A stretch of DNA of 63,657 nt, counting the filler, from Dimorphilus gyrociliatus (lineage: Eukaryota > Animalia > Annelida), in the NCBI GenBank assembly GCA_904063045.1. It is 5 parts of 5 records of this genome, joined end to end, with 100 filler letters (N's around TTAATTAATTAA, not from the genome) between each part and the next. Parts side by side here need not be neighbours in the genome. Positions count along the whole stretch, not along the records: positions 1 to 20,693 come from CAJFCJ010000188.1; 4 more parts are not named here. One strand, written 5' to 3'. Each line of letters opens with the position of its first letter. Position 1 is the stretch's first letter. Shown piece by piece: positions 1 to 63,657 of this stretch. Under the pieces are notes generated by a model. It was not told where the DNA came from. It saw only the letters and a list, made by a program, of their open reading frames with translations, and made no database searches. The translations under genes and the position numbers were made by a program.

Positions 1-3000
1 TTTACAACTAAAAAATCATTCTATGGAATGAATAATTCGACTTTAAATCAAAATGATCATTTCTACGGTATATTACAATACTATTACGAAAAGGTTTGGA
101 GATCAGTTTGCGAAGAGAATCTTAATTATGGATTTTTAATGAAAGTTTGTCAAAAGTTATCTTTTAAAGGAGGTTACATTTTTGTCGATAGAACAAGTTT
201 TTCATTGAAATTATCATATCAACCGAAAATCAAATTGAAATGTAATCATTTCAAACCAAAATCTCAATGTTTAACAGAATGTAATACCATAAAAAGAGCG
301 AAATTTGTACGGAAAATCTTCAAATATAAGCAGTAATCATTCATTTTTTTTATCGTTTCTTTCCTTACTTTTGCTGTTCTAATCTGGAACTTTTAAGCTT
401 TAGATATGTTAATGATTCGTCTCATTTTCTAGTGAAATGTACTAATGAACCAATAGCGGGTTAATTAATATTCTCTAAGTTTTAGTAGACGAATTAGTCA
501 ACTACCAGTTTCCCTTTTCAGCTTGTAGAGAAACGGATGTCAATATCAATAATAGATGTTTTAGGCTTATTTCAACTGCAAAGACCTTATATTCTCCAAT
601 TACAGCTCAACAATATTGCCTTAGAAGAAATTTAACAATTCCAGATGCAATATCTGAAATGGATAGATTTACAGTATTTAAATATATTCAAACAGTAGAA
701 AATGAATTTCTGGATGCTGATAGAAAAGACTATTTATCATATAGATTAGTTCCAATTATTCAAGGTATTCAAAACAGCATCTATTCAATTCAAAAAAAAT
801 TCTATCAATTGGCATTCTTCCAGTTTTTCATAAAGTTTACGATAATAAAGGAAACATTAATTATTTAACTCAAGATGAAACTTTACTCGTTTTTAAAGGA
901 TCTCTAATTGAATACACTTTCAAGTAGATTATATACTATCCGTTGAAGCAAAACAAACAAAAACACTACTTGAATTCTCTATTTACAGAGATCCCTGTTC
1001 AACAATCAACTTTATCAAGGCTAAACAATTTCATCAATTGTTTATTAAAACTGTAACTGACTGTTTTACTGTACGCTTTAGCTCTGATGAAACTACGTTC
1101 ATCTATAAGAAAAATTATTATTCCGGCGTCGATATTAGTCCTATTTCGTGCACCAAACCGAAATTTCAATCATTTCTATGCGTGGAAGGGAGTTGAGTAC
1201 TAATTGAAAGATAAATAGATCATCATCAATATCACCAACATCAATATCATCATCTTCTTCTAGATTCGTTAATAAAGGAACGAAAAGGAAATCTTCACAG
1301 TATAGATAATAGGAAATTTCAATGCCCATTCAATGCATTTCTTTGTTTTCGATCGGAATATTGCATTAACATAAAAAATTATTGTGACGGAATAAAAGAT
1401 TGTAGAGATAATGAAGATGAAGAAGAATGCAAAGATGACGATATAACGCCAAGATTTATTTGTGACGGAAGAAGAATTAACTTTAATCTTTTATGCGATT
1501 TTATAAAAGATTGCGAAAACGGAGAAGATGAAAAACATTGCTGTAAAATTATTAATAAAGATAAAAGAATTAATCTTTTTTATCCTATTTTTCCATAGTT
1601 TTAGACGAATGCGAAAGAAGGTATATTTTTTTCCTAATTAGATGCTTTTAGAAAACATCCGCTAATTGATATTAAAGAATTGAATTCTCTCTCTTTCTCT
1701 CTTTCTTTCTCTCTCGCACTCTCTAGCTATCTATTTCTTAATATTCAGGTGTGACAATGGACAATGCTACTTTGCTAATGAAACACTTGATGGTGAAAGA
1801 AATTGCTTGGACGAAAGCGATGAGAAATACGTGATTTTTAACATTTCCACTTGTCCTTCTAACTATATCTTTTGTGATGAAAAATGTATTTCGGATAGTT
1901 TTCTTTGTGATCTTAATCAAGATTGCGAAGATGGTTCCGATGAGGGATTGCATTGTCCATATTTTCAGCAGGATAAATGTAAAACAGTCATTAAAGGAAT
2001 AGAGACAAAACGATGTTATTTAGAATATAATTCAATGGGAAAACTTATCTCTAAAGTACATGAACCTTTAACAACTTTAAAATACTGCCAAGCAGATACA
2101 AACTGTCATCTTGGATATTATAAATGTGCAAAAGTCCATTATTGTATATCAATTCAGCAAGTTTGCGATAATGTTCCTCATTGCCCTGAAAAGGATGACG
2201 AAATTGAATGCGGTTAGTCTAGATAGTTCAATAGATAAACGTTCATTCATTCAATAAAGGTCAAGGACGTTTGTCATCAATAATTAATAAGATTTTAAAT
2301 TTATTCATTAATTATGATATTTAGAGCAATTCTATCCTAAAGGATTCTTTAAGTGTCACAAACAACATCTTTTCTTAAATCTAAGCCAAATTTGCGACAG
2401 AATTATTCATTGTAAAGAGGGAAGTGACGAAGAATTTTGCAGCGAATCATTAATTTCGTGCCCAAAATTTTGTAATTGTCAACCAAATTACACAATGGAA
2501 TGTAGACAACAAAATGATTTATCTTTACAAGAATTCCATCATAAAATGCTATTTTTAGAAAATATTCAAAAATTATCGTTAAAAGCTAACAATTACAAAA
2601 GTATTTCAATTCTGAAAATTCACTCTACAGACGTATTGGATTTGCAAACTATTGTATTGAAATTTCCAAATTCTTTCCATATAGAACTTATTAAAAATAA
2701 TTTAAGATCTTTACATTTTACTGCAAATATTGCAAATTTTTTAAATGTTCAATATTTAAGTATAACTGAAAATATGAATATTACAATTAATAAACAGTCA
2801 ACTTTAAAACATTTTCCATCACTTTTATATTTGAATTTATCAAAAAACAGCATTGATTTTATTCCAGTTGATCTCTTTCTTAATCTGTACAAATTAAGGA
2901 TTTTAGATTTAGCATTTTGTTCAATTCGTTCAATTGGTGACGTTGATGCATTCAAGTTTTTACAAAATTTACTTGTTTTTAATTTTAGTAAAACGGATTT

Positions 3001-4295
3001 TCCACATCAAATCGTCTCTTTTCAAATGTTGAATTATATGAAAAAATTACAGTATATTTATAGTCCTATATTCAAATTATGCTGTCTAGCCAATGAGAAT
3101 TATGAACATCTTGAAGAATGTCAGCCGAGCAGATCTTCCATTCATTCTTGTAAGGATCTATTGGCGTCGGACATTTTGAAATCAATTGTTAGTATATTCG
3201 GTATATTTGGTTTTTTTGGCAATATTCTGTCGTTATACATTCACATTTCAACCAATAAGAATGGATCGAAATATTTCTATATAACTCTATCGTTTGCCGA
3301 CTTTTGTACAGGAGTATATTTTCTAACATTAGCCATAGTTGATAGATATTTCAGAGGAACCTATATAGAACACGATCTGAAATGGAGAAATAGTTTCCTA
3401 TGTACATTTATCGGTTGTTTTTCCAGTTTTTCAGTTGTAGTATCAACTCTTAGCATATCTGCAATAACGATTGAAAGACATTTTTATATTTCGAAACCAT
3501 TTGAAAAGTTTCTAACCTATCGGAAAAAAGCTATTGTCTGTATGATATTTTCACTTTTTGGTGTTTTATTAGCAGTTATACCAATTTATCTTTACGAGGT
3601 AATTAAGGAGAAGGCAAGGAAACTTAAGATAACATTCTCTTTCTCTCTTTAAATAGAAATACTACTCGAGTTCCTCAATTTGCTATTCTTTACACATAAG
3701 AAGCGAAAAAATCTCTGGTTGGGTCTATTCATTCATTATTCACGGAATTTTTGCATTTCTCTGCTCGCTCTTCAATGGAGCATTATATATTCGTATTATG
3801 AGGATTATCGTTAAATCTAGCGTTGTTCTCTCAAAAGAAGAATTCAATAAGAGAGTTGGAACTATTCTAAGAACAGCTTTTATAGTTACTTTATCAAATA
3901 TTGTTTCGTGGCTTCCTATTTCAATTTTAGGTTTTATAGCCCTATTTACAACATTAGATATCAGCCACGACTCATATAATACAATAGTTGTTGCTATTTT
4001 ACCTATAAATGCGTTTCTAAATCCATTTATCTATTGTATTGTTCAATTTAAAATTGTTTTGAACAGCATATGGAAAAGCAGAGAAAAACTTTTGTACAAA
4101 ATTTTCAAACAAAACTTTAATTTTTGTTTAAAACTTTCTTTTTTTCTTTACAGAAATACAAAAGTAAATGATAAAATTAATGAATACTTTACAACAGGTT
4201 GTTGTTGTTGTTGTTGTTGTTTATCTTTTATCAATATTCAATACAAAGATATATTATCGGCTCTCAGCTCATCATCTATTCATTCATTCCGATGA
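1..4295 (+). CDS. GRL101/LGR-like GPCR (5' partial, multi-exon): SRCR-like + C-type-lectin-like + about 7-8 LDLa + LRRNT/LRR + 7TM
   Basis: 28-336: GILQYYYEKVWRSVCEE...VCQKLSF (SRCR-like). About 530-720: CRETDVNINNRCFRL...AQQYC (CTL-like). LDLa motifs CDGIKDCRDNEDEEEC, CDFIKDCENGEDEKHC, CDLNQDCEDGSDE, CDNVPHCPEKDDEIEC, CDRIIHCKEGSDEEFC. CPKFCNC (LRRNT), LxxLxLxxN repeats, KLCC / SSIHSCKDLL hinge, then TM segments (LSFADFCTGVY, ITIERH, LPINAFLNPFIY). Short GT-AG introns at about 1543-1598, 2214-2325, 3599-3656 and possibly 4094-4153. Confidence 0.85.
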
Positions 4296-6001
4296 AAAAT
4301 ACTTCCAATGTAGTTGCGGCAATGAAACTCAATCTCAAATTCAAGTTGACCAACGCTTCTACTGTAATAAAAATTATCTTATCTGCTTGAAAAGTATCTG
4401 CAAAGCTATTATCTTCTCTCATGAAAATTTACTATCATTCAATGGAGAATTCGATTTGAATTCAATTTACAAACAAGTAAATAATTGAGTAGTGTTTACC
4501 AAAAATTTATATTTTTATAGTTTTTCTATTATAGATATACGATTGCAGCAAACAAATCTACAAACTAAATTATCTTACAATCTCAATGGCAAACAATATA
4601 AATAAACCTAAAGATTTACTTTCATTTGGTAATATTACTAGAAAAATTCTAACAAAGAAAATGTCTACCATTTGAATTTTAATACATTTCCCTAAACAAT
4701 CTATAAAGTCTATTGATTTACCAAAAGAATTCCAAAATGGCGTACAGTTAGGGTAAAATCATTTAACTTTAGGTCAAGTATATTCTGAGGTTAGGAAGAT
4801 ATGAAATTAATGTAAAAGTCATATGTAAAAACTGGTAGGTTAAGCTTATTGAAAAAACAATCACTATGACAAGACTGAAAATTTTTATTAACTTTTTACA
4901 AGCACCTTTGATAAGATAACTGTACTTTTAAGAGATATTATACGACTTTTGCGGTTTGGTTTTTATCTACTATTTGATTGATTTATCCCTTACAAAACCT
5001 TGAACTTTGCTAAATTGCAGTATAATTCTACACCAGCATATTATTTTTTTCTCTCTTCCAGTTTCAATTAAAACTCTTTCTTGTAAAAAAAAATTCTTAA
5101 AATCATCCATTTCAATTTTCTATAAATGGAAAATTGTAACCTACAAAAGTTTACAAACCGTCTAGAGTGGTATGAACAAACCATTAAATCTCACTATAGC
5201 CTTAATACAATATAAAAGTAATAGAAATTTAATAAGATAACTTATTGGATAAGGTTTAGCTTGCTAAAAGGTTCTTTATTATAGTTTTGCTAACTGTGTC
5301 TGTAACATGATGAGTCAAGATTATTGGCTGCTAAATTTCAGCCTATTACTGAGTGCAAAAAATATTAATTATTAGCAAAAAGTTAATGTAGATTATTGAA
5401 TGCAAAAACAAAATAGTTTTATCACCTGACTAGTTAGGGTTAGGGTAAGAAAAAGTCAATAGAAGAGTCCACTCTTTAGAATATTCTTGAGAAAACATAT
5501 TTGTAAATAATTACATCTATAAATTTTTCAAAGAATTTTTACTTTCATTTCAACAATTCAACTGAATTGAGATTTCCATTTTCTTCTAAGAGAGATAAAT
5601 ACTCCAAGTAAATTTTGTATCCGGTATAAGAACTTTTCTTTGATGACTATGCAATAACACGAAATAGAGATTGTTACAATTGAAAGAAAATCATTAAGTC
5701 AATTGTGTAGGTGTTTCTAATGAAGTTAATCTGATAATGGAAATTTAATGAAATGGATGAGACCTACTGATAAGAAAAAAAATGGCGGAAATGGGATTAA
5801 AATTTGTATTTCTTTGTCTTTTAAAAAATTAATTAGAACCTATTAAAACTTATCAGTAATAGTTACAATCTTCTTTCAAAAGAGATAATAGTATGATTAA
5901 ATGAAGCATAAAACAATATTCTTATCTTTCACAATATGAATATATAAATGGTGTGTTCCGATGATCATCCGTTACAGTAAAAGGAAAAAAATCATTAAAT
6001 C

Positions 6002-7949
6002 ATGAAGATTCTTTTACTTTCTCTCTGTAAGTTGATTAATTTTATATTTTTCATTAAATTCATAGATCTTTATATTTATAGGTTATTTTCTGCAAGTTGT
6101 ATCTTTGTCTTACTCTTTCAAGTGTCCGATTGATGGAGAATCAAAACCGATTGATGGAACTTATAGAGATCCTCAATCTTGCCGTTCCTATTACCAATGC
6201 GTAAATGGCACTGCTTACTCTCATAGTTGTCCTTTTGGTCTTTTCTTCAGATTTACAATGGTTGATTGTACATTTATAACATGCGTTGAACCTAAATATG
6301 CTGATTGTCCAAATTATGATAAGAGTGTATCTTTAATTGATAAAGAAAAACCAGAGATTTTAGAATGTAAACCTAATGAAAATGATTTTAACGTTCCGTG
6401 TTACAAAAATACTGAGGAATGTTTGGCAAATTCAAACGCAACTGTTGCTAGTTCAACAGATTGCGGTATCTATTATCATTGTCAAAATGGTTTTGGTTGG
6501 CCTCAGCAATGTCCTCCTGGCTACTTTTTTGATCCAGTAGTCAATTCAAGAGAATGTACGGTAAAACTATGCGTTTTGGCCAAAGATGCCAATTGCCCTA
6601 TTGATGGAAATTGGTCCGAATGGTCGGTGTGGAGTGACTGCGAACCAAGTTGCGGAGGTGAAGGAATTCGAACTAGAAGAAGAGAATGCAATAATCCTCC
6701 TCCATCAAATGGCGGTCGTCAATGTCCCGGCTTAGCGATTGAAGAGGAGAATTGTCAAACTCCCAGCTGTCCATCTGACGAAAATCCTGCATTTATGGTA
6801 TCATTGCGAGCGAATACAACATTCAGTGAAGAGAAAATCGAATGGAGTTCGGTTGATTTAAACAAAGATAACCTATTTAATCCAATGACAAATGAATTGA
6901 ATATTAAAGAAAGTGGAGTATATTTCTTTACGATGACTGCTGCAATGAGTGGCGAAACTGGAACGCATCTTAGCTTGGAAAATGTTGGCATTAGAATAGA
7001 TTTAAAAAAGGATGACAACAAAATAAATATCAATCAAATAAGCAGAAGTGGCTTATATCAACTTAGTACGTTATTCAAACCTCACGTTAAACAAACATTA
7101 CCAATTTCAACTTTAATTGGCAGCAATACTGGAAAAGATACATCTTGGCTTGGATTCAAATATCCAACAAATAATTATCTATTTACAGGTTCGGTTGGAA
7201 ATTCTCATCATTACAACGACTATCTAAGATTCAATCTTGTAATAAGTATGAAAGGATTTAGAATGAGAGATTTCAATACTAAATTCGCTAATTTAGACAC
7301 TGGAATTTATTTTATAAATTTTGGCGGCGGTACTATTTCAAATGCTCAACAAAGGATTTCTGTTAATGAAAACTCAATTAATTTTCCATATGCAAGAATT
7401 ATAAGATCAAAAAATCAAACATCTAGCCCTGATCAATTATCTAGAAGTTTTATCAGTAGATTGAGGCCTATGACTACGTTAACATACCAATTATACGGTA
7501 GTTATAATTCTACGATTGGCGTACCTTCCTATCTTTTGGCGTTTAAATTGAACGAAAGTCTACCAGTTCTCTTTGTAAGCGAAAGTGTTGGATTCGAATC
7601 GATTTGTCCTGGTTTAAAGACTCTTGTCAATTTTAATACAGTAATGGAGGATACAACGAGATCGTGGGATAATTTAAATAGATTGTATAGAGTACCAATA
7701 ACTGGTACTTACTATATTGACCTATCAATTGTTGCCAGAATGAATAAAACGTTAAAAGTTGATGTTGAAGTGAACAATATTCAAAAATTTCATCTATTAA
7801 AACTAACAAATGACCATACACAACCGGAAATAGTATCAAAAGGAGGATTAGTACAAATGGATAAAGGTGATATTTTAAGAGTAAAATATACTGGTTGTTT
7901 AATAGCCAATGATATGATTTCAACAATGTCAATCTTTTTCGTACCTTAA
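6002..7949 (+). CDS. Secreted protein: signal peptide, 2x chitin-binding CBM14 (peritrophin-A), TSP1, about 3 tandem C1q-like domains
   Basis: Exon 1 (6002-6026) plus intron 6027-6081 gives in-frame MKILLLSLCYFLQVVSLS. CBM14 motifs DPQSCRSYYQC...CPFGLFF and DCGIYYHC...CPPGYFFD. TSP1 WSEWSVWSDCEPSCGG...RRRECNNPPP. C1q-type motifs SGVYFFT, TGIYFINFG, PITGTYYIDL and GLVQMDKGD. Confidence 0.85.
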
Positions 7950-8112
7950 CAATTTTTTCTTAATTGTCTTTTGAATGTTTACAAATTTTCAAATTCAAAA
8001 TATTTGAATTATAAAAAATAAACGATAGCAGACGACACTGTCTTTTTTGCTTTTCTTTTGTAATTTGCAAAATATTGACCATAAAACCCGACAACCAACT
8101 CTAACAGTAGAA

Positions 8113-8180
8113 TGAGTCATCAACTTCCGTTAAAAACTTTCACATGTCTTACAAAACTCGGAAGTAGGTGGAGTGACTCA
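8113..8180. promoter_or_regulatory. Mirror-arranged AP-1/ETS motif pair upstream of the LRR gene
   Basis: TGAGTCA 8113-8119, ACTTCCG 8123-8129, CGGAAGT 8159-8165 and TGACTCA 8174-8180, about 100-170 bp upstream of the ATG at 8285. Motif match only. Confidence 0.35.
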
Positions 8181-8284
8181 TTTTGTATATTTTGTCGTAT
8201 AAATACAAGAGAGATGTATGATTAAATAGACAGAGAGAGAGAGAGAGAGGGATAACAGACAGAACAGAAATAACTGGCTGAAAC

Positions 8285-9190
8285 ATGAATGAGTCATTAA
8301 AAGATATTTGCTTGAAAAAAATTCTAACAAATCTGGAATATCAAAAAGAACTATGCTTAAAGAATCACTTCTGTATTCCTCAATACACTTCTCAATTGAT
8401 TTTTAATCTCTTTAGAAGCGATAAACGATTTATCTCCTCTGATTTAGACGAAAGAGATAAACAATTGGAATTCTTCTCATCTGAATGTTCAACTATAACA
8501 ACTTTTGAATTGCAAGGTCTCGAAGAACTTGGATTTAAAAGTTTCAATTTTCTCAATGAGCATCCTATATCAACATTGAAATTGATTAAATTATTTAAAT
8601 TCAATAGTGTTATTCAAGCTATAAATCCAATTTTCATTCAGGTTCTTTATATTCGAGGTTACAAGGGAAATGTTTATAATCTGAATAGTTTATCTGTGAT
8701 GAGAAATCTGAAGGAATTAGGCCTAGTTGAAATGAATATAAAATATTGTCAACAATTTATCAACTCGTTAAAAAATCAAGAATATTTGAAAAAAGTTGAA
8801 TTTAATAAACTTTATTCAATGAATGAATTGAATTTTGAACAAATTTTAAAAGAATTATGTATTTTAAATAGAATAGAAACATTAATTATAAAATCACATC
8901 AATTAACAATTCAACATATTCAAACTTTATTATCTTTTAAAGATTCTCTTCAAAATTTAACGCTTCATTGCGATTTTATAAACAATGAAAACAGGTATGA
9001 ATATTCAAAACAAAATCTGTTCAATCAAGATATTTTCTTACCAAATTTAAAAATGTTGGATTTGGAATTTTCTACAGAAATATCTGCAATTTTTTATACA
9101 GAACTGATTGGTTGTTTGATAAATTTAGAAAATATTTGTATTAACCTCAACAAAATGGAGGAGAATTGTAAATTGTTTAAAAGAAATTAA
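8285..9190 (+). CDS. ZYG11/ZER1-like BC-box plus RNI-type LRR protein, probably truncated at the C-terminus
   Basis: N-terminal ESLKDICLKKIL fits a BC-box (S/T-L-xxx-C). IPQYTSQLI resembles the Cul2-box region. LKELGL, LKKVEF, LQNLTL and LKMLDL LRR motifs follow. No ARM domain is seen, and the ORF ends about 210 bp before a Tc1 insertion. Confidence 0.55.
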   Translation: MNESLKDICLKKILTNLEYQKELCLKNHFCIPQYTSQLIFNLFRSDKRFISSDLDERDKQLEFFSSECSTITTFELQGLEELGFKSFNFLNEHPISTLKLIKLFKFNSVIQAINPIFIQVLYIRGYKGNVYNLNSLSVMRNLKELGLVEMNIKYCQQFINSLKNQEYLKKVEFNKLYSMNELNFEQILKELCILNRIETLIIKSHQLTIQHIQTLLSFKDSLQNLTLHCDFINNENRYEYSKQNLFNQDIFLPNLKMLDLEFSTEISAIFYTELIGCLINLENICINLNKMEENCKLFKRN

Positions 9191-9402
9191 AGTAAACAAT
9201 GCCAATTTAGAGAGATAACTTTGAAATGCTCTTATTTAAATACATAAATTGCTGAGTTTATTCATTCTCAACAGCTTTTGGAAAAGTGTAACGTTGATCA
9301 ACCAACACAATCCTTTCTGTTAGATAAGTAATGATGTTGGCCTATACAGTTTTATGATGTCATTAGGCTGATTAAAGAAATTAAAAAAAGTGAAATTTTC
9401 TA

Positions 9403-10756
9403 GTATAAAATTAGCGACAGGAAAATTGGAACACCTCAAATTTTATACGCCAAATATTTTCATTATGAAAAAAGATTATTTTTTTTTCAATGTTTAATAA
9501 TAGGTTAAAGTTGCAATTTTATATAAATTGCTTTAAAACAGCAGTTAGGTTAATTTTTACATATTTTTTTTATAGAAGTTAAGATAGTTTTCTCATCTTT
9601 TTTCTTATTTGGCTGTGCAACATGTTTTTTGGAACAATGTTAAATTGTTGAATATTTTGACTATTTCTGTATGTGCCCATCCTCTCTTTCTATGGCCCAC
9701 TTCCTCATATTTCTCTCTCAATTTCTTCTATGACAGGAAGAACATCTTCCACAATGAAAGAGCTACAGTTTTCTGCATTCAGCCTTCTCCTTATCCTCCA
9801 GACTTCAAATATACCATCAGAGGTTATCAATCCCCTCACCAATACTCCACCTCTCCCCATATTTTTTGTCACCCTGAAGTCCTTTTCACTATTGCTAGTC
9901 CATGTCCCAAAGTCATCAGTGAAAACCTGGCTTCATCAGTAAAAATAACCCTAGACCAGTCTAGCTTTTGCTAATAATTTTGAGGTAGTATTCTTTTCTC
10001 CACTTACAATCTATGGAGGTGAGATCAGTCCTTTGTCTGACTCTTTTGTGGTTGAAGTTTTGTCTTTTCAGCTCCCTCTGAATTGTTTTGATGCTTACAT
10101 CTACTTCTAATTCCTTTAATATCTTTGCTGCTGTCACTCTTTGCTTGCTATCTTTCAGTTTGTTCACAATTCTTTTCATCCTGGTTATCTCTCTGTCTGA
10201 AAGCATCTTTGGACCTCCCCTATTGTCTTGTTGTGGTTGCTTAGATTTCAATATGTTACAAACTGATGATGGTGCCATTCCTAAAACTCTTACTGTTTCC
10301 CTTAATTTACCTATTTCTCTATATTTTTTTATTACAAGATCCCTAATACCTTTACTCCACACCGTGATTAAAAAAATACAATATAGATTATATACAGTAA
10401 TTTTTAATATTCAAAAACTAATTAACTTAACTTAAAAAAGGAAATAAGTTGAAAAAATTTTTGTTTGAGATATCTATTTGAATGTCAAACCAGATGTCAA
10501 CTCAATGTTCCAAAAAACATGTCACGTTGGCCAAATAAAGAAAAAATGTGTGAAAATTACTAAAAACTTTTGCTAATAATGTTCACAAAATATTATCATT
10601 TTCTTAAATTTTTTTCAATATTATGTCAATTTAACTCTTTTTTTATATAAATTCAGACAAATACTAATTTGCAGCAAACAAGCAATTTTAACCATTAATT
10701 AAAAGTTGGCCTATCAAAATTTATGGTGTCCACATATTCCTGTCGCCCACTTTTAC
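9403..10756 (-). mobile_element. Tc1/mariner element with long imperfect TIRs and a defective transposase
   Basis: Termini GTATAAAATTAGCGACAGGAA / reverse complement GTAAAAGTGGGCGACAGGAA, flanked by TA on both sides. Inner repeat CATGTTTTTTGGAACA at about 9621 and 10505. HTH ORF at 10362-9961, then a frameshifted WSRVIFTDEARF and GGVLVRGLI DDE start that is truncated. Confidence 0.85.
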
Positions 10757-11053
10757 TATTGAAAGTATTGAAATAAGGAAAATAATTGAAGATAGTTTTG
10801 AACAACAAGACAATTTGCAATATATAATTTTTAAGGATAAAATATTCGAATAAAAATGATACTGACTTATTAAAAAATAGTATTACTAAAGAAAGTTAGG
10901 ACCATAAATTCCACATGGATCATGCTTGAATGATCCTACCCATTAAGATTATAAGGAATCCATTTTGCTCAAATCTTTCTCTACCCAGCTCCTTAATCAT
11001 TTTTCCAACAGCCTTTCGACAAATATCCAATTTTTCACTGATTCATCTATAAG

Positions 11054-11260
11054 GGATACTACAGAAAACGTCCACAAATCACTGCTTTTACCCTAACCCT
11101 AACCTAGCCCTTAGCTGTACCTAACCTTTTCCATTACCCCTAACCCTCATAGGAGATCCTCCTAACTACAAATCATTTGCTGTTTTCTTTTGCCTAACCA
11201 TTTCTCAATCCAAATTTTTGTCTTGAAATTTCTCATTTGTGGACGTTTTCTGTCGACCCC
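11054..11260 (+). mobile_element. 207-bp Mutator-type MITE, subfamily A
   Basis: TIRs GGATACTACAGAAAACGTCC / GGACGTTTTCTGTCGACCCC. 9-bp TSD ATCTATAAG / CTCTATAAG. Internal CCCTAACCCTAACC. Confidence 0.9.
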
Positions 11261-11532
11261 CTCTATAAGACATAGTTCGATCTTTCCTGATCATTCATGT
11301 AGGTTACTTCCCTCTTATGGTCTGTTACAGTTGTCTGTGGGCAACCAGATTTTAGAATGTTTTCTTCCTTTTTTATGTTCAAAAAACCTCCACCCAATAA
11401 ATATTTTCAGATTTCCTTTTCCATTTTATCATTAATCTTCTATGAGTAATAATAGCTTGAAATGCATTTATTTTTAGTCTAGAGAACATAGAAATCACGA
11501 GTAGCCAAAGGCAGCAGAGATTAAACATTTTA

Positions 11533-14178
11533 TTAATCGTTAGTCTTAAAAGGATGGAAATAAAATCTATCAAATGATTCGGAATTTTTCACTGGTATTT
11601 GCAAACCTCCTGAACTCGATTTATACCGTTTTAACAGGGAATTAACCGTTTCCATAATATAGGATAATGATTCCTTATGTGCATACGTTTCCATAGCAAT
11701 AACAAAGCATCTGATAAACGGCGAACCTCTTACTGGATTTCGATATGATCCATATTCTAATAGAGAAATTGCTATTAAAAAACGATTAAAATAAAGAGAG
11801 GATTTACTGACTTAGTACTGTGGAGAATGCCATATAAATATCTGCCTTGGGATGAACGTATCTTTCCCCAGTTGTTGCATAATTATCTGTAACAGCATCC
11901 AACTTGTCAACCTGAAGATTTGAAGTATCTTTTGGGTGAAATTCTTGATCTGAAAGATGTATTTAGTGTTGTTAAACTATCTCTTTTAATAGGGAAAGGA
12001 AATATTCTTTATTAATAAAAACCTCCTCTACAACAGTTGAAGAAGAATATCTTTGGTTTATGAATAAGAGAGGGACAATTCTTTCCGTCAAATTCTTCGA
12101 CAAACCTATCATAAAGTATGTATTCTTCATTTTCTAGAAAGAAATGATGTTCATTCCCATGAGTCATAATAAAAAAGATTAAACATCCATAATTGTCTAA
12201 AGTATTTCGAAGTTTTATAACATTTTCTTGGAATTGTTGTGTAGTTAAACAATGTTTCCAAACTTCATAATCGTAGTTAAGAATTTTAAATATTCCAATT
12301 AAATTTCTCACATCCATCTCACTTCCTGCTCTATTCTTTATTGTGTTAAAGATAACTACCTTAGTCTTCTTTAGTCTTGTGTCGTAGGCAGTCTAAAAAA
12401 TTGAATATAATATAGAAAATGTATGACACTACTCAAAACAATACGTGATCTCTCACCTTATCAGTTAGAACTTCAATAGTGTTGAGAGTTGTATCGGTTT
12501 TCACCGTAAATTCAATTTCTGCTCTTTTTTCTGTGATATTAAAAAGAGTGTTGAAAAAAGTTTTTTTTGAATATGAAATATAAATGAATTTACTATAATA
12601 TTCATATAGAGTATAAGGATCTTTTGGCAGTTTGTTTATGCCAACATCTTCCATTGATTTCTTCAATGACCAATACACTTTATCATCCAGATTTTTAATG
12701 TATTCAACAATTGAAGATTGGCTATTCTTTTGAAATAATAAATCTTTCAACAAATCGAAACGTATCGGGGTGTTCTCATCGTTCGGGCCAGTCTTTAAAT
12801 TGGCGTTTGTTACAATGTATTGTGCGCAGATAAACCTTTCAAATTCACTGGAAACGTAACTTAAATAATTTCCCATTCCTAAGGAATTGTTGATGTGAAA
12901 GCTATCTATACCGTCGCTGCAATTGTCCAGATCACTCGTCAAAAGACCATACATGTAATTGGAATTTTTAATTATTTCTGTTGTTTCTATAGGCCTTCCA
13001 AATATTAATTTGTTTATAGTCTGTATTGAGCAATTGTCTATAACACTGTGATGAAAGTTTCCACTGCATTGAACATTTGCCTTGTCCCTGAGAATGTCTA
13101 TTGCTTGCCAGAAGACGTTTTTAATTGAAAATCTGCCTTGTTCGCTTAGATAGCAGATAAGATTACATAACAAAGGACTTGTACAGAGATTAAATAAATG
13201 TCCATTCTTTATTTCATTGTAAAGTTGACAACTCTTTGCCGGAGTGTCGTTGTTTGTCTCTCGAAAGTATTTTTGAAAGAATAAATTAACATTTTCACTT
13301 GAGAATCCTTTAATTTTAAAGATTTTATCAAATATCTCCATAATCCTTTTTCCAGAACTATTTCTCGACCAAACCATAATTGGAAATTTATCTGATAAAG
13401 TTTGAATTATGTCATTAAATATTTTATAATTATCTTCCTGTAAACAATTTAATTCATCAATTAATAAGATGATTTTACGGCGTACGTAAAAGCATTCATT
13501 CGATAGAAAATACTTAAAAAGATCTCTAGTAATCCAAGTTCCTTCTCCAAAATTTTGATTATAGATATTATCCATAATATCTTCACTACTTTTATCAATT
13601 TCTTCAATATTAATCTTTAAAAGTACAAAATCATCCTGAAATATTTGTTCTTCAACACACCATGAATATTGCATTTTGAACGAATGATAAGTTTTCCCGA
13701 ATCCCGCTTCTCCTAAAAATAGGAACTTTTCCCTATCGTATTTAATTTCATTAATGAATTCCATATCGTTATCATTATATATATTATCAGGATTTTGGAG
13801 AGATACTACTCTCAAAGGTGTATAAATATTTTCAAATTTGATGAGATCACTATTTTTTAAAAATTGATGTTTTAAAACGATTTCCAATTTCTTTCTTACT
13901 TCATTTTTAGTTTCAACAATAAATTCAAAATATAAGGTAAAGATTTTCTGATTTATGTTTCTGGAATAATAGTCATGAGAGTGAATCATCACCATAAAAA
14001 ATTTGTTTATGGGAAGAGAAAGAGTAATATCCAATATTCGATCATTGTTACCCTCGATATCTTTCAAGTTAGCCATACCATCTTCCATTAAATGGATTCT
14101 GATAAAATCTCCAGAATGCTCTATGATTTTTTTTATTTGATCTTTAAAGAAAACTAACACTGGATTTTTCTTTGACAT
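11533..14178 (-). CDS. NACHT (NLR-type STAND ATPase) fused to a C-terminal caspase (p20+p10)
   Basis: Exon 14178-12457: Walker A FLFLGEAGFGKT, Walker B ILLIDEL, LCTSPLLCNLIC. Phase-0 intron 12456-12393 (AAG|GTGAGA...TTTTTTAG|ACT) joins in frame to RAGSEMD, FIMTHG (His) and PKIFFFNCCRG|D (Cys). p10 has PKADIYMAFSTV, RNPVRGSPFI and QIP...RFYF. Stop at 11533-11535. Confidence 0.85.
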
Positions 14179-14448
14179 TGAAATGAATTTCTGGGATAAT
14201 GTTATTTTCAACACTCAGCTTTCTCACCTGCTACAAAAACCATGCTTACAACCATCTCAAAGCATATTTAACCCAACTTTAGAAGTGTTTATAACCACCC
14301 TCTCATTCTATTGTAAGATTAGCTCTAAATTTAGCCTATTTAATTCAGTTCATTTCTGTATTTAACAATTTTCAATGAGTAGTTACATTTAGATGATAAA
14401 TTCAAACTAGTTTTACTAGGTTAGTGCTACATTAAAATAGTAAAATTG

Positions 14449-14655
14449 GGGGCCGACAGAAAACGTCCCCAAATGAGATTTTTGAAAGCAACATTTCGGA
14501 TTGAAAAATGGTTAGGAGGGGTAAAGTAGCTTTTGATTTATAGTTAGGGGGGTTCCATCTAAGGGTTAGGAGCAATCAAAAAGGTTAAGGAGAGACAAGG
14601 GCTAGGTTAGGGTTAGGGTTAAATCATGAATTTGGGGACGTTTTCTGTCGTATCC
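14449..14655 (-). mobile_element. 207-bp Mutator-type MITE, subfamily B
   Basis: TIRs GGGGCCGACAGAAAACGTCC / GGACGTTTTCTGTCGTATCC. Perfect 9-bp TSD GTAAAATTG. Internal TTAGGGTTAGGGTTA. Confidence 0.9.
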
Positions 14656-15390
14656 GTAAAATTGCCATCTTCTTCAGTCTTTCTTCAGTATGAAGAACAT
14701 TGAAGAGTTCTCAGAAATGGATATTGAGTGGGTTTAAAACCAGTTCATGAAAGTAGGCCCACTTCCTATTTAGTAAATTTATGTTGTAACATATTTTCAT
14801 CATTAATTCAAATTTAAAACTCCCAGTGTTGTATTTTTAATTATTTTTCACCGGTTTTGTCAATAATATAGTGTATTTCTTAGATATATTCAGTCAATTT
14901 ATTGATCTTTTCTCTCTGCTTGTTCGTGTTATTTGTCTGTTTGTCTGTTTGTCTGCTTGTCTGCTTATCTGTCTGCTAACTAATTCGTTTGAAGTGAAGT
15001 TTAAAAAAATTTGTGTCTTTGTAATTATCCATCTTCAGTTATAGAATAAAAGTTCCACTAAGCCTATATCATTCTTGCAAAAATGAACAATAATACTAGT
15101 GCTGACCTCTTTTGGCTTCCTTCCGACTTATAAAATATACATTTTGATGTTTCTAATATTAAGTTGAATTATTAGAATATTATTTATTGATGAGACTCAA
15201 CTTTATCAACAAAGGACAAGTTTGAACATCTTGCAAATTCAAAATGGATGGTGTGAACAATTAGTGATAATATATATATATATATATATAACATAGAGAA
15301 TATATAACAAAAGTGTGTCACGTGTCCAAAGGTATCAAGTCCAAGGACAAATATAAATATCTATTGGCTTATTTAGCTCAATTTGAATTC

Positions 15391-18300
15391 TTAAAAAGAA
15401 CTTTGAAAAAGTTGGCAGGTTATGTAATCATTTAAATCTACTTCAGTATTAAATATAAACTTAGATATAACATTTTCAAAATGAACATACTTTTTCTTTT
15501 TACAATGAAGGGTGAGATATGTTTTTATCTCTATGAAAGTAGATGAACATTCTTCATCTAAAATATGCCCGTCATCATTTTGGATAGTTTCCCTAACTAA
15601 ATCCATTAATAACGTTTCATTCATATTCATTCCATCCATTCTTAGGATTAGTGGATTAATCATGTTAATCTTTAAAATTTCTTCATCTTCCACTGTAAAT
15701 TCTAAGAAGGACGATTTTGATCTAATTGGGATAAAAGCGTAGAAATATTTGTCAAACACGCTACAGATAGTTGAAAAATGACTTTGGGAATTGTTTAAGA
15801 TGGTTGTGCTTCTTCTACCTGAAAAGAAAAACTAGTTTGAAAGAAAGAAAGAGGGACAAGAAGGAAAAATATCTTTACCTCTATTATTGAATTTAAAAGA
15901 ATTTTTAGCATTAGGCCAGTAATTTTTTATTAAAATTTGTGTAATATTAACCGGAAGTGGTAATGTTGAATCAATTACACCCAATGTTTTTATATTGCCA
16001 ACTTTGTCAGATGAACTAAACGTCAATTGAGTTGATGTCAACTCCAACGAAAAATAACTCCATTCCAAGCATTTAATCATTGATAGAGACTCGCTAAATT
16101 CAATATTTTTATATTCAGGTTTTAATAATTCTAAAACTGATTGATTGAATGAGTCGTGTCTCACTGAGCAAAAGATGTCATTTTCATCTTTAAAACTAAT
16201 TAGAAGGGAAGCGGAACAAGAGCCTGTTTGTTCACTTTTTACTTGATATCTATAACTTGTAAATTTATCAATTTCTTTATAGTGGAATTGATAATAAATG
16301 ACGTAATTTGTGGATTGGATGCTAAAGATTTTTTCCTTATCCTCTTCTGAAGAAGTATAAAAGATAATAAATAGATTTATTGACAATTTTAACTTACTTA
16401 AAGTAAAAACATCAATGAAACTAATACCAATATAAATTCCTCCATAGATTTCCGATATTTCCAGTTGAACTGAATGTTCTACAAAATTATTTGTATAAGT
16501 CTTACAAATTCTTTCAGAGTTTTCCAATAGATGAATTTGTTGCTGAGGGGCAAAGCTCCATTTGACTCTGACAGTTTTTATATAGTTGACAGAGAATAAT
16601 CTGTAATTTAAAAGAAAAAAGAAATAGAACAATTCTCTTCCCCCTACTTCTACTCTTCCATATTCTCTTCCCTTACCTGTTAGTGATGCAAATCTTTATA
16701 GGTCGCGATGGATACGCAAATGTAACATTTATAAATTTCCCTATACAATCAGTAGAACAAGTTGGTTTCCAACTCTTAAGCATCTCACTCTTCAAAGCAT
16801 CTTTACATGGAGAAGAACTGCCAGACGAGGCTGAACATGTCGCTCCTAAATTATATGAAGCAATATTCTCGTAAATGGAATCGTCAGTTGTTGCATCATC
16901 TGCAAAATCAGAAGAAAAATAAAAGTTAAAAAAAACTGTCTACTTTATATAATTGCGAATTTTTACCATCATAGGCAAATACTAAAATTGAGTTAAATCC
17001 CATTTGGAAGTACATATTAGGAGTTATCTTTGGTTGTAGATGAATATGATCAACAGATGTACCTTGACCATCTTCCATCAAAAAGCAGGTTTCATAAAAA
17101 TTCAAATGATATTCAAAACTTTCACCTTTTCCAAAACTTATATTTATTATTTCTACTTTGTTAGAATTAGCATAAAATCCTTGATTTAGGCAAAAATATA
17201 AAATGTTATAGCCCTTTTTAAAATTAACTTGAATCCATTCAAAAGGGCATGATCCGAGACTGCAATCTGCTGACCAATCATTCATAGTTACAAAGTTTGA
17301 TTTTATTGCATTTTCACAGTGATAACTTAGAGTGTCTACATCGGCTTGATGAGAAGATTCTTGGCAACTTGCCTGGTGTTTTTCATCCGCAATATTTATT
17401 AATTTATGGGAATCTGTTTTTAAAAAAAGTTTAATTACGCTAATGGAATTAAATTGATGTATTAATTAAATAGTTAATTTTATTACTTGATAAGAATCCA
17501 ATTGTATAAGATATTTCAAAGAAATATAGATATTGTAAGAACAAGAATAACTGAAGTAGCTTTATCATTTGGTCTCTTCTCGTACTTCTTCAACTGACTC
17601 TGAAATGAAATTGTTGGAAAATGTTAGAATATCAATAACATTTTTTTCTCTTTTGTTTAACAGCAACACCAGAGAGAGTTGTTTTACCTTTCTCCGATGC
17701 GGCGGAAAATATCTACAAATCAATGTATATGAATTTGTCATTCACATTTCGCAGTTTGATACAGCGACACAACTCAAAGTTCCTTCCAGGCTGCACAGGT
17801 CATGGCTACATTTCATGTTGTTTGTATTAGCAAATGCACTTGAAAAGACTTCAGAATCAAATCGAGTAAATGCACCTTTATCCAAGAATCACTCCAATTC
17901 CTTAGGTACAGAATAAGAAGTAAATGGAGTTGCTACAGATCCAGAAATAATTGTTCGAATCATAGAAGGAAATAAACTTATATTTACCAACACATTACTG
18001 AGTATTGCTACTTTAATAAGCAGTTTGATCTACTTTGGTTTGTGAGGTGATTAAAGCCCCTGATCTTGGTATGATAAGGACATATCGGATGTGACAGATA
18101 ACTTCTGCATATCCATGTTTTTCGCTAAACTTAACCTAACCGTTGCCTACCAAAGTCATTCTTGGATAAAGAATATTTGCATCACATATATAAATAAGTC
18201 AAAGGAGAAACAAGATTTATAACAAACACGATTAATCTTTTATAGCAGTTGTATGTATCTTATCTCTGTCAGTATAACTGTATAAAAGTATTGACACAAG

Positions 18301-18891
18301 CCTATATGACTTTTATCACAGCTATTAATAAATTCAAAATTATTTAATATCAAAGAATTCATTGTGCAAACTCTTGCAATTCAGTTTGCTTTGATCATTA
18401 GTTTGAACTTTGCCAAAATATAAATAAATATGTAGAGATATAGTAATAGTTTTGAATTAAAATGTTGTCTTTTTTATGTTAATGTTGAACTAAAAACACT
18501 ATAATTTTTTGAAATAATGAAATATTTGAATGAAAATTGTTGTTGTATTATTAAAGAAATTCTTTAAACTATTTTATACCAACCACAATTTTCAATTGGA
18601 TCATAATGATCGTAAGTTGCAGAGGTTACAAACAAATTAGGATGTGTATGCCTTGATACATCATTGAAATAACAAGTATTTGATGAGTTGCTATAATCTA
18701 TTGACCTTGAATAAGAAAAATTGTTTAACTTTATCAGCAATTGAATTGTCAGAGTATGGAAAAGGGGACAATGATACAAACTTGCATAGTTCATTTTCAG
18801 AACAGTATGCTTTACAATCCTCCACACTTGATACACCATGAAGATAATTGCCAAATTGAGGTATTTCAATTGATCTACCATTTATAAACAT
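15391..18891 (-). pseudogene. Modular extracellular protein gene (PAN/apple-like, EGF-like, F5/8-C/discoidin-like, Methyltransf_FA-like), with disruptions
   Basis: VSSVEDCKAYCSENELCKFV (PAN-like, 18691-18891). CSLEGTLSCVAVSNC (EGF-like, frame broken near 17750). WSADCSLGSCPFEWIQVNF (F5/8-C-like, 16926-17285). Beta-rich 15832-16632 with FSLELTSTQLTFSS. Exon joins are not resolved. Confidence 0.4.
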
Positions 18892-20693
18892 ACCAGGAAA
18901 AAAGTCATAACAATCTTCTAAATATTTGTATATTTGAAAGAAAAGAAAAATATAGAAAATTCTACTAATAATTCGAAGTTTAAAAACAATGAAAAATCAT
19001 GGACAAACCTGACCAAGATGTTGAGAATGAATGAAAAAATGTAACTATTACAATGATTTGAGGAGGAATAATTGCTTTAGACATTTTCTCTCTCCTGAAA
19101 AAAATCTGAAAGTGTAAATTTATTAAAACAATTTAAAATCAACAAGACTTTTATACCTAATTTTATATGTCTATTAATATTAAAATCAAGAAATAGTCAT
19201 TTTCATATCAAACTGTAAACTATACATTTCTATTGGTCTATTGTGTCAATTTTTAAAAACCTTAAATTATTAATAAACAGCAAATTAGCTATTATCATTT
19301 TAGGGAGAAAATATAATGACTTTTATTGAAGCAAATAAGATTTCTATCTAGTTGCTTTCCTTTCATGAAAATTTACTGTTGAAAGGATTATCCTAGCAAT
19401 AAACAAATTATATATAATGGCTAATTTTGTCTTATGTATAGTATTGGACAAGTAACAGTTATACTACTAAAAGAATATTATACAGCTCTTTTTGGAAGAT
19501 TGATGATACCTTAGGGTTTAAACCGTACCGTATTCCTCAAGTGGAGAATTGATTTTTCAAAAAACTCTTCATTTTACTTTAGTTTCTCTTGGTTTGTTGT
19601 TGAATGGTTTATTATTAATTTTATATTTTAGATTAAAGAATGTTCCAGATACAATTGTAATTTTTATTACTGGTTATTCCTATCAATGTGTGGATATTTC
19701 TCTCTTTACACTAAAGATTTAGATTTTCTTAAAATTGCAACATATTTCAAATCGTTAATGGTTTTGCAGACTATTTTTAATCATATTTCATCAATTTTCA
19801 GAAATTCAAGGCTAAAATCATCATTGATAAGCTTTAAGAAAGAGTCTTTTTAGAAGTGAGATTATTTGTTGTAAAGTTTTTTCAACACAATTTTAGAGTT
19901 TTAACTATTTATATAAAATTTTAAACTCTCTTGACTCTTAGATTAATTAGCCAATTGTTTTTTAAATTCTTCTCTATTATCACTTTTCATGAAAGCTGGT
20001 AGAAATCTATTCAAGTATTAAGAGTTTGTTAATACAATTGCTAAACAAGTTATTTTCAATGAACTCTTAAATATGCAATTAACTCTACTAAGAGTCTTTT
20101 TCTTGCTAGCTAAAGAAATAAAACCAGTTCTACAACTCTATTGTATAAATTATGAAGAAGATATTTCTGTTATTAGCTGCTTTGAATACTACAGCAAATG
20201 AGTTACATTTTATGCAAATACAATAAGTCTCATTTAAGAGACAATTGCCTTATACATGGAAAACAAATTATAACTAAATACTAAAACGAATCAATCTTGT
20301 TGCATACAAACATCTCCGATAGAGGTCGCCATTCTATACACTAAAATATTTAAATACAGCTTTAGATTTTAACCACTGTAAACCATTTCAAAAAGACTTT
20401 TAACCCAAATTTGGTGGTGCTTTTCATAAATATTGAATTGAATGTTTAAAAATCTATCTCCAAGCTAGGAAATTCTAAACTTATGATAAAACAGGATTAT
20501 GAATAGCATTTAGAAATGTTCAATTTATTAAATAAACTCTTTAACATTGAAAAAAATATGTAAAGATTGGTAAAGAACTTTAAAATCATTGAAAATTGGC
20601 ATTGAAATGGATTCATAGCTCTTTGAGAAGTACCATATATCTTGAATATCCTCAGTTTTAATGTTGTAGATAGGTAGATAGACATCAGTTCAT

Positions 20694-20793
20694 NNNNNNN
20701 NNNNNNNNNNNNNNNNNNNNNNNNNNNNNNNNNNNNNTTAATTAATTAANNNNNNNNNNNNNNNNNNNNNNNNNNNNNNNNNNNNNNNNNNNN
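20694..20793. other. Artificial contig spacer N44-TTAATTAATTAA-N44
   Basis: Identical 100-nt spacer occurs four times and carries stops in all six frames. Confidence 0.98.
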
Positions 20794-20798
20794 AACAT

Positions 20799-20865
20799 TG
20801 GCCAAACATAAGTCTGATTAGTCAGCTTGAAGGCTCATCTTTAATTACCAATAAAGGTTTGGCCA
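20799..20865 (+). repeat. 67-bp mini-element with TGGCCAAAC terminal inverted repeats
   Basis: TGGCCAAAC...GTTTGGCCA. A close inverted copy lies at 35239-35305. Confidence 0.6.
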
Positions 20866-20984
20866 AGTTATAATTTAATTAACTTGCCTAGGGTGTGGCC
20901 AAGTTATAATTCAATTAACCTTCCTAAATGTTCAACCTTGTAACATCCTCTTACTAAACATAAATATGAACTACACATTTCGGC

Positions 20985-21230
20985 AACTGTAAAGTGATGA
21001 TTGGATGTCAGAGGCAAACCTCAAAGTATATAAATCCTCACTATTCTCATTTGGCATGCAGCTTCCATCTGGACCCAAGGACCTGGGAAAATTATCTGGA
21101 AACAACCTCCACTGTAACCATCCATCTACTCCTCAACATTAGAAGACAGTTTGGTAATTTGGCAACCTGCTTTTACAAACTATCTACTCTGCTATCAAAC
21201 TCTCATATTGTTACTTGCTTAAGTATTATT
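20985..21230 (+). repeat. Dispersed repeat, probably a decayed non-LTR retrotransposon (RT C-terminal part)
   Basis: Related copies at about 36490-36610 and 47950-48180. Frames give WMSEANLK, KDLG and YSSTLEDSLVIWQP, resembling the LINE LEY..vW.P motif. Confidence 0.4.
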
Positions 21231-21989
21231 ATTGCGAATAAACCGTTTTAATTTAAACATTTGTTTAAAGGTTCAAGTAGAACCAGTATTGTTATAACTT
21301 GCAAATGCATAGATTTTGCCAGCAAGAACAGCACAACAATAAAACTATTTATTACATTGAATATTGTTCCATGAACTTGAATATACTAATTAGCAATCAT
21401 TTTTATACTCAATTATTCATCACTATTGTCAAAGGATGTTAATTCTTTTGAAAATGAAATAGACATAGGCCTATTCTTTCAATTAGTTCTATACTAAGAA
21501 CAATTTGTGTCAACTTCATTAATATTTCGGAAAAGATACATCTATTTAAATACTTTTGGAAATTTATCATCTCATTTCGTCAGAGGAGGAAACTATTGAA
21601 ATTTGGTTTGTATATCTCCTGTCATGTGATTAAATAGAGCGTTTTTTGCATAGCTCAAGATTTTAACCTAACTTAATCCTAGGTTTCTCTTGTACGACAA
21701 CAAGTGATATGCACTCAATGAGAGTTTCATCTGAGGGTTAGGGGGTCATGAAAAAGGTCAGGCAGGGTTCGGGTAAAACAAAACTGAGTTGAATAAATAG
21801 TTACTGTTACATTTAGACTAAAAGATAGTGAAAATTTTGTCTATACATCAAAAAATTGTTGATCTATACTAATCAAGTACAGTATGTTGTTCAAATTCAA
21901 CTGTACCTTTATTATCAGTCATCAACATGATTACATGGAATGGTATGGTTCCACTGACAAGGACTGGAAAGCAAAATACATCCAATATT

Positions 21990-23570
21990 TTGTTAATTAT
22001 TTTTTCAACATTTGATACCTTATTGTACATTGAGACACAATGGATAAATGGATTTTATAAACCAGAGGTACGGTCTGTATATAGTGAGGCTATAAGGACA
22101 AATAATGATCTTGAAGGCTGGCATCACAGGCTTAACAAGAATCTTTGCTCTAACACTGCATTCTATTTGCTTTTAGATGAACTGAAAAGAGAAGCTGATC
22201 TGATAAAGCTATATAAAAAATTACTGAGTGAAAAGAAAATTTGTTGACAGCAAAGAAAAGCATATCAGAATATTCAGAGCAAAATATTCAGCTTATGGGA
22301 ACAATTTGAAATTGCCTCAATTACCTCCCTGGACTTACTTGATAAAGCTTCTGACATTTATTCACCAGTTTAAAATACCTTTATTCTTTAATGTTGTTAC
22401 ACTGTTGTCAATCATTCTTAGACGTTTTCTCCAAACAGTGGACGTTTTCTCCAGTGGACGTTTTCTCCTGTACCCAAAAATATAGTGTTTTTCATGAAAA
22501 TAAGACATATATTTTACCTTGAGTATGGCTTTATAAGATTTTTTCTTTCTATGACTCATAAAAACATAAACTAATGTAACCTGCTTTAAATTTCCATTCT
22601 TTTTTATGAATGCATGGATTGTGAAAAGCTATTGAAATGGTTCAGAAATCACTTTGAAGGTTCCATCCATGAACAATATTTTAGCCTGCTTCAACAGATC
22701 AATTTGATGATTATCACCAAAAATGATATATCCTGCATCAGCCTTTATAATGTCCTTGATTAAAAAGTCATCAGGAATAACTTGTTCATCAGTCATTCTT
22801 TTAATTTCCTGCAGACAAAAAGCAAGCACAGAAAATGACTTATGCAATAATTTTTATAGACAAATTATACCTTTAATACATATTTGTAAGCTCTTGACTT
22901 TGCTGATGATATAAACACAAACATAAGTGGTACTTGTTTCACTTCACCATGTTTTTAATGAATGAATGTATTGAAAATAGTTGGTAAAAAGGCTGTTAAC
23001 TTTCAAAGTGCCATCCATATCCCATACCTTGCTCTTTGCTAACAATTCCAATTGCTTCATTGATGCAAACATTACTATTCTTTCCTTTTCATTATAGAAA
23101 TCTCTTTGAAGGAAACCATCTGGTATAAATGCTATATTTAGATCAAAATTTAATGCATGTGGTTCAATTGGGTGAATCTTTTGTCTTATCAAATTCGCTA
23201 GGTGCTGTAAATTTTCCAGTTTAGGAAGTCATTCAACTGCTTTGCTGTAATCAAGCAGTTCACTTTTGACAATAACTTTTCCTGATGACTTTAAATCAGT
23301 TAAACATATTTCTCTCAAGTCTGTTCTTGTTTTGATTTTCATTGATAGGCTATTTTGTTTTTCATGACAATGTTTCAGTGTGCTTTCAATAAATGTTGAA
23401 CCTTGTTGTTTAAATATAGCAGGACATATTTTCTTTTTATTGCAAAAGCTGCATCTCAGGACAGGTATAGCTGTCTTTCATAAACTTTACATTAAATACA
23501 AATCCATTATAGAGTCGAATGTCTTTTCCTTTCTTGCTTCCACCTCTTATAATTTCAAATGAGTGATTGT
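21990..23570. mobile_element. Cluster of MULE (FLYWCH-Mutator) transposase relics with one terminus at 22456-22475
   Basis: Plus strand RTNNDLEGWHHRLN. Minus strand WDMDGTLK and LFMDGTFK. Terminus GGACGTTTTCTCCTGTACCC preceded by two more GACGTTTTCTCC motifs. Confidence 0.8.
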
Positions 23571-23842
23571 AATTGTTGTTATCATCAAGGGGGTCATGTG
23601 AGAGCTATTTCAAGGAGAACACTTTAGATTATGGAGATAAAATATGACAAATAAATATAAAAAAAAATCAGTGCCATCCAGTGCTTAACAATGTCACTTT
23701 TTAAAGAGTTGTTTTTTGGTAAGGTTTATAGCAGCAAGGTATGTTAATCATTCATATGAAATGGTGACCATTACATATTTTTGAGAATGTGAAATAAAAT
23801 TAAATGTGATGTGTTAGAAGTTTCAAATTTGTCATTTCCTTT

Positions 23843-26800
23843 TCATTCCTTAGTTTTTAAATATTTATAACCAACAGCCTCTTCATAAGTCGGTAACTCA
23901 GCAAAATTCTCTGATGATTTTGTGTTTGGTTCCTCAGCAGATTCATCAATAGATTCTTGTGAGAATTCATAAGTAGAATTTTCTTCAGATTCATCAGCAG
24001 CATATCTTGCAGATTGATAAGTAGCGTATTCTGGAGTCTCATCAGCAACATTCTCCTCTACAGACACATCAATATTATGTTCTGCAGATTCATCAAGACC
24101 ATATTGTGTAGAGTCATCAGTAGGATATCGTGCAGATTCCTCATTGCTACCCTCTTCATCAGTAGCATCTTCCTCATATTCGTTTGTAGCATATTGTTCA
24201 GATTCCACATTGCTATCCTCTCTATATTTCTCAGTAGCATTCTCCTCACATTTATCAGGAGAATATTGTGTACACTCCTCAGCCAGATTCTCAAAAGATC
24301 CATCAAGAGAATCCTCTTCCTCTTCCTCTGCAGACTCATCTGTAGCAACTTCTGCAATGCTTTCTATATTCGTCATCTCACTTCTTACTGGTTCTTCATT
24401 TGCAATGGTTTTTCTACAGCTTTTATTCTTATGCAATTTCCAGTAGAGACTTATCAAAAGTATCAAAACTATTATGGAAGAAAGAAATTTTTTAAATTGC
24501 AGTGAAAGCAGTTACTATAGGGCTATGTTCACATAAAAGACGAAATTTTTAAAACGATGATCTTTGAATCACCCACATATATACACGTATGTAGAGTTAA
24601 AAAAATTTTACCTACAAAGCCACCCATAATTCCTAAACTTCCACCTAAAGAGGGAGCGATAGATTTTGATGAACCTTTGGGTTTCTCAATAAACTTGACA
24701 CATTTAATTGGTATTACACATTCAGTTCTTCTATGAATATATCTTATGTTCCATTTGGTATAACACCAAGCGCAATGCTTTAATTTGGAACATGTTCTGT
24801 AGGATTAAGATAAAATAATGTTATTTTAAAAGAGGGGAGAGGCGACTGCATAAGTATTACAACAACTGACTTTTCTTCATTGCCATAACAACTTGGTTTT
24901 CTTCCACATTGTGCAAAATACGCTTTTGAATGAACTGGAAATTGTTTAATTAATGCAACAGAGCAGATTGGAGTTTTTTCTCTGTGATTGAATGAAAAAC
25001 TATGTAAATTTAAAATTATTCACTTGAATAAGAAAGGAAAGATAAGTAACCTTTGACCTAATTGGCAATCATAAAATTCATTGGGCATGAAACAAGGACA
25101 TTGGCATTCAATATTTTCTTGGCAACTTGCCATTTCTGGCTTGCACTTTAAGCAATAATTCTCAAATAAAAGCTCGTCATTTCTATTAATGATTATCAAA
25201 ATGGCATTTGAATTTCTAATCTTTTGAATAGTAAAGAATCTTCCAGAATACATTTCACCATCAAATATGACCTAGTTTAGAGTATTCAAATTGTTTGAAT
25301 TGTTTATGCACACAACTGAGAGACAAAACTGACCTTCCAAAATAATTGGTTTTTCAACTTTAAAGTGTTGAAACACTGTCTTCTCTGAAGAATGTTTTTG
25401 GAAATGAGCTCACTAGATAATTTGGGTTCTATTGATATTATATGCATATAGGAATGTGTGTCATTTGGATTTTGGGCTGCTTGTTTGTAGCTGATCACTA
25501 ATCCACTGACATCAATCATTATGCAACTATATAGGCTTAATTGGCATTTCGGAATGAATTTTTCCATGGTGTAATAGAAATAACCAACTCTGATTTCCAA
25601 TCCCATAATTCCTAGTACATTGTCCTGACTGTCATGTTTGCCATTTTGACGTCCTTCATATACAACATGGCTCACAGTATTAATCCAGTCAGTCTGGATG
25701 TTGTTCCTCTCAATTGGAGATATAGCAATTTTGCCCTTATGAAACATTGTTCTCTTGTACCAAGATTGGTGTGTTGGTGTGAATTGCTCGGCTAACTCAT
25801 ATCCAGGAAATGATTTAAATACACCTAATTTTGAGCCATAAAACCTAAAGCCATATGGTGTTGAGTATTTATTATCCAATTGTGACCATATTCTATCCAA
25901 TTGATGAGTCATAGCCATTTCTGACCAAATTTGGTTTTTAAATATTGAATTCTTGGATTTTCCTTTTAAGTAGTTCTCATAAGAAGTTAATATGCTGTAA
26001 GACTCCATAGAACTCAAATACTGATATGGTTGAAGAAATAATTCTGGACCAAATTTTATTGTGGTGATATTTCTTGAAATGATTTTTGCTTTGTATGGAC
26101 AACCACTGGATATTTTGTGATAAGCCAATTGATGATAGGATAGTCTAAATTGATTGTTTGTTAAATAGTCATTTTCGGCTACTACAAAACAAATCATAAA
26201 TCTAAATTCCTTAGTCTTCACCCAATAATATTTAGATGACACATTCTGAACATCTATTCCATCATATATAGAAATACCAAGTGAATTTATTCTCTGTGTA
26301 ACTGCTGCAAATGATCCTTCTGTTGAACTAAGAAAGAGGGAAGTAGTGATTAGCAAGTCTGAACAATTATTTGAATTACCTTATCATTTGATCAATTTGT
26401 AGAGGTGAAAGTTGAGGTTCAAGGAAGTTGAATGGTAAATATGTTAAAGTTTGAAAAGTGTGAGAAGGTGGAGAGATAAGAGGATGTAATAATGCCCGGT
26501 TCATTGAATCCGTTAAAAAGGTGTATGAAGATTGAGCACCAAGAAAAAATTCAATATCCGAAAATATATCTGTAAAACTGACATCAATACGTGCTACTCC
26601 CAGAAATCCATAAATCCATATTGGCATACAAAATGATATTAAAAGACCATCAATTCCATTATAAAATGGGGAAGTGACAAGTACATTTCTATTTTTATTA
26701 CTATCCTTCAAAGATTTGTAGAAAGTTGCCAATTCAAATTTGATTTTATCAACATCTCTTACAAATTTAAACATTCCTTGCTGTTCAAAATTTCCATTAT

Positions 26801-28233
26801 ATTTGTATGTTTTTGTTGAAATCTCTTGAAGAAATGTTAATGTTTCATTGTTGATATCTGTTCAAAAAATATCACTATTAACAAATTCAGCTGAGTAGTT
26901 TTTGAGAAATTGTTGACATAATTGTGGATACCTACTATCTCCAACTGCATATGTGAAAATTGGACTGTTAATGGATTTTTCAATAAATTGTTTAACAGTT
27001 GTAATATCAGAATTTGGTGTTGAATATGTTAAAAATATTATAAGTTTTTCTGAAAGGAAAATGTTTTTATAGACTCTGATTTGAGTAATTTATCAAACAG
27101 AGACCTCTAGTTCCAACATTTAATGCTTTATCCATAGATGATGATGAAAATATGGAGAAAGTGGTGTTGAATGCATCAATGTAGTTGGCAATTCCTTGAG
27201 CATTAAGTTGATGAATGAATTTTTTTAAATGTTTCTTATTGTTTGGTGTGACAAACATGAATTTATTGCCCTGGCATGTTTTATCATCTGTAAAAGGGCT
27301 GAAATGTGAGGTGGACATCGCAACAAGAGAAAGTCTATCTTGGTCATTCAGAGTATTGATTAGAGTGTCTACTGCCTCTACAAAATAACTTTGTATCTCT
27401 CGACCTTGAACTGTATTAGATGTCTTTTCTTGATGGGAGAAAGAATTTATGATAAGACTGGATAATCATAATGTTTAAATGTATTGAACTATACCTGAGT
27501 TGTCAAAAATCAAAACTATGTCTTTCTTAATAGGATTACTTGCCTGAGCATACCAAGATTGGTATCTGTGATCATTGTTTCTTGGCCATACTATTCTAGG
27601 ACCCGATATCATAACAACACCTTGTTCAGTGCCAATATATTGACTTTTAATAAATTCATATTTTTTAGAATTTTTCTGTATTAACTTGATTATTTGAGCA
27701 GTTGGAACTTTGGCAAGATTTAACTTTTCCCTCTTTGCAATACAAAAGCCTTTCGGTTTGACTATATTACAACTCTTTGATATATTATCAGTTTCATAGA
27801 ATTGATAATATTTATCTGTTATAGTCTTTGTTAACGAGGCTAATGCAATTTTTCTTTCATTCAATTTCAATTCAAGTGATCTCAATAACTGAAAAAGGAT
27901 TCTATTATTTTAATAAAAAATTAATCAAGCTACCTTTTACTTTTTTGAGTACATCCTGGCTGTTTGAGTTATTCAATAACTGCTTTTTATACAGTATATT
28001 TGTCTCTTGGTCTAAATATTTCTAGAAATGAATTGTTCTTAAATGTGATTGTCATTATTAAGGTGTTTTATTTTTTTTAGTTATTAAAACTACCATACCT
28101 GATAGGCTGACAAACCTAGCTTATCATGTAGTAAATTGGCAATTTCATTCTCAAAGTTCCTTGTATCACTGGTATAGCCATTGATTGTTACCATGGTTAC
28201 TATATAAACAGCGACAGCTTTTATCAAAAGCAT
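23843..28233 (-). CDS. CACHD1: VWA and Cache domain-containing protein 1-like (alpha2delta-related), multi-exon
   Basis: Signal MLLIKAVAVYIVTMVTING...LHDKLGLSAYQ. RYQSWYAQASNPIKKDIVLIFDNSG (VWA). VTSPFYNGIDGLLISFCMP...GVARIDV (Cache). FYGSKLGVFKSFPG...QSWYKR (second Cache). Cys-rich PSI-like part, TM segment, then an acidic tail ending LPTYEEAV. Confidence 0.8.
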
Positions 28234-28759
28234 GTTATACACTGAGTAAGATATATCAGTTTGCTATTCTAAAACGATTAAATGTTTTGTGGATAGACAT
28301 TTGGATCAATAAGTTGATAGAGAGCGCCCCCTGGTCTACTGGTAATATTTTCTGCTTTAGATGCCATAATTTTTGCAGTAATTCACATTTTTCTTTAAAG
28401 GGGGTAATAGGCAAAGATGTGCTTGCTGAATTGGAAGGTTCCTAATCAATTGAAATCTATTTGCCATTTCCAACATAATGAGAGTGGGGACTGTACAGTA
28501 TTGAAACAGGTACCAGTCTTTTGGTAACTTATTCAATCATGTTGACTCTATTGTGTAGATTGGCAATTGCCGGAAATGACCGTTGCTAGTGCAATAAATG
28601 TAAATACTATAAAGAAAGATCTGTTTTAGTCTAACAGTGATTAAAATTTGCAGTACTGTCATTTATTTTAGTGAAGCTGGGAGAAAAACTGCAATTGGTT
28701 CAACTGTTTGAACCACAATATAATTGCTTGTAAACTTGTCATTTTACTCTGCAAGGCTA

Positions 28760-28905
28760 AAGGTTAGATTTTAGATTGAAAAATGGTTAGGATGAATAAG
28801 ATATAGGGATACCATCTGAGGGTTACAGCTATTGAAAATGGCTGGGCAAACCCAAGTTAGGATTAGGGTAAAAGCAAAGATTTGTGGATGTATTCCATGA
28901 CATGC
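28760..28905 (-). mobile_element. Degenerate MITE copy
   Basis: GATTGAAAAATGGTTAGG...GTTAGGATTAGGGTAAAAGC...TTTGTGGATG matches the MITE skeleton. Confidence 0.6.
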
Positions 28906-29019
28906 CTTAAACATACCAGCTTTTATATATGGTAAAAGTTAACAATCCATTTAATGAGGTTGGCCTTTTTGATCAAAATTGCATAGAAAAGAATTGTCTT
29001 GTGGAATATATTCGAAAAA

Positions 29020-29330
29020 CTTATACTGATGGTAACATTTGAAAGCTAAAGTTTTGGTCTTTCTATCTACTTATCAGAACAAACAATAAAGGTAAAGGTT
29101 GGCAAACAAGATTAACTAGAGCAGTAGGAATTAATAAAAATTTCTACTATCTTATCAAAGAATTAGCAAGAGAGGCTGAACTAATACATGTTAACAAATT
29201 GTTATCAGAGGGGAAGTTTAAGAAATTACAGTAAAGGAAATGTGAAAACCTACAGGCCAATATTTTATGGGATCAGTTTGAAAGAAGAGAAACCAGTCTA
29301 GATAATCTTTTAGATCAATTAGTTACATTA
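29020..29330 (+). mobile_element. MULE transposase C-terminal relic
   Basis: RTNNKGKGWQTRLTRA resembles the RTNNxxEGWHxRLN motif. Confidence 0.55.
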
Positions 29331-29699
29331 AATGTTTAAAATGTCTGTTTTAGTATACTTTTCTTTCTCTAAATAGTTATTATCACTCAGCAATATTTTC
29401 AATAAATATTTAACACACTTAAAATGTTTTTAACAAAACAGATCAAATATCCTAAAAAGTAAGACTAAATTGACATCCAAATGGACAAAATGTCCAGGGG
29501 CAAAACATCCTAGAATGGGAAAATAGAACTACAAAATATTGTGCAAGCAATATTCAAATGCCTATGTACTAATAGTCTAAGAAAATACAGTATTGACACT
29601 TAGATATAGATGTCTACTGCAGAGAGATGATCTGTAACATTTAAATGTTTCATCACAAATCATATTTATTTCATTATTTATTTAATGTAAACTGGATAC

Positions 29700-30240
29700 T
29701 CAAGGTATAAATATTATTGTTAGTGTTCCTTCATTTCCAATAGCAACTATACAACCAAGGTGTTTTGACTTTAGATTATCATTTTCTGACAATTTCATTA
29801 GTACTCCACCAGATGCATACCCAGGATATCCATCTACAGCTAAATTATTTGATTTGAGCACTCTTGTCTTTTTGTGTCTATTGATATCAATGTAGATCTC
29901 AATTCTATTATTTTTATTTTGACTTGGTATATTAAATGCAATGCAATACCAGCAAGATTTTGTAAATAAATATGTTCATCTGCATATAATCTCTGAATAA
30001 AACTTATTGATTGCATAACTGGTGATGTAAAACTGTTAGAAAACTCAATAGTGGTAAGCTCTTTTGATTATGACATCTAAAATAAAACCCAATTTTAGAA
30101 TTTCTAGAATATTTAGACCATGATCCAAAGTTTATAAAATAATACCCTTCTTCAAATACTCTAAATCTATTACCACTTGTTAAAAATCTTCTTATTGCAA
30201 TAATATTTGGTAAGTGTACTTCACCATTAAAATTCATTGA
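29700..30240 (-). pseudogene. Truncated paralog of the C1q domains of the 6002-7949 gene
   Basis: FEEGYYFINFG, and GGVLMKLSENDNLKSKHLGCIVA...TLTIIFIP* versus GGLVQMDKGDILRVKYTGCLIA...MSIFFVP*. A MITE end lies at about 30285-30324 just upstream. Confidence 0.55.
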
Positions 30241-32603
30241 ATTGTTATATTATAGTAAAAGGGACCATGTAGGGACATTCATGTCTTGAAATTTCTTATT
30301 TGTGGACATTTTCTGTCAACCCCCATTACCATTCATTGAATTGTCACGAGCAGCAAATAAATAGCTTTTAGGGGTTATGGGAAGAATGTCCCATTTTTGA
30401 AAAGAATGTCATCCATATTTTTGGGTATTTTTTGTGAAACAATCACATCTGTTTTTCAAATATAATTTTTTAATGGGAAATTTTGCAATAAATTTCATAA
30501 AAACCTTTGCTGCACTTAAAATGCATGCAATATGTATGATTACATACTGAACATTTATGTACTGATCTCTTTCCATAAATCCTTTTCTTACATTGATAAC
30601 AAGTGGCAGCCATTGTCTATAAAGAGAAGGTTCAATTAAAGATATAATAAAAAAAAACCTTCACTTAGCCAATTGTGAAAAACACTTAACCTGCACCTAT
30701 TCAATTCTATACTAATATTGAATAATTACCTTATCTCTTTTTCAAATGAAATAATCCCATATTTTTTAATTTAGAGAAACTTCATAAAATAACTACTTCT
30801 GTGCACTTAGAATTATCAACATAATAATATTTAGGCTTTATATATTATAGAACTTTAGAAAGGCTTTTATTTCGTAGCAATTATAATGGGGGAACTATAG
30901 AAGGACTTTTATGTTGTAGGAATTATAATGATGGAGGTTGGGTATGTTCGCACCCCTACTCTTTAGGGGAATGCACCCAAGGTGGGTGCCAATGTTGTGA
31001 AAAAACAACAAACCTTATGAATATTTTTCAAAGACAAATTCAAATTTATAGACAAATCATTCCACTTATCTCCAAAACTGTGTAAATGTTTGAATAGTCT
31101 GGTTCCAACTCCTCTATAATAGCCAAAAAATACTTTAAATGTAATTATACAACTTTTGTAGTTTTGATGTAATAGTTAGGCACAGTGAGCGTTTTCAACA
31201 ACCCCCAGAAATTCCTACAATTACAATACAACAAAGTACAATATAAAAAAAGAGTTGCCTTTGTACTTTGTTGTATTGTAATTGTAGGAATTTCTGGTTC
31301 GTCACAAGTGTAATCGTCCTTTCCAATCATCTACCAATTTGCCGAAGTACTGGTCCAAATAGAACCTTTAAAGTTCGTCCACAAGTAGTTCAACAAATGT
31401 AATTTCGGTATTTAAACATTTATTACAATTTTTCTTAACATATGAAAAGATATTTCTTTCAACATTATTGTCACCTGGTCTACATATGTAACATGACACT
31501 TCTTCAAAATCGGATACAACATCAGAATAACAGGGGTGATTGTAACTATTTAGGCAGTTGGAAAATTTTTTCTGATTGTAGCAGTGTTGTTTTGTATCAA
31601 ATGACAAAATTAATTTTTGTTGAATCAAGTTGATATTCCTTTGTGCATTTTAATAAGTTTTTAGAACAATCTGATAAGCATTATTGTATGTCATTAGACA
31701 TATTGTAAACTTAAGAATATCTGGATATTTTAAATGCATGTGAAAAACTAGGGTAATACATCAGTGTTATCAGTGTTAAGTCAACACTACCAATATGTTT
31801 TAGAATAGAGCTGATGAGTATAGGTGTACAATAAATATAACTGATATAACTCTATGATATTATTAATTAATGATTTAGATAATAAAGATAACTTCAGAGA
31901 TAAACAATTTTATCTATTAATTAAAATATACTCTGGTAAAATTTATAGCGTCCCACTTCTCATTTCATTTCTATGATATACTCCATACAACTTAATAGAT
32001 ATAAAGTAAGTGACACAAAAATTGTTATGTAAATTCCTTTCAAAAAGCATTTAGGTAAATTTTACATAAAAATTTTTTGACAAAATTATTGTTGTTTTAT
32101 GACTTCATTTTATTATTTAACCTGTGTGATATGATTTTTTTTCAATTTTTTCAACTTTATGTAAATAAAGCAATCTATAATTTTGGGAGGAATTAAGCAA
32201 CAAAATGCCAGTTTTGAAAGTTGAAATCTGACAGTCTCATAATTCTCATGTAACATGAAAGACTTGTTAAATCACACATATAAAATGTGTAATTCTAAGA
32301 TTAGTGCCACATGCCAAACATGTTCCACTGCAACCAGGCCTGCCTGATCAGTATCTGTTGTTTGACATGCATCTTTTCCATGTTCTTTGTTCCCTTGTTC
32401 ATTCCCAAGTAGCCATCATCTGCTATGGTCAAAGAGTCTATTTCTTACGAAATAGAGTTCTTTCTAAAGTACTAAAAGGTAACACTACGAAATAAAAGTC
32501 TTTCTAAAGTTCCACCACTATAATTCCTTCAAAATTGAAGTCTTTCTAAAGTACGCTTATATCTAAAGTCTAAGTATTCATATATCAGTATATCTAAATG
32601 CAT

Positions 32604-33360
32604 GGGTGACAGGTGAAACCGTACCTGGGTGAAACTGTATCCAGGTGAAATCGTACCCATTGGTGGTGAATCTCTTGCTGTGACCAAGTAAAACTGTTAT
32701 TGTTGATTGTTGATTGATATTTCATCATTATTTGTATTTGAATCTCTAAGATCATCACCTTTTCTGTTATCTGTTGTCTCTTCATCAATCTTTTCATCTT
32801 CATTCTCATCCATTGCAACTCTTTCTTTCATTCCTTGATCTTCTAGTCTTGTCATTTGAAGAAGACACTGTCTTTTTTCACAATCCAGACAAACTGACAG
32901 CCTGGAATCTGAAAGGAAGTAATTGTATATTTACAATTGACCAGATGAATTACAAAATTCTTACTGATGATACATTTTTCATGAAGAAGCTCATTACATA
33001 GCAAACAGAATTTTCTCTTCTGTCTTCCATAAACTGTAAGTTTGCAATTTTGGCACTTGATTGCCATATTTCAAAATGTGCAGATTTGAAATGTTTAATT
33101 TATTATTTGAAAAGCAGCAGAAAACTTTGAAACAAATATTTATAATACTATTTCAAGATTCTCTTATCAAGTGACAAACAAATTCAAAATGGCTGACATG
33201 AAAAAAACTGGTACTGGTATAATTATTTCATTTTTTGATTTTCTCATGTTCACAGTTAAAATTTTATCCAGGTACGATTTCACCCTCAATGCGTACAGTT
33301 TCACCCTCAATGGGTACGGTTTCACCCAGGTACAGTTTCACCCAGGTACGGATTCACCCC
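32604..33360. mobile_element. Foldback-like element whose TIRs are arrays of GGGTGAAACTGTACC, enclosing a PHD-finger-like ORF (33067-32852, minus)
   Basis: Repeat array 32604-32672 is inverted at 33271-33360. A third array lies at about 35934-36006. Internal CQNC...CLLCNELLHEKC. Confidence 0.6.
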
Positions 33361-33652
33361 TATTCAATGCATGTGCCACAATTTTATTCATTAAAAGTTG
33401 GCCTATAAAAACTTATGTGTGTTCAGTTTTTCCTGTCACTTATTTGATAATATAATATATACAAGAAACATGGAGTTTTGACTTTGCTATGATATAATTT
33501 GTAATCAAATTTTTATGTGAAACATTTTAAAAGATCATTTTGAACAGATCACATTGGACATTTCTGACATATAAATATTGACTTTAGGTAAACAGTGTAG
33601 CTATCAACCCAGGCTAAAAAATTTCCAAATTATTTTTCTACTTCGAAGAAGA

Positions 33653-34785
33653 ATGTTTATATCAAGAACCTGACTCATTTTTGGTATTTGTGTAATGATA
33701 AGTCTAATTGGAACAATAACACATATCATGAATCAACACTTTTTGCTGGAAAATTATTTGTATTTGAATGACTTCAATTCTCAAGGAGAATTACAGACTA
33801 GCAAGGTACATTTAAAAATAAAAATCATAAAATAAAGAGCAATTGTTGAGAATAATTTTTCAAGCAGGATACATATACTGATTTGAATACAAGGGAATTA
33901 TATGTCTTGTGTATACCAGAAAAAGGTTTTGCTAATACCATAAGGTCATTAGTATCTTGTAAAATTCTATCTGAAGTTTTTAACAGAACTGCACTAATTT
34001 TTTCAAATATTCCAAAAGAAGACTGCTCCATTAATAGATTTTTTACTCTTGACTCTATTAAAGTTGTTAAGAAGAATGAATTGAAAACTCATAAATTTAC
34101 TACAAAGAGACTTCTTTATTCCGATGTGATCACTATTCAAAAACTAATGGCTAGTACAGATAAAGTTTTGGCCATCAGGAGCTTTAATTTTTTTTTAAAG
34201 TCAAAAACATTGGCAAACCTTCAACTTCCAACTGAGAAATTTAAGGGAAACAAAACAGATATAGCTCTGTTTGTAGAATACTTTGATAAACTATTTAAAC
34301 CAAAGGGATTACTGTTAAATCAGCTTCAGTCTCATATCAACAATTTTAGACAATATAACAGGGTTGTATGTGTTCAATTAAGAACTGGCTGGACTGAAGC
34401 TGATCATCCCAGGAAATGGACTGAGAAATGCATTAAAACTGCTTTAAATCATAAAAAAGCTACATTTTCTAAAAGAAATTCAATTGTATATTTTACACTT
34501 GACAGTTTGGTCTGGAAGAAATATATAATGAGCAATACTAAATATCCAGTATATTTTGTCAAAGGCATGCCTGGTCACTTCAGAGAAAAAAAGATCTCTT
34601 GCCAATCAATTTTAAATATTTACATAGAATTCTTTCTCTTGGGACAGTGTAATGAGGCCTTTATAAGTGAGGGTTCAACATATGGAAAATATGGAGTTGC
34701 AAGAAGTGTTGCTAGGAAGAATGTTTCAGTAATGACATGTGTAAATGGAAGTTATATGCAGAGAAAAAGCAGAATAGGGAATTAG
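33653..34785 (+). CDS. GT-B fucosyltransferase-like protein (NodZ/alpha-1,2/1,6/O-FucT superfamily), type II membrane; early in-frame TGA
   Basis: KGFANTIRSLVSCKILSEVFNRT, VCVQLRTG, VYFTLDS and FFLLGQCNEAFISEGSTYG match FucT motifs I-III. Exon 1 (signal anchor) is joined by phase-0 intron 33806-33867. TGA at 33671-33673, with an alternative ATG downstream. Confidence 0.7.
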
Positions 34786-35238
34786 AAACATGAATGGATT
34801 TTCATTTCATTCATTTTTAATTGTCCTACATATCAGAGAAAAAATATTTTGATATTTCAATATATTACTATCATAACTGTTAAATTTACCAATATCATGT
34901 AAAAATTTACAGGCAACTAACAAACTTGTTTCATTAAAAAAATATTGTTTAAAATACCCACAACTGATTAAGTGCTGTTTTCTATCTATTATTCTGATTA
35001 GCTATTAATAAATTAAGTTACAAATTTAAAAAAAAAAACAGTTTTAGCTTTCAGTTCTTTGATTATCAGCTGGAATATTTTTCCATTATTGAGCATTAAA
35101 ACTTCATACTTTTCTACTGAAAGATTTCATAATAGTTGTTTCAACAAAAGCACCTCTTTATTGCTACAAAAAGATTTATCAGACAAATGGAATTATATTT
35201 TCATCAGTCTATATAATTCGTACAATTGAATTATAACT

Positions 35239-35305
35239 TGGCCAAACCTTAACTGGTAATTAAAGATGAGTCTTCAAGCTGACTAATCAGATCTGTGTTT
35301 GGCCA
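35239..35305 (-). repeat. Second copy of the 67-bp TGGCCAAAC mini-element
   Basis: Inverted near-copy of 20799-20865, including the flanking AGTTATAATT. Confidence 0.6.
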
Positions 35306-36989
35306 TATGTTGTAGCATTTTCTTACATAGGTTTTAAGAGGTACATATATAAGTTACATAAAGTTCAAGCATGTAAAATATAATCAAACTTGTACACTAA
35401 GGTTACCCTCTAATTACTATAGAACATAAGGTCAGACATGAGTGACAGAGTCTAAGGCTGCTAACAGCCAGGCTCACTGACCTTCAATGCTCGTGAAAGT
35501 AAATGATTTTTAATTGAAATGAAACCATTATGAGGAAAGAATGTTTTCCATTAAGGAGAAAATTGAGATTTAGCAAATATTTAAGAAAGTAAATGTTTAA
35601 AAATTTTTAGACAAACTTGATGTTCTATTTCTAAAAATATTTTGGTGTGTTACTAAATAAGTAATATAGATTATCTGAGTTGGAACAAGAATGGTATTCA
35701 GAAATCTTCAAGAAGGAAAATATGAAATGCCAATTTCTCTCTACATTTTCACTCATTTGAGGTCAAGTACTTTGTTGTTCTGTAATTGAAGGAATTTCTG
35801 TTGCGTTAACAGGGTTACAGGTGATTATTTAGAAGATAAAGAATATTTGATCTGTTTAAAAGGTTTTAAACCCAATGCATCATGTAAATATTTTTTGAAA
35901 TTTATGACTTTTACACCATAAAATATAGAAAAGGGGTGAAACCATACCTGGGTTAAACTGTACCCAGTTGAAATTATTTCATTGAGGGTTAAATTGTACC
36001 CATTGGAGGCACATTAACTACAGAAAAGGATAAATAAAAATAACTATGGAGCATAATATAAGATGATTGGATTGATATTTCATCAGCCAATATCTTTGCA
36101 AATCTATAATTATCTCAAATTTCAAATATTTTCCTCTATATTTTCATATATCTCTTTTTAACATCATCCATTTAGGACATCCAACTTGTATGATTCATTT
36201 TTTCAACATTTGCATACACCTTTAGAATATCTACAAACAAATTAACTGATTTGCTACTTATAAAATTCAGTACATTGAATAATTTCATTTCTTAATTAAT
36301 TTCTTTAAAGTATTGCTTAGTATGGAATCTAGTTGATTAATTTCTAATTTCTCATAACTGTGTATAATGTAGATAGCAGCAAAATATTCTTGAATGGAAT
36401 GATGACAAATTTATAATATTTATTATTATATTTATTTATTAATATAAAACTAGAAAAAAGATAAATATGAACTAGACAGAGTGTCAACTGTAAATTGATG
36501 ATTGGATCAGAGGCAAACCTCAAAGTATCTAAATCCTCACTATTTTCATTCTATTCATTCGTTTCTGGATCTAAGCACCTGAGAAGATCAGCTAGAAAAA
36601 ACCTCCATTGTTGCAATAAAATGATTGATCTGTGAAAACATATAAAGAGATATTTGTAATGATATTGACAAAAAAGTCAAACAAATCTCAATCTTTTAAA
36701 TATTTCTTGTGTCTTTTAAAAAAATGACGCTAAAGGTGACATTTCAAAGGATTTTGTCTTCCATATATTCTCTCTTTACAAATGTAATAAACTGGTGTGA
36801 TTTTCAATCTTGAATCTCAATAATAACCAACTTTTGTCTAAAACTAAAATATGGTTCATGGATGGTACTTTTAAAATTACAAAAGTACTTTACTGAGCTA
36901 CACCAAATGTGGTAAATCATTAGTAAATTCTATTATTTGTCTAGTCATAACCTGGACTGGGAGAGAGAGGAATAGAGGGAGTGGAAGTT

Positions 36990-38231
36990 TGTGGCTAAAA
37001 GTTTATAACTATACCAATCTTAAAGTTCTTTTTTATATCCTGTTCAACATTATAAGATAGATTATCTGAAAATTCAAACAAGTCTATAATACTATTATTA
37101 GGTTCATTTTAAATAAATTTCCAACATTTCTCTCATCAGTTTGTTTTTTCCCATATAAACATTTTGAAGCTATTCATATTTCATGAATAATCTTCCAAGA
37201 TATTTGCATTTCTTATGTTGAAAACAAAACTGCCAGTTTTTCTCAATTTATATCATGCAGTCCATCAGATTGGGCCCAGTGGAAGGGACACACTTTATTT
37301 TTAATCTTAGGATTACTTTAAATCTACCTTAGGACACTCCTTAACAATTTCTATACATGAATTATTATAATATTTTATGGAAATATAGTAATAATACTTT
37401 TAAACCTTTTTAAACTTTATATGGCCAACCTTATTGAAATGACACAGTTGTTGCCTCTTTCTAACACTGTTAAACAATTTTTCGACATATTGTACAACTT
37501 TAGTTATATTTAACATGCTTGAACTTTATTATTTGATGCAACATATACATGTACATCTTAAAACCTACGCAAGAAAATGCTATAACATTGGCCAAAATTT
37601 TAATTTTCACTCATTTAAAGATACATTGAGAGATATTATCATTGTAGATTGTAAATTAAGTAGTCAGGATTCAAACATATTAGGTAAAACATTACAAAAA
37701 TGTGCATCATTAAAATATGTTAACCTATCCAAAAACAGAAATATGAGGAATGGCCTTAAAGTGATATGTAATGGACTCAAATCTTCTTCACACTTTAAGA
37801 AAATAATTAAATTCCAATGTTGCTGTTTGAATGCAGAACAAGCTAAATGTTTAGGAGAAACATTTAAACACTGTTCAGCATTGAAGCATATTTATTTCAG
37901 ATATAATAGTAATATCCGGAATGGTTTTAAAGTGCTATGTGATGGACTGAAATCTTCTTCAAACTCTATGAAATCAATTAAACTTGATGGATGTGAGTTG
38001 AATGATGAACAAGCGGAATGTCTAGGAGAAACAATTAAACATTGTTCAGCACTAGAAGATATAAATTTAACATGCAGTAACATGACATGGAATGGGTTGA
38101 AAGTGATATGTGATGGACTCAAATCTTCTTCAAACTGTTTGAAGAAAGTCAACTTTAATTTGTGCAAGTTGATTGAAGAACAATATAAATATTTAGAAGA
38201 AATATTTAAACATTGTTTTATTTTGAGGTAG
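36990..38231 (+). pseudogene. NLR-type gene remnant: decayed NACHT/WHD region plus intact RNI-like LRRs (37515-38231)
   Basis: Three about 57-aa repeats (GLKVICxGLKSSS...LxxCxLxxEQAxCLGETxKHC). Upstream broken FHE..IFQDICISY resembles the F.H..FQE..A motif. Confidence 0.6.
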
Positions 38232-38455
38232 AAGATATGTATGTCACAAGATAGAGAAAACAATATGTGATATATCCAAAATATAATCCCTAATGAAAGG
38301 CTGCAAAACAAATATATACTGCTAAATAGCACAACTTTTTTTTCAATATCTGGCAATGATTAAAATAGAACAACTTTGACATATAACTTTTTAAAATGCA
38401 TTGTTCTCTTTCTCTCTATAGTAACTCCATGTTTAATAGAAAGTTCTGTAATTTA

Positions 38456-38555
38456 NNNNNNNNNNNNNNNNNNNNNNNNNNNNNNNNNNNNNNNNNNNNT
38501 TAATTAATTAANNNNNNNNNNNNNNNNNNNNNNNNNNNNNNNNNNNNNNNNNNNN
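38456..38555. other. Artificial contig spacer
   Basis: N44-TTAATTAATTAA-N44. Confidence 0.98.
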
Positions 38556-38872
38556 CTATAAGGAACTACTATCTAAAGTAACAGTTCCTAGCCTAAGCTA
38601 TCACTGTATCTGTTATGGTATTAAGTGGAAGAAGAATTGCAGGAGTTTTTATAAATCACAAAGAGGCTGAACAATTACAAATATTTTATCAAAATATGTT
38701 TTAATATTTAGATATTCTTATTGATTGGTAAAGAGCCAACAAAATCAGGTTGAAAGAATAGAAAATAACAAAATTCCTCTTAGCTAATCAAGATTGAATT
38801 TAGCTACAACAACTTTAGCCTAAAAGCTTTTGTGTATGCACTTTTTGGTGTTCTACCTTAAAGGGAATTGAG

Positions 38873-39075
38873 GGAACACAGATGTTGTTGCAAATGCCCA
38901 CAGTTTAGTGGTTTACCCTAACCCTAACCCAGCCCTGGACCCTGTCTAAAGTGCTCTTTTGTTCCTAACCCTTAGTTTGGACCCACCTAAATACAAATCA
39001 ATTGCTTCAATATTTTTCTTAACCGACTCCTAATCCAAAATCTCACTCAAAATAACTCCAACATTTTCAACAGCC
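38873..39075 (+). mobile_element. Degenerate MITE copy
   Basis: TTTACCCTAACCCTAACCCAGCCC...CCTAACCCTTAG...TACAAATCA...AATCCAAAATCTCA. Confidence 0.55.
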
Positions 39076-40453
39076 CAAAGGAAAAACATACTATATAGCT
39101 TAATAAAGTACTCAATTAGGGCATATATACATAACCCTATGAAAACTATAGAAAAGCTCCAAATTCACTTTAAAACTTTATTTCAAGTAAAATTTTTACA
39201 CTGAACGATCTTTCTTGTAAAGCATCCATACTCTAGAATATTTTCTGCATAAACTTCTGAAAAATGACTGTTCCTGCTATTTGAAAAAGAAACCAAATTA
39301 ATCTGCTATGCTTAGTTAGATTGCAAGATAAATGCTATATATTTTTTACTAAAGTTGTCATTATAATAGTTAATAGCTAAGTGATTTTCCCCTTTTTTTA
39401 AATATATTTTGGCATTAATATACAGTAGAAAACACTAATAATACACTTCAGAAGATATTTCAAAAAGTTGACTTGCTGTCATTTTGGCACCTTTGTACTT
39501 TTCCCAAATTGCTAAGATTTTTTTTGAATTCTTAAATAGGTCTTTTTTTCATGATTTTATTAGATTTGACAAATCTTCAATATCATTACAAGGGATATCT
39601 TTTGGATAAAGTAAACAAAATGTACTAGTTGATTTATATCCCCGTTTTCTATTCTGATATTTTGCCTGCATTCTGGACATTCATGCATTCATTATTTTCT
39701 ATTCCCAATTGTTGCATGATTCTAAAAAAGGTGGGATTGATTGGAATAAATCCTTGAATCCAATTTAGATGATTGTACAGTTTCTTTTCTATTTTTATCA
39801 AGAAATGTAATCTCTAGGCTAGAGTATGCTAATAAAGCAATAAATATGGGATTGACCAGGACAAAAGAGGATTTTTGAATTGAATTTTATGGAATTATAT
39901 CCAGCAAAGTATTTGTACAGTTGTATTTATATTTTTACTCAAAAAGCTAACTACTAGATTGCATTTATGATATAGAAAACATTCTTTTATTCAGTTTTCT
40001 TGCTGCATACTTGTTTTTGCTAGTTACTTTTTGGTTCATTGCAAAAATCTTTATAAACAGATTATAGATAAGAAGCTATTAAAAGCCCATTCATTAAACA
40101 AAGTCTATTTGGTACATAATCTTCTTAGTAAATTTTATCTTGGAAATAGCATGTATAGTCTCTTTAAATTGCGAGGAGTGCATACAGATTGCATGTATTA
40201 ACCCAGATTTTTGTCTAAAGCCATATTGTAGAATAAATCATTTTATCAATACCATTTAAGTTTTACATTGATATGGAAAAAAGGCAAAACTATAAGCTTG
40301 ATGATTCATTGTTTGTGTTTGTGGTGGCCTTGTATTAATTAGCAACCTTTATTACTAGGACAGATATTTACTATATATGCCTTGAGTGGTTCATTTTGTT
40401 TTCAGATTTGTTAATTCTCACAACAGATTGAAAACATTAGAAATATTTTCAAT

Positions 40454-42521
40454 ATGAGAAAAGTAAAAGCATTCAACTGGAAAGATTCAAAGCTTGGTTT
40501 CTTTGGGTCTGATAAGGAAAAACAAGTTAGAAGTAATGCAATCTGATTTTATTAAAAATGTTATAATTTTAAAAGCAATTTTATAATAATATTTTTTCTT
40601 TATATCAGAGGAAAAAGCTGACATTGAGGTTGCATGGAAAGGATGTGGTCAGAAACCAGGTCTGAAAGTTTGGCGAATTGTGGTAAGATATTTTCATTTT
40701 TGGGAAAAAACATACTCCTAAATATGTACTTGATTTCCCCTTTTCTGATTAGTAGAAAGGTGTAAAAATAATGTTTTTCAACAGAAAGGTAAGGTTACCA
40801 ATTGGCCTGAAAAGGATTATGGAAAATTCTACGCTGGAGACTCTTACATTATTTTGAATGTAATAAAATATATTTCTTTTACTCTAAATCTAATTAACAA
40901 TGAAATTTAAAAACAGACATACGAAGATTATCACAGCAAAACTCTCGAACATGATATTCACTTTTGGGTTGGTGAATCTGGCACACAGGTAATGTCTATT
41001 TGAACATTTTGTATTTTCCATCCTGTCTTTCTACATTCAGTGTCAAAATCTTGGTGTAGTAAACAAATTGGTATATTTCTTTTTTCATTAAAATTGGCAA
41101 ATAAAACAGGAAGAATATGAAACAGCTGCTTTCAAGACTGCTGAACTGAATGCATTTCTGAATGATGTTCCAGTTCAACACCGTGAAGTAATGTGTCATG
41201 AAAGTGAACTATTTAAAAGTTACTTTTCTTCACTTGTGTAAGTTGAGACAAGAGAGTGTACTATCACACCAATGCATGCTTGATCTCTCTTTTGAACCCC
41301 TTCGCAATTTTTTTGCAATTGTCGTTTGCTATTGTTAATGCTTCTTAGGTTTTGAATTTTTGGTTTTTATGCTATTGCAATCTATTCAGAAATTTTCCAA
41401 TCAAATATGTATGTACGAAGATGTATCATCTGATTATTGCAATTAGCAATTTGAGCTTTTGAATTAATTCTGCAAATTTTCAGTGTCCAATTCTTTTAAA
41501 ATCAAGTGATGTTTACATTATGGACTTGGGATTGGAAATTTATCAATGGAATGGAAAAACTTGTAACAAGGATGAGAAATATAAAGTCTGCATTTCTGTA
41601 TTTTTTACCATCCTGAAATTAAAGATTATTTCAATTTTAAAGGCTATACAGTTTATACAAACCCTTAAGAAAGACCGTCAGAGGGTCAAAACTGAAACTT
41701 TGGAGGAAGGCGCAATCAAGCCTGAAGTAAGTGCACCTGACAATTCTTCTTCCACTCCTACACAATTACTTTATAATAATATAATATTGTATGTCTCATT
41801 CACAGCTTGAGGTAAGGCTATTCAAACCGTTTTCAAGTCTTCTATATCTTGGAAGCTATTATTAGTTTGATTCTTGCTAATCCCTGATTACAAAGCATAA
41901 CTTTATCTAAGGAACTTAGAAAAGCCCCATGATATATTGATCATGCTGTCCATGCATTATTTAAAAATAGAAATATTACTTTGAATCTTTTTTTAATTAA
42001 TAACCTTTGCTGCTTTAAGAATGTAACCAAATTGCTTATTGCATGGTGTATTGGATTGTAATGCAGCACTAGTTAACGTTCACTGTTGCAACCTGATTTC
42101 AAATGCTGTCTTTTCAGAGGAAGTTCAACAGTGTTTTTCCGAAGTTTAATGAAGATGATGTGAATGCAGAAGAATTTGAACAAGATAACAAAAGAGGAAG
42201 AAGTTCTACTAAGGTCTGATATAGAATTTTTATAATTAGATATTAAATGTTGCATAACAGAGTTTCTAATGCTTCGGGAGAACTGAAAATCACTGAAGTG
42301 AGTCGTGGACAAGATCTTAACTATTCTCAGCTGGATTCCAATGATGTTTTCATCATTGATTTTTACGATACTGTCTATGTTTGGCTTGGAAAAAAATCGT
42401 CGAATGAAGAAAAAAGCAATGCAATAGGCTATGCACATCCTATCTGCAAAATTCGAGTTATAGTCTCAGACCAATTACTGTCCTTGTTGAAGGAAAGAAA
42501 ATGCCCTCTTTCTTGGCATAA
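40454..42521 (+). CDS. Three-domain gelsolin-like (severin/EWAM-type) actin-severing protein; frameshifted, possible pseudogene
   Basis: MRKVKAFNWKDSKLGFFGSDKEKQ, AWKGCGQKPGLKVWRIV, GKFYAGDSYIIL, DIHFWVG, VPVQHREV, DVYIMDLG..YQWNG, LDSNDVFIID...YVWLGK and PITVLVEG. Frameshifts at about 42150-42190 and about 42440. The GG.SGF linker exon was not found. Confidence 0.85.
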
Positions 42522-43265
42522 ACTAGTGCTTAACTTTGTGTATTTGTCACTTTTTCCAATTTTTTCAGCATGGATGTGTGTATTTTTCCTGTTGAAAACT
42601 TTTGCTGTGATTTGTGTGAAGAAAACTGATATTTTGCATATGATTTATTAAGTGATGGGTTTACATATCTCAATCGCTAAAATTATATTATTAATAAACT
42701 TATGCAATAATGCACCTTTCAAACTTTGAGTCTTTAAGCAATTATTTAATTTAGAATTACTGATGAGACAGATTTGTTTGGTAGTAACACATTTAGGCCA
42801 TGTTAAGCAAACAAATATTTTCACCAAATAGATGATTATTATCAAATGACAAATTATCTTGTTCAACATTGAATCTCTTTAATATCTATCTGGTTGTCAT
42901 TCCCTTCTATTTTCACAAATGTACTAAGGTGCAACCAGCAGACAGAGTCTTAAATTTCTTTATATATAAATGAACTGTAATTCATAAAAGATGAAGTTCA
43001 ACCCAACCATCAGTGTGTCTGAAGACAAGAATGTTGGTGGGGGAAATCTGCACAGCTTGTGAAAAAGAAGGCAGGTGATGAGAAAAAGGTATACTTTGTC
43101 ATTGTGTATAGTCTTGCATATAGGTCTGGTAAAGTTAAGAATGCAATGTCGGAATGGAGTTGTAAGCTCTTCTGTTCAATAATCCAGTAGATTAGCCATC
43201 CTGATTGTTACCCTTTTTGTAGTTGTTTGATAAGCAGGTCTCACATCTTTATAATACTTTTCTAT

Positions 43266-43472
43266 GAGGCCGACAGAAAACGTCCTCAAGTGAGATTTTT
43301 GAAAGCACCATTTCGGATTGAAAAATAATTAGGGCGAGTGAACTAGCCATTGATTTGTAGCTAGGGGGGTTCCTTCTAAGGGTCAAGAGCAATCAAAAAG
43401 GTTAGGGAGTGACAAGGGCTAGGTTAGGGTTAGGGTTAAATCATGCATTTGGGGACGTTTTCTGTCGTAACC
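43266..43472 (-). mobile_element. 207-bp Mutator-type MITE, subfamily B
   Basis: TIRs GAGGCCGACAGAAAACGTCC / GGACGTTTTCTGTCGTAACC. Perfect 9-bp TSD CTTTTCTAT. Confidence 0.9.
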
Positions 43473-45334
43473 CTTTTCTATATATATTATAGTTTAATCT
43501 AACATTTAGTCCAGACAATCAAAATTCAAGGTGTACCATTCTTTATGACGTTTACTTTATATATATATATATATATATATATACAAAAATGCTTGCATGT
43601 ACAATTATAGCAATCTTATAAATGAATGTAATGAATTTTTAGCATTATTTATAATTTGATGTAGGCTTTTGTACAAATATCATATATTTAGGAATACTTT
43701 TAAACAAACCTGAAGTTCTACTTGGACCAGTTAGTTTGGAGTAATATTAAATGAGCAGTACGAATAACTGTGGCTGAGGTGAGAATGGAATTCCTATGAT
43801 CAACCAGAATTATTTTTAGTCTTTTAAGCTGAACTTTGTACAATCACAAAGATTAATATGAAAACAACCTGGATGTTTTTCACGCTGATATTCAATTTAT
43901 TACTACTTGGCATTCATACTCTTTAGGAATAGTTCTTAAATCTATAAATGCCCATTGTTCAAAAGAGAGTTAGGCCAAACTGCCTATAGATATAAAGTGA
44001 ACTGAAAATTTTAAATCTAATAGTTTGAAGAGTTTTTTACCTTCCATTATAAAAATTCTCCAACTCTTCCAATGCCATACTTAATCCAACCAGACATTTG
44101 AAAAGATGTTGAAGAAAAGAAATTTTTAAATATATTTTATAAATTTTTTATTTTTTGTCAATATTGAATTGCTTCTAGTCAAACTACACAGACTTTAAAT
44201 TACCAAAATCTCTTGCTTCTGGTATGTTTCATTTCTGATATTTGAGTCATCAATCACAAAACTTATATATTTAAAATTTTCACTTTTTACAATATGATTG
44301 TTATCTTTCAAATTTCAAACTCTATCAATAATATTGTCATTGTTTGAAACAACTATGTATTCAAAATTTTAACTCAAAGGAGTATTAGCTCTATTCTACA
44401 ATAGATGAGTAGTATTAAAACTAGTATTGCATCATGCTGGTTGCACTGAGAAAGAATGTTGATAGTCATGGTTCGCGATTCATCTTCTAGGAATTGCAAT
44501 TCACGGCCACAATTTTGATCTTCTAATTTTGATCCAAAAGATGCTTGTCACTCAGGCTTTAACAAAAATTGGGGAATCAATATCACAAGTTTTTATTCAA
44601 ATAAAACTAAACTTTTAGGAAATATAGATGAAAATCATTATGAACAAATTACTGAAAGTGGATTGAAACAATACCAATTTCAAATGGATGATCCGAATGT
44701 ATATCCAGTTTTATCATGCTCTAATTTTTCACCACCACTACCCAACAAGAAATTTAATACCAACATAAGATGATGATGACGATGATGACCATGATCATTT
44801 TCCTCCTACTCCAATCTATGCTTTTAAAAAGCTTTGTGTAGGTAAACCCATAAGGGTCAATTGTTGCATTACATTTATGTAAATAGACACTTGCAGTTGT
44901 TGTCAGCATGTTTGGTTATGTAACATCTTATCTTTTACCGACAAAAGGGATTGATTCTAGTTGTTGAGTACAAAAAAACAATCAATTGTTAATAATGATG
45001 GTGTTTGTTGGAAAAAGATCTTGTTGAAAATGATCACAGTTTTTTGGTTTTTGTTTGTTTACCCCAGCCCAAACCCCGGAATCTTATCATCTCATTATGG
45101 TCATTTTCCAAATTTTTCCCTTCTTTTCTTGTTACTTTTATTTCCAATTCAAATTTTCCCCAAATTTTCAACTTCTCTACTTTGTTTTTTCATTTAAATT
45201 GAAGACAGATTTCCAACATCATAGAGGATCCTTAGACTATCAATTTATAACACTAGGGTGAAATTTTGTGATATTCAATTATCCTAATTTAATTATTTTC
45301 CCAATTTTACACAATTAATAAGAAAAAGTTTTAC

Positions 45335-46971
45335 CACTCCTGCAAGATGGACTATCCTGATATTTTTGTGAATAGCAAATAAGAACAACCATAGCATTTT
45401 CAACAGCTTTTGCCATGCTTTCAAGAATTGATCCACCTTTTTAATTAAATACAAAAAATATAGTCAATATGTGAAAGAAAGACAGAAATATAATCAAAGC
45501 TAACCCATAGATTCAACATCAATCCAAATCTTGAAGCCTTTCGATTTAAGGAAATTACTGATTGCTAGGGCAATTGGTTTATATGACCATTGATAGCTCA
45601 ACATAACATGATTAGAATTGGATTTATCATTATTGCCTCCAATACTTTTATTGCTTTGTCTCTTCTTTTGGCTTATCTGCCAAATTATACCTTCAAATGA
45701 ATGTTTTTTAGTTGAATTGGAATTATTTTGTACTTTTTACTGGATAAAATTGAAATTTTCTTTTTTAAGAATTTTCCTGCATTTATTATTAAATGATAGT
45801 GTCCACAGTGTCTCTTCATCTTCACTTTGTGGAGATTTTATTACTTCTATAATCAATGGAATATAGTCAGCAAAAATTTGTTTATCAATCCAATTTTTGT
45901 AATTATTCGGCTCCCAGTCACTTTCTTTTAAATTTAAAATTTCTGGAAGAGAATTCTTAAAACATCGTTTAGCGTATTGAAAGTCTGGTAAAATATTCAA
46001 TTTTCTGTTTGTATTTCTTAACTGTTGTATTTTGTTTTTTAAATCATTAATTTCAGTACATTCATCATCAAGGACTGTTAATTTTTCCTTATGTTCATAA
46101 ACTAAAATATTCTTGTCTAATTCTTTTGCAGGAGATAACTTTGATAAAAGAAGAGAATCCAAATTGTAAATGTTATTGTAATTGATGAAAAAACATTTTG
46201 CAATTAATTTCATTAGTTTCATATGCTGGTGAATAATCAATAAGAAAGATTGGACACATTTTAATAGCTTCTTCCATGGAATGAAAAGTAGAACAGATTT
46301 TTTTTAAAAAAAAAACAATAAAACTTGGAATAGACACTGAAAAAAGGAAATAATAGAAACTTACATGTGTAATCAGCATCAAACCATATATTCACATTAT
46401 CTTTCAGCTGGTTGTATAAGTGTAGAGCAATTTCAAAATATCCTATTTCATAACTCAAAACAACATCATAAAGTAGACTATTATCATCATTCTCTTTAAA
46501 ATCGTCTGATTTATCAGAAGTATTACTTATCTGTAAAATTATTTCACGTATTAGTCGACTAATTGCAGGATTTTGACAACATTTTCTCTCTAAATTTCGA
46601 ATGACATGATAATATTTTTGTTGTGTTAGTATTTTCTGAGAATTTTCATCAAAGCAGATTGTCCATAGACATTGAATTGAATATTCTTTCTCATCCTTTT
46701 CATTACCATTTAAAAGTTTTTTATGAAAAATAATAAAAAATTCTACCAGTGTTTTAGTAAAATTTTCATTTCTGAGAACAATTGAAATTATTTTTCCTTC
46801 AATTTGTGCAAACTTTTTAAGCCATTTAATAATTCTTTTTTTTAAATCTTTAAAGTTGAATGATTCTGAAATTTTCGAAATACATTTAACACTTTCTTGT
46901 AAAATTTCTATTTTCTTTTTTTCAGATTTTGTAATTTCTCTAGAGTTTGAATTGTATAGGTTTGAGTCCAT
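45335..46971 (-). pseudogene. ARM-TIR-ARM-TIR protein (SARM/TIR_2-like), with a frameshift and an in-frame TAA
   Basis: QCLWTICFDE + YDVVLSYE..LYNQLKDNVNIWFD + SMEEAIKMCPIFLIDYSPAY. Then ETLWTLSFNN + HVMLSYQWSYKPIALAISNFLKSKGFKIWIDVESMG|GSILESMAKAVENAMVVLICYSQKYQDSPSCRS. TAA at 45737-45739 and a frameshift near 46190. Confidence 0.75.
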
Positions 46972-47422
46972 TTTTGTTAATTTATATGATTCAAAAATCA
47001 GATTATTTGTGAGTATGATCCACTAGTTAACAAGCTTCAACTGCAATGTATGATTGAAGTTTGTAAAATGAATATAAACACTGATACCTGTAATATAAAT
47101 GTGGTTTTTAAAACAGTTATACCTTGGAGTTTTCCTATATCTAAAACATTTTAATACATGGTTATATCACACCCAAAATCAAATTTTTTTATTATATAAT
47201 ACAATAATAATATTAAAGTAATATGGAACAAGAAAGTATAAATAGCCCATTGCTAATCAGGGTGAGGTTAGGGTTAAGATGAATATTTAATAAAAATATT
47301 TTAATATTTAATAATGTGACCTATTTTTGTTTTCAGAGTAATTGTCAAGAAAACTTTACAAAGAAGAATAGAATATTAAAGATTTTTGAACAGATAAAGC
47401 TATTTATAGTTAAGCATATTGC

Positions 47423-47582
47423 AACCCAGCCCTTAGCTGTACCTAACCTTTTCCATTAGCCCTAACCCTTAGAGGAGACCCTCCTAAGTACAAATCAGTT
47501 GCTATTTTCTTCTGCCTAACCCTTTCTCAATCCAAAGTCTAGTCTTGAAATTTCTCATTTATGGACGTTTTCCGTCGACCCC
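47423..47582 (+). mobile_element. Truncated MITE, subfamily A (one TIR only)
   Basis: Near-identical to the right three-quarters of 11054-11260; ends GGACGTTTTCCGTCGACCCC. Confidence 0.85.
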
Positions 47583-48447
47583 AGTAAAAATATATATGAA
47601 AACTTTATGTTTTTATGTTACACAGAGAAAGATAAAATGCAGTGACTGTCAAAAATAATTCCATGCCAAATGCTTTAAACTATCATCACAAGACTATAAA
47701 GCAATGAATGGCCTTATTGGTGATATTGGCAAGAAAGCATATTCATTTTATTCACAAGTTAAAATGTTTGTTTTGAAAAAGGCAAACATCAAATATTTAA
47801 CAAAGTAAAGGTTTATTAACCCAAATCTTTCTTATACTAAAGTCTTGATTGTAAGCTGTATAAAATAAAAAAATTGGAGACAGACCCACCTACTAATTCA
47901 AACACCATAAACTTTCTATAACTGGACATTTCATCAATCACAAAGTGACGATTGAATGTTGGAAACAGGCCTCACAGTATGAAAATCCTCACTGTTTTAT
48001 TCAAATCATTGTATCTAGATCTAAACATTTGAGAAGAACATTTGGAAACAGCTTCCACTGGAACATAAGCCTTGCACTCTTCAACATTAGATGCTAGTTT
48101 GGCAAATTGGTAGCCTGTTGTTACTAACCCTAACAATTTACTCTGGAAATGAACTCTCATATTGTTACTTGCTTATACATTTTTTTTGGATTAAACTTTT
48201 GGGTAAAAGTGTGGAAGAGTTACAACAGAAAATGCCCCCAAATGCATGATTTAACCGTAACCCTAAACTAGCCCTTGTCTCTGACTTACCTTTTTGATTA
48301 CCCCTGACGCTTTGATGGAACTTTTTGTGGCTGTCAAAGATTTAAAAGAGAAGTTTAACAAAATTAAGTTTTTACCATCATAACAATTATCTATTATTGT
48401 GACAATGAAAAAAGTATGTGGATTTTCTATTCCCAAATCCCAACTGA

Positions 48448-48640
48448 GGATACGACAGAAAACGTCCACAAATTGGTGCTTTTACCCTAACCCTAACCCA
48501 ACCCTTAGCTGTACCTAACCTTTTCCATTAGTCCTAACCCTTAGGGGAGACCCTCCTAAGTACAAATCAGTTGCTGTTTTCTTCTGCCTAACCATTTCTC
48601 AATCCAAATTTTTGTTTTGTGGACGTTTTCTGTCGACCCC
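48448..48640 (+). mobile_element. MITE subfamily A (193 bp, small internal deletion); a degenerate partial copy lies at about 48218-48310
   Basis: TIRs GGATACGACAGAAAACGTCC / GGACGTTTTCTGTCGACCCC. TSD CCCAACTGA / CCTAACTGA. Confidence 0.9.
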
Positions 48641-49059
48641 CCTAACTGATCCATTGATATAATGATTATCCATATGTGAAATACCATTCTCGATCACTTC
48701 AAAAGCAGAGCAAAAATCGAAATCTTGAAAAATTGATCACTGACTGAATATAAGGCTAAGCAAAATGTTTCTTTTACAAAGGGAAGTATAAAAGTTACAT
48801 TTAAACTTATATTTTTACAAAATGATAAGGCAATAGACAAAAAACCCTTAGCAAATCATATCATCAAAGCAATTCCAAAAGCATGTAGTAATCAATCAAT
48901 GAAAATATCCCATTCAAGTGTTAGCAATATTAATATACAAAAAATTAAGCAAATGATTTCTTTTAATCAATAATGCCCTCTGTTGGATAAACTACAATGA
49001 TCAATAGCCAGATAAGTCTGACAACAAAATACAAAAAAACATCAATTGAAAATGAAAAA

Positions 49060-49432
49060 CTTTCAACACTGGTTGCATACTTCAACGGAACCTACTAAAC
49101 CTACTTTAAATACAATTTCTACAAAACATACTGAATCTCTTTCATCAGAAATTACCAAAAAGCCTATTGAAACATATTCATAACAAATTTCAATAGAACC
49201 AATTAAACATGCTTCTGAAGATGTTTCTTCAGGAAAAACCAAAGAAGTTACTGAAGCAGTATCAATCATGATTCAAACAGAACATACTGAGGATTCTTTC
49301 GCAGAAATTACAATAAAACCTACAATAATAGGTTCAACCATAATGTCAACAAAAAGTACCACATCTCCTTCATCTGGACAAATGACAGAACCTACTGAAT
49401 TTTTAATGGAAATAAATTTTATTTTAGGATGA
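49060..49432 (+). pseudogene. Mucin-like Thr/Ser/Pro/Glu-rich exon with an in-frame TAA
   Basis: STEPTKPTLNTISTKHTES...IETYS*QISIEP...STTSPSSGQMTEPTE. Confidence 0.3.
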
Positions 49433-49722
49433 GTCCAAAGAGAAGCTGTACCCTAGGAGGAAAGAGTTTCTCTCCTGTTTGTTTAAAGAATGCATGACTT
49501 GTGAAAAGCTGTTGAAATGGTTCAGAAATCACTTTGAAAGCTCTATACATGAATAATATGTTTCTAATAACACAAAATTAGTATTGAGAAGTACACGAAA
49601 TGTCAGCCTATATAGTATCTTCTCGCCAAAATTGTAACTTTTTTATATTTTTTTTCATAAATGGCAGCCCTTTTGGATTTCGAAAAAGGGGTCTGCTTGA
49701 TGGATTGGAAAGAAATTTTTAA

Positions 49723-49822
49723 NNNNNNNNNNNNNNNNNNNNNNNNNNNNNNNNNNNNNNNNNNNNTTAATTAATTAANNNNNNNNNNNNNNNNNNNNNN
49801 NNNNNNNNNNNNNNNNNNNNNN
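49723..49822. other. Artificial contig spacer
   Basis: N44-TTAATTAATTAA-N44. Confidence 0.98.
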
Positions 49823-50722
49823 AAAGAATGTGAAATGAAATTTGGCAAGTGTCTATCACAGAGTACTGTTGATAGGACATTATGCCAGTTTCATTTCACA
49901 TTAAACAAATAATACATATACCTTATGCTAGGACAACTGATAGCTGTAGGGAAAAACAAAAAGTCTATGTTAGAAGTTATCGTGAATGGAACACAAAATG
50001 AAGATAAAATTCATTTTGTGGATGAAGTGGGATTTGCTGTGGTCACAAGAACAAAAAAAGGGAGAGCAAAAAGTGGTCAGTCGCCTATGATGACGGTTCC
50101 TTCTGCAATAAGCAGAAATATTTCTATTGTTGCTGCTATGAATAAGTATTACATGATTTACCACAAGATTCATGAAAAATCTGTAAAAGGTGAAGATTTC
50201 AAAGAGTGTATTTTGGAAATTGAATCATCATGTCATAGAAAAGGAATTGAACCCCCAGTTTTTATAATGGATAATGCTCAATCCATCATTATAGGGACTA
50301 AAAGACGAAATAACCTGAAGAAATATGACTATAAAGCACCTTCCGCCTTATTCACCGTTTTTAAATCCTATAGAGAATATTTTTTCAGTTTGGAAGAATT
50401 TAGTAAAAAAAGATAAGCCAGCGAGTGAATCACAGCTACGAGACTCTATAAACAAATCTTTCGATAAAATACTACCAACTCATTGTGACTCATTCTACAG
50501 GAAAATGATAGGTGTAATAGTAAAAATAGAAAATAATGAAGAGTTTTTAATTAAAAAGTATAAGTGTTTGAAATATTTACAAAATTTTATTAAATTTTAT
50601 TTAAATTCGACATATAAATAAAGTTCCAATTTTATCCCAAGTTGGTTGCAAAAGATCTCAAGTTGGTTGCAAGAGGTCTCAAGTTAGTTGCAAGAGATCT
50701 CAAGTTGATCGAACCCCCCTAT
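49823..50722 (+). mobile_element. IS630/Tc1-like (DDE_3) transposon, 5' partial and frameshifted
   Basis: IHFVDEVGF, VFIMDNA, then a frameshift to HLPPYSPFLNPIENIFSVWK. The right end has subterminal repeats and finishes GAACCCCC-TA. Confidence 0.85.
50638..50718 (+). repeat. About 3.5 x 21-bp tandem repeat CAAGTTGGTTGCAARAGRTCT (subterminal repeats of the transposon)
   Basis: Units start at 50638, 50659, 50680 and 50701 (partial). Confidence 0.85.
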
Positions 50723-50739
50723 ATTTTATCTCATTATAT

Positions 50740-51800
50740 CCTTTCCATTCATCGGTTATAATAATGGAATTTCTTCTACAAGTTTATTGATAATTATTTG
50801 AAGAATTAATGAATCTCTTTTTTTTACAACTTCAAAAAAGCATCTTTTTGTGCTTCTATAAAGACCACCACCAACCACCCTCAATTCCTCATTATATCTT
50901 GCTACATTATATTATCGCTTAGTCACAGCCCTTTCATCAATCTCTATGACTAAACCAGGACCTCCTATTTTAGTTATAGTGTCATGAGTAATTTTACTTC
51001 TAACTAGACTTATGACTGTTTTATAGAGTTCATAGTTTACACAATTTTGATCAAGTTATATACAGTAGGAGGTTTTATAGAACATTCAAAGATAAAAAAA
51101 TAATGTTTTAATTGATATGTTCATTTTAGTGAAAACAGAGCCATCACGGATTCCCCTTTCCCTACCATGTTTCATTGATTTAAACATCCAGATCATGCCA
51201 TCCATATTATGATGTGCTACTAAGTTTCTATTAATTATACGACTATATAAAATTTATTCTTTTTTCAAAATATTTAATTTAGTTAACCAAGAAAAAAAAG
51301 TGACCGTACCAATCATTTAATCTTGTAATTCCAACCTCGTTATTGACATTAGTATAATATAATCCAACTTCAAAGGGGGCTCTGAAAGTAATTTTTGCCA
51401 AATGTTTTCTTCGTATAGATATCAATACCACAACCGCTTATTTTTTTCTTAAAAGTTGACCTACATTATATTTTGGTAAAATTTGCTTTCATAAATCTGT
51501 ACTAAATAACCTAAACTTCGTATAATCTTGTTTTTCTAGTATCATAAATCAATTATTTTTTTCATTTATTTTTGAGTTCATTACATATAGATTTTATCGA
51601 AGAATCCTTAATTTCATTCGCTAATTCTTTTTTATTCAGATGGTATACATAAAAATATAGAAAGTCTATGAATACATTAACTATAGTTTTTGATTTTTTA
51701 ATGATGGTATTCTGATGTAAAGAAATCGCATCTTTACATGTACTACATTTATATTTGTAAAAATATATATTGTACAATTACAGCTCTCTTATCGATACAT
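50740..51800 (-). mobile_element. Merlin/ISXO2-like transposase relics
   Basis: KIGGPGLVIEIDE, VVGGLYRSTKRCF, and a Zn-ribbon YKCSTCKDAISLHQNTI (51562-51777). A further piece LVAIERNTG lies at about 52400-52620. Confidence 0.75.
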
Positions 51801-53346
51801 ATCTTATATCTACCCCTACTGCTTATCTAACATACGTTAGACACATTAATTCTTATTAGGAGTCTTTAAAACTTATTCTCTATAGTTTATTCCAAGAATC
51901 ACTATAATTTGTCTTATAAAAACAATATTTTAGAGATATTGTAAAAAATATTATTTTTTTCCCCGCTTTTATTAACTTTCTCTAAATTTCCAACTCACCT
52001 CCAATTTTTGATTGAATAGGATCCTAAATTTCATTTTTCATGCAATTTACCTTATTTTTGAAAAGTATCAAAAATCCACTATTCTTTACATGAACCTATC
52101 AATGTTTTGAAAATAAAAAGATCGTATTAATACAGTTTCTCTATATTAAAATATCTTTAAATATAATTTAACAAATAAATTGATAATTTAAGGTATTCAA
52201 TAAAAAATTTGTATTAGTTTAATAGGAAGACTTTATGGTAATTTGGTATTCGCATTTATTTGTCCTGATCAAAATAGCAAAAAAGATTCAAAAATAATCA
52301 AAAAAATAAACATTGTGGCAAATTAATGAGAAAAATGAGAACGTGTTATTCGACCTACACTTAATACAACTGAGCCATAATGAATTATATCTCTAACATC
52401 CTGCTTTTATACAGGCACTGTTCTATTTTCCACAATCTAAGATATTTGAGCCTGTATTACGCTCAATAGCTACTAATAACATCTTTTTTCTATAATTTTG
52501 CGTGTACTAAACTTTCTTTTATTAAATAATATTATATCAATTTCTATTATTCCGAAGTCTCTGGACCTCTCATCGCCATCTATATTCGTTTTTTTAGGTT
52601 GTCTCATCAAAAATAACATTGTATAACAGTGGTTTTGAGAGGGGGGAGTGGATCTTTTGTACCTTTGACTTTGTTTTATTTAATAAAACATAATAAGATT
52701 CTAAAAAACTAACTAAAAGGAGTTTATACTTTTAAAAATACAGTTATTAGCTAAAATCCTTTTTTCTTTTTCTAAACATGGCAGAGAACTCCCTCTCGAT
52801 TTTATGTTTATTCTTCTAAAGTTCAAAGCGACTTGACAGAGAATACACATATATAAATCCACAATCAAGTTGTTTAGAGGACTGAGCAAACGGGACGCAC
52901 AAAAAAACGCGCAGTAGAGAAGTATAGTGCAATAATTGCCTCATCACCGTGAATCGGCCCCGGCCACCTTCACTATACACTCTATCTGTGACAGCTGAGC
53001 TAGAGTCAATTAATAAAATACTTTTCTTAATATATATTGTGGAAATATAAATGATGATAATAAAGATATTACTAATTTATATGTATATGTTACTACATAT
53101 ACATATATTGAGTGTATGGTTTACAGAAAAACATAAATTTTAAATACTTTACTTGGAAAACTCTATATTGGATAGACAAATTTTAGTTATTTGTTCTAAC
53201 AAGTTTCTTACACTCTTTCCTCTCTCGACTGAAAGGGGGGAAAAGAACAAATAAAACCAATAGTTTAACTATCAGTTAAGAAAATAAACTATTCCCTTTG
53301 GTTACCCAAATACTGTATAGCATAATATCTTATAACAATTATTAAA

Positions 53347-54330
53347 ATGTCTAAAATAAATTTAAGGTTTGTCGATGGTAAGTGGATAATAGAGACTCCA
53401 GATTTTATAAAAAAGGAGTTTAGTGAGTTAGCATCCCTAGATACAAGAGATTTAATTCTTAAATTACAGGAACATGGTATACTGAGAAGGGAGATGGTAT
53501 GTAAGGGCTGCTCCTCAACCATTACATCTCTCACAATAGAAAGAGGACGACACCCTAGGTTTAGGTGTACATCTAGATCTCGCCCAGAAAAATTGAGCAA
53601 ATCGTTATTCGATAATACAATTTTTAGTAAAAAAAGATTAGTTTAGAACTATGCTTAGAAATACTATATAAATTTGGTTGCAGAAGAACAGTGGCTGATA
53701 CATCTACCCCTTAATGTTAGCAAGCCAAACTGCTATCTCGGTTTACAAACTTTTTAGAAGTAGTATTACACCATTTCTCGAACACCACAATCAGAAATTA
53801 AGTGGAAACTGGTGATAGTCCATGTGGATGAAACAACAATGACTAGTAGACATAGCGAAATAGGTCGAAATTCAGCTTAAAATACTGCATGGGGGAGGCG
53901 GTGTTGATATTCACACTAGATCTTGTTTCTTACGCTTTTTACAATCTAGGTCTAGGTGGATCTGTTTGATTTTCTTAGCGAATGGACGGGTGCCTGAATT
54001 AATTGTTCATACTAATCGTCATATATCGTATAACACTCTTTGTTCTTTTGGTTTTACACATTTAGAGTCAATCACAGTACAGAATTTGTAGCACAAGATG
54101 ATACTCAGACCAATTGGATTAAAGGTATATTTGGTGCATTAAAAATATCTGCAGAAAATATGATAGTGCCTGATCTGATGTAATTAATATCCCCCCATTT
54201 TTATCAGAATTTTGTTTTAGATTATAGCTTTGATTCATAGAACAGAAAAAAGGCTTTTTTAAAGGTGCTTTCTGTGTTAAAATTCTGTAGAGAAAAGTTA
54301 GATGAACAGAAAGTTATATTTTTTATATTT
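53347..54330 (+). mobile_element. Merlin/ISXO2-like transposase pseudogene
   Basis: MVCKGC...RFRC Zn-ribbon, then frameshifted VHVDETTM, GGGVDIHTRSCFL, VNHSTEFV and TQTNWIKG. Confidence 0.8.
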
Positions 54331-54841
54331 TACAGTGTCTTGTTTTCTTTAATTTAGCTTAAATTTTTATTGTTTTATTTAGTAATAATAGAAAACTTTG
54401 TCAAAGCAAATGGGACACAACTTCGTCCCGTTTTCTTTAACCATCCCTTGTATAGAAATAAAAGTATATTTAAAACTTAATTTAACAGTAAACTTTGAGA
54501 TTCTATTTTATATAAAAACCGATTAAAATTCATATATAATTTATTTTATCCTTTTTTTTAAAGGAATGGATATTTTAATTTTTTAAAGTTCTAGGAATTT
54601 ACATTATTATTAGTACTTGGAAAGGTATTTATCATAAACTATGTTTTTATGACAATTACAGCTAATAAAAAGTAGGTTTTTATTGATTAACTATTTTTCA
54701 ATTTCTATAGATACAAACAACTTGTTTTTTGCATATGATTTACTTAAAATGAAAGAATTATATTCATCTTATACATATTAAAAATATTTTTCACTAAATG
54801 ATTTATTAAAAATAATCTTCGATTTAAGTATAATTTGGACT

Positions 54842-55717
54842 TTACGGATAGTGTATATCATATTCAATAGTATCACTATTCATCAAGGGACTTTTTGGTC
54901 CATTCGATAAAACAGCCTTTATTAGCGGAAATATCCCACAATAACAGGCATTAGAAGCTTCGATATCGTGTATTCCTGCCTTTTCCTCAGAAAATAAGTT
55001 ATACAAGCGACGTCTGTAGGTAGTTGCCCCGTTCAAATATTTTTTATATATATCAGTACCAAATTTAAACGCATTTCTTAAAATTTTTAGAGTTTGAGTC
55101 TTATTATCATTAATTTTCGAGATATGGTTTAAATTTTCATGAATAATCTGATAATGTCTATTTACTACTTTTTTTGTAGTAATGCTCTTAATTTTACTAT
55201 TTAAATGTAAATAAAGATCTTCTCTACTTAAGAAAAATAAACTTAATATTAAATCTATAAGTTCATCACTCATATTAGAATTAATTATAAAAGCTTCTAT
55301 TTTAGCGTAATCAATGATATAACACATGTATAAATCAATATTAGGCCCATAAATTTCGTATCTCACGTCTATACTAATACCGTCAACTAAGGTTGGTGTT
55401 TGTTTTATAATAGATGCTATTTTACCTATATTGATATAATTATAAAATCCTTTTTCTTCCAAAACTTTTGGAAAGTAAATTAACTCACAAATTCTTTCTT
55501 TGACGCCCTCTGGACATAATGGGCATATATTCACCGAAGAATCTGTATAAAGTATTAATGGATTGTATTCTATGAGACACTTATCTAAATGAAAGTGATG
55601 ACCACATTCTAAACGTACATTCAAAGTTTTGTAAGTTATTTCAGTCTTACATATCGAGCAATGTCTCTGTTCATTGATAAACTTTATTGCTTTCATCATC
55701 TTGGACTCGTCAGTCAT
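54842..55717 (-). CDS. RING-H2 finger protein (putative E3 ligase), otherwise unrecognised
   Basis: CSIC-x14-CGHHFHLDKC-x17-CPLC. Its ATG at 55717 overlaps the TGA of the upstream ORF (ATGA). Intronless. Confidence 0.7.
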   Translation of the reverse strand: MTDESKMMKAIKFINEQRHCSICKTEITYKTLNVRLECGHHFHLDKCLIEYNPLILYTDSSVNICPLCPEGVKERICELIYFPKVLEEKGFYNYINIGKIASIIKQTPTLVDGISIDVRYEIYGPNIDLYMCYIIDYAKIEAFIINSNMSDELIDLILSLFFLSREDLYLHLNSKIKSITTKKVVNRHYQIIHENLNHISKINDNKTQTLKILRNAFKFGTDIYKKYLNGATTYRRRLYNLFSEEKAGIHDIEASNACYCGIFPLIKAVLSNGPKSPLMNSDTIEYDIHYP

Positions 55718-56097
55718 TTCGTATACTCTAATAAGCAAAAATCAAGTTCATTATAAACTTTGTCGTATATCGATTTAGAGATAATTATATCAGGTGAAGT
55801 ATTATCATATGGATTCAAATATTTATGAATAAAATTAATATAAGGGGTGTTACAAACGAAGTTTAGGTAAGAAATAGCCTCTGTCATTATCTCTGCATAA
55901 AAATCTGCAATATCATAATCAAGATGAGGTGATCTTCGTACTAAATGCGTTATCCATTTTTTTCGTATAGAGCGCATGTTTTTTATTGATATTTGCTCCA
56001 TTTTTTGCTTATGTTTTAAATTTTCTACTTGATAATCATTAGAGGTTGCACTTTTAGGTGATATGCCAATAATTTTTTTACTGTTCTCTTCATTCAT
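55714..56097 (-). CDS. Hypothetical 127-aa protein
   Basis: Open ORF preceded in frame by CCCC-ATG and an 11-codon ORF (56133-56098) ending in TAG. Confidence 0.5.
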   Translation of the reverse strand: MNEENSKKIIGISPKSATSNDYQVENLKHKQKMEQISIKNMRSIRKKWITHLVRRSPHLDYDIADFYAEIMTEAISYLNFVCNTPYINFIHKYLNPYDNTSPDIIISKSIYDKVYNELDFCLLEYTK

Positions 56098-56889
56098 CTA
56101 CATATTCATACGCATAAAGTAATATAACATCATGGGGTATTAAAATTCTTTGTATATATATTAAGATCTGATAAAATCTCTATAAATGATAAAATATTAT
56201 TTATTTATAATTGTTTCTTTCTTATTTTTACTTGTATTTGTTTAAAATTTTTACAGATTTTGATTAGATTTAAATAAATCATAAAATTGATCAAAATGGG
56301 AGGCTAAAATAGTTGTTCTAATAGGTTATAAAAAAGTCATACCTTATAGCTATCTATGAAAATCTAAGTTTTATCAAACTCTGATTTAAAAAAAAAATTT
56401 TTATAAAAAGTATCAAGCATCTCTACTTATCGTTAAGAAATCTGTCTTGTATATAAATCCTTTCGGCTGTATGAAGAAATTCTAACCATAATATTACATA
56501 TAATAATTTATAAAAAAATAATGTGGCTGTAATACCAAAATACACTACCCCTCAGAGCATACTATAAAAAATTTAACCCTTAATTTTTGTTTTAAAAATG
56601 AAAAAACTTAAAAGAAATTTAATAAAAACCTCAAAAAAAATCTCTAGGATGCCATTTTTTTAGATAAACTTCGTTAGATAAGATATTATCTCGGACATTT
56701 TCTTACAATTATTAGGAACTTTAAGTTTAATAGCGCTCTAATCCCCCTTTATTGTAACCATGTGAGATCCTGTAATAGGACCTTTAAAATTATTTTTATG
56801 ATTTACTTTAAGATGTTTTAATTGATTAAGACATCTTTATAGCCTTTCCAATAGTAGGTGTGAACAACATTATCTTTTTTCACATATAA

Positions 56890-58410
56890 ATGGCTAATCA
56901 TCAACTCGCCACATGGCGAGTTGAGGCGTTTTTTTTTAAAAACTAAACTTAAGAAAATTTATTAATAACCTCCTAATATGTCAAAAATAATATTTTCAAA
57001 AAATCAGAGAGGGAAGCCCATTCTAATTCACAATAACCATATATAATCAGTGTAAGGATGTTAAAGGCATAGTCTGATGGAGGTGCCAGATTAGAAGCTG
57101 TAAAGGTGGACTGGTTTTAGCTAATAAAAACGAAGTCGAAAAAGTAACGGATCATAATCACCAGCCTGATCAATATAAGGTAAATATTTATTTGAAAAGG
57201 CAGCTTTTAATTGATAATGCAACCAAAACAACTGAAAAAGCTTCGACTATAGTAGTAAAATGGTAAGTAAAATCGAACCAAAGCTTTTTAAGCTATCACC
57301 TACAGAAAAATTATCTAAATAGGTGTAGGTATAAGAATTTTGAGAATTTTAAATTATCATCATCAGATTTTCCATCAGGCTTGGATACTAATTTTAGAGG
57401 CGATCAATTTTTTGAATTTGACTCAGGTATTAAAGATGAAGATAGATTTGTCTGTTTAAAATCCAACTTTCAATTGTCTTTTATGGAAGAAAGTAAAGTT
57501 TTTTAGTAGATGGGACGTTTAAATCCGTTCCACATGGGGTACACAACTTGTAACTATCCATGGACAGATATTTGGCAAATTTTATTTTCTCGCCTTTATA
57601 TTATTGGATAACAAAAAGGAAACATCTTATAATAAATGTTTTAATTTTTAAAAAAACACCCACTTTAGTCCAGATCGAATTGTGATAGATTTAAAAAAGC
57701 TCTAAAACACTCTTTAGAGCAAACTTTTCCAGTTCTTAAATACATGGATGTAATTTGCACTTTGCTCAATCTATATGGAGGAATATCCAAGAATTGGGTT
57801 AGTAACTGATTATAAAAGGAACTTATATATTAGAAAGCATATAAGATCAGTGCTAAATTTATCATACTTTCCAGTAGACGAAATACTAGAAAGTTTTGAG
57901 AAAATATTGCAATAAACAAAAAATGATAGATCCTTTGAAAGATTTCATTATTTTTTTCTTATATATAAACAACATAATTGAGGGGCAATGCGGGTGTTAT
58001 TCATCCGACTTATAATTATCCATTTTGATCCTGCTATGAAAGAACAATTAAAGGTATCCCAAAACAACAAACGTTCTGAGGCGTGGCACAGAGGGTTAAA
58101 TCAGGAAGCATCAATAGCTCATCCTAATATAGCTAGGTTTCATGAGATATTAGTAAGGTGAAGAAAATTGCATTTTAATATAACTCAAAGAATTTGTAGC
58201 AAAGGAATTAGGTTTAAAAAACAAATTTCAAAAAGGAAAAACTTTAAAGGTAATTTAGAAAAATTATGATTTTTTCGTTGAAAATGGATTTTCGGCTGTT
58301 TTAGAAGATGTTGTCGAATGATGTTGAGAAAAATAAATTTTTTTAATTATTTTTTCAATTTTTAAAAAAGTACCTCAACTCGCCATATGGCGAGTTGAGG
58401 CGAACCGATG
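56890..58410 (+). mobile_element. FLYWCH-MULE transposon pseudogene with palindromic GC-rich terminal repeats
   Basis: ATG 56978 gives MSKIIFSKNQRGKPILIHNNHIY..WRC..RSCKG..TDHNH. Also DGTFKSVPHG and TTNRSEAWHRGLN. Terminal motifs TCAACTCGCCACATGGCGAGTTGA (56901-56924) and CCTCAACTCGCCATATGGCGAGTTGAGG (58373-58400). Confidence 0.85.
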
Positions 58411-58736
58411 AAAATTTTAATTTAATAGTTGTGAAGTTTTTATTTAAAAAAAATATGGAAATGAAGCTTTTACTAAACTATTATCTATTATATTTAATTA
58501 GAACGAGTTATACTTTTATTTTAAAACATAACAAAAAATATATATTTTGTAAGGATCTCGCCCCTTTCCCTTAATTTCTTCATAAAAATGTTTTTTTTAA
58601 TCGAAGGGGATCCAAAGTTCAAGGCTACCAAAAAATCCCTATAGGGGGGTTGCAGTTATTTAAAATATTACAAAGTATAGTTACTTTTTATTAAAGTTCT
58701 ATCAAATACTCATTAAAGGTACACTTAAAACAAATA

Positions 58737-58836
58737 NNNNNNNNNNNNNNNNNNNNNNNNNNNNNNNNNNNNNNNNNNNNTTAATTAATTAANNNNNNNN
58801 NNNNNNNNNNNNNNNNNNNNNNNNNNNNNNNNNNNN
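58737..58836. other. Artificial contig spacer
   Basis: N44-TTAATTAATTAA-N44. Confidence 0.98.
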
Positions 58837-59267
58837 TCCTAATTAGGAATGAAATTGTTAAAAAATTTTCAAATTGTTAAACTCATTTAAAATGCTTTTT
58901 ATCAATAAAAATTCAGATATAACATATTTTTAGCTTTTAATATTTCGTTAAAAAACTCTTACAGATAATTTTAATTCAGATCTCATTTGATGATATCAAA
59001 ATTACCTCTTTTGTATTTTTTTAGATACTTAAAATCTAAAAAATATTAAAATAAAAAATTTTGAATTCGTTTCAATTTAAATATATTTTGTAATTTGATT
59101 CTAGATTCTATATAAGAATCACTGTCTTAATTTTATTTAGTTACTTAACTTTAAACGTTTCTCATTCGTTCAATGAAAAACTTTCTAGTCTACCATAAAT
59201 TCATATTTAAAACAGTTGGTATCAGTATTTTTATATTTAAACAGGCCAGATATCTTTGTTAATTACA

Positions 59268-59843
59268 ATGGGAAATCTGATGACAAAATTTTATTTGTAT
59301 CGCAACAAAAAGATATTATTATTAGGATTAGAAAACTCTGGTAAAACAGCTACACTTTCTAGTCTTATTCTTGAGTATAAGCTTTCTTCATCTTCTTATA
59401 AGGCTCTACAGTCTAAAAACAGTGATAAAACTACAAAGCAACTGAAAAGTAGTGAACAAAAGTTTGGAGATTTCAATCTAAGAACTATATACCTAAATTA
59501 TAGAAATTATAATGTATGGGATTTATCCGGTCATCCAACAGCTAGAAACTTTTGGAAATGTTATTTTGACCATTGTAGAGCTATAATTTATGTTATAAAC
59601 AGCGTAGATGATCGATATTCTTCTAATATTAAATGCTTAGAGTTACTTTTGAAGTCCCCTGAATTAGAAAATGTTGTCTTTCTTGTTTTTTTTAGAAATG
59701 TAGAATCTGATCTAAAAAAAGATAATATGGAAGTTGACATTAGCCGTATAATGGGAAAGAGAACGTATAAAATTATTAAAAGAAAACAAGCAGATGAAAA
59801 CTTTTATAATGAAGGTTTTTTATGGTTGACTCAGCAAATATAA
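59268..59843 (+). CDS. Divergent Arf/Arl-family small GTPase (Arl1-like)
   Basis: MG- N-terminus, ILLLGLENSGKT (G1), VWDLSGH (G3), RNFWKCYF and AIIYVINSVD. No NKxD motif. Confidence 0.8.
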   Translation: MGNLMTKFYLYRNKKILLLGLENSGKTATLSSLILEYKLSSSSYKALQSKNSDKTTKQLKSSEQKFGDFNLRTIYLNYRNYNVWDLSGHPTARNFWKCYFDHCRAIIYVINSVDDRYSSNIKCLELLLKSPELENVVFLVFFRNVESDLKKDNMEVDISRIMGKRTYKIIKRKQADENFYNEGFLWLTQQI

Positions 59844-59979
59844 TTTGGATGTTCAATGTTGATATTTTTTTACACGATTAGAATTATTGATGTTTTCTTA
59901 ATTAGTCTTGCTTTGAAAACACCCAAAAAGGTCGATTAAGTTTATTTAATAAAAAGTTTATAATGTTTCGCTTTTCAAG

Positions 59980-60114
59980 TATTACCTTAATAAATAGCAT
60001 TCCTTATGACTATATAACTTTTGTAAGGTTAATAATCTGTTTTATTACCTTAATAAATAGCATTCCTTATGACTAAAATAACTTTTGTAAGGTTAATAAT
60101 CTGTTTTATTACCT
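59980..60114. repeat. 2 x 63/64-bp tandem duplication covering the stop and 3' region of the LisH gene
   Basis: TATTACCT recurs at 59980, 60043 and 60107. Confidence 0.85.
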
Positions 60115-60765
60115 AAAAAAAGAAAGTTCCATTATTTTATCAAGTCTTTTATCGCCAGTTTTTGTCTCATAATTCTTTATTTTAGAGATAATGTCATCCA
60201 CTCCATTTCTCCATTTATTTTTCTTCATGATTCTTTCATTTAGCTTTGTTATGGTTTTATTTCGAACACTTTGTATATCAACGGTTTCTCTAAATATAAT
60301 ATCAAGCAATAAATCTTCATCACTTAATGAATTTTTGATGAAAAACAAAAAAGCGTCTTCGTATTTTTTACTTTCTAGTAAAATGTATGTTTGATATTCT
60401 AAATATGTCTTACTATTTTTATACATATTTATACAGTCTTCAATACTGTATTCACTTTTATTGTAGAAGTTTAGTGGCTTTTCTACTCTGTTTTCACTTT
60501 CAAATGTAATAGTTTTAGAATTACTCTTTAGTTTAACGTCAGTAGCTTTTTCTTTTAATACATTTACATCTGTTTCAGTACCGCTTCTATCTTGTGTTTT
60601 AACGTTGTTTTCAAATATTGAATCTCTTAATTTAGCTCTCATTATGAATGTTTGATCGATATTAATTTTCAGTTCTTTTTCTTGTGCATATTCTAAATAT
60701 ATGTCTAAATGTCCTTCATATTTGAAGTAATTTAGTACAAATAGGTCTAAGTCTTTATCATTCAT
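60109..60765 (-). CDS. LisH/CTLH-motif protein (GID8/TWA1-like)
   Basis: DLDLFVLNYFKYEGHLDIYLEYAQE (LisH) and MRAKLRDSIFEN (CTLH start). First ATG at 60765; the ORF track starts at a GTG. Confidence 0.65.
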   Translation of the reverse strand: MNDKDLDLFVLNYFKYEGHLDIYLEYAQEKELKINIDQTFIMRAKLRDSIFENNVKTQDRSGTETDVNVLKEKATDVKLKSNSKTITFESENRVEKPLNFYNKSEYSIEDCINMYKNSKTYLEYQTYILLESKKYEDAFLFFIKNSLSDEDLLLDIIFRETVDIQSVRNKTITKLNERIMKKNKWRNGVDDIISKIKNYETKTGDKRLDKIMELSFFR

Positions 60766-61512
60766 AAATATTTTATTCACTCATTCTTTATAACAATGGT
60801 TTTTGATTCTAAATGTTTTGAATTTATCTTTTGTTTCAAAGTATACGTGGAATTGAAATTTCAAATGAAATTCGTTTTTGTAGCTATAAAAAGTGTTCCT
60901 ATTGTTATTTAAAAGCTTATTGGGTATTAATTTACATTAATTATTAAGTTAGAATAGCTAGTTCAATTTTTTTAGTCTTATTTTGAATACCGGAGAAAAA
61001 AAACTTTTTTGATAGCTTATTTGTATTTTATGAGTTAATTTAATATGAAGATATGTTAAGTCTCTTTTAAATATTACTAGTACTTAGAGATAAATATATG
61101 AACAATTATATATTTTAATATATAAAACTACAAATTAAAATTACTTAAACTAGAAAACAATTTTATATTTTAATATTCAAAACTGGAAATTAAGATTACT
61201 TAAACTAAAAAACAATTTTATATATTTTTTAGTATAAGATCTGAGAGAATTACTAAACAGTAAATTGCTTAATAGAATTATCTTAAAATATAAATTTCAC
61301 TTATATTTTAAACGTCTTATGAATATTTTTATAGTTTAATTTCAATTAAATCTACTAATAATTCTATATTTAAAATGCTTAACTAAATTAAGCTAAGAAA
61401 ATAAAATTCAAACTTTTATTTCTATCTATTACGCTAAACACGTATCTGTTTTATAAGTACAAATATTAAGCTATACTTGATTTTTTTAACTTGAATATGA
61501 TTTCACCTATAA

Positions 61513-61740
61513 TTTACTTTCAAGAGACTTGAACTCTTAAATAAGAAAGATAAATTTTTATTTTAATTAATCTTTTAAAAAAATAAAAATATTTACTTTC
61601 AAGAGACTTGAACTCTTAAATAAGAAAAATAAATTTTTATTTTAATTAATCTTTTAAAAAAATAAAAATATTTACTTTCAAGAGACTTGACCTTCAAGTA
61701 AGAAAGATAAATATTTATTTTAATTAATCTTTTAAAAAAT
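61513..61740. repeat. 3 x 79-bp tandem repeat carrying a tRNA T-arm/B-box-like hairpin
   Basis: Units start at 61513, 61592 and 61671. The minus strand reads AAGAG-TTCAAGT-CTCTT in units 1 and 2. Confidence 0.85.
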
Positions 61741-61783
61741 CACGAACTCCTTTTTTTTCTTATAAAAAAAATATAACTAGCCC

Positions 61784-62011
61784 ATGACAACCACACAAAC
61801 AATAACCTTTACTAAAACTAAAAAAAAAAGATTGAAAATAAATAATGTTGAAGAAAAACCACCAACTTTGGTATTAAAACTTAAACTTAGAAAGAAAGTA
61901 AGGTTTACAGAAGATACTGTATTTCATACAAATGTAAGAAAAAGCAAAGTGTGCTGTATTCATAAGATAGGTAATGACAAGAGTGTTAATAAATTTGAGA
62001 GATATAAATAA
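61784..62011 (+). CDS. YPI1: Protein phosphatase 1 inhibitor-3 (Ypi1/PPP1R11)
   Basis: KKVRFTEDTV (RVxF-type motif) and RKSKVCCIHK. CCC immediately precedes the ATG. Confidence 0.85.
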   Translation: MTTTQTITFTKTKKKRLKINNVEEKPPTLVLKLKLRKKVRFTEDTVFHTNVRKSKVCCIHKIGNDKSVNKFERYK

Positions 62012-62142
62012 ACTCTATTTTAATTAAAAAATATAAATAAATGAATTTTTTTTATTATGTTAAATATATATTTTGTATAGACGATTTTATTTAAGGTTGT
62101 TTTTAGTTATTGAGTATAAAATATATATAATTATATTTTGTA

Positions 62143-62155
62143 AGCCTTGTGGCGT

Positions 62156-62191
<36 letters not shown>

Positions 62192-62216
62192 CCCGGTTCA
62201 AGTCCGGGCGAGGGCG
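62143..62216 (+). tRNA. trnN-GUU: tRNA-Asn (GUU), acceptor stem mismatched at positions 1-2
   Basis: TGGCGTAATCGGTTAGCG (A-box/D-arm), TTCGG-CTGTTAA-CCGAA anticodon arm, CCCGG-TTCAAGT-CCGGG T-arm, followed by a T-run terminator. Confidence 0.93.
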
Positions 62217-62660
62217 TTTTTTTAAAATTTCTTTTAAACTAAAATCAATATATTCTAATATTTTCCTATTATCAAGAAAGTTCAAATAATTGTAATTTAC
62301 TTGAAATATTTTCACTACAATCTCATTAAAATATTCGTATTTTGGATATACACACTTATAATCCGTAACATAACAGTATTTTTTAACTAACTCTTCTTCA
62401 CTGTATAATTCATTTCTATAATCCATATCATGTTTAATTCTTTGGTATATTAGATGACTAGTACTAAGTCCTAGTAAATATTTAATAAAAGTTAGTTTCT
62501 CTTTATCATCTAACACGTTTATTTTGTCAAGTATATTTACACCTCTTAGTTCAAGTCTATAAAATTCACTTATCAATATATTTCTATCTATGTTAATGTC
62601 AACTTCGTAATAACAGAATGTTCTAATCTTTAATTTGACAGAAGTCAAGATTTTCTCCAT
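62178..62660 (-). CDS. Hypothetical protein whose last 12 codons and stop run antisense through the tRNA-Asn
   Basis: ORF MEKILTSVKL...KKRPRPDLNREPFG*. No recognised motif. Confidence 0.5.
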
Positions 62661-62985
62661 TTTGTTTCTTAAAATAGGATCACTGTATAATTTTACTAGA
62701 CTGAATAGAAATAACATAATACGGCCAGATTTTAAATTTTTATTTAATAGTTTCAGCTGTCAAATTTTCAATGAGTATTAATTAATTTTTGTGAAATAAA
62801 AAGTTACCTTTTCTGTTTTACAACCCTAAAAAATCAAATAAAAATCTTTTTTATTTAAAAAATAAGACTTACACACTTTTTTTTAGAAAATTATTACAAG
62901 TTGATATTAAATAAACATTAACAATATTCTATTAGAATATTACCTTCAAATATCATTTTATAAATATTCTTTAATTTACAAGCCC

Positions 62986-63657
62986 ATGTCCGATAATGAA
63001 AAAAAATACGAAGACTTTGTAAAAAACGTAAAAAACGAAATAAAATCACCTAAAAAAACACCAACAGTTGATAAAACTTCAATAGAACTAAACAATCTAG
63101 AAAGAGACTTTAACAAAAACTTAGAAGAAAGTAACCCACCTGAGCTACCAAACATACTAAAAACAACAGATTACAATATTTTAGAAGACATTTACAGTAT
63201 TTTATACGAAAAGGACGAAGAAGATGAGCGATTCCTAAAAGTACACAAAAATTTATTAAAAGACGAAACAGCAGAGAATCAAAAGCTATTACAAATGTTG
63301 GGCGAGAAGGAAGTAGATGATGATGTAGACTACATGAATGAATATATAAAATCATTTGAAGTTGAAATCGATGAAAGTGAAATTGTGAAAAGCTGGGACT
63401 TGTTTCCCAAACGTAAGAAATGTTCTGGACTAAGCATTCCAGAAAAGGATGTAAATGATAACAATTTATACAATGAAATATTAGAAAGAGAAGATTCTGA
63501 TGATCTGGTCATAAAAAATGTAGAAAAAGAAAAAATTACGTATCAGTTGGATGGAAATATAGAAGAAGCTAAATATAAGACATTACCTATGAATGATTAT
63601 ATTTTAATAGAATTAAGTGATAAAGCTTATTATACTGAAATATCAAAAAATATAAAA
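62986..63657 (+). CDS. Paf1-like RNA polymerase II-associated factor (3' partial; absent from the ORF track because it has no stop)
   Basis: CCC-ATG and open to the window end. NPPELPNILK, IKSFE, KSWDLFPK and DYILIELSDKAYYTEISKNIK occur in the order of Paf1 motifs (recalled, not aligned). Confidence 0.5.
   Translation, partial: MSDNEKKYEDFVKNVKNEIKSPKKTPTVDKTSIELNNLERDFNKNLEESNPPELPNILKTTDYNILEDIYSILYEKDEEDERFLKVHKNLLKDETAENQKLLQMLGEKEVDDDVDYMNEYIKSFEVEIDESEIVKSWDLFPKRKKCSGLSIPEKDVNDNNLYNEILEREDSDDLVIKNVEKEKITYQLDGNIEEAKYKTLPMNDYILIELSDKAYYTEISKNIK

Follow-up and report, generated by a model that had tools for sequence, protein, structure and literature searches.

Introduction

In known animal NLRs, caspases are recruited in trans via CARD or PYD adaptors, and to our knowledge the animal STAND NTPases (Apaf-1, CED-4, NLRC4 and the NLRPs) and the caspases have always been described as separate proteins bridged by death folds. 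Caspase-9, caspase-1 and caspase-8 are activated by induced proximity, a model that rests on reconstituted death-fold bridges. Here we describe a gene of the small marine worm Dimorphilus gyrociliatus, a dinophilid annelid, that joins a NACHT ATPase to a caspase in one chain. It lies in the window, by which we mean the whole stretch of DNA that was analysed (63,657 nucleotides, filler included). Like the animal NLRs (NLRC4, NOD2, NLRP3 and the invertebrate DEATH/DED/CARD-NACHT proteins), its product has a predicted death-fold-like N-terminus followed by NACHT, helical and winged-helix domains. Unlike them, it carries a caspase catalytic domain in place of LRRs and a serine in place of the winged-helix histidine. 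The pairing of a STAND NTPase with a caspase is that of Apaf-1/caspase-9, CED-4/CED-3, Dark/Dronc and NAIP-NLRC4/caspase-1, and the activation logic of apoptosome and inflammasome, proximity-induced dimerisation on an oligomer, is likely to be common to the D. gyrociliatus protein. The link is covalent here, whereas those platforms are built from at least two polypeptides with CARD-CARD contacts; the D. gyrociliatus caspase, unlike theirs, has no CARD or DED prodomain, and its NTPase is a NACHT rather than an NB-ARC. As in the many invertebrates with lineage-specific expansions of NLRs, the gene lies within such an expansion (PMC3879445).

In fungi "the NLR protein [carries] directly the protease domain", while mammals use adaptors (PMC8851545), and in bacterial STAND NTPases a caspase is among the fused effector domains, those named being N-terminal (PMC8195603). 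Since protease-carrying NLR-like proteins have been described in both groups, the principle has precedents outside the animals. The D. gyrociliatus protein resembles the fungal S8/NACHT/WD40 proteins, the CHAT-containing HET-Q2-like proteins and the bacterial caspase- and trypsin-like STAND fusions in holding NTPase and protease in one chain. In the fungal S8/NACHT/WD40 proteins the NOD sits between the protease and C-terminal repeats, whereas the D. gyrociliatus chain runs from death-fold-like domain to NACHT to caspase and lacks repeats. In the fungal and bacterial proteins the protease is of the S8, CHAT or another distant C14-clan type; the one here is a genuine animal caspase and stands at the C-terminus.

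Among animals, the amphioxus "short-cut" hybrids TNFR-caspase, LRR-caspase and Death-caspase are supported by cDNA and have been interpreted as linking recognition directly to cell death (PMC2575513). They too fuse a caspase catalytic domain directly to an upstream receptor-type module; the NACHT-caspase combination and the phylum differ. The text of the amphioxus paper (PMC2575513) contains no NACHT-caspase, and the word "Caspase" is confined to supplementary files 5 and 7, where it stands in other combinations. A "Caspase" column beside NACHT in a table of cnidarian NLRs was considered as a possible precedent and rejected: it goes with ZU5, and we read the label as CARD because the main text names the caspase recruitment domain among NACHT partners. 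The architecture might, as the original prediction for this locus allowed, already have been widely annotated; we found no published report of an animal chain with NACHT and caspase protease, including in the amphioxus, sponge, placozoan and apoptosis-network papers examined.

Gene structure and transcript

Reading of the minus strand from 14178 to 11533 yields a single gene of five coding exons and four introns with a 796-aa product, from an ATG at 14178 to a TAA at 11535-11533. The parts of the gene, with the evidence for each, are:

14179..14270, minus strand: 5' UTR, minimum extent (contig colinear with the genome over 12594-14270)
12594..14178, minus strand: coding exon 1, aa 1-528 plus one base (ORF, Pfam, AF2, Foldseek, contig piece 12594-14270)
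12531..12593, minus strand: intron 1, 63 nt, GT..AG, phase 1 (contig joint 12530/12594)
12457..12530, minus strand: coding exon 2, 74 nt (sole account of contig 4 record coordinates 1678-1751)
12393..12456, minus strand: intron 2, 64 nt, GT..AG, phase 0, the NACHT/caspase junction (contig joint 12392/12457)
12023..12392, minus strand: coding exon 3, caspase large-subunit part, aa 554-676 (Peptidase_C14 and phmmer)
11950..12022, minus strand: intron 3, 73 nt, GT..AG, phase 1 (contig joint 11949/12023)
11812..11949, minus strand: coding exon 4, inter-subunit linker and small-subunit start (contig piece 11812-11949)
11757..11811, minus strand: intron 4, 55 nt, GT..AG, phase 1 (contig joint 11756/11812)
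11533..11756, minus strand: coding exon 5, caspase small-subunit (p10) part, TAA-terminated (Peptidase_C14; caspase-3 and CED-3 alignments)
11236..11532, minus strand: 3' UTR, minimum extent (contig piece 11236-11756)

This five-exon gene of D. gyrociliatus is real and expressed. A spliced contig of 2,780 nt from public run X1, a de Bruijn assembly rather than a single long read, spans genomic positions 14270 to 11236 with 0 mismatches and covers all five exons through four exact GT..AG joints. Coverage in run X1 is appreciable over the contig and zero in every intron and in intergenic DNA, and no contig of the run covers any intron. The in-frame NACHT-caspase fusion that had been proposed is thus found on one spliced contig: its canonical phase-0 intron of 64 nt (12456-12393) is skipped exactly, and the two further introns predicted (12022-11950 and 11811-11757) are likewise removed. 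The claim of a 574-codon exon held only for the open frame, since a 63-nt intron (12593-12531) is spliced from it in the contig; if retained, this intron would be in frame and free of stops. With this fourth intron removed, the predicted 817-aa protein becomes one of 796 aa.

An in-frame TGA lies upstream of the start codon, at 14217-14215. At 29% GC, stops are expected at 0.082 per codon (about every 12 codons), and the chance of a 528-codon open frame is about 2e-20. Exon 2 translates into a linker of about 25 residues, KRAEIEFTVKTDTTLNTIEVLTDK. Intron 2 has an in-frame TGA inside it and a TAG immediately before its acceptor, and the caspase frame opens exactly at that acceptor, right after the TAG; the caspase is joined at a phase-0 intron exactly on the domain boundary.

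An alternative is that the locus holds a truncated NLR gene next to a separate caspase gene, or that the fusion is mimicked by an artefact of the assembly or the contig. The in-frame TGA in intron 2 is what favours two genes, because translation of the NACHT protein would stop at it in an unspliced message. However, the contig contains the junction of exons 2 and 3, the shorter flank measuring 74 nt, the intron is covered by no contig, and a complete caspase would lack a start codon: it could not start alone because the first in-frame Met comes after strand beta-1 and the S1 Arg. An artefact is suggested by the nature of the RNA evidence, an assembled contig from a run without a recorded kind. 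Against this, the genomic arrangement is complete in DNA run X2, a possible source of the assembly, and partial in three further runs of the same study, and run X1 differs in study and in year from the DNA runs containing the locus. We consider these accounts very improbable.

NACHT module and N-terminal domain

Exon 1 encodes the predicted death-fold-like domain, the NACHT nucleotide-binding domain and the helical and winged-helix domains. Within it we placed the following features:

13879..14178, minus strand: death-fold-like domain, six helices, aa 1-100 (AF2 and structure search)
13258..13722, minus strand: NACHT nucleotide-binding domain, aa 153-307 (Pfam PF05729)
13690-13713, minus strand: Walker A GEAGFGKT (sequence)
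13450-13467, minus strand: Walker B LLIDEL (sequence)

The NACHT module as a whole (aa ~150-528) has both Walker motifs intact. Exon 1 matched PF05729 at 27.2 bits, just over the cut-off of 26.7, while paralogues reach up to 58 bits. The AF2 model of exon 1 (pLDDT 83, pTM 0.82) retrieved NOD2, NLRP3 and NLRC4 in Foldseek with E-values of 1e-13 to 1e-12, with NAIP5 also among the best matches, and all Atlas neighbours of the NACHT model are animal NACHT/NLR clusters. The nucleotide-binding residues are present: K162 in GEAGFGKT, D241 and E242 in LLIDE, and the sensor-1 R272 in VWSR. Three residues, G159, G161 and K162, are the same in all 31 aligned family members, and D241 and R272 are almost invariant. 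The winged-helix His, which in NLRs contacts the ADP beta-phosphate, is replaced by Ser (YVSSEFERF, against the family consensus FIHxxFQEYF); it is missing from several paralogues too.

The first 100 residues had been described as a short N-terminal helical region. They are helical, but appear to be more than a region: the AF2 model (six helices, pLDDT 92.9) suggests a death-fold-like domain, and paralogues have it in common. In a VIA-align search of 48,161 chains, PYD, DED, CARD or DD entries made up most of the 50 listed, at Z-scores that helical bundles can reach by chance (5.3-7.1; rmsd 2.6-3.5 A over 72-89 residues). The best Foldseek match was the Apaf-1 CARD at a non-significant E of about 2, and Pfam gave no match for this domain. 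Because the N-terminal adaptor/effector position appears to be kept and a caspase is gained, the architecture is not simply one in which the effector has moved to the C-terminus.

Caspase domain

Residues 554-796 comprise, by sequence, a complete animal-type caspase with p20 and p10 subunits, catalytic His and Cys, and both S1 arginines. The caspase sequence was analysed exon by exon. Peptidase_C14 matched the p20 exon at 64.8 bits (profile positions 12-129) and the last exon at 29.9 bits (172-232 of 233), with exon 4 corresponding to positions 130-171 between the two matched exons. The profile check proposed for PF05729 and Peptidase_C14 thus returned both domains (27.2, 64.8 and 29.9 bits), colinear along the chain, the caspase over profile positions 12-232. 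With exon 3, phmmer matched drICE (3sip), caspase-8 and caspase-2 at E-values of 2e-13 to 6e-12, and its R, HG and C residues line up with theirs. The catalytic features are:

12164-12156, minus strand: THG motif (sequence)
12161-12159, minus strand: catalytic His631 (IMTHG, against ILSHG of drICE and caspase-8)
12038-12024, minus strand: NCCRG pentapeptide (FFFNCCRG, against FFIQACQG of drICE and caspase-8)
12032-12030, minus strand: nucleophile Cys674 (sequence alignment)

Walker A, Walker B, THG, NCCRG|D and p10 all lie where the original prediction had placed them, and the second Cys that it reported beside the nucleophile is present (Cys673, Cys674). In NCCRG|D, the phase-1 intron splits the Asp codon after its first base. 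Compared with QACxG, the pentapeptide has Gln changed to Asn and Ala to Cys. The S1 pocket positions correspond to caspase-1 Arg179, Arg341 and Gln283. Arg574 fills the first position (KNRAGSEMD, against KSRAGTNVD in drICE and RDRNGTHLD in caspase-8) and Arg728 of GSYRN the second (YGSYRN, against YYSWRN in caspase-3 and YVSWRN in CED-3), while the third, Gln283, is Asn here, a change that may modify cleavage specificity. The exon 4 linker contains several Asp residues (LQVD, KLD, AVTD), and the small subunit starts with PKADIYMAFSTVL.

Paralogue family and the origin of the fusion

An exhaustive search with the NACHT half returned 128 relatives, the best at 31% identity. Among the hits looked up, all of the 10 best and 18 of 20 overall were D. 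gyrociliatus proteins or Logan assemblies, the Logan hits with examined contigs coming from runs SRR23372229 and SRR23372216. Judged by these matches, the gene is a derived product of an NLR expansion that was observed in D. gyrociliatus and in those Logan runs, which are of one organism, and nowhere else. A word-indexed protein search with exon 1 gave no matches; with the family alignment, it gave a fish NLRC3-like protein and one ENA NLR, neither with the caspase family. The gene itself was not present in the protein libraries searched, in agreement with the expectation that it is easily missed. Proteome-based surveys of invertebrate NLRs can miss such fusions for this reason and because ORF calls would split the gene.

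As predicted, the protein lacks LRRs: across its 796 aa there is no Pfam LRR match and no LxxLxLxxN-type motif. The long paralogues carry periodic leucine-rich repeats of 28-29 residues, with 26-41 LxxLxLxxN-type motifs in runs of 28-29-residue spacing in P0001, P0017 and P0031, and the shorter paralogues have an LRR gene directly behind them. In domain order, the caspase is thus where the paralogues have their LRRs, which bears out the proposal that the protease stands at the sensor position.

This placement also raises the reading that the caspase is an integrated bait, a sensor in place of the LRRs. Caspase inhibitors from a pathogen, or proteases directed at caspases, would bind to it or alter it, releasing the NACHT module to signal via the N-terminal death-fold domain as in the paralogues. 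Plant NLR-ID receptors carry integrated decoys, and the D. gyrociliatus protein would then be their convergent animal counterpart. The caspase sits exactly at the paralogues' sensor position, the N-terminal death-fold-like domain is conserved throughout the paralogue family and so leaves the output end intact, and an intact active site could trap mechanism-based inhibitors. With the death-fold end kept and the caspase at the input end, the domain positions argue against the caspase as output. On the other hand, the catalytic dyad, S1 pocket and p10 subunit are fully conserved, which a bait would not strictly need. Also against this wholly inferential reading, D. gyrociliatus has no known pathogen or inhibitor, and we are aware of no integrated decoy of this kind in an animal NLR. 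We regard a bait as rather unlikely.

No other copy of the fusion was recovered. A phmmer search of the 128 NACHT relatives with the caspase sequence (E<=10) gave no hits, and tblastn over 152 kb around 11 paralogous NACHT genes gave chance-level matches only, while the positive control, our own window, was recovered at 96-100% identity. The caspase was present at none of the 10 paralogue loci examined (0/10). With no orthologue or paralogue of the same architecture among the 128 relatives and 10 loci, the gene is a singleton.

A singleton would fit a young chimera: in an immune cluster rich in repeats and quick to duplicate, exon shuffling would have joined caspase exons to an LRR-less NLR. 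Its product would be transcribed and either neutral, decaying, or a dominant-negative partner of paralogous NLRs or caspases, and so functionless or regulatory only. The interspersed repeats on the flanks with the adjoining Tc1/mariner fragment, the lost winged-helix His and the atypical pentapeptide fit this account, as does the D. gyrociliatus genome paper, in which immune families occur as local lineage-specific duplications (PMC7854359). However, the 796-codon frame is intact over four introns despite the low GC content, the catalytic and nucleotide-binding residues are all present, and every intron is cleanly spliced from a contig of appreciable depth. We consider a chimera of this kind unlikely.

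Proposed activation in cis

Our preferred explanation combines the fusion gene as described with NACHT-driven activation of the caspase in cis, and we hold it to be probable, with moderate confidence. That oligomerisation of the NACHT modules activates the caspase is plausible, and we infer it from the induced-proximity activation of caspases described above. In the resting state, the NACHT module would keep the protein monomeric. Upon activation, nucleotide exchange would allow NACHT modules to oligomerise, and the oligomer would crowd the C-terminal caspases and thereby lead to their dimerisation and to autoprocessing at the Asp-rich linker. Proximity would in this case be induced in cis, with no need of a bridging CARD or DED. 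Once active, the protease would cut after Asp, a specificity we propose because the S1 arginines are retained, with cell death or an immune response as the output.

Because the protein is without a repeat sensor of its own, LRR-bearing paralogues would most likely supply the trigger. They could nucleate polymerisation via NACHT surfaces in the manner of NAIP and NLRC4 or, alternatively, recruit the fusion protein via the common N-terminal death-fold-like domain. The marginal NACHT score, the His to Ser change and the loss of Gln from the pentapeptide are sequence features that count against this explanation, as does the standing of the gene as a singleton.

A natural NACHT-caspase single chain would be a minimal test object for the induced-proximity model. 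The adaptor step would then be one that animals can bypass, just as fungi and bacteria do, and the gene would add to the examples of domains being shuffled within a growing family of invertebrate immune genes.

Repeats flanking the gene

The gene is flanked by interspersed repeats and adjoins a Tc1/mariner fragment. We considered whether it lies inside one transposon bounded by 208-nt inverted repeats and rejected this, the arms being only 78% alike. The second arm shares 97.8% identity with a copy that stands alone at another place in D. gyrociliatus and, given this difference in likeness, we read the arms as independent insertions of an abundant short repeat. The run X1 contig ends at the start of an interspersed repeat, the repeat arm there occupying 11054-11261.

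Transcript structure of the NACHT-caspase gene

On the minus strand, 14178 to 11533 comprises a long open frame and, after it, three short exons bordered by canonical GT..AG; the original prediction spliced these into 817 codons. X1, a public run from 2017 in which 85% of the words sampled from 11400-14300 are present, was aligned to positions 10500-15500. This yielded one 2,780-nt contig with zero mismatches, spanning 14270..11236, whose five pieces sum to exactly 2,780 nt and meet at four joints (12594/12530, 12457/12392, 12023/11949 and 11812/11756). All four are CT..AC on the plus strand, or GT..AG on the gene strand. The three introns predicted earlier, including the one between NACHT and caspase, each match a joint; a fourth had been missed and lies inside the supposed single 574-codon exon. 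The corrected model encodes 796 aa.

Coding exons and additional intron of the NACHT-caspase gene, from the transcript contig
14178-12594 (-), coding exon 1
12593-12531 (-), extra intron, 63 nt, phase 1 (fourth joint)
12530-12457 (-), coding exon 2
12392-12023 (-), coding exon 3
11949-11812 (-), coding exon 4
11756-11533 (-), coding exon 5

The bin depths of X1 are exactly those expected without any contig covering an intron, and depth is zero across intergenic 14675-15342; X1 therefore behaves as RNA at this locus, and the NACHT-to-caspase junction 12457/12392 is present in an RNA-type contig. The support is an assembled contig, not one single molecule. The genomic arrangement is complete in one 2020 DNA run, possibly the source of the assembly, and partial in three more from the same study, which is a different study from that of the X1 RNA. 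The NACHT-caspase gene is real and expressed. Two separate genes, or an artefact, are unlikely in view of the mismatch-free spliced contig. The caspase frame begins precisely at its splice acceptor, immediately 3' of TAG, and its first in-frame Met falls C-terminal to strand β1 and the S1 arginine; therefore, a complete caspase needs the upstream exons.

The introns measure 55-73 nt, in keeping with the published D. gyrociliatus median of 66 bp (PMC7854359). G+C in the window is 29%, the same as in the fetched D. gyrociliatus loci (0.29); stops should then occur at 0.082 per codon, which puts the chance probability of 528 open codons in a row at about 2e-20. Intron sizes and G+C, together with the family matches and the shared repeat described below, place the window in D. 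gyrociliatus or a very close relative. We assign the start to the ATG at 14178 because an in-frame TGA (14217-14215) lies within the 5' UTR, and this ATG aligns in register with paralogue N-termini. A young chimera without function is a possibility, against which stand the intact 796-codon frame and the clean splicing.

N-terminal and NACHT modules

No Pfam match was obtained for the N-terminal domain. An AlphaFold model of aa 1-101, built with 23 family sequences, reached a pLDDT of 92.9. When it was compared with 48,161 representative chains, death-fold domains made up most of the 50 entries listed: PYD (AIM2, NLRP3, NLRP6), DED (caspase-8, FADD, MC159, PEA-15), CARD (Apaf-1, CED-4, Dark, NLRC4, caspase-1) and DD (Fas, MyD88, RIPK1). 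These matches aligned 72-89 residues at Z 5.3-7.1 and rmsd 2.6-3.5 Å, although helical bundles reach such Z by chance. Foldseek ranked the Apaf-1 CARD first, at E of about 2. Because the match list is uniform, and not because of the Z values, the model points to a likely death-fold domain.

The predicted NACHT domain is recovered on the spliced frame by Pfam at 27.2 bits (cut-off 26.7; aa 153-307, first piece). The AlphaFold model of aa 1-528 (pLDDT 83, pTM 0.82) matches NOD2, NLRP3, NLRC4 and NAIP5 at E 1e-13 to 1e-8, and ESM Atlas matches of the module fall in animal NLR clusters only. Conserved residues include K162 in Walker A, D241 and E242 in Walker B, and the sensor-1 Arg R272. Ser stands in place of the winged-helix His, a position that several paralogues fill with Asn, Asp or Tyr; if NLRC4 is a guide, the loss might make ADP-locked autoinhibition weaker. 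The aa 1-528 model (12594-14178) superposes on active, open NLRC4 (8fw2, 6b5b) with TM 0.53 and rmsd 6.7-6.9, and more poorly on autoinhibited NLRC4 (4kxf; TM 0.44-0.45, rmsd 9.1-9.9). The open-like model and the absent His hint at weak autoinhibition, predicted conformations being unreliable evidence.

Caspase module

Peptidase_C14 was likewise detected on the spliced frame, in two pieces: the third scores 64.8 bits (profile 12-129) and the last 29.9 bits (profile 172-232 of 233). A short piece separating the two corresponds to the poorly conserved linker. The closest solved structures are drICE (3sip), caspase-8 and caspase-2 (E 2e-13 to 6e-12). Alignment identifies R574 as the S1 Arg, H631-G632 as the catalytic His-Gly, C674 as the nucleophile and R728 as the second S1 Arg. 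The pentapeptide is NCCRG, with Gln replaced by Asn and Ala by Cys. Active caspases with non-Gln pentapeptides exist, such as Dronc with PFCRG; thus NCCRG does not predict inactivity, and it may shift P1 preference. Several Asp residues in the inter-subunit linker could be autoprocessing sites.

An NLR family with a single caspase-bearing member

With exon 1 as query, phmmer run exhaustively against 1.84 billion representatives yielded 128 matches, 31 of them below 1e-10, the best with only 31% identity. All 10 of the best matches looked up, and 18 of 20 overall, were D. gyrociliatus proteins (GCA_904063045.1) or Logan-assembly ORFs; Logan matches with fetched contigs originate from runs SRR23372229 and SRR23372216. 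Homology among the relatives covers the N-terminal ~100 residues and the NACHT module and reaches about aa 510. Long relatives (1,400-1,800 aa) have 26-41 motifs of the LxxLxLxxN type, arranged in runs at 28-29-residue spacing, and shorter annotated or ORF-called relatives are followed by a same-strand gene with faint leucine-rich repeat (LRR) matches. The family is therefore an NLR expansion of the death-fold-like/NACHT/LRR type. At five loci of annotated or ORF-called relatives from D. gyrociliatus and SRR23372229 (L004, L005, L006, L008, L009), NACHT and LRRs are often separate, adjacent same-strand models, and in other members a single protein of 1,500-1,800 aa combines both. This reflects either the wrongful splitting of some models or true one-gene and two-gene forms of the family.

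As predicted, a motif scan found no LRR in the NACHT-caspase protein, whose caspase stands at the LRR position of its paralogues. Searching with this caspase detected none in the 128 relatives (E<=10), and a tblastn scan of 152 kb surrounding 11 paralogous genes gave no caspase either, with the window control recovered. The architecture is a singleton in one species. The searched protein libraries contained no near-identical entry for this gene or a neighbouring single-exon gene, so the contig's genes are missing from these collections.

Comparison with known systems

Surveys of animal NLRs, across sponges, cnidarians, annelids, molluscs, amphioxus and placozoans, name death-fold, TIR, HEPN, glycosyltransferase and further domains as NACHT partners, and no caspase protease among them. 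No paper in the searched literature contained 'NACHT-caspase' or 'caspase-NACHT'. Amphioxus has a cDNA-verified TNFR-caspase beside LRR-caspase and Death-caspase hybrids (PMC2575513). Fungal and bacterial NLR-like proteins directly fuse S8, CHAT or caspase-like proteases, and wherever the order is stated the NOD separates the protease from the repeats (PMC8851545, PMC8195603); mammals, in explicit contrast, use adaptors (PMC8851545). The protease-NLR principle is thus already known outside animals. The order here is death-fold-like domain, NACHT, C-terminal C14A caspase. Within the scope tested, where the exhaustive search covered the NACHT half, it is new for a genuine C14A caspase to follow an animal-type NACHT that itself follows a death-fold-like domain.

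Proposed mechanism

Nucleotide-driven NACHT oligomerisation would bring the covalently attached caspase domains together, and these, once concentrated, would dimerise, autoprocess and cleave substrates: apoptosome or inflammasome logic in one chain. Since the protein has no repeat sensor, the trigger is probably supplied by LRR-bearing paralogues, which could either nucleate polymerisation, in the way NAIP acts on NLRC4, or work via the shared death-fold-like domain. In the main rival reading, the caspase is an integrated bait occupying the place of the sensor, and the N-terminal domain provides the output. Domain position speaks for this rival, and the fully conserved catalytic apparatus is neutral to slightly unfavourable to it.

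Neighbourhood of the gene

Inverted copies of a short interspersed repeat (11054-11261 and 14448-14655; 208 nt, 78% complementary) flank the gene. The right-hand copy, part of a ~226-nt repeat spanning 14436-14659, shows 97.8% identity with a solo copy in a D. gyrociliatus locus (L005:9982-10205), and more copies lie in a further locus, L006. RNA contig depth is 3,000-7,500 over the flanking repeats versus 60 for the NACHT-caspase gene, and odd layout joints (11260>14570, 11165/14515, 14655>11061) probably derive from other repeat copies. Just downstream, a 133-aa ORF (9961-10362, -) matches the Tc1/mariner-type transposase HTH (PF01498) at 24 bits, under cut-off, and is probably a transposon remnant. 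A convergent 301-aa LRR-like ORF (8285-9190, +), without Pfam match, shares 29% identity across 118 aa with the beginning of the LRR gene after a paralogous NACHT gene (Logan L001:5457-5786), and might be a leftover or partner from the family's usual pairing of NACHT and LRR genes. Directly upstream on the gene strand, three ORFs (15391-17285, -; 122, 266 and 119 aa) without convincing Pfam match are possibly exons of one uncharacterised gene. A 614-aa single-exon ORF (6105-7949, +) has D. gyrociliatus relatives with chitin-binding, thrombospondin type 1 and C1q Pfam domains; its best match, DgyrCDS14696 (57% identical), is one of several small-scaffold paralogues. Lastly, an LGR-type G-protein-coupled receptor gene lies at 1807-4295 (+), where consecutive ORFs encode an LDL-receptor class A domain, LRRs and a rhodopsin-type 7TM.
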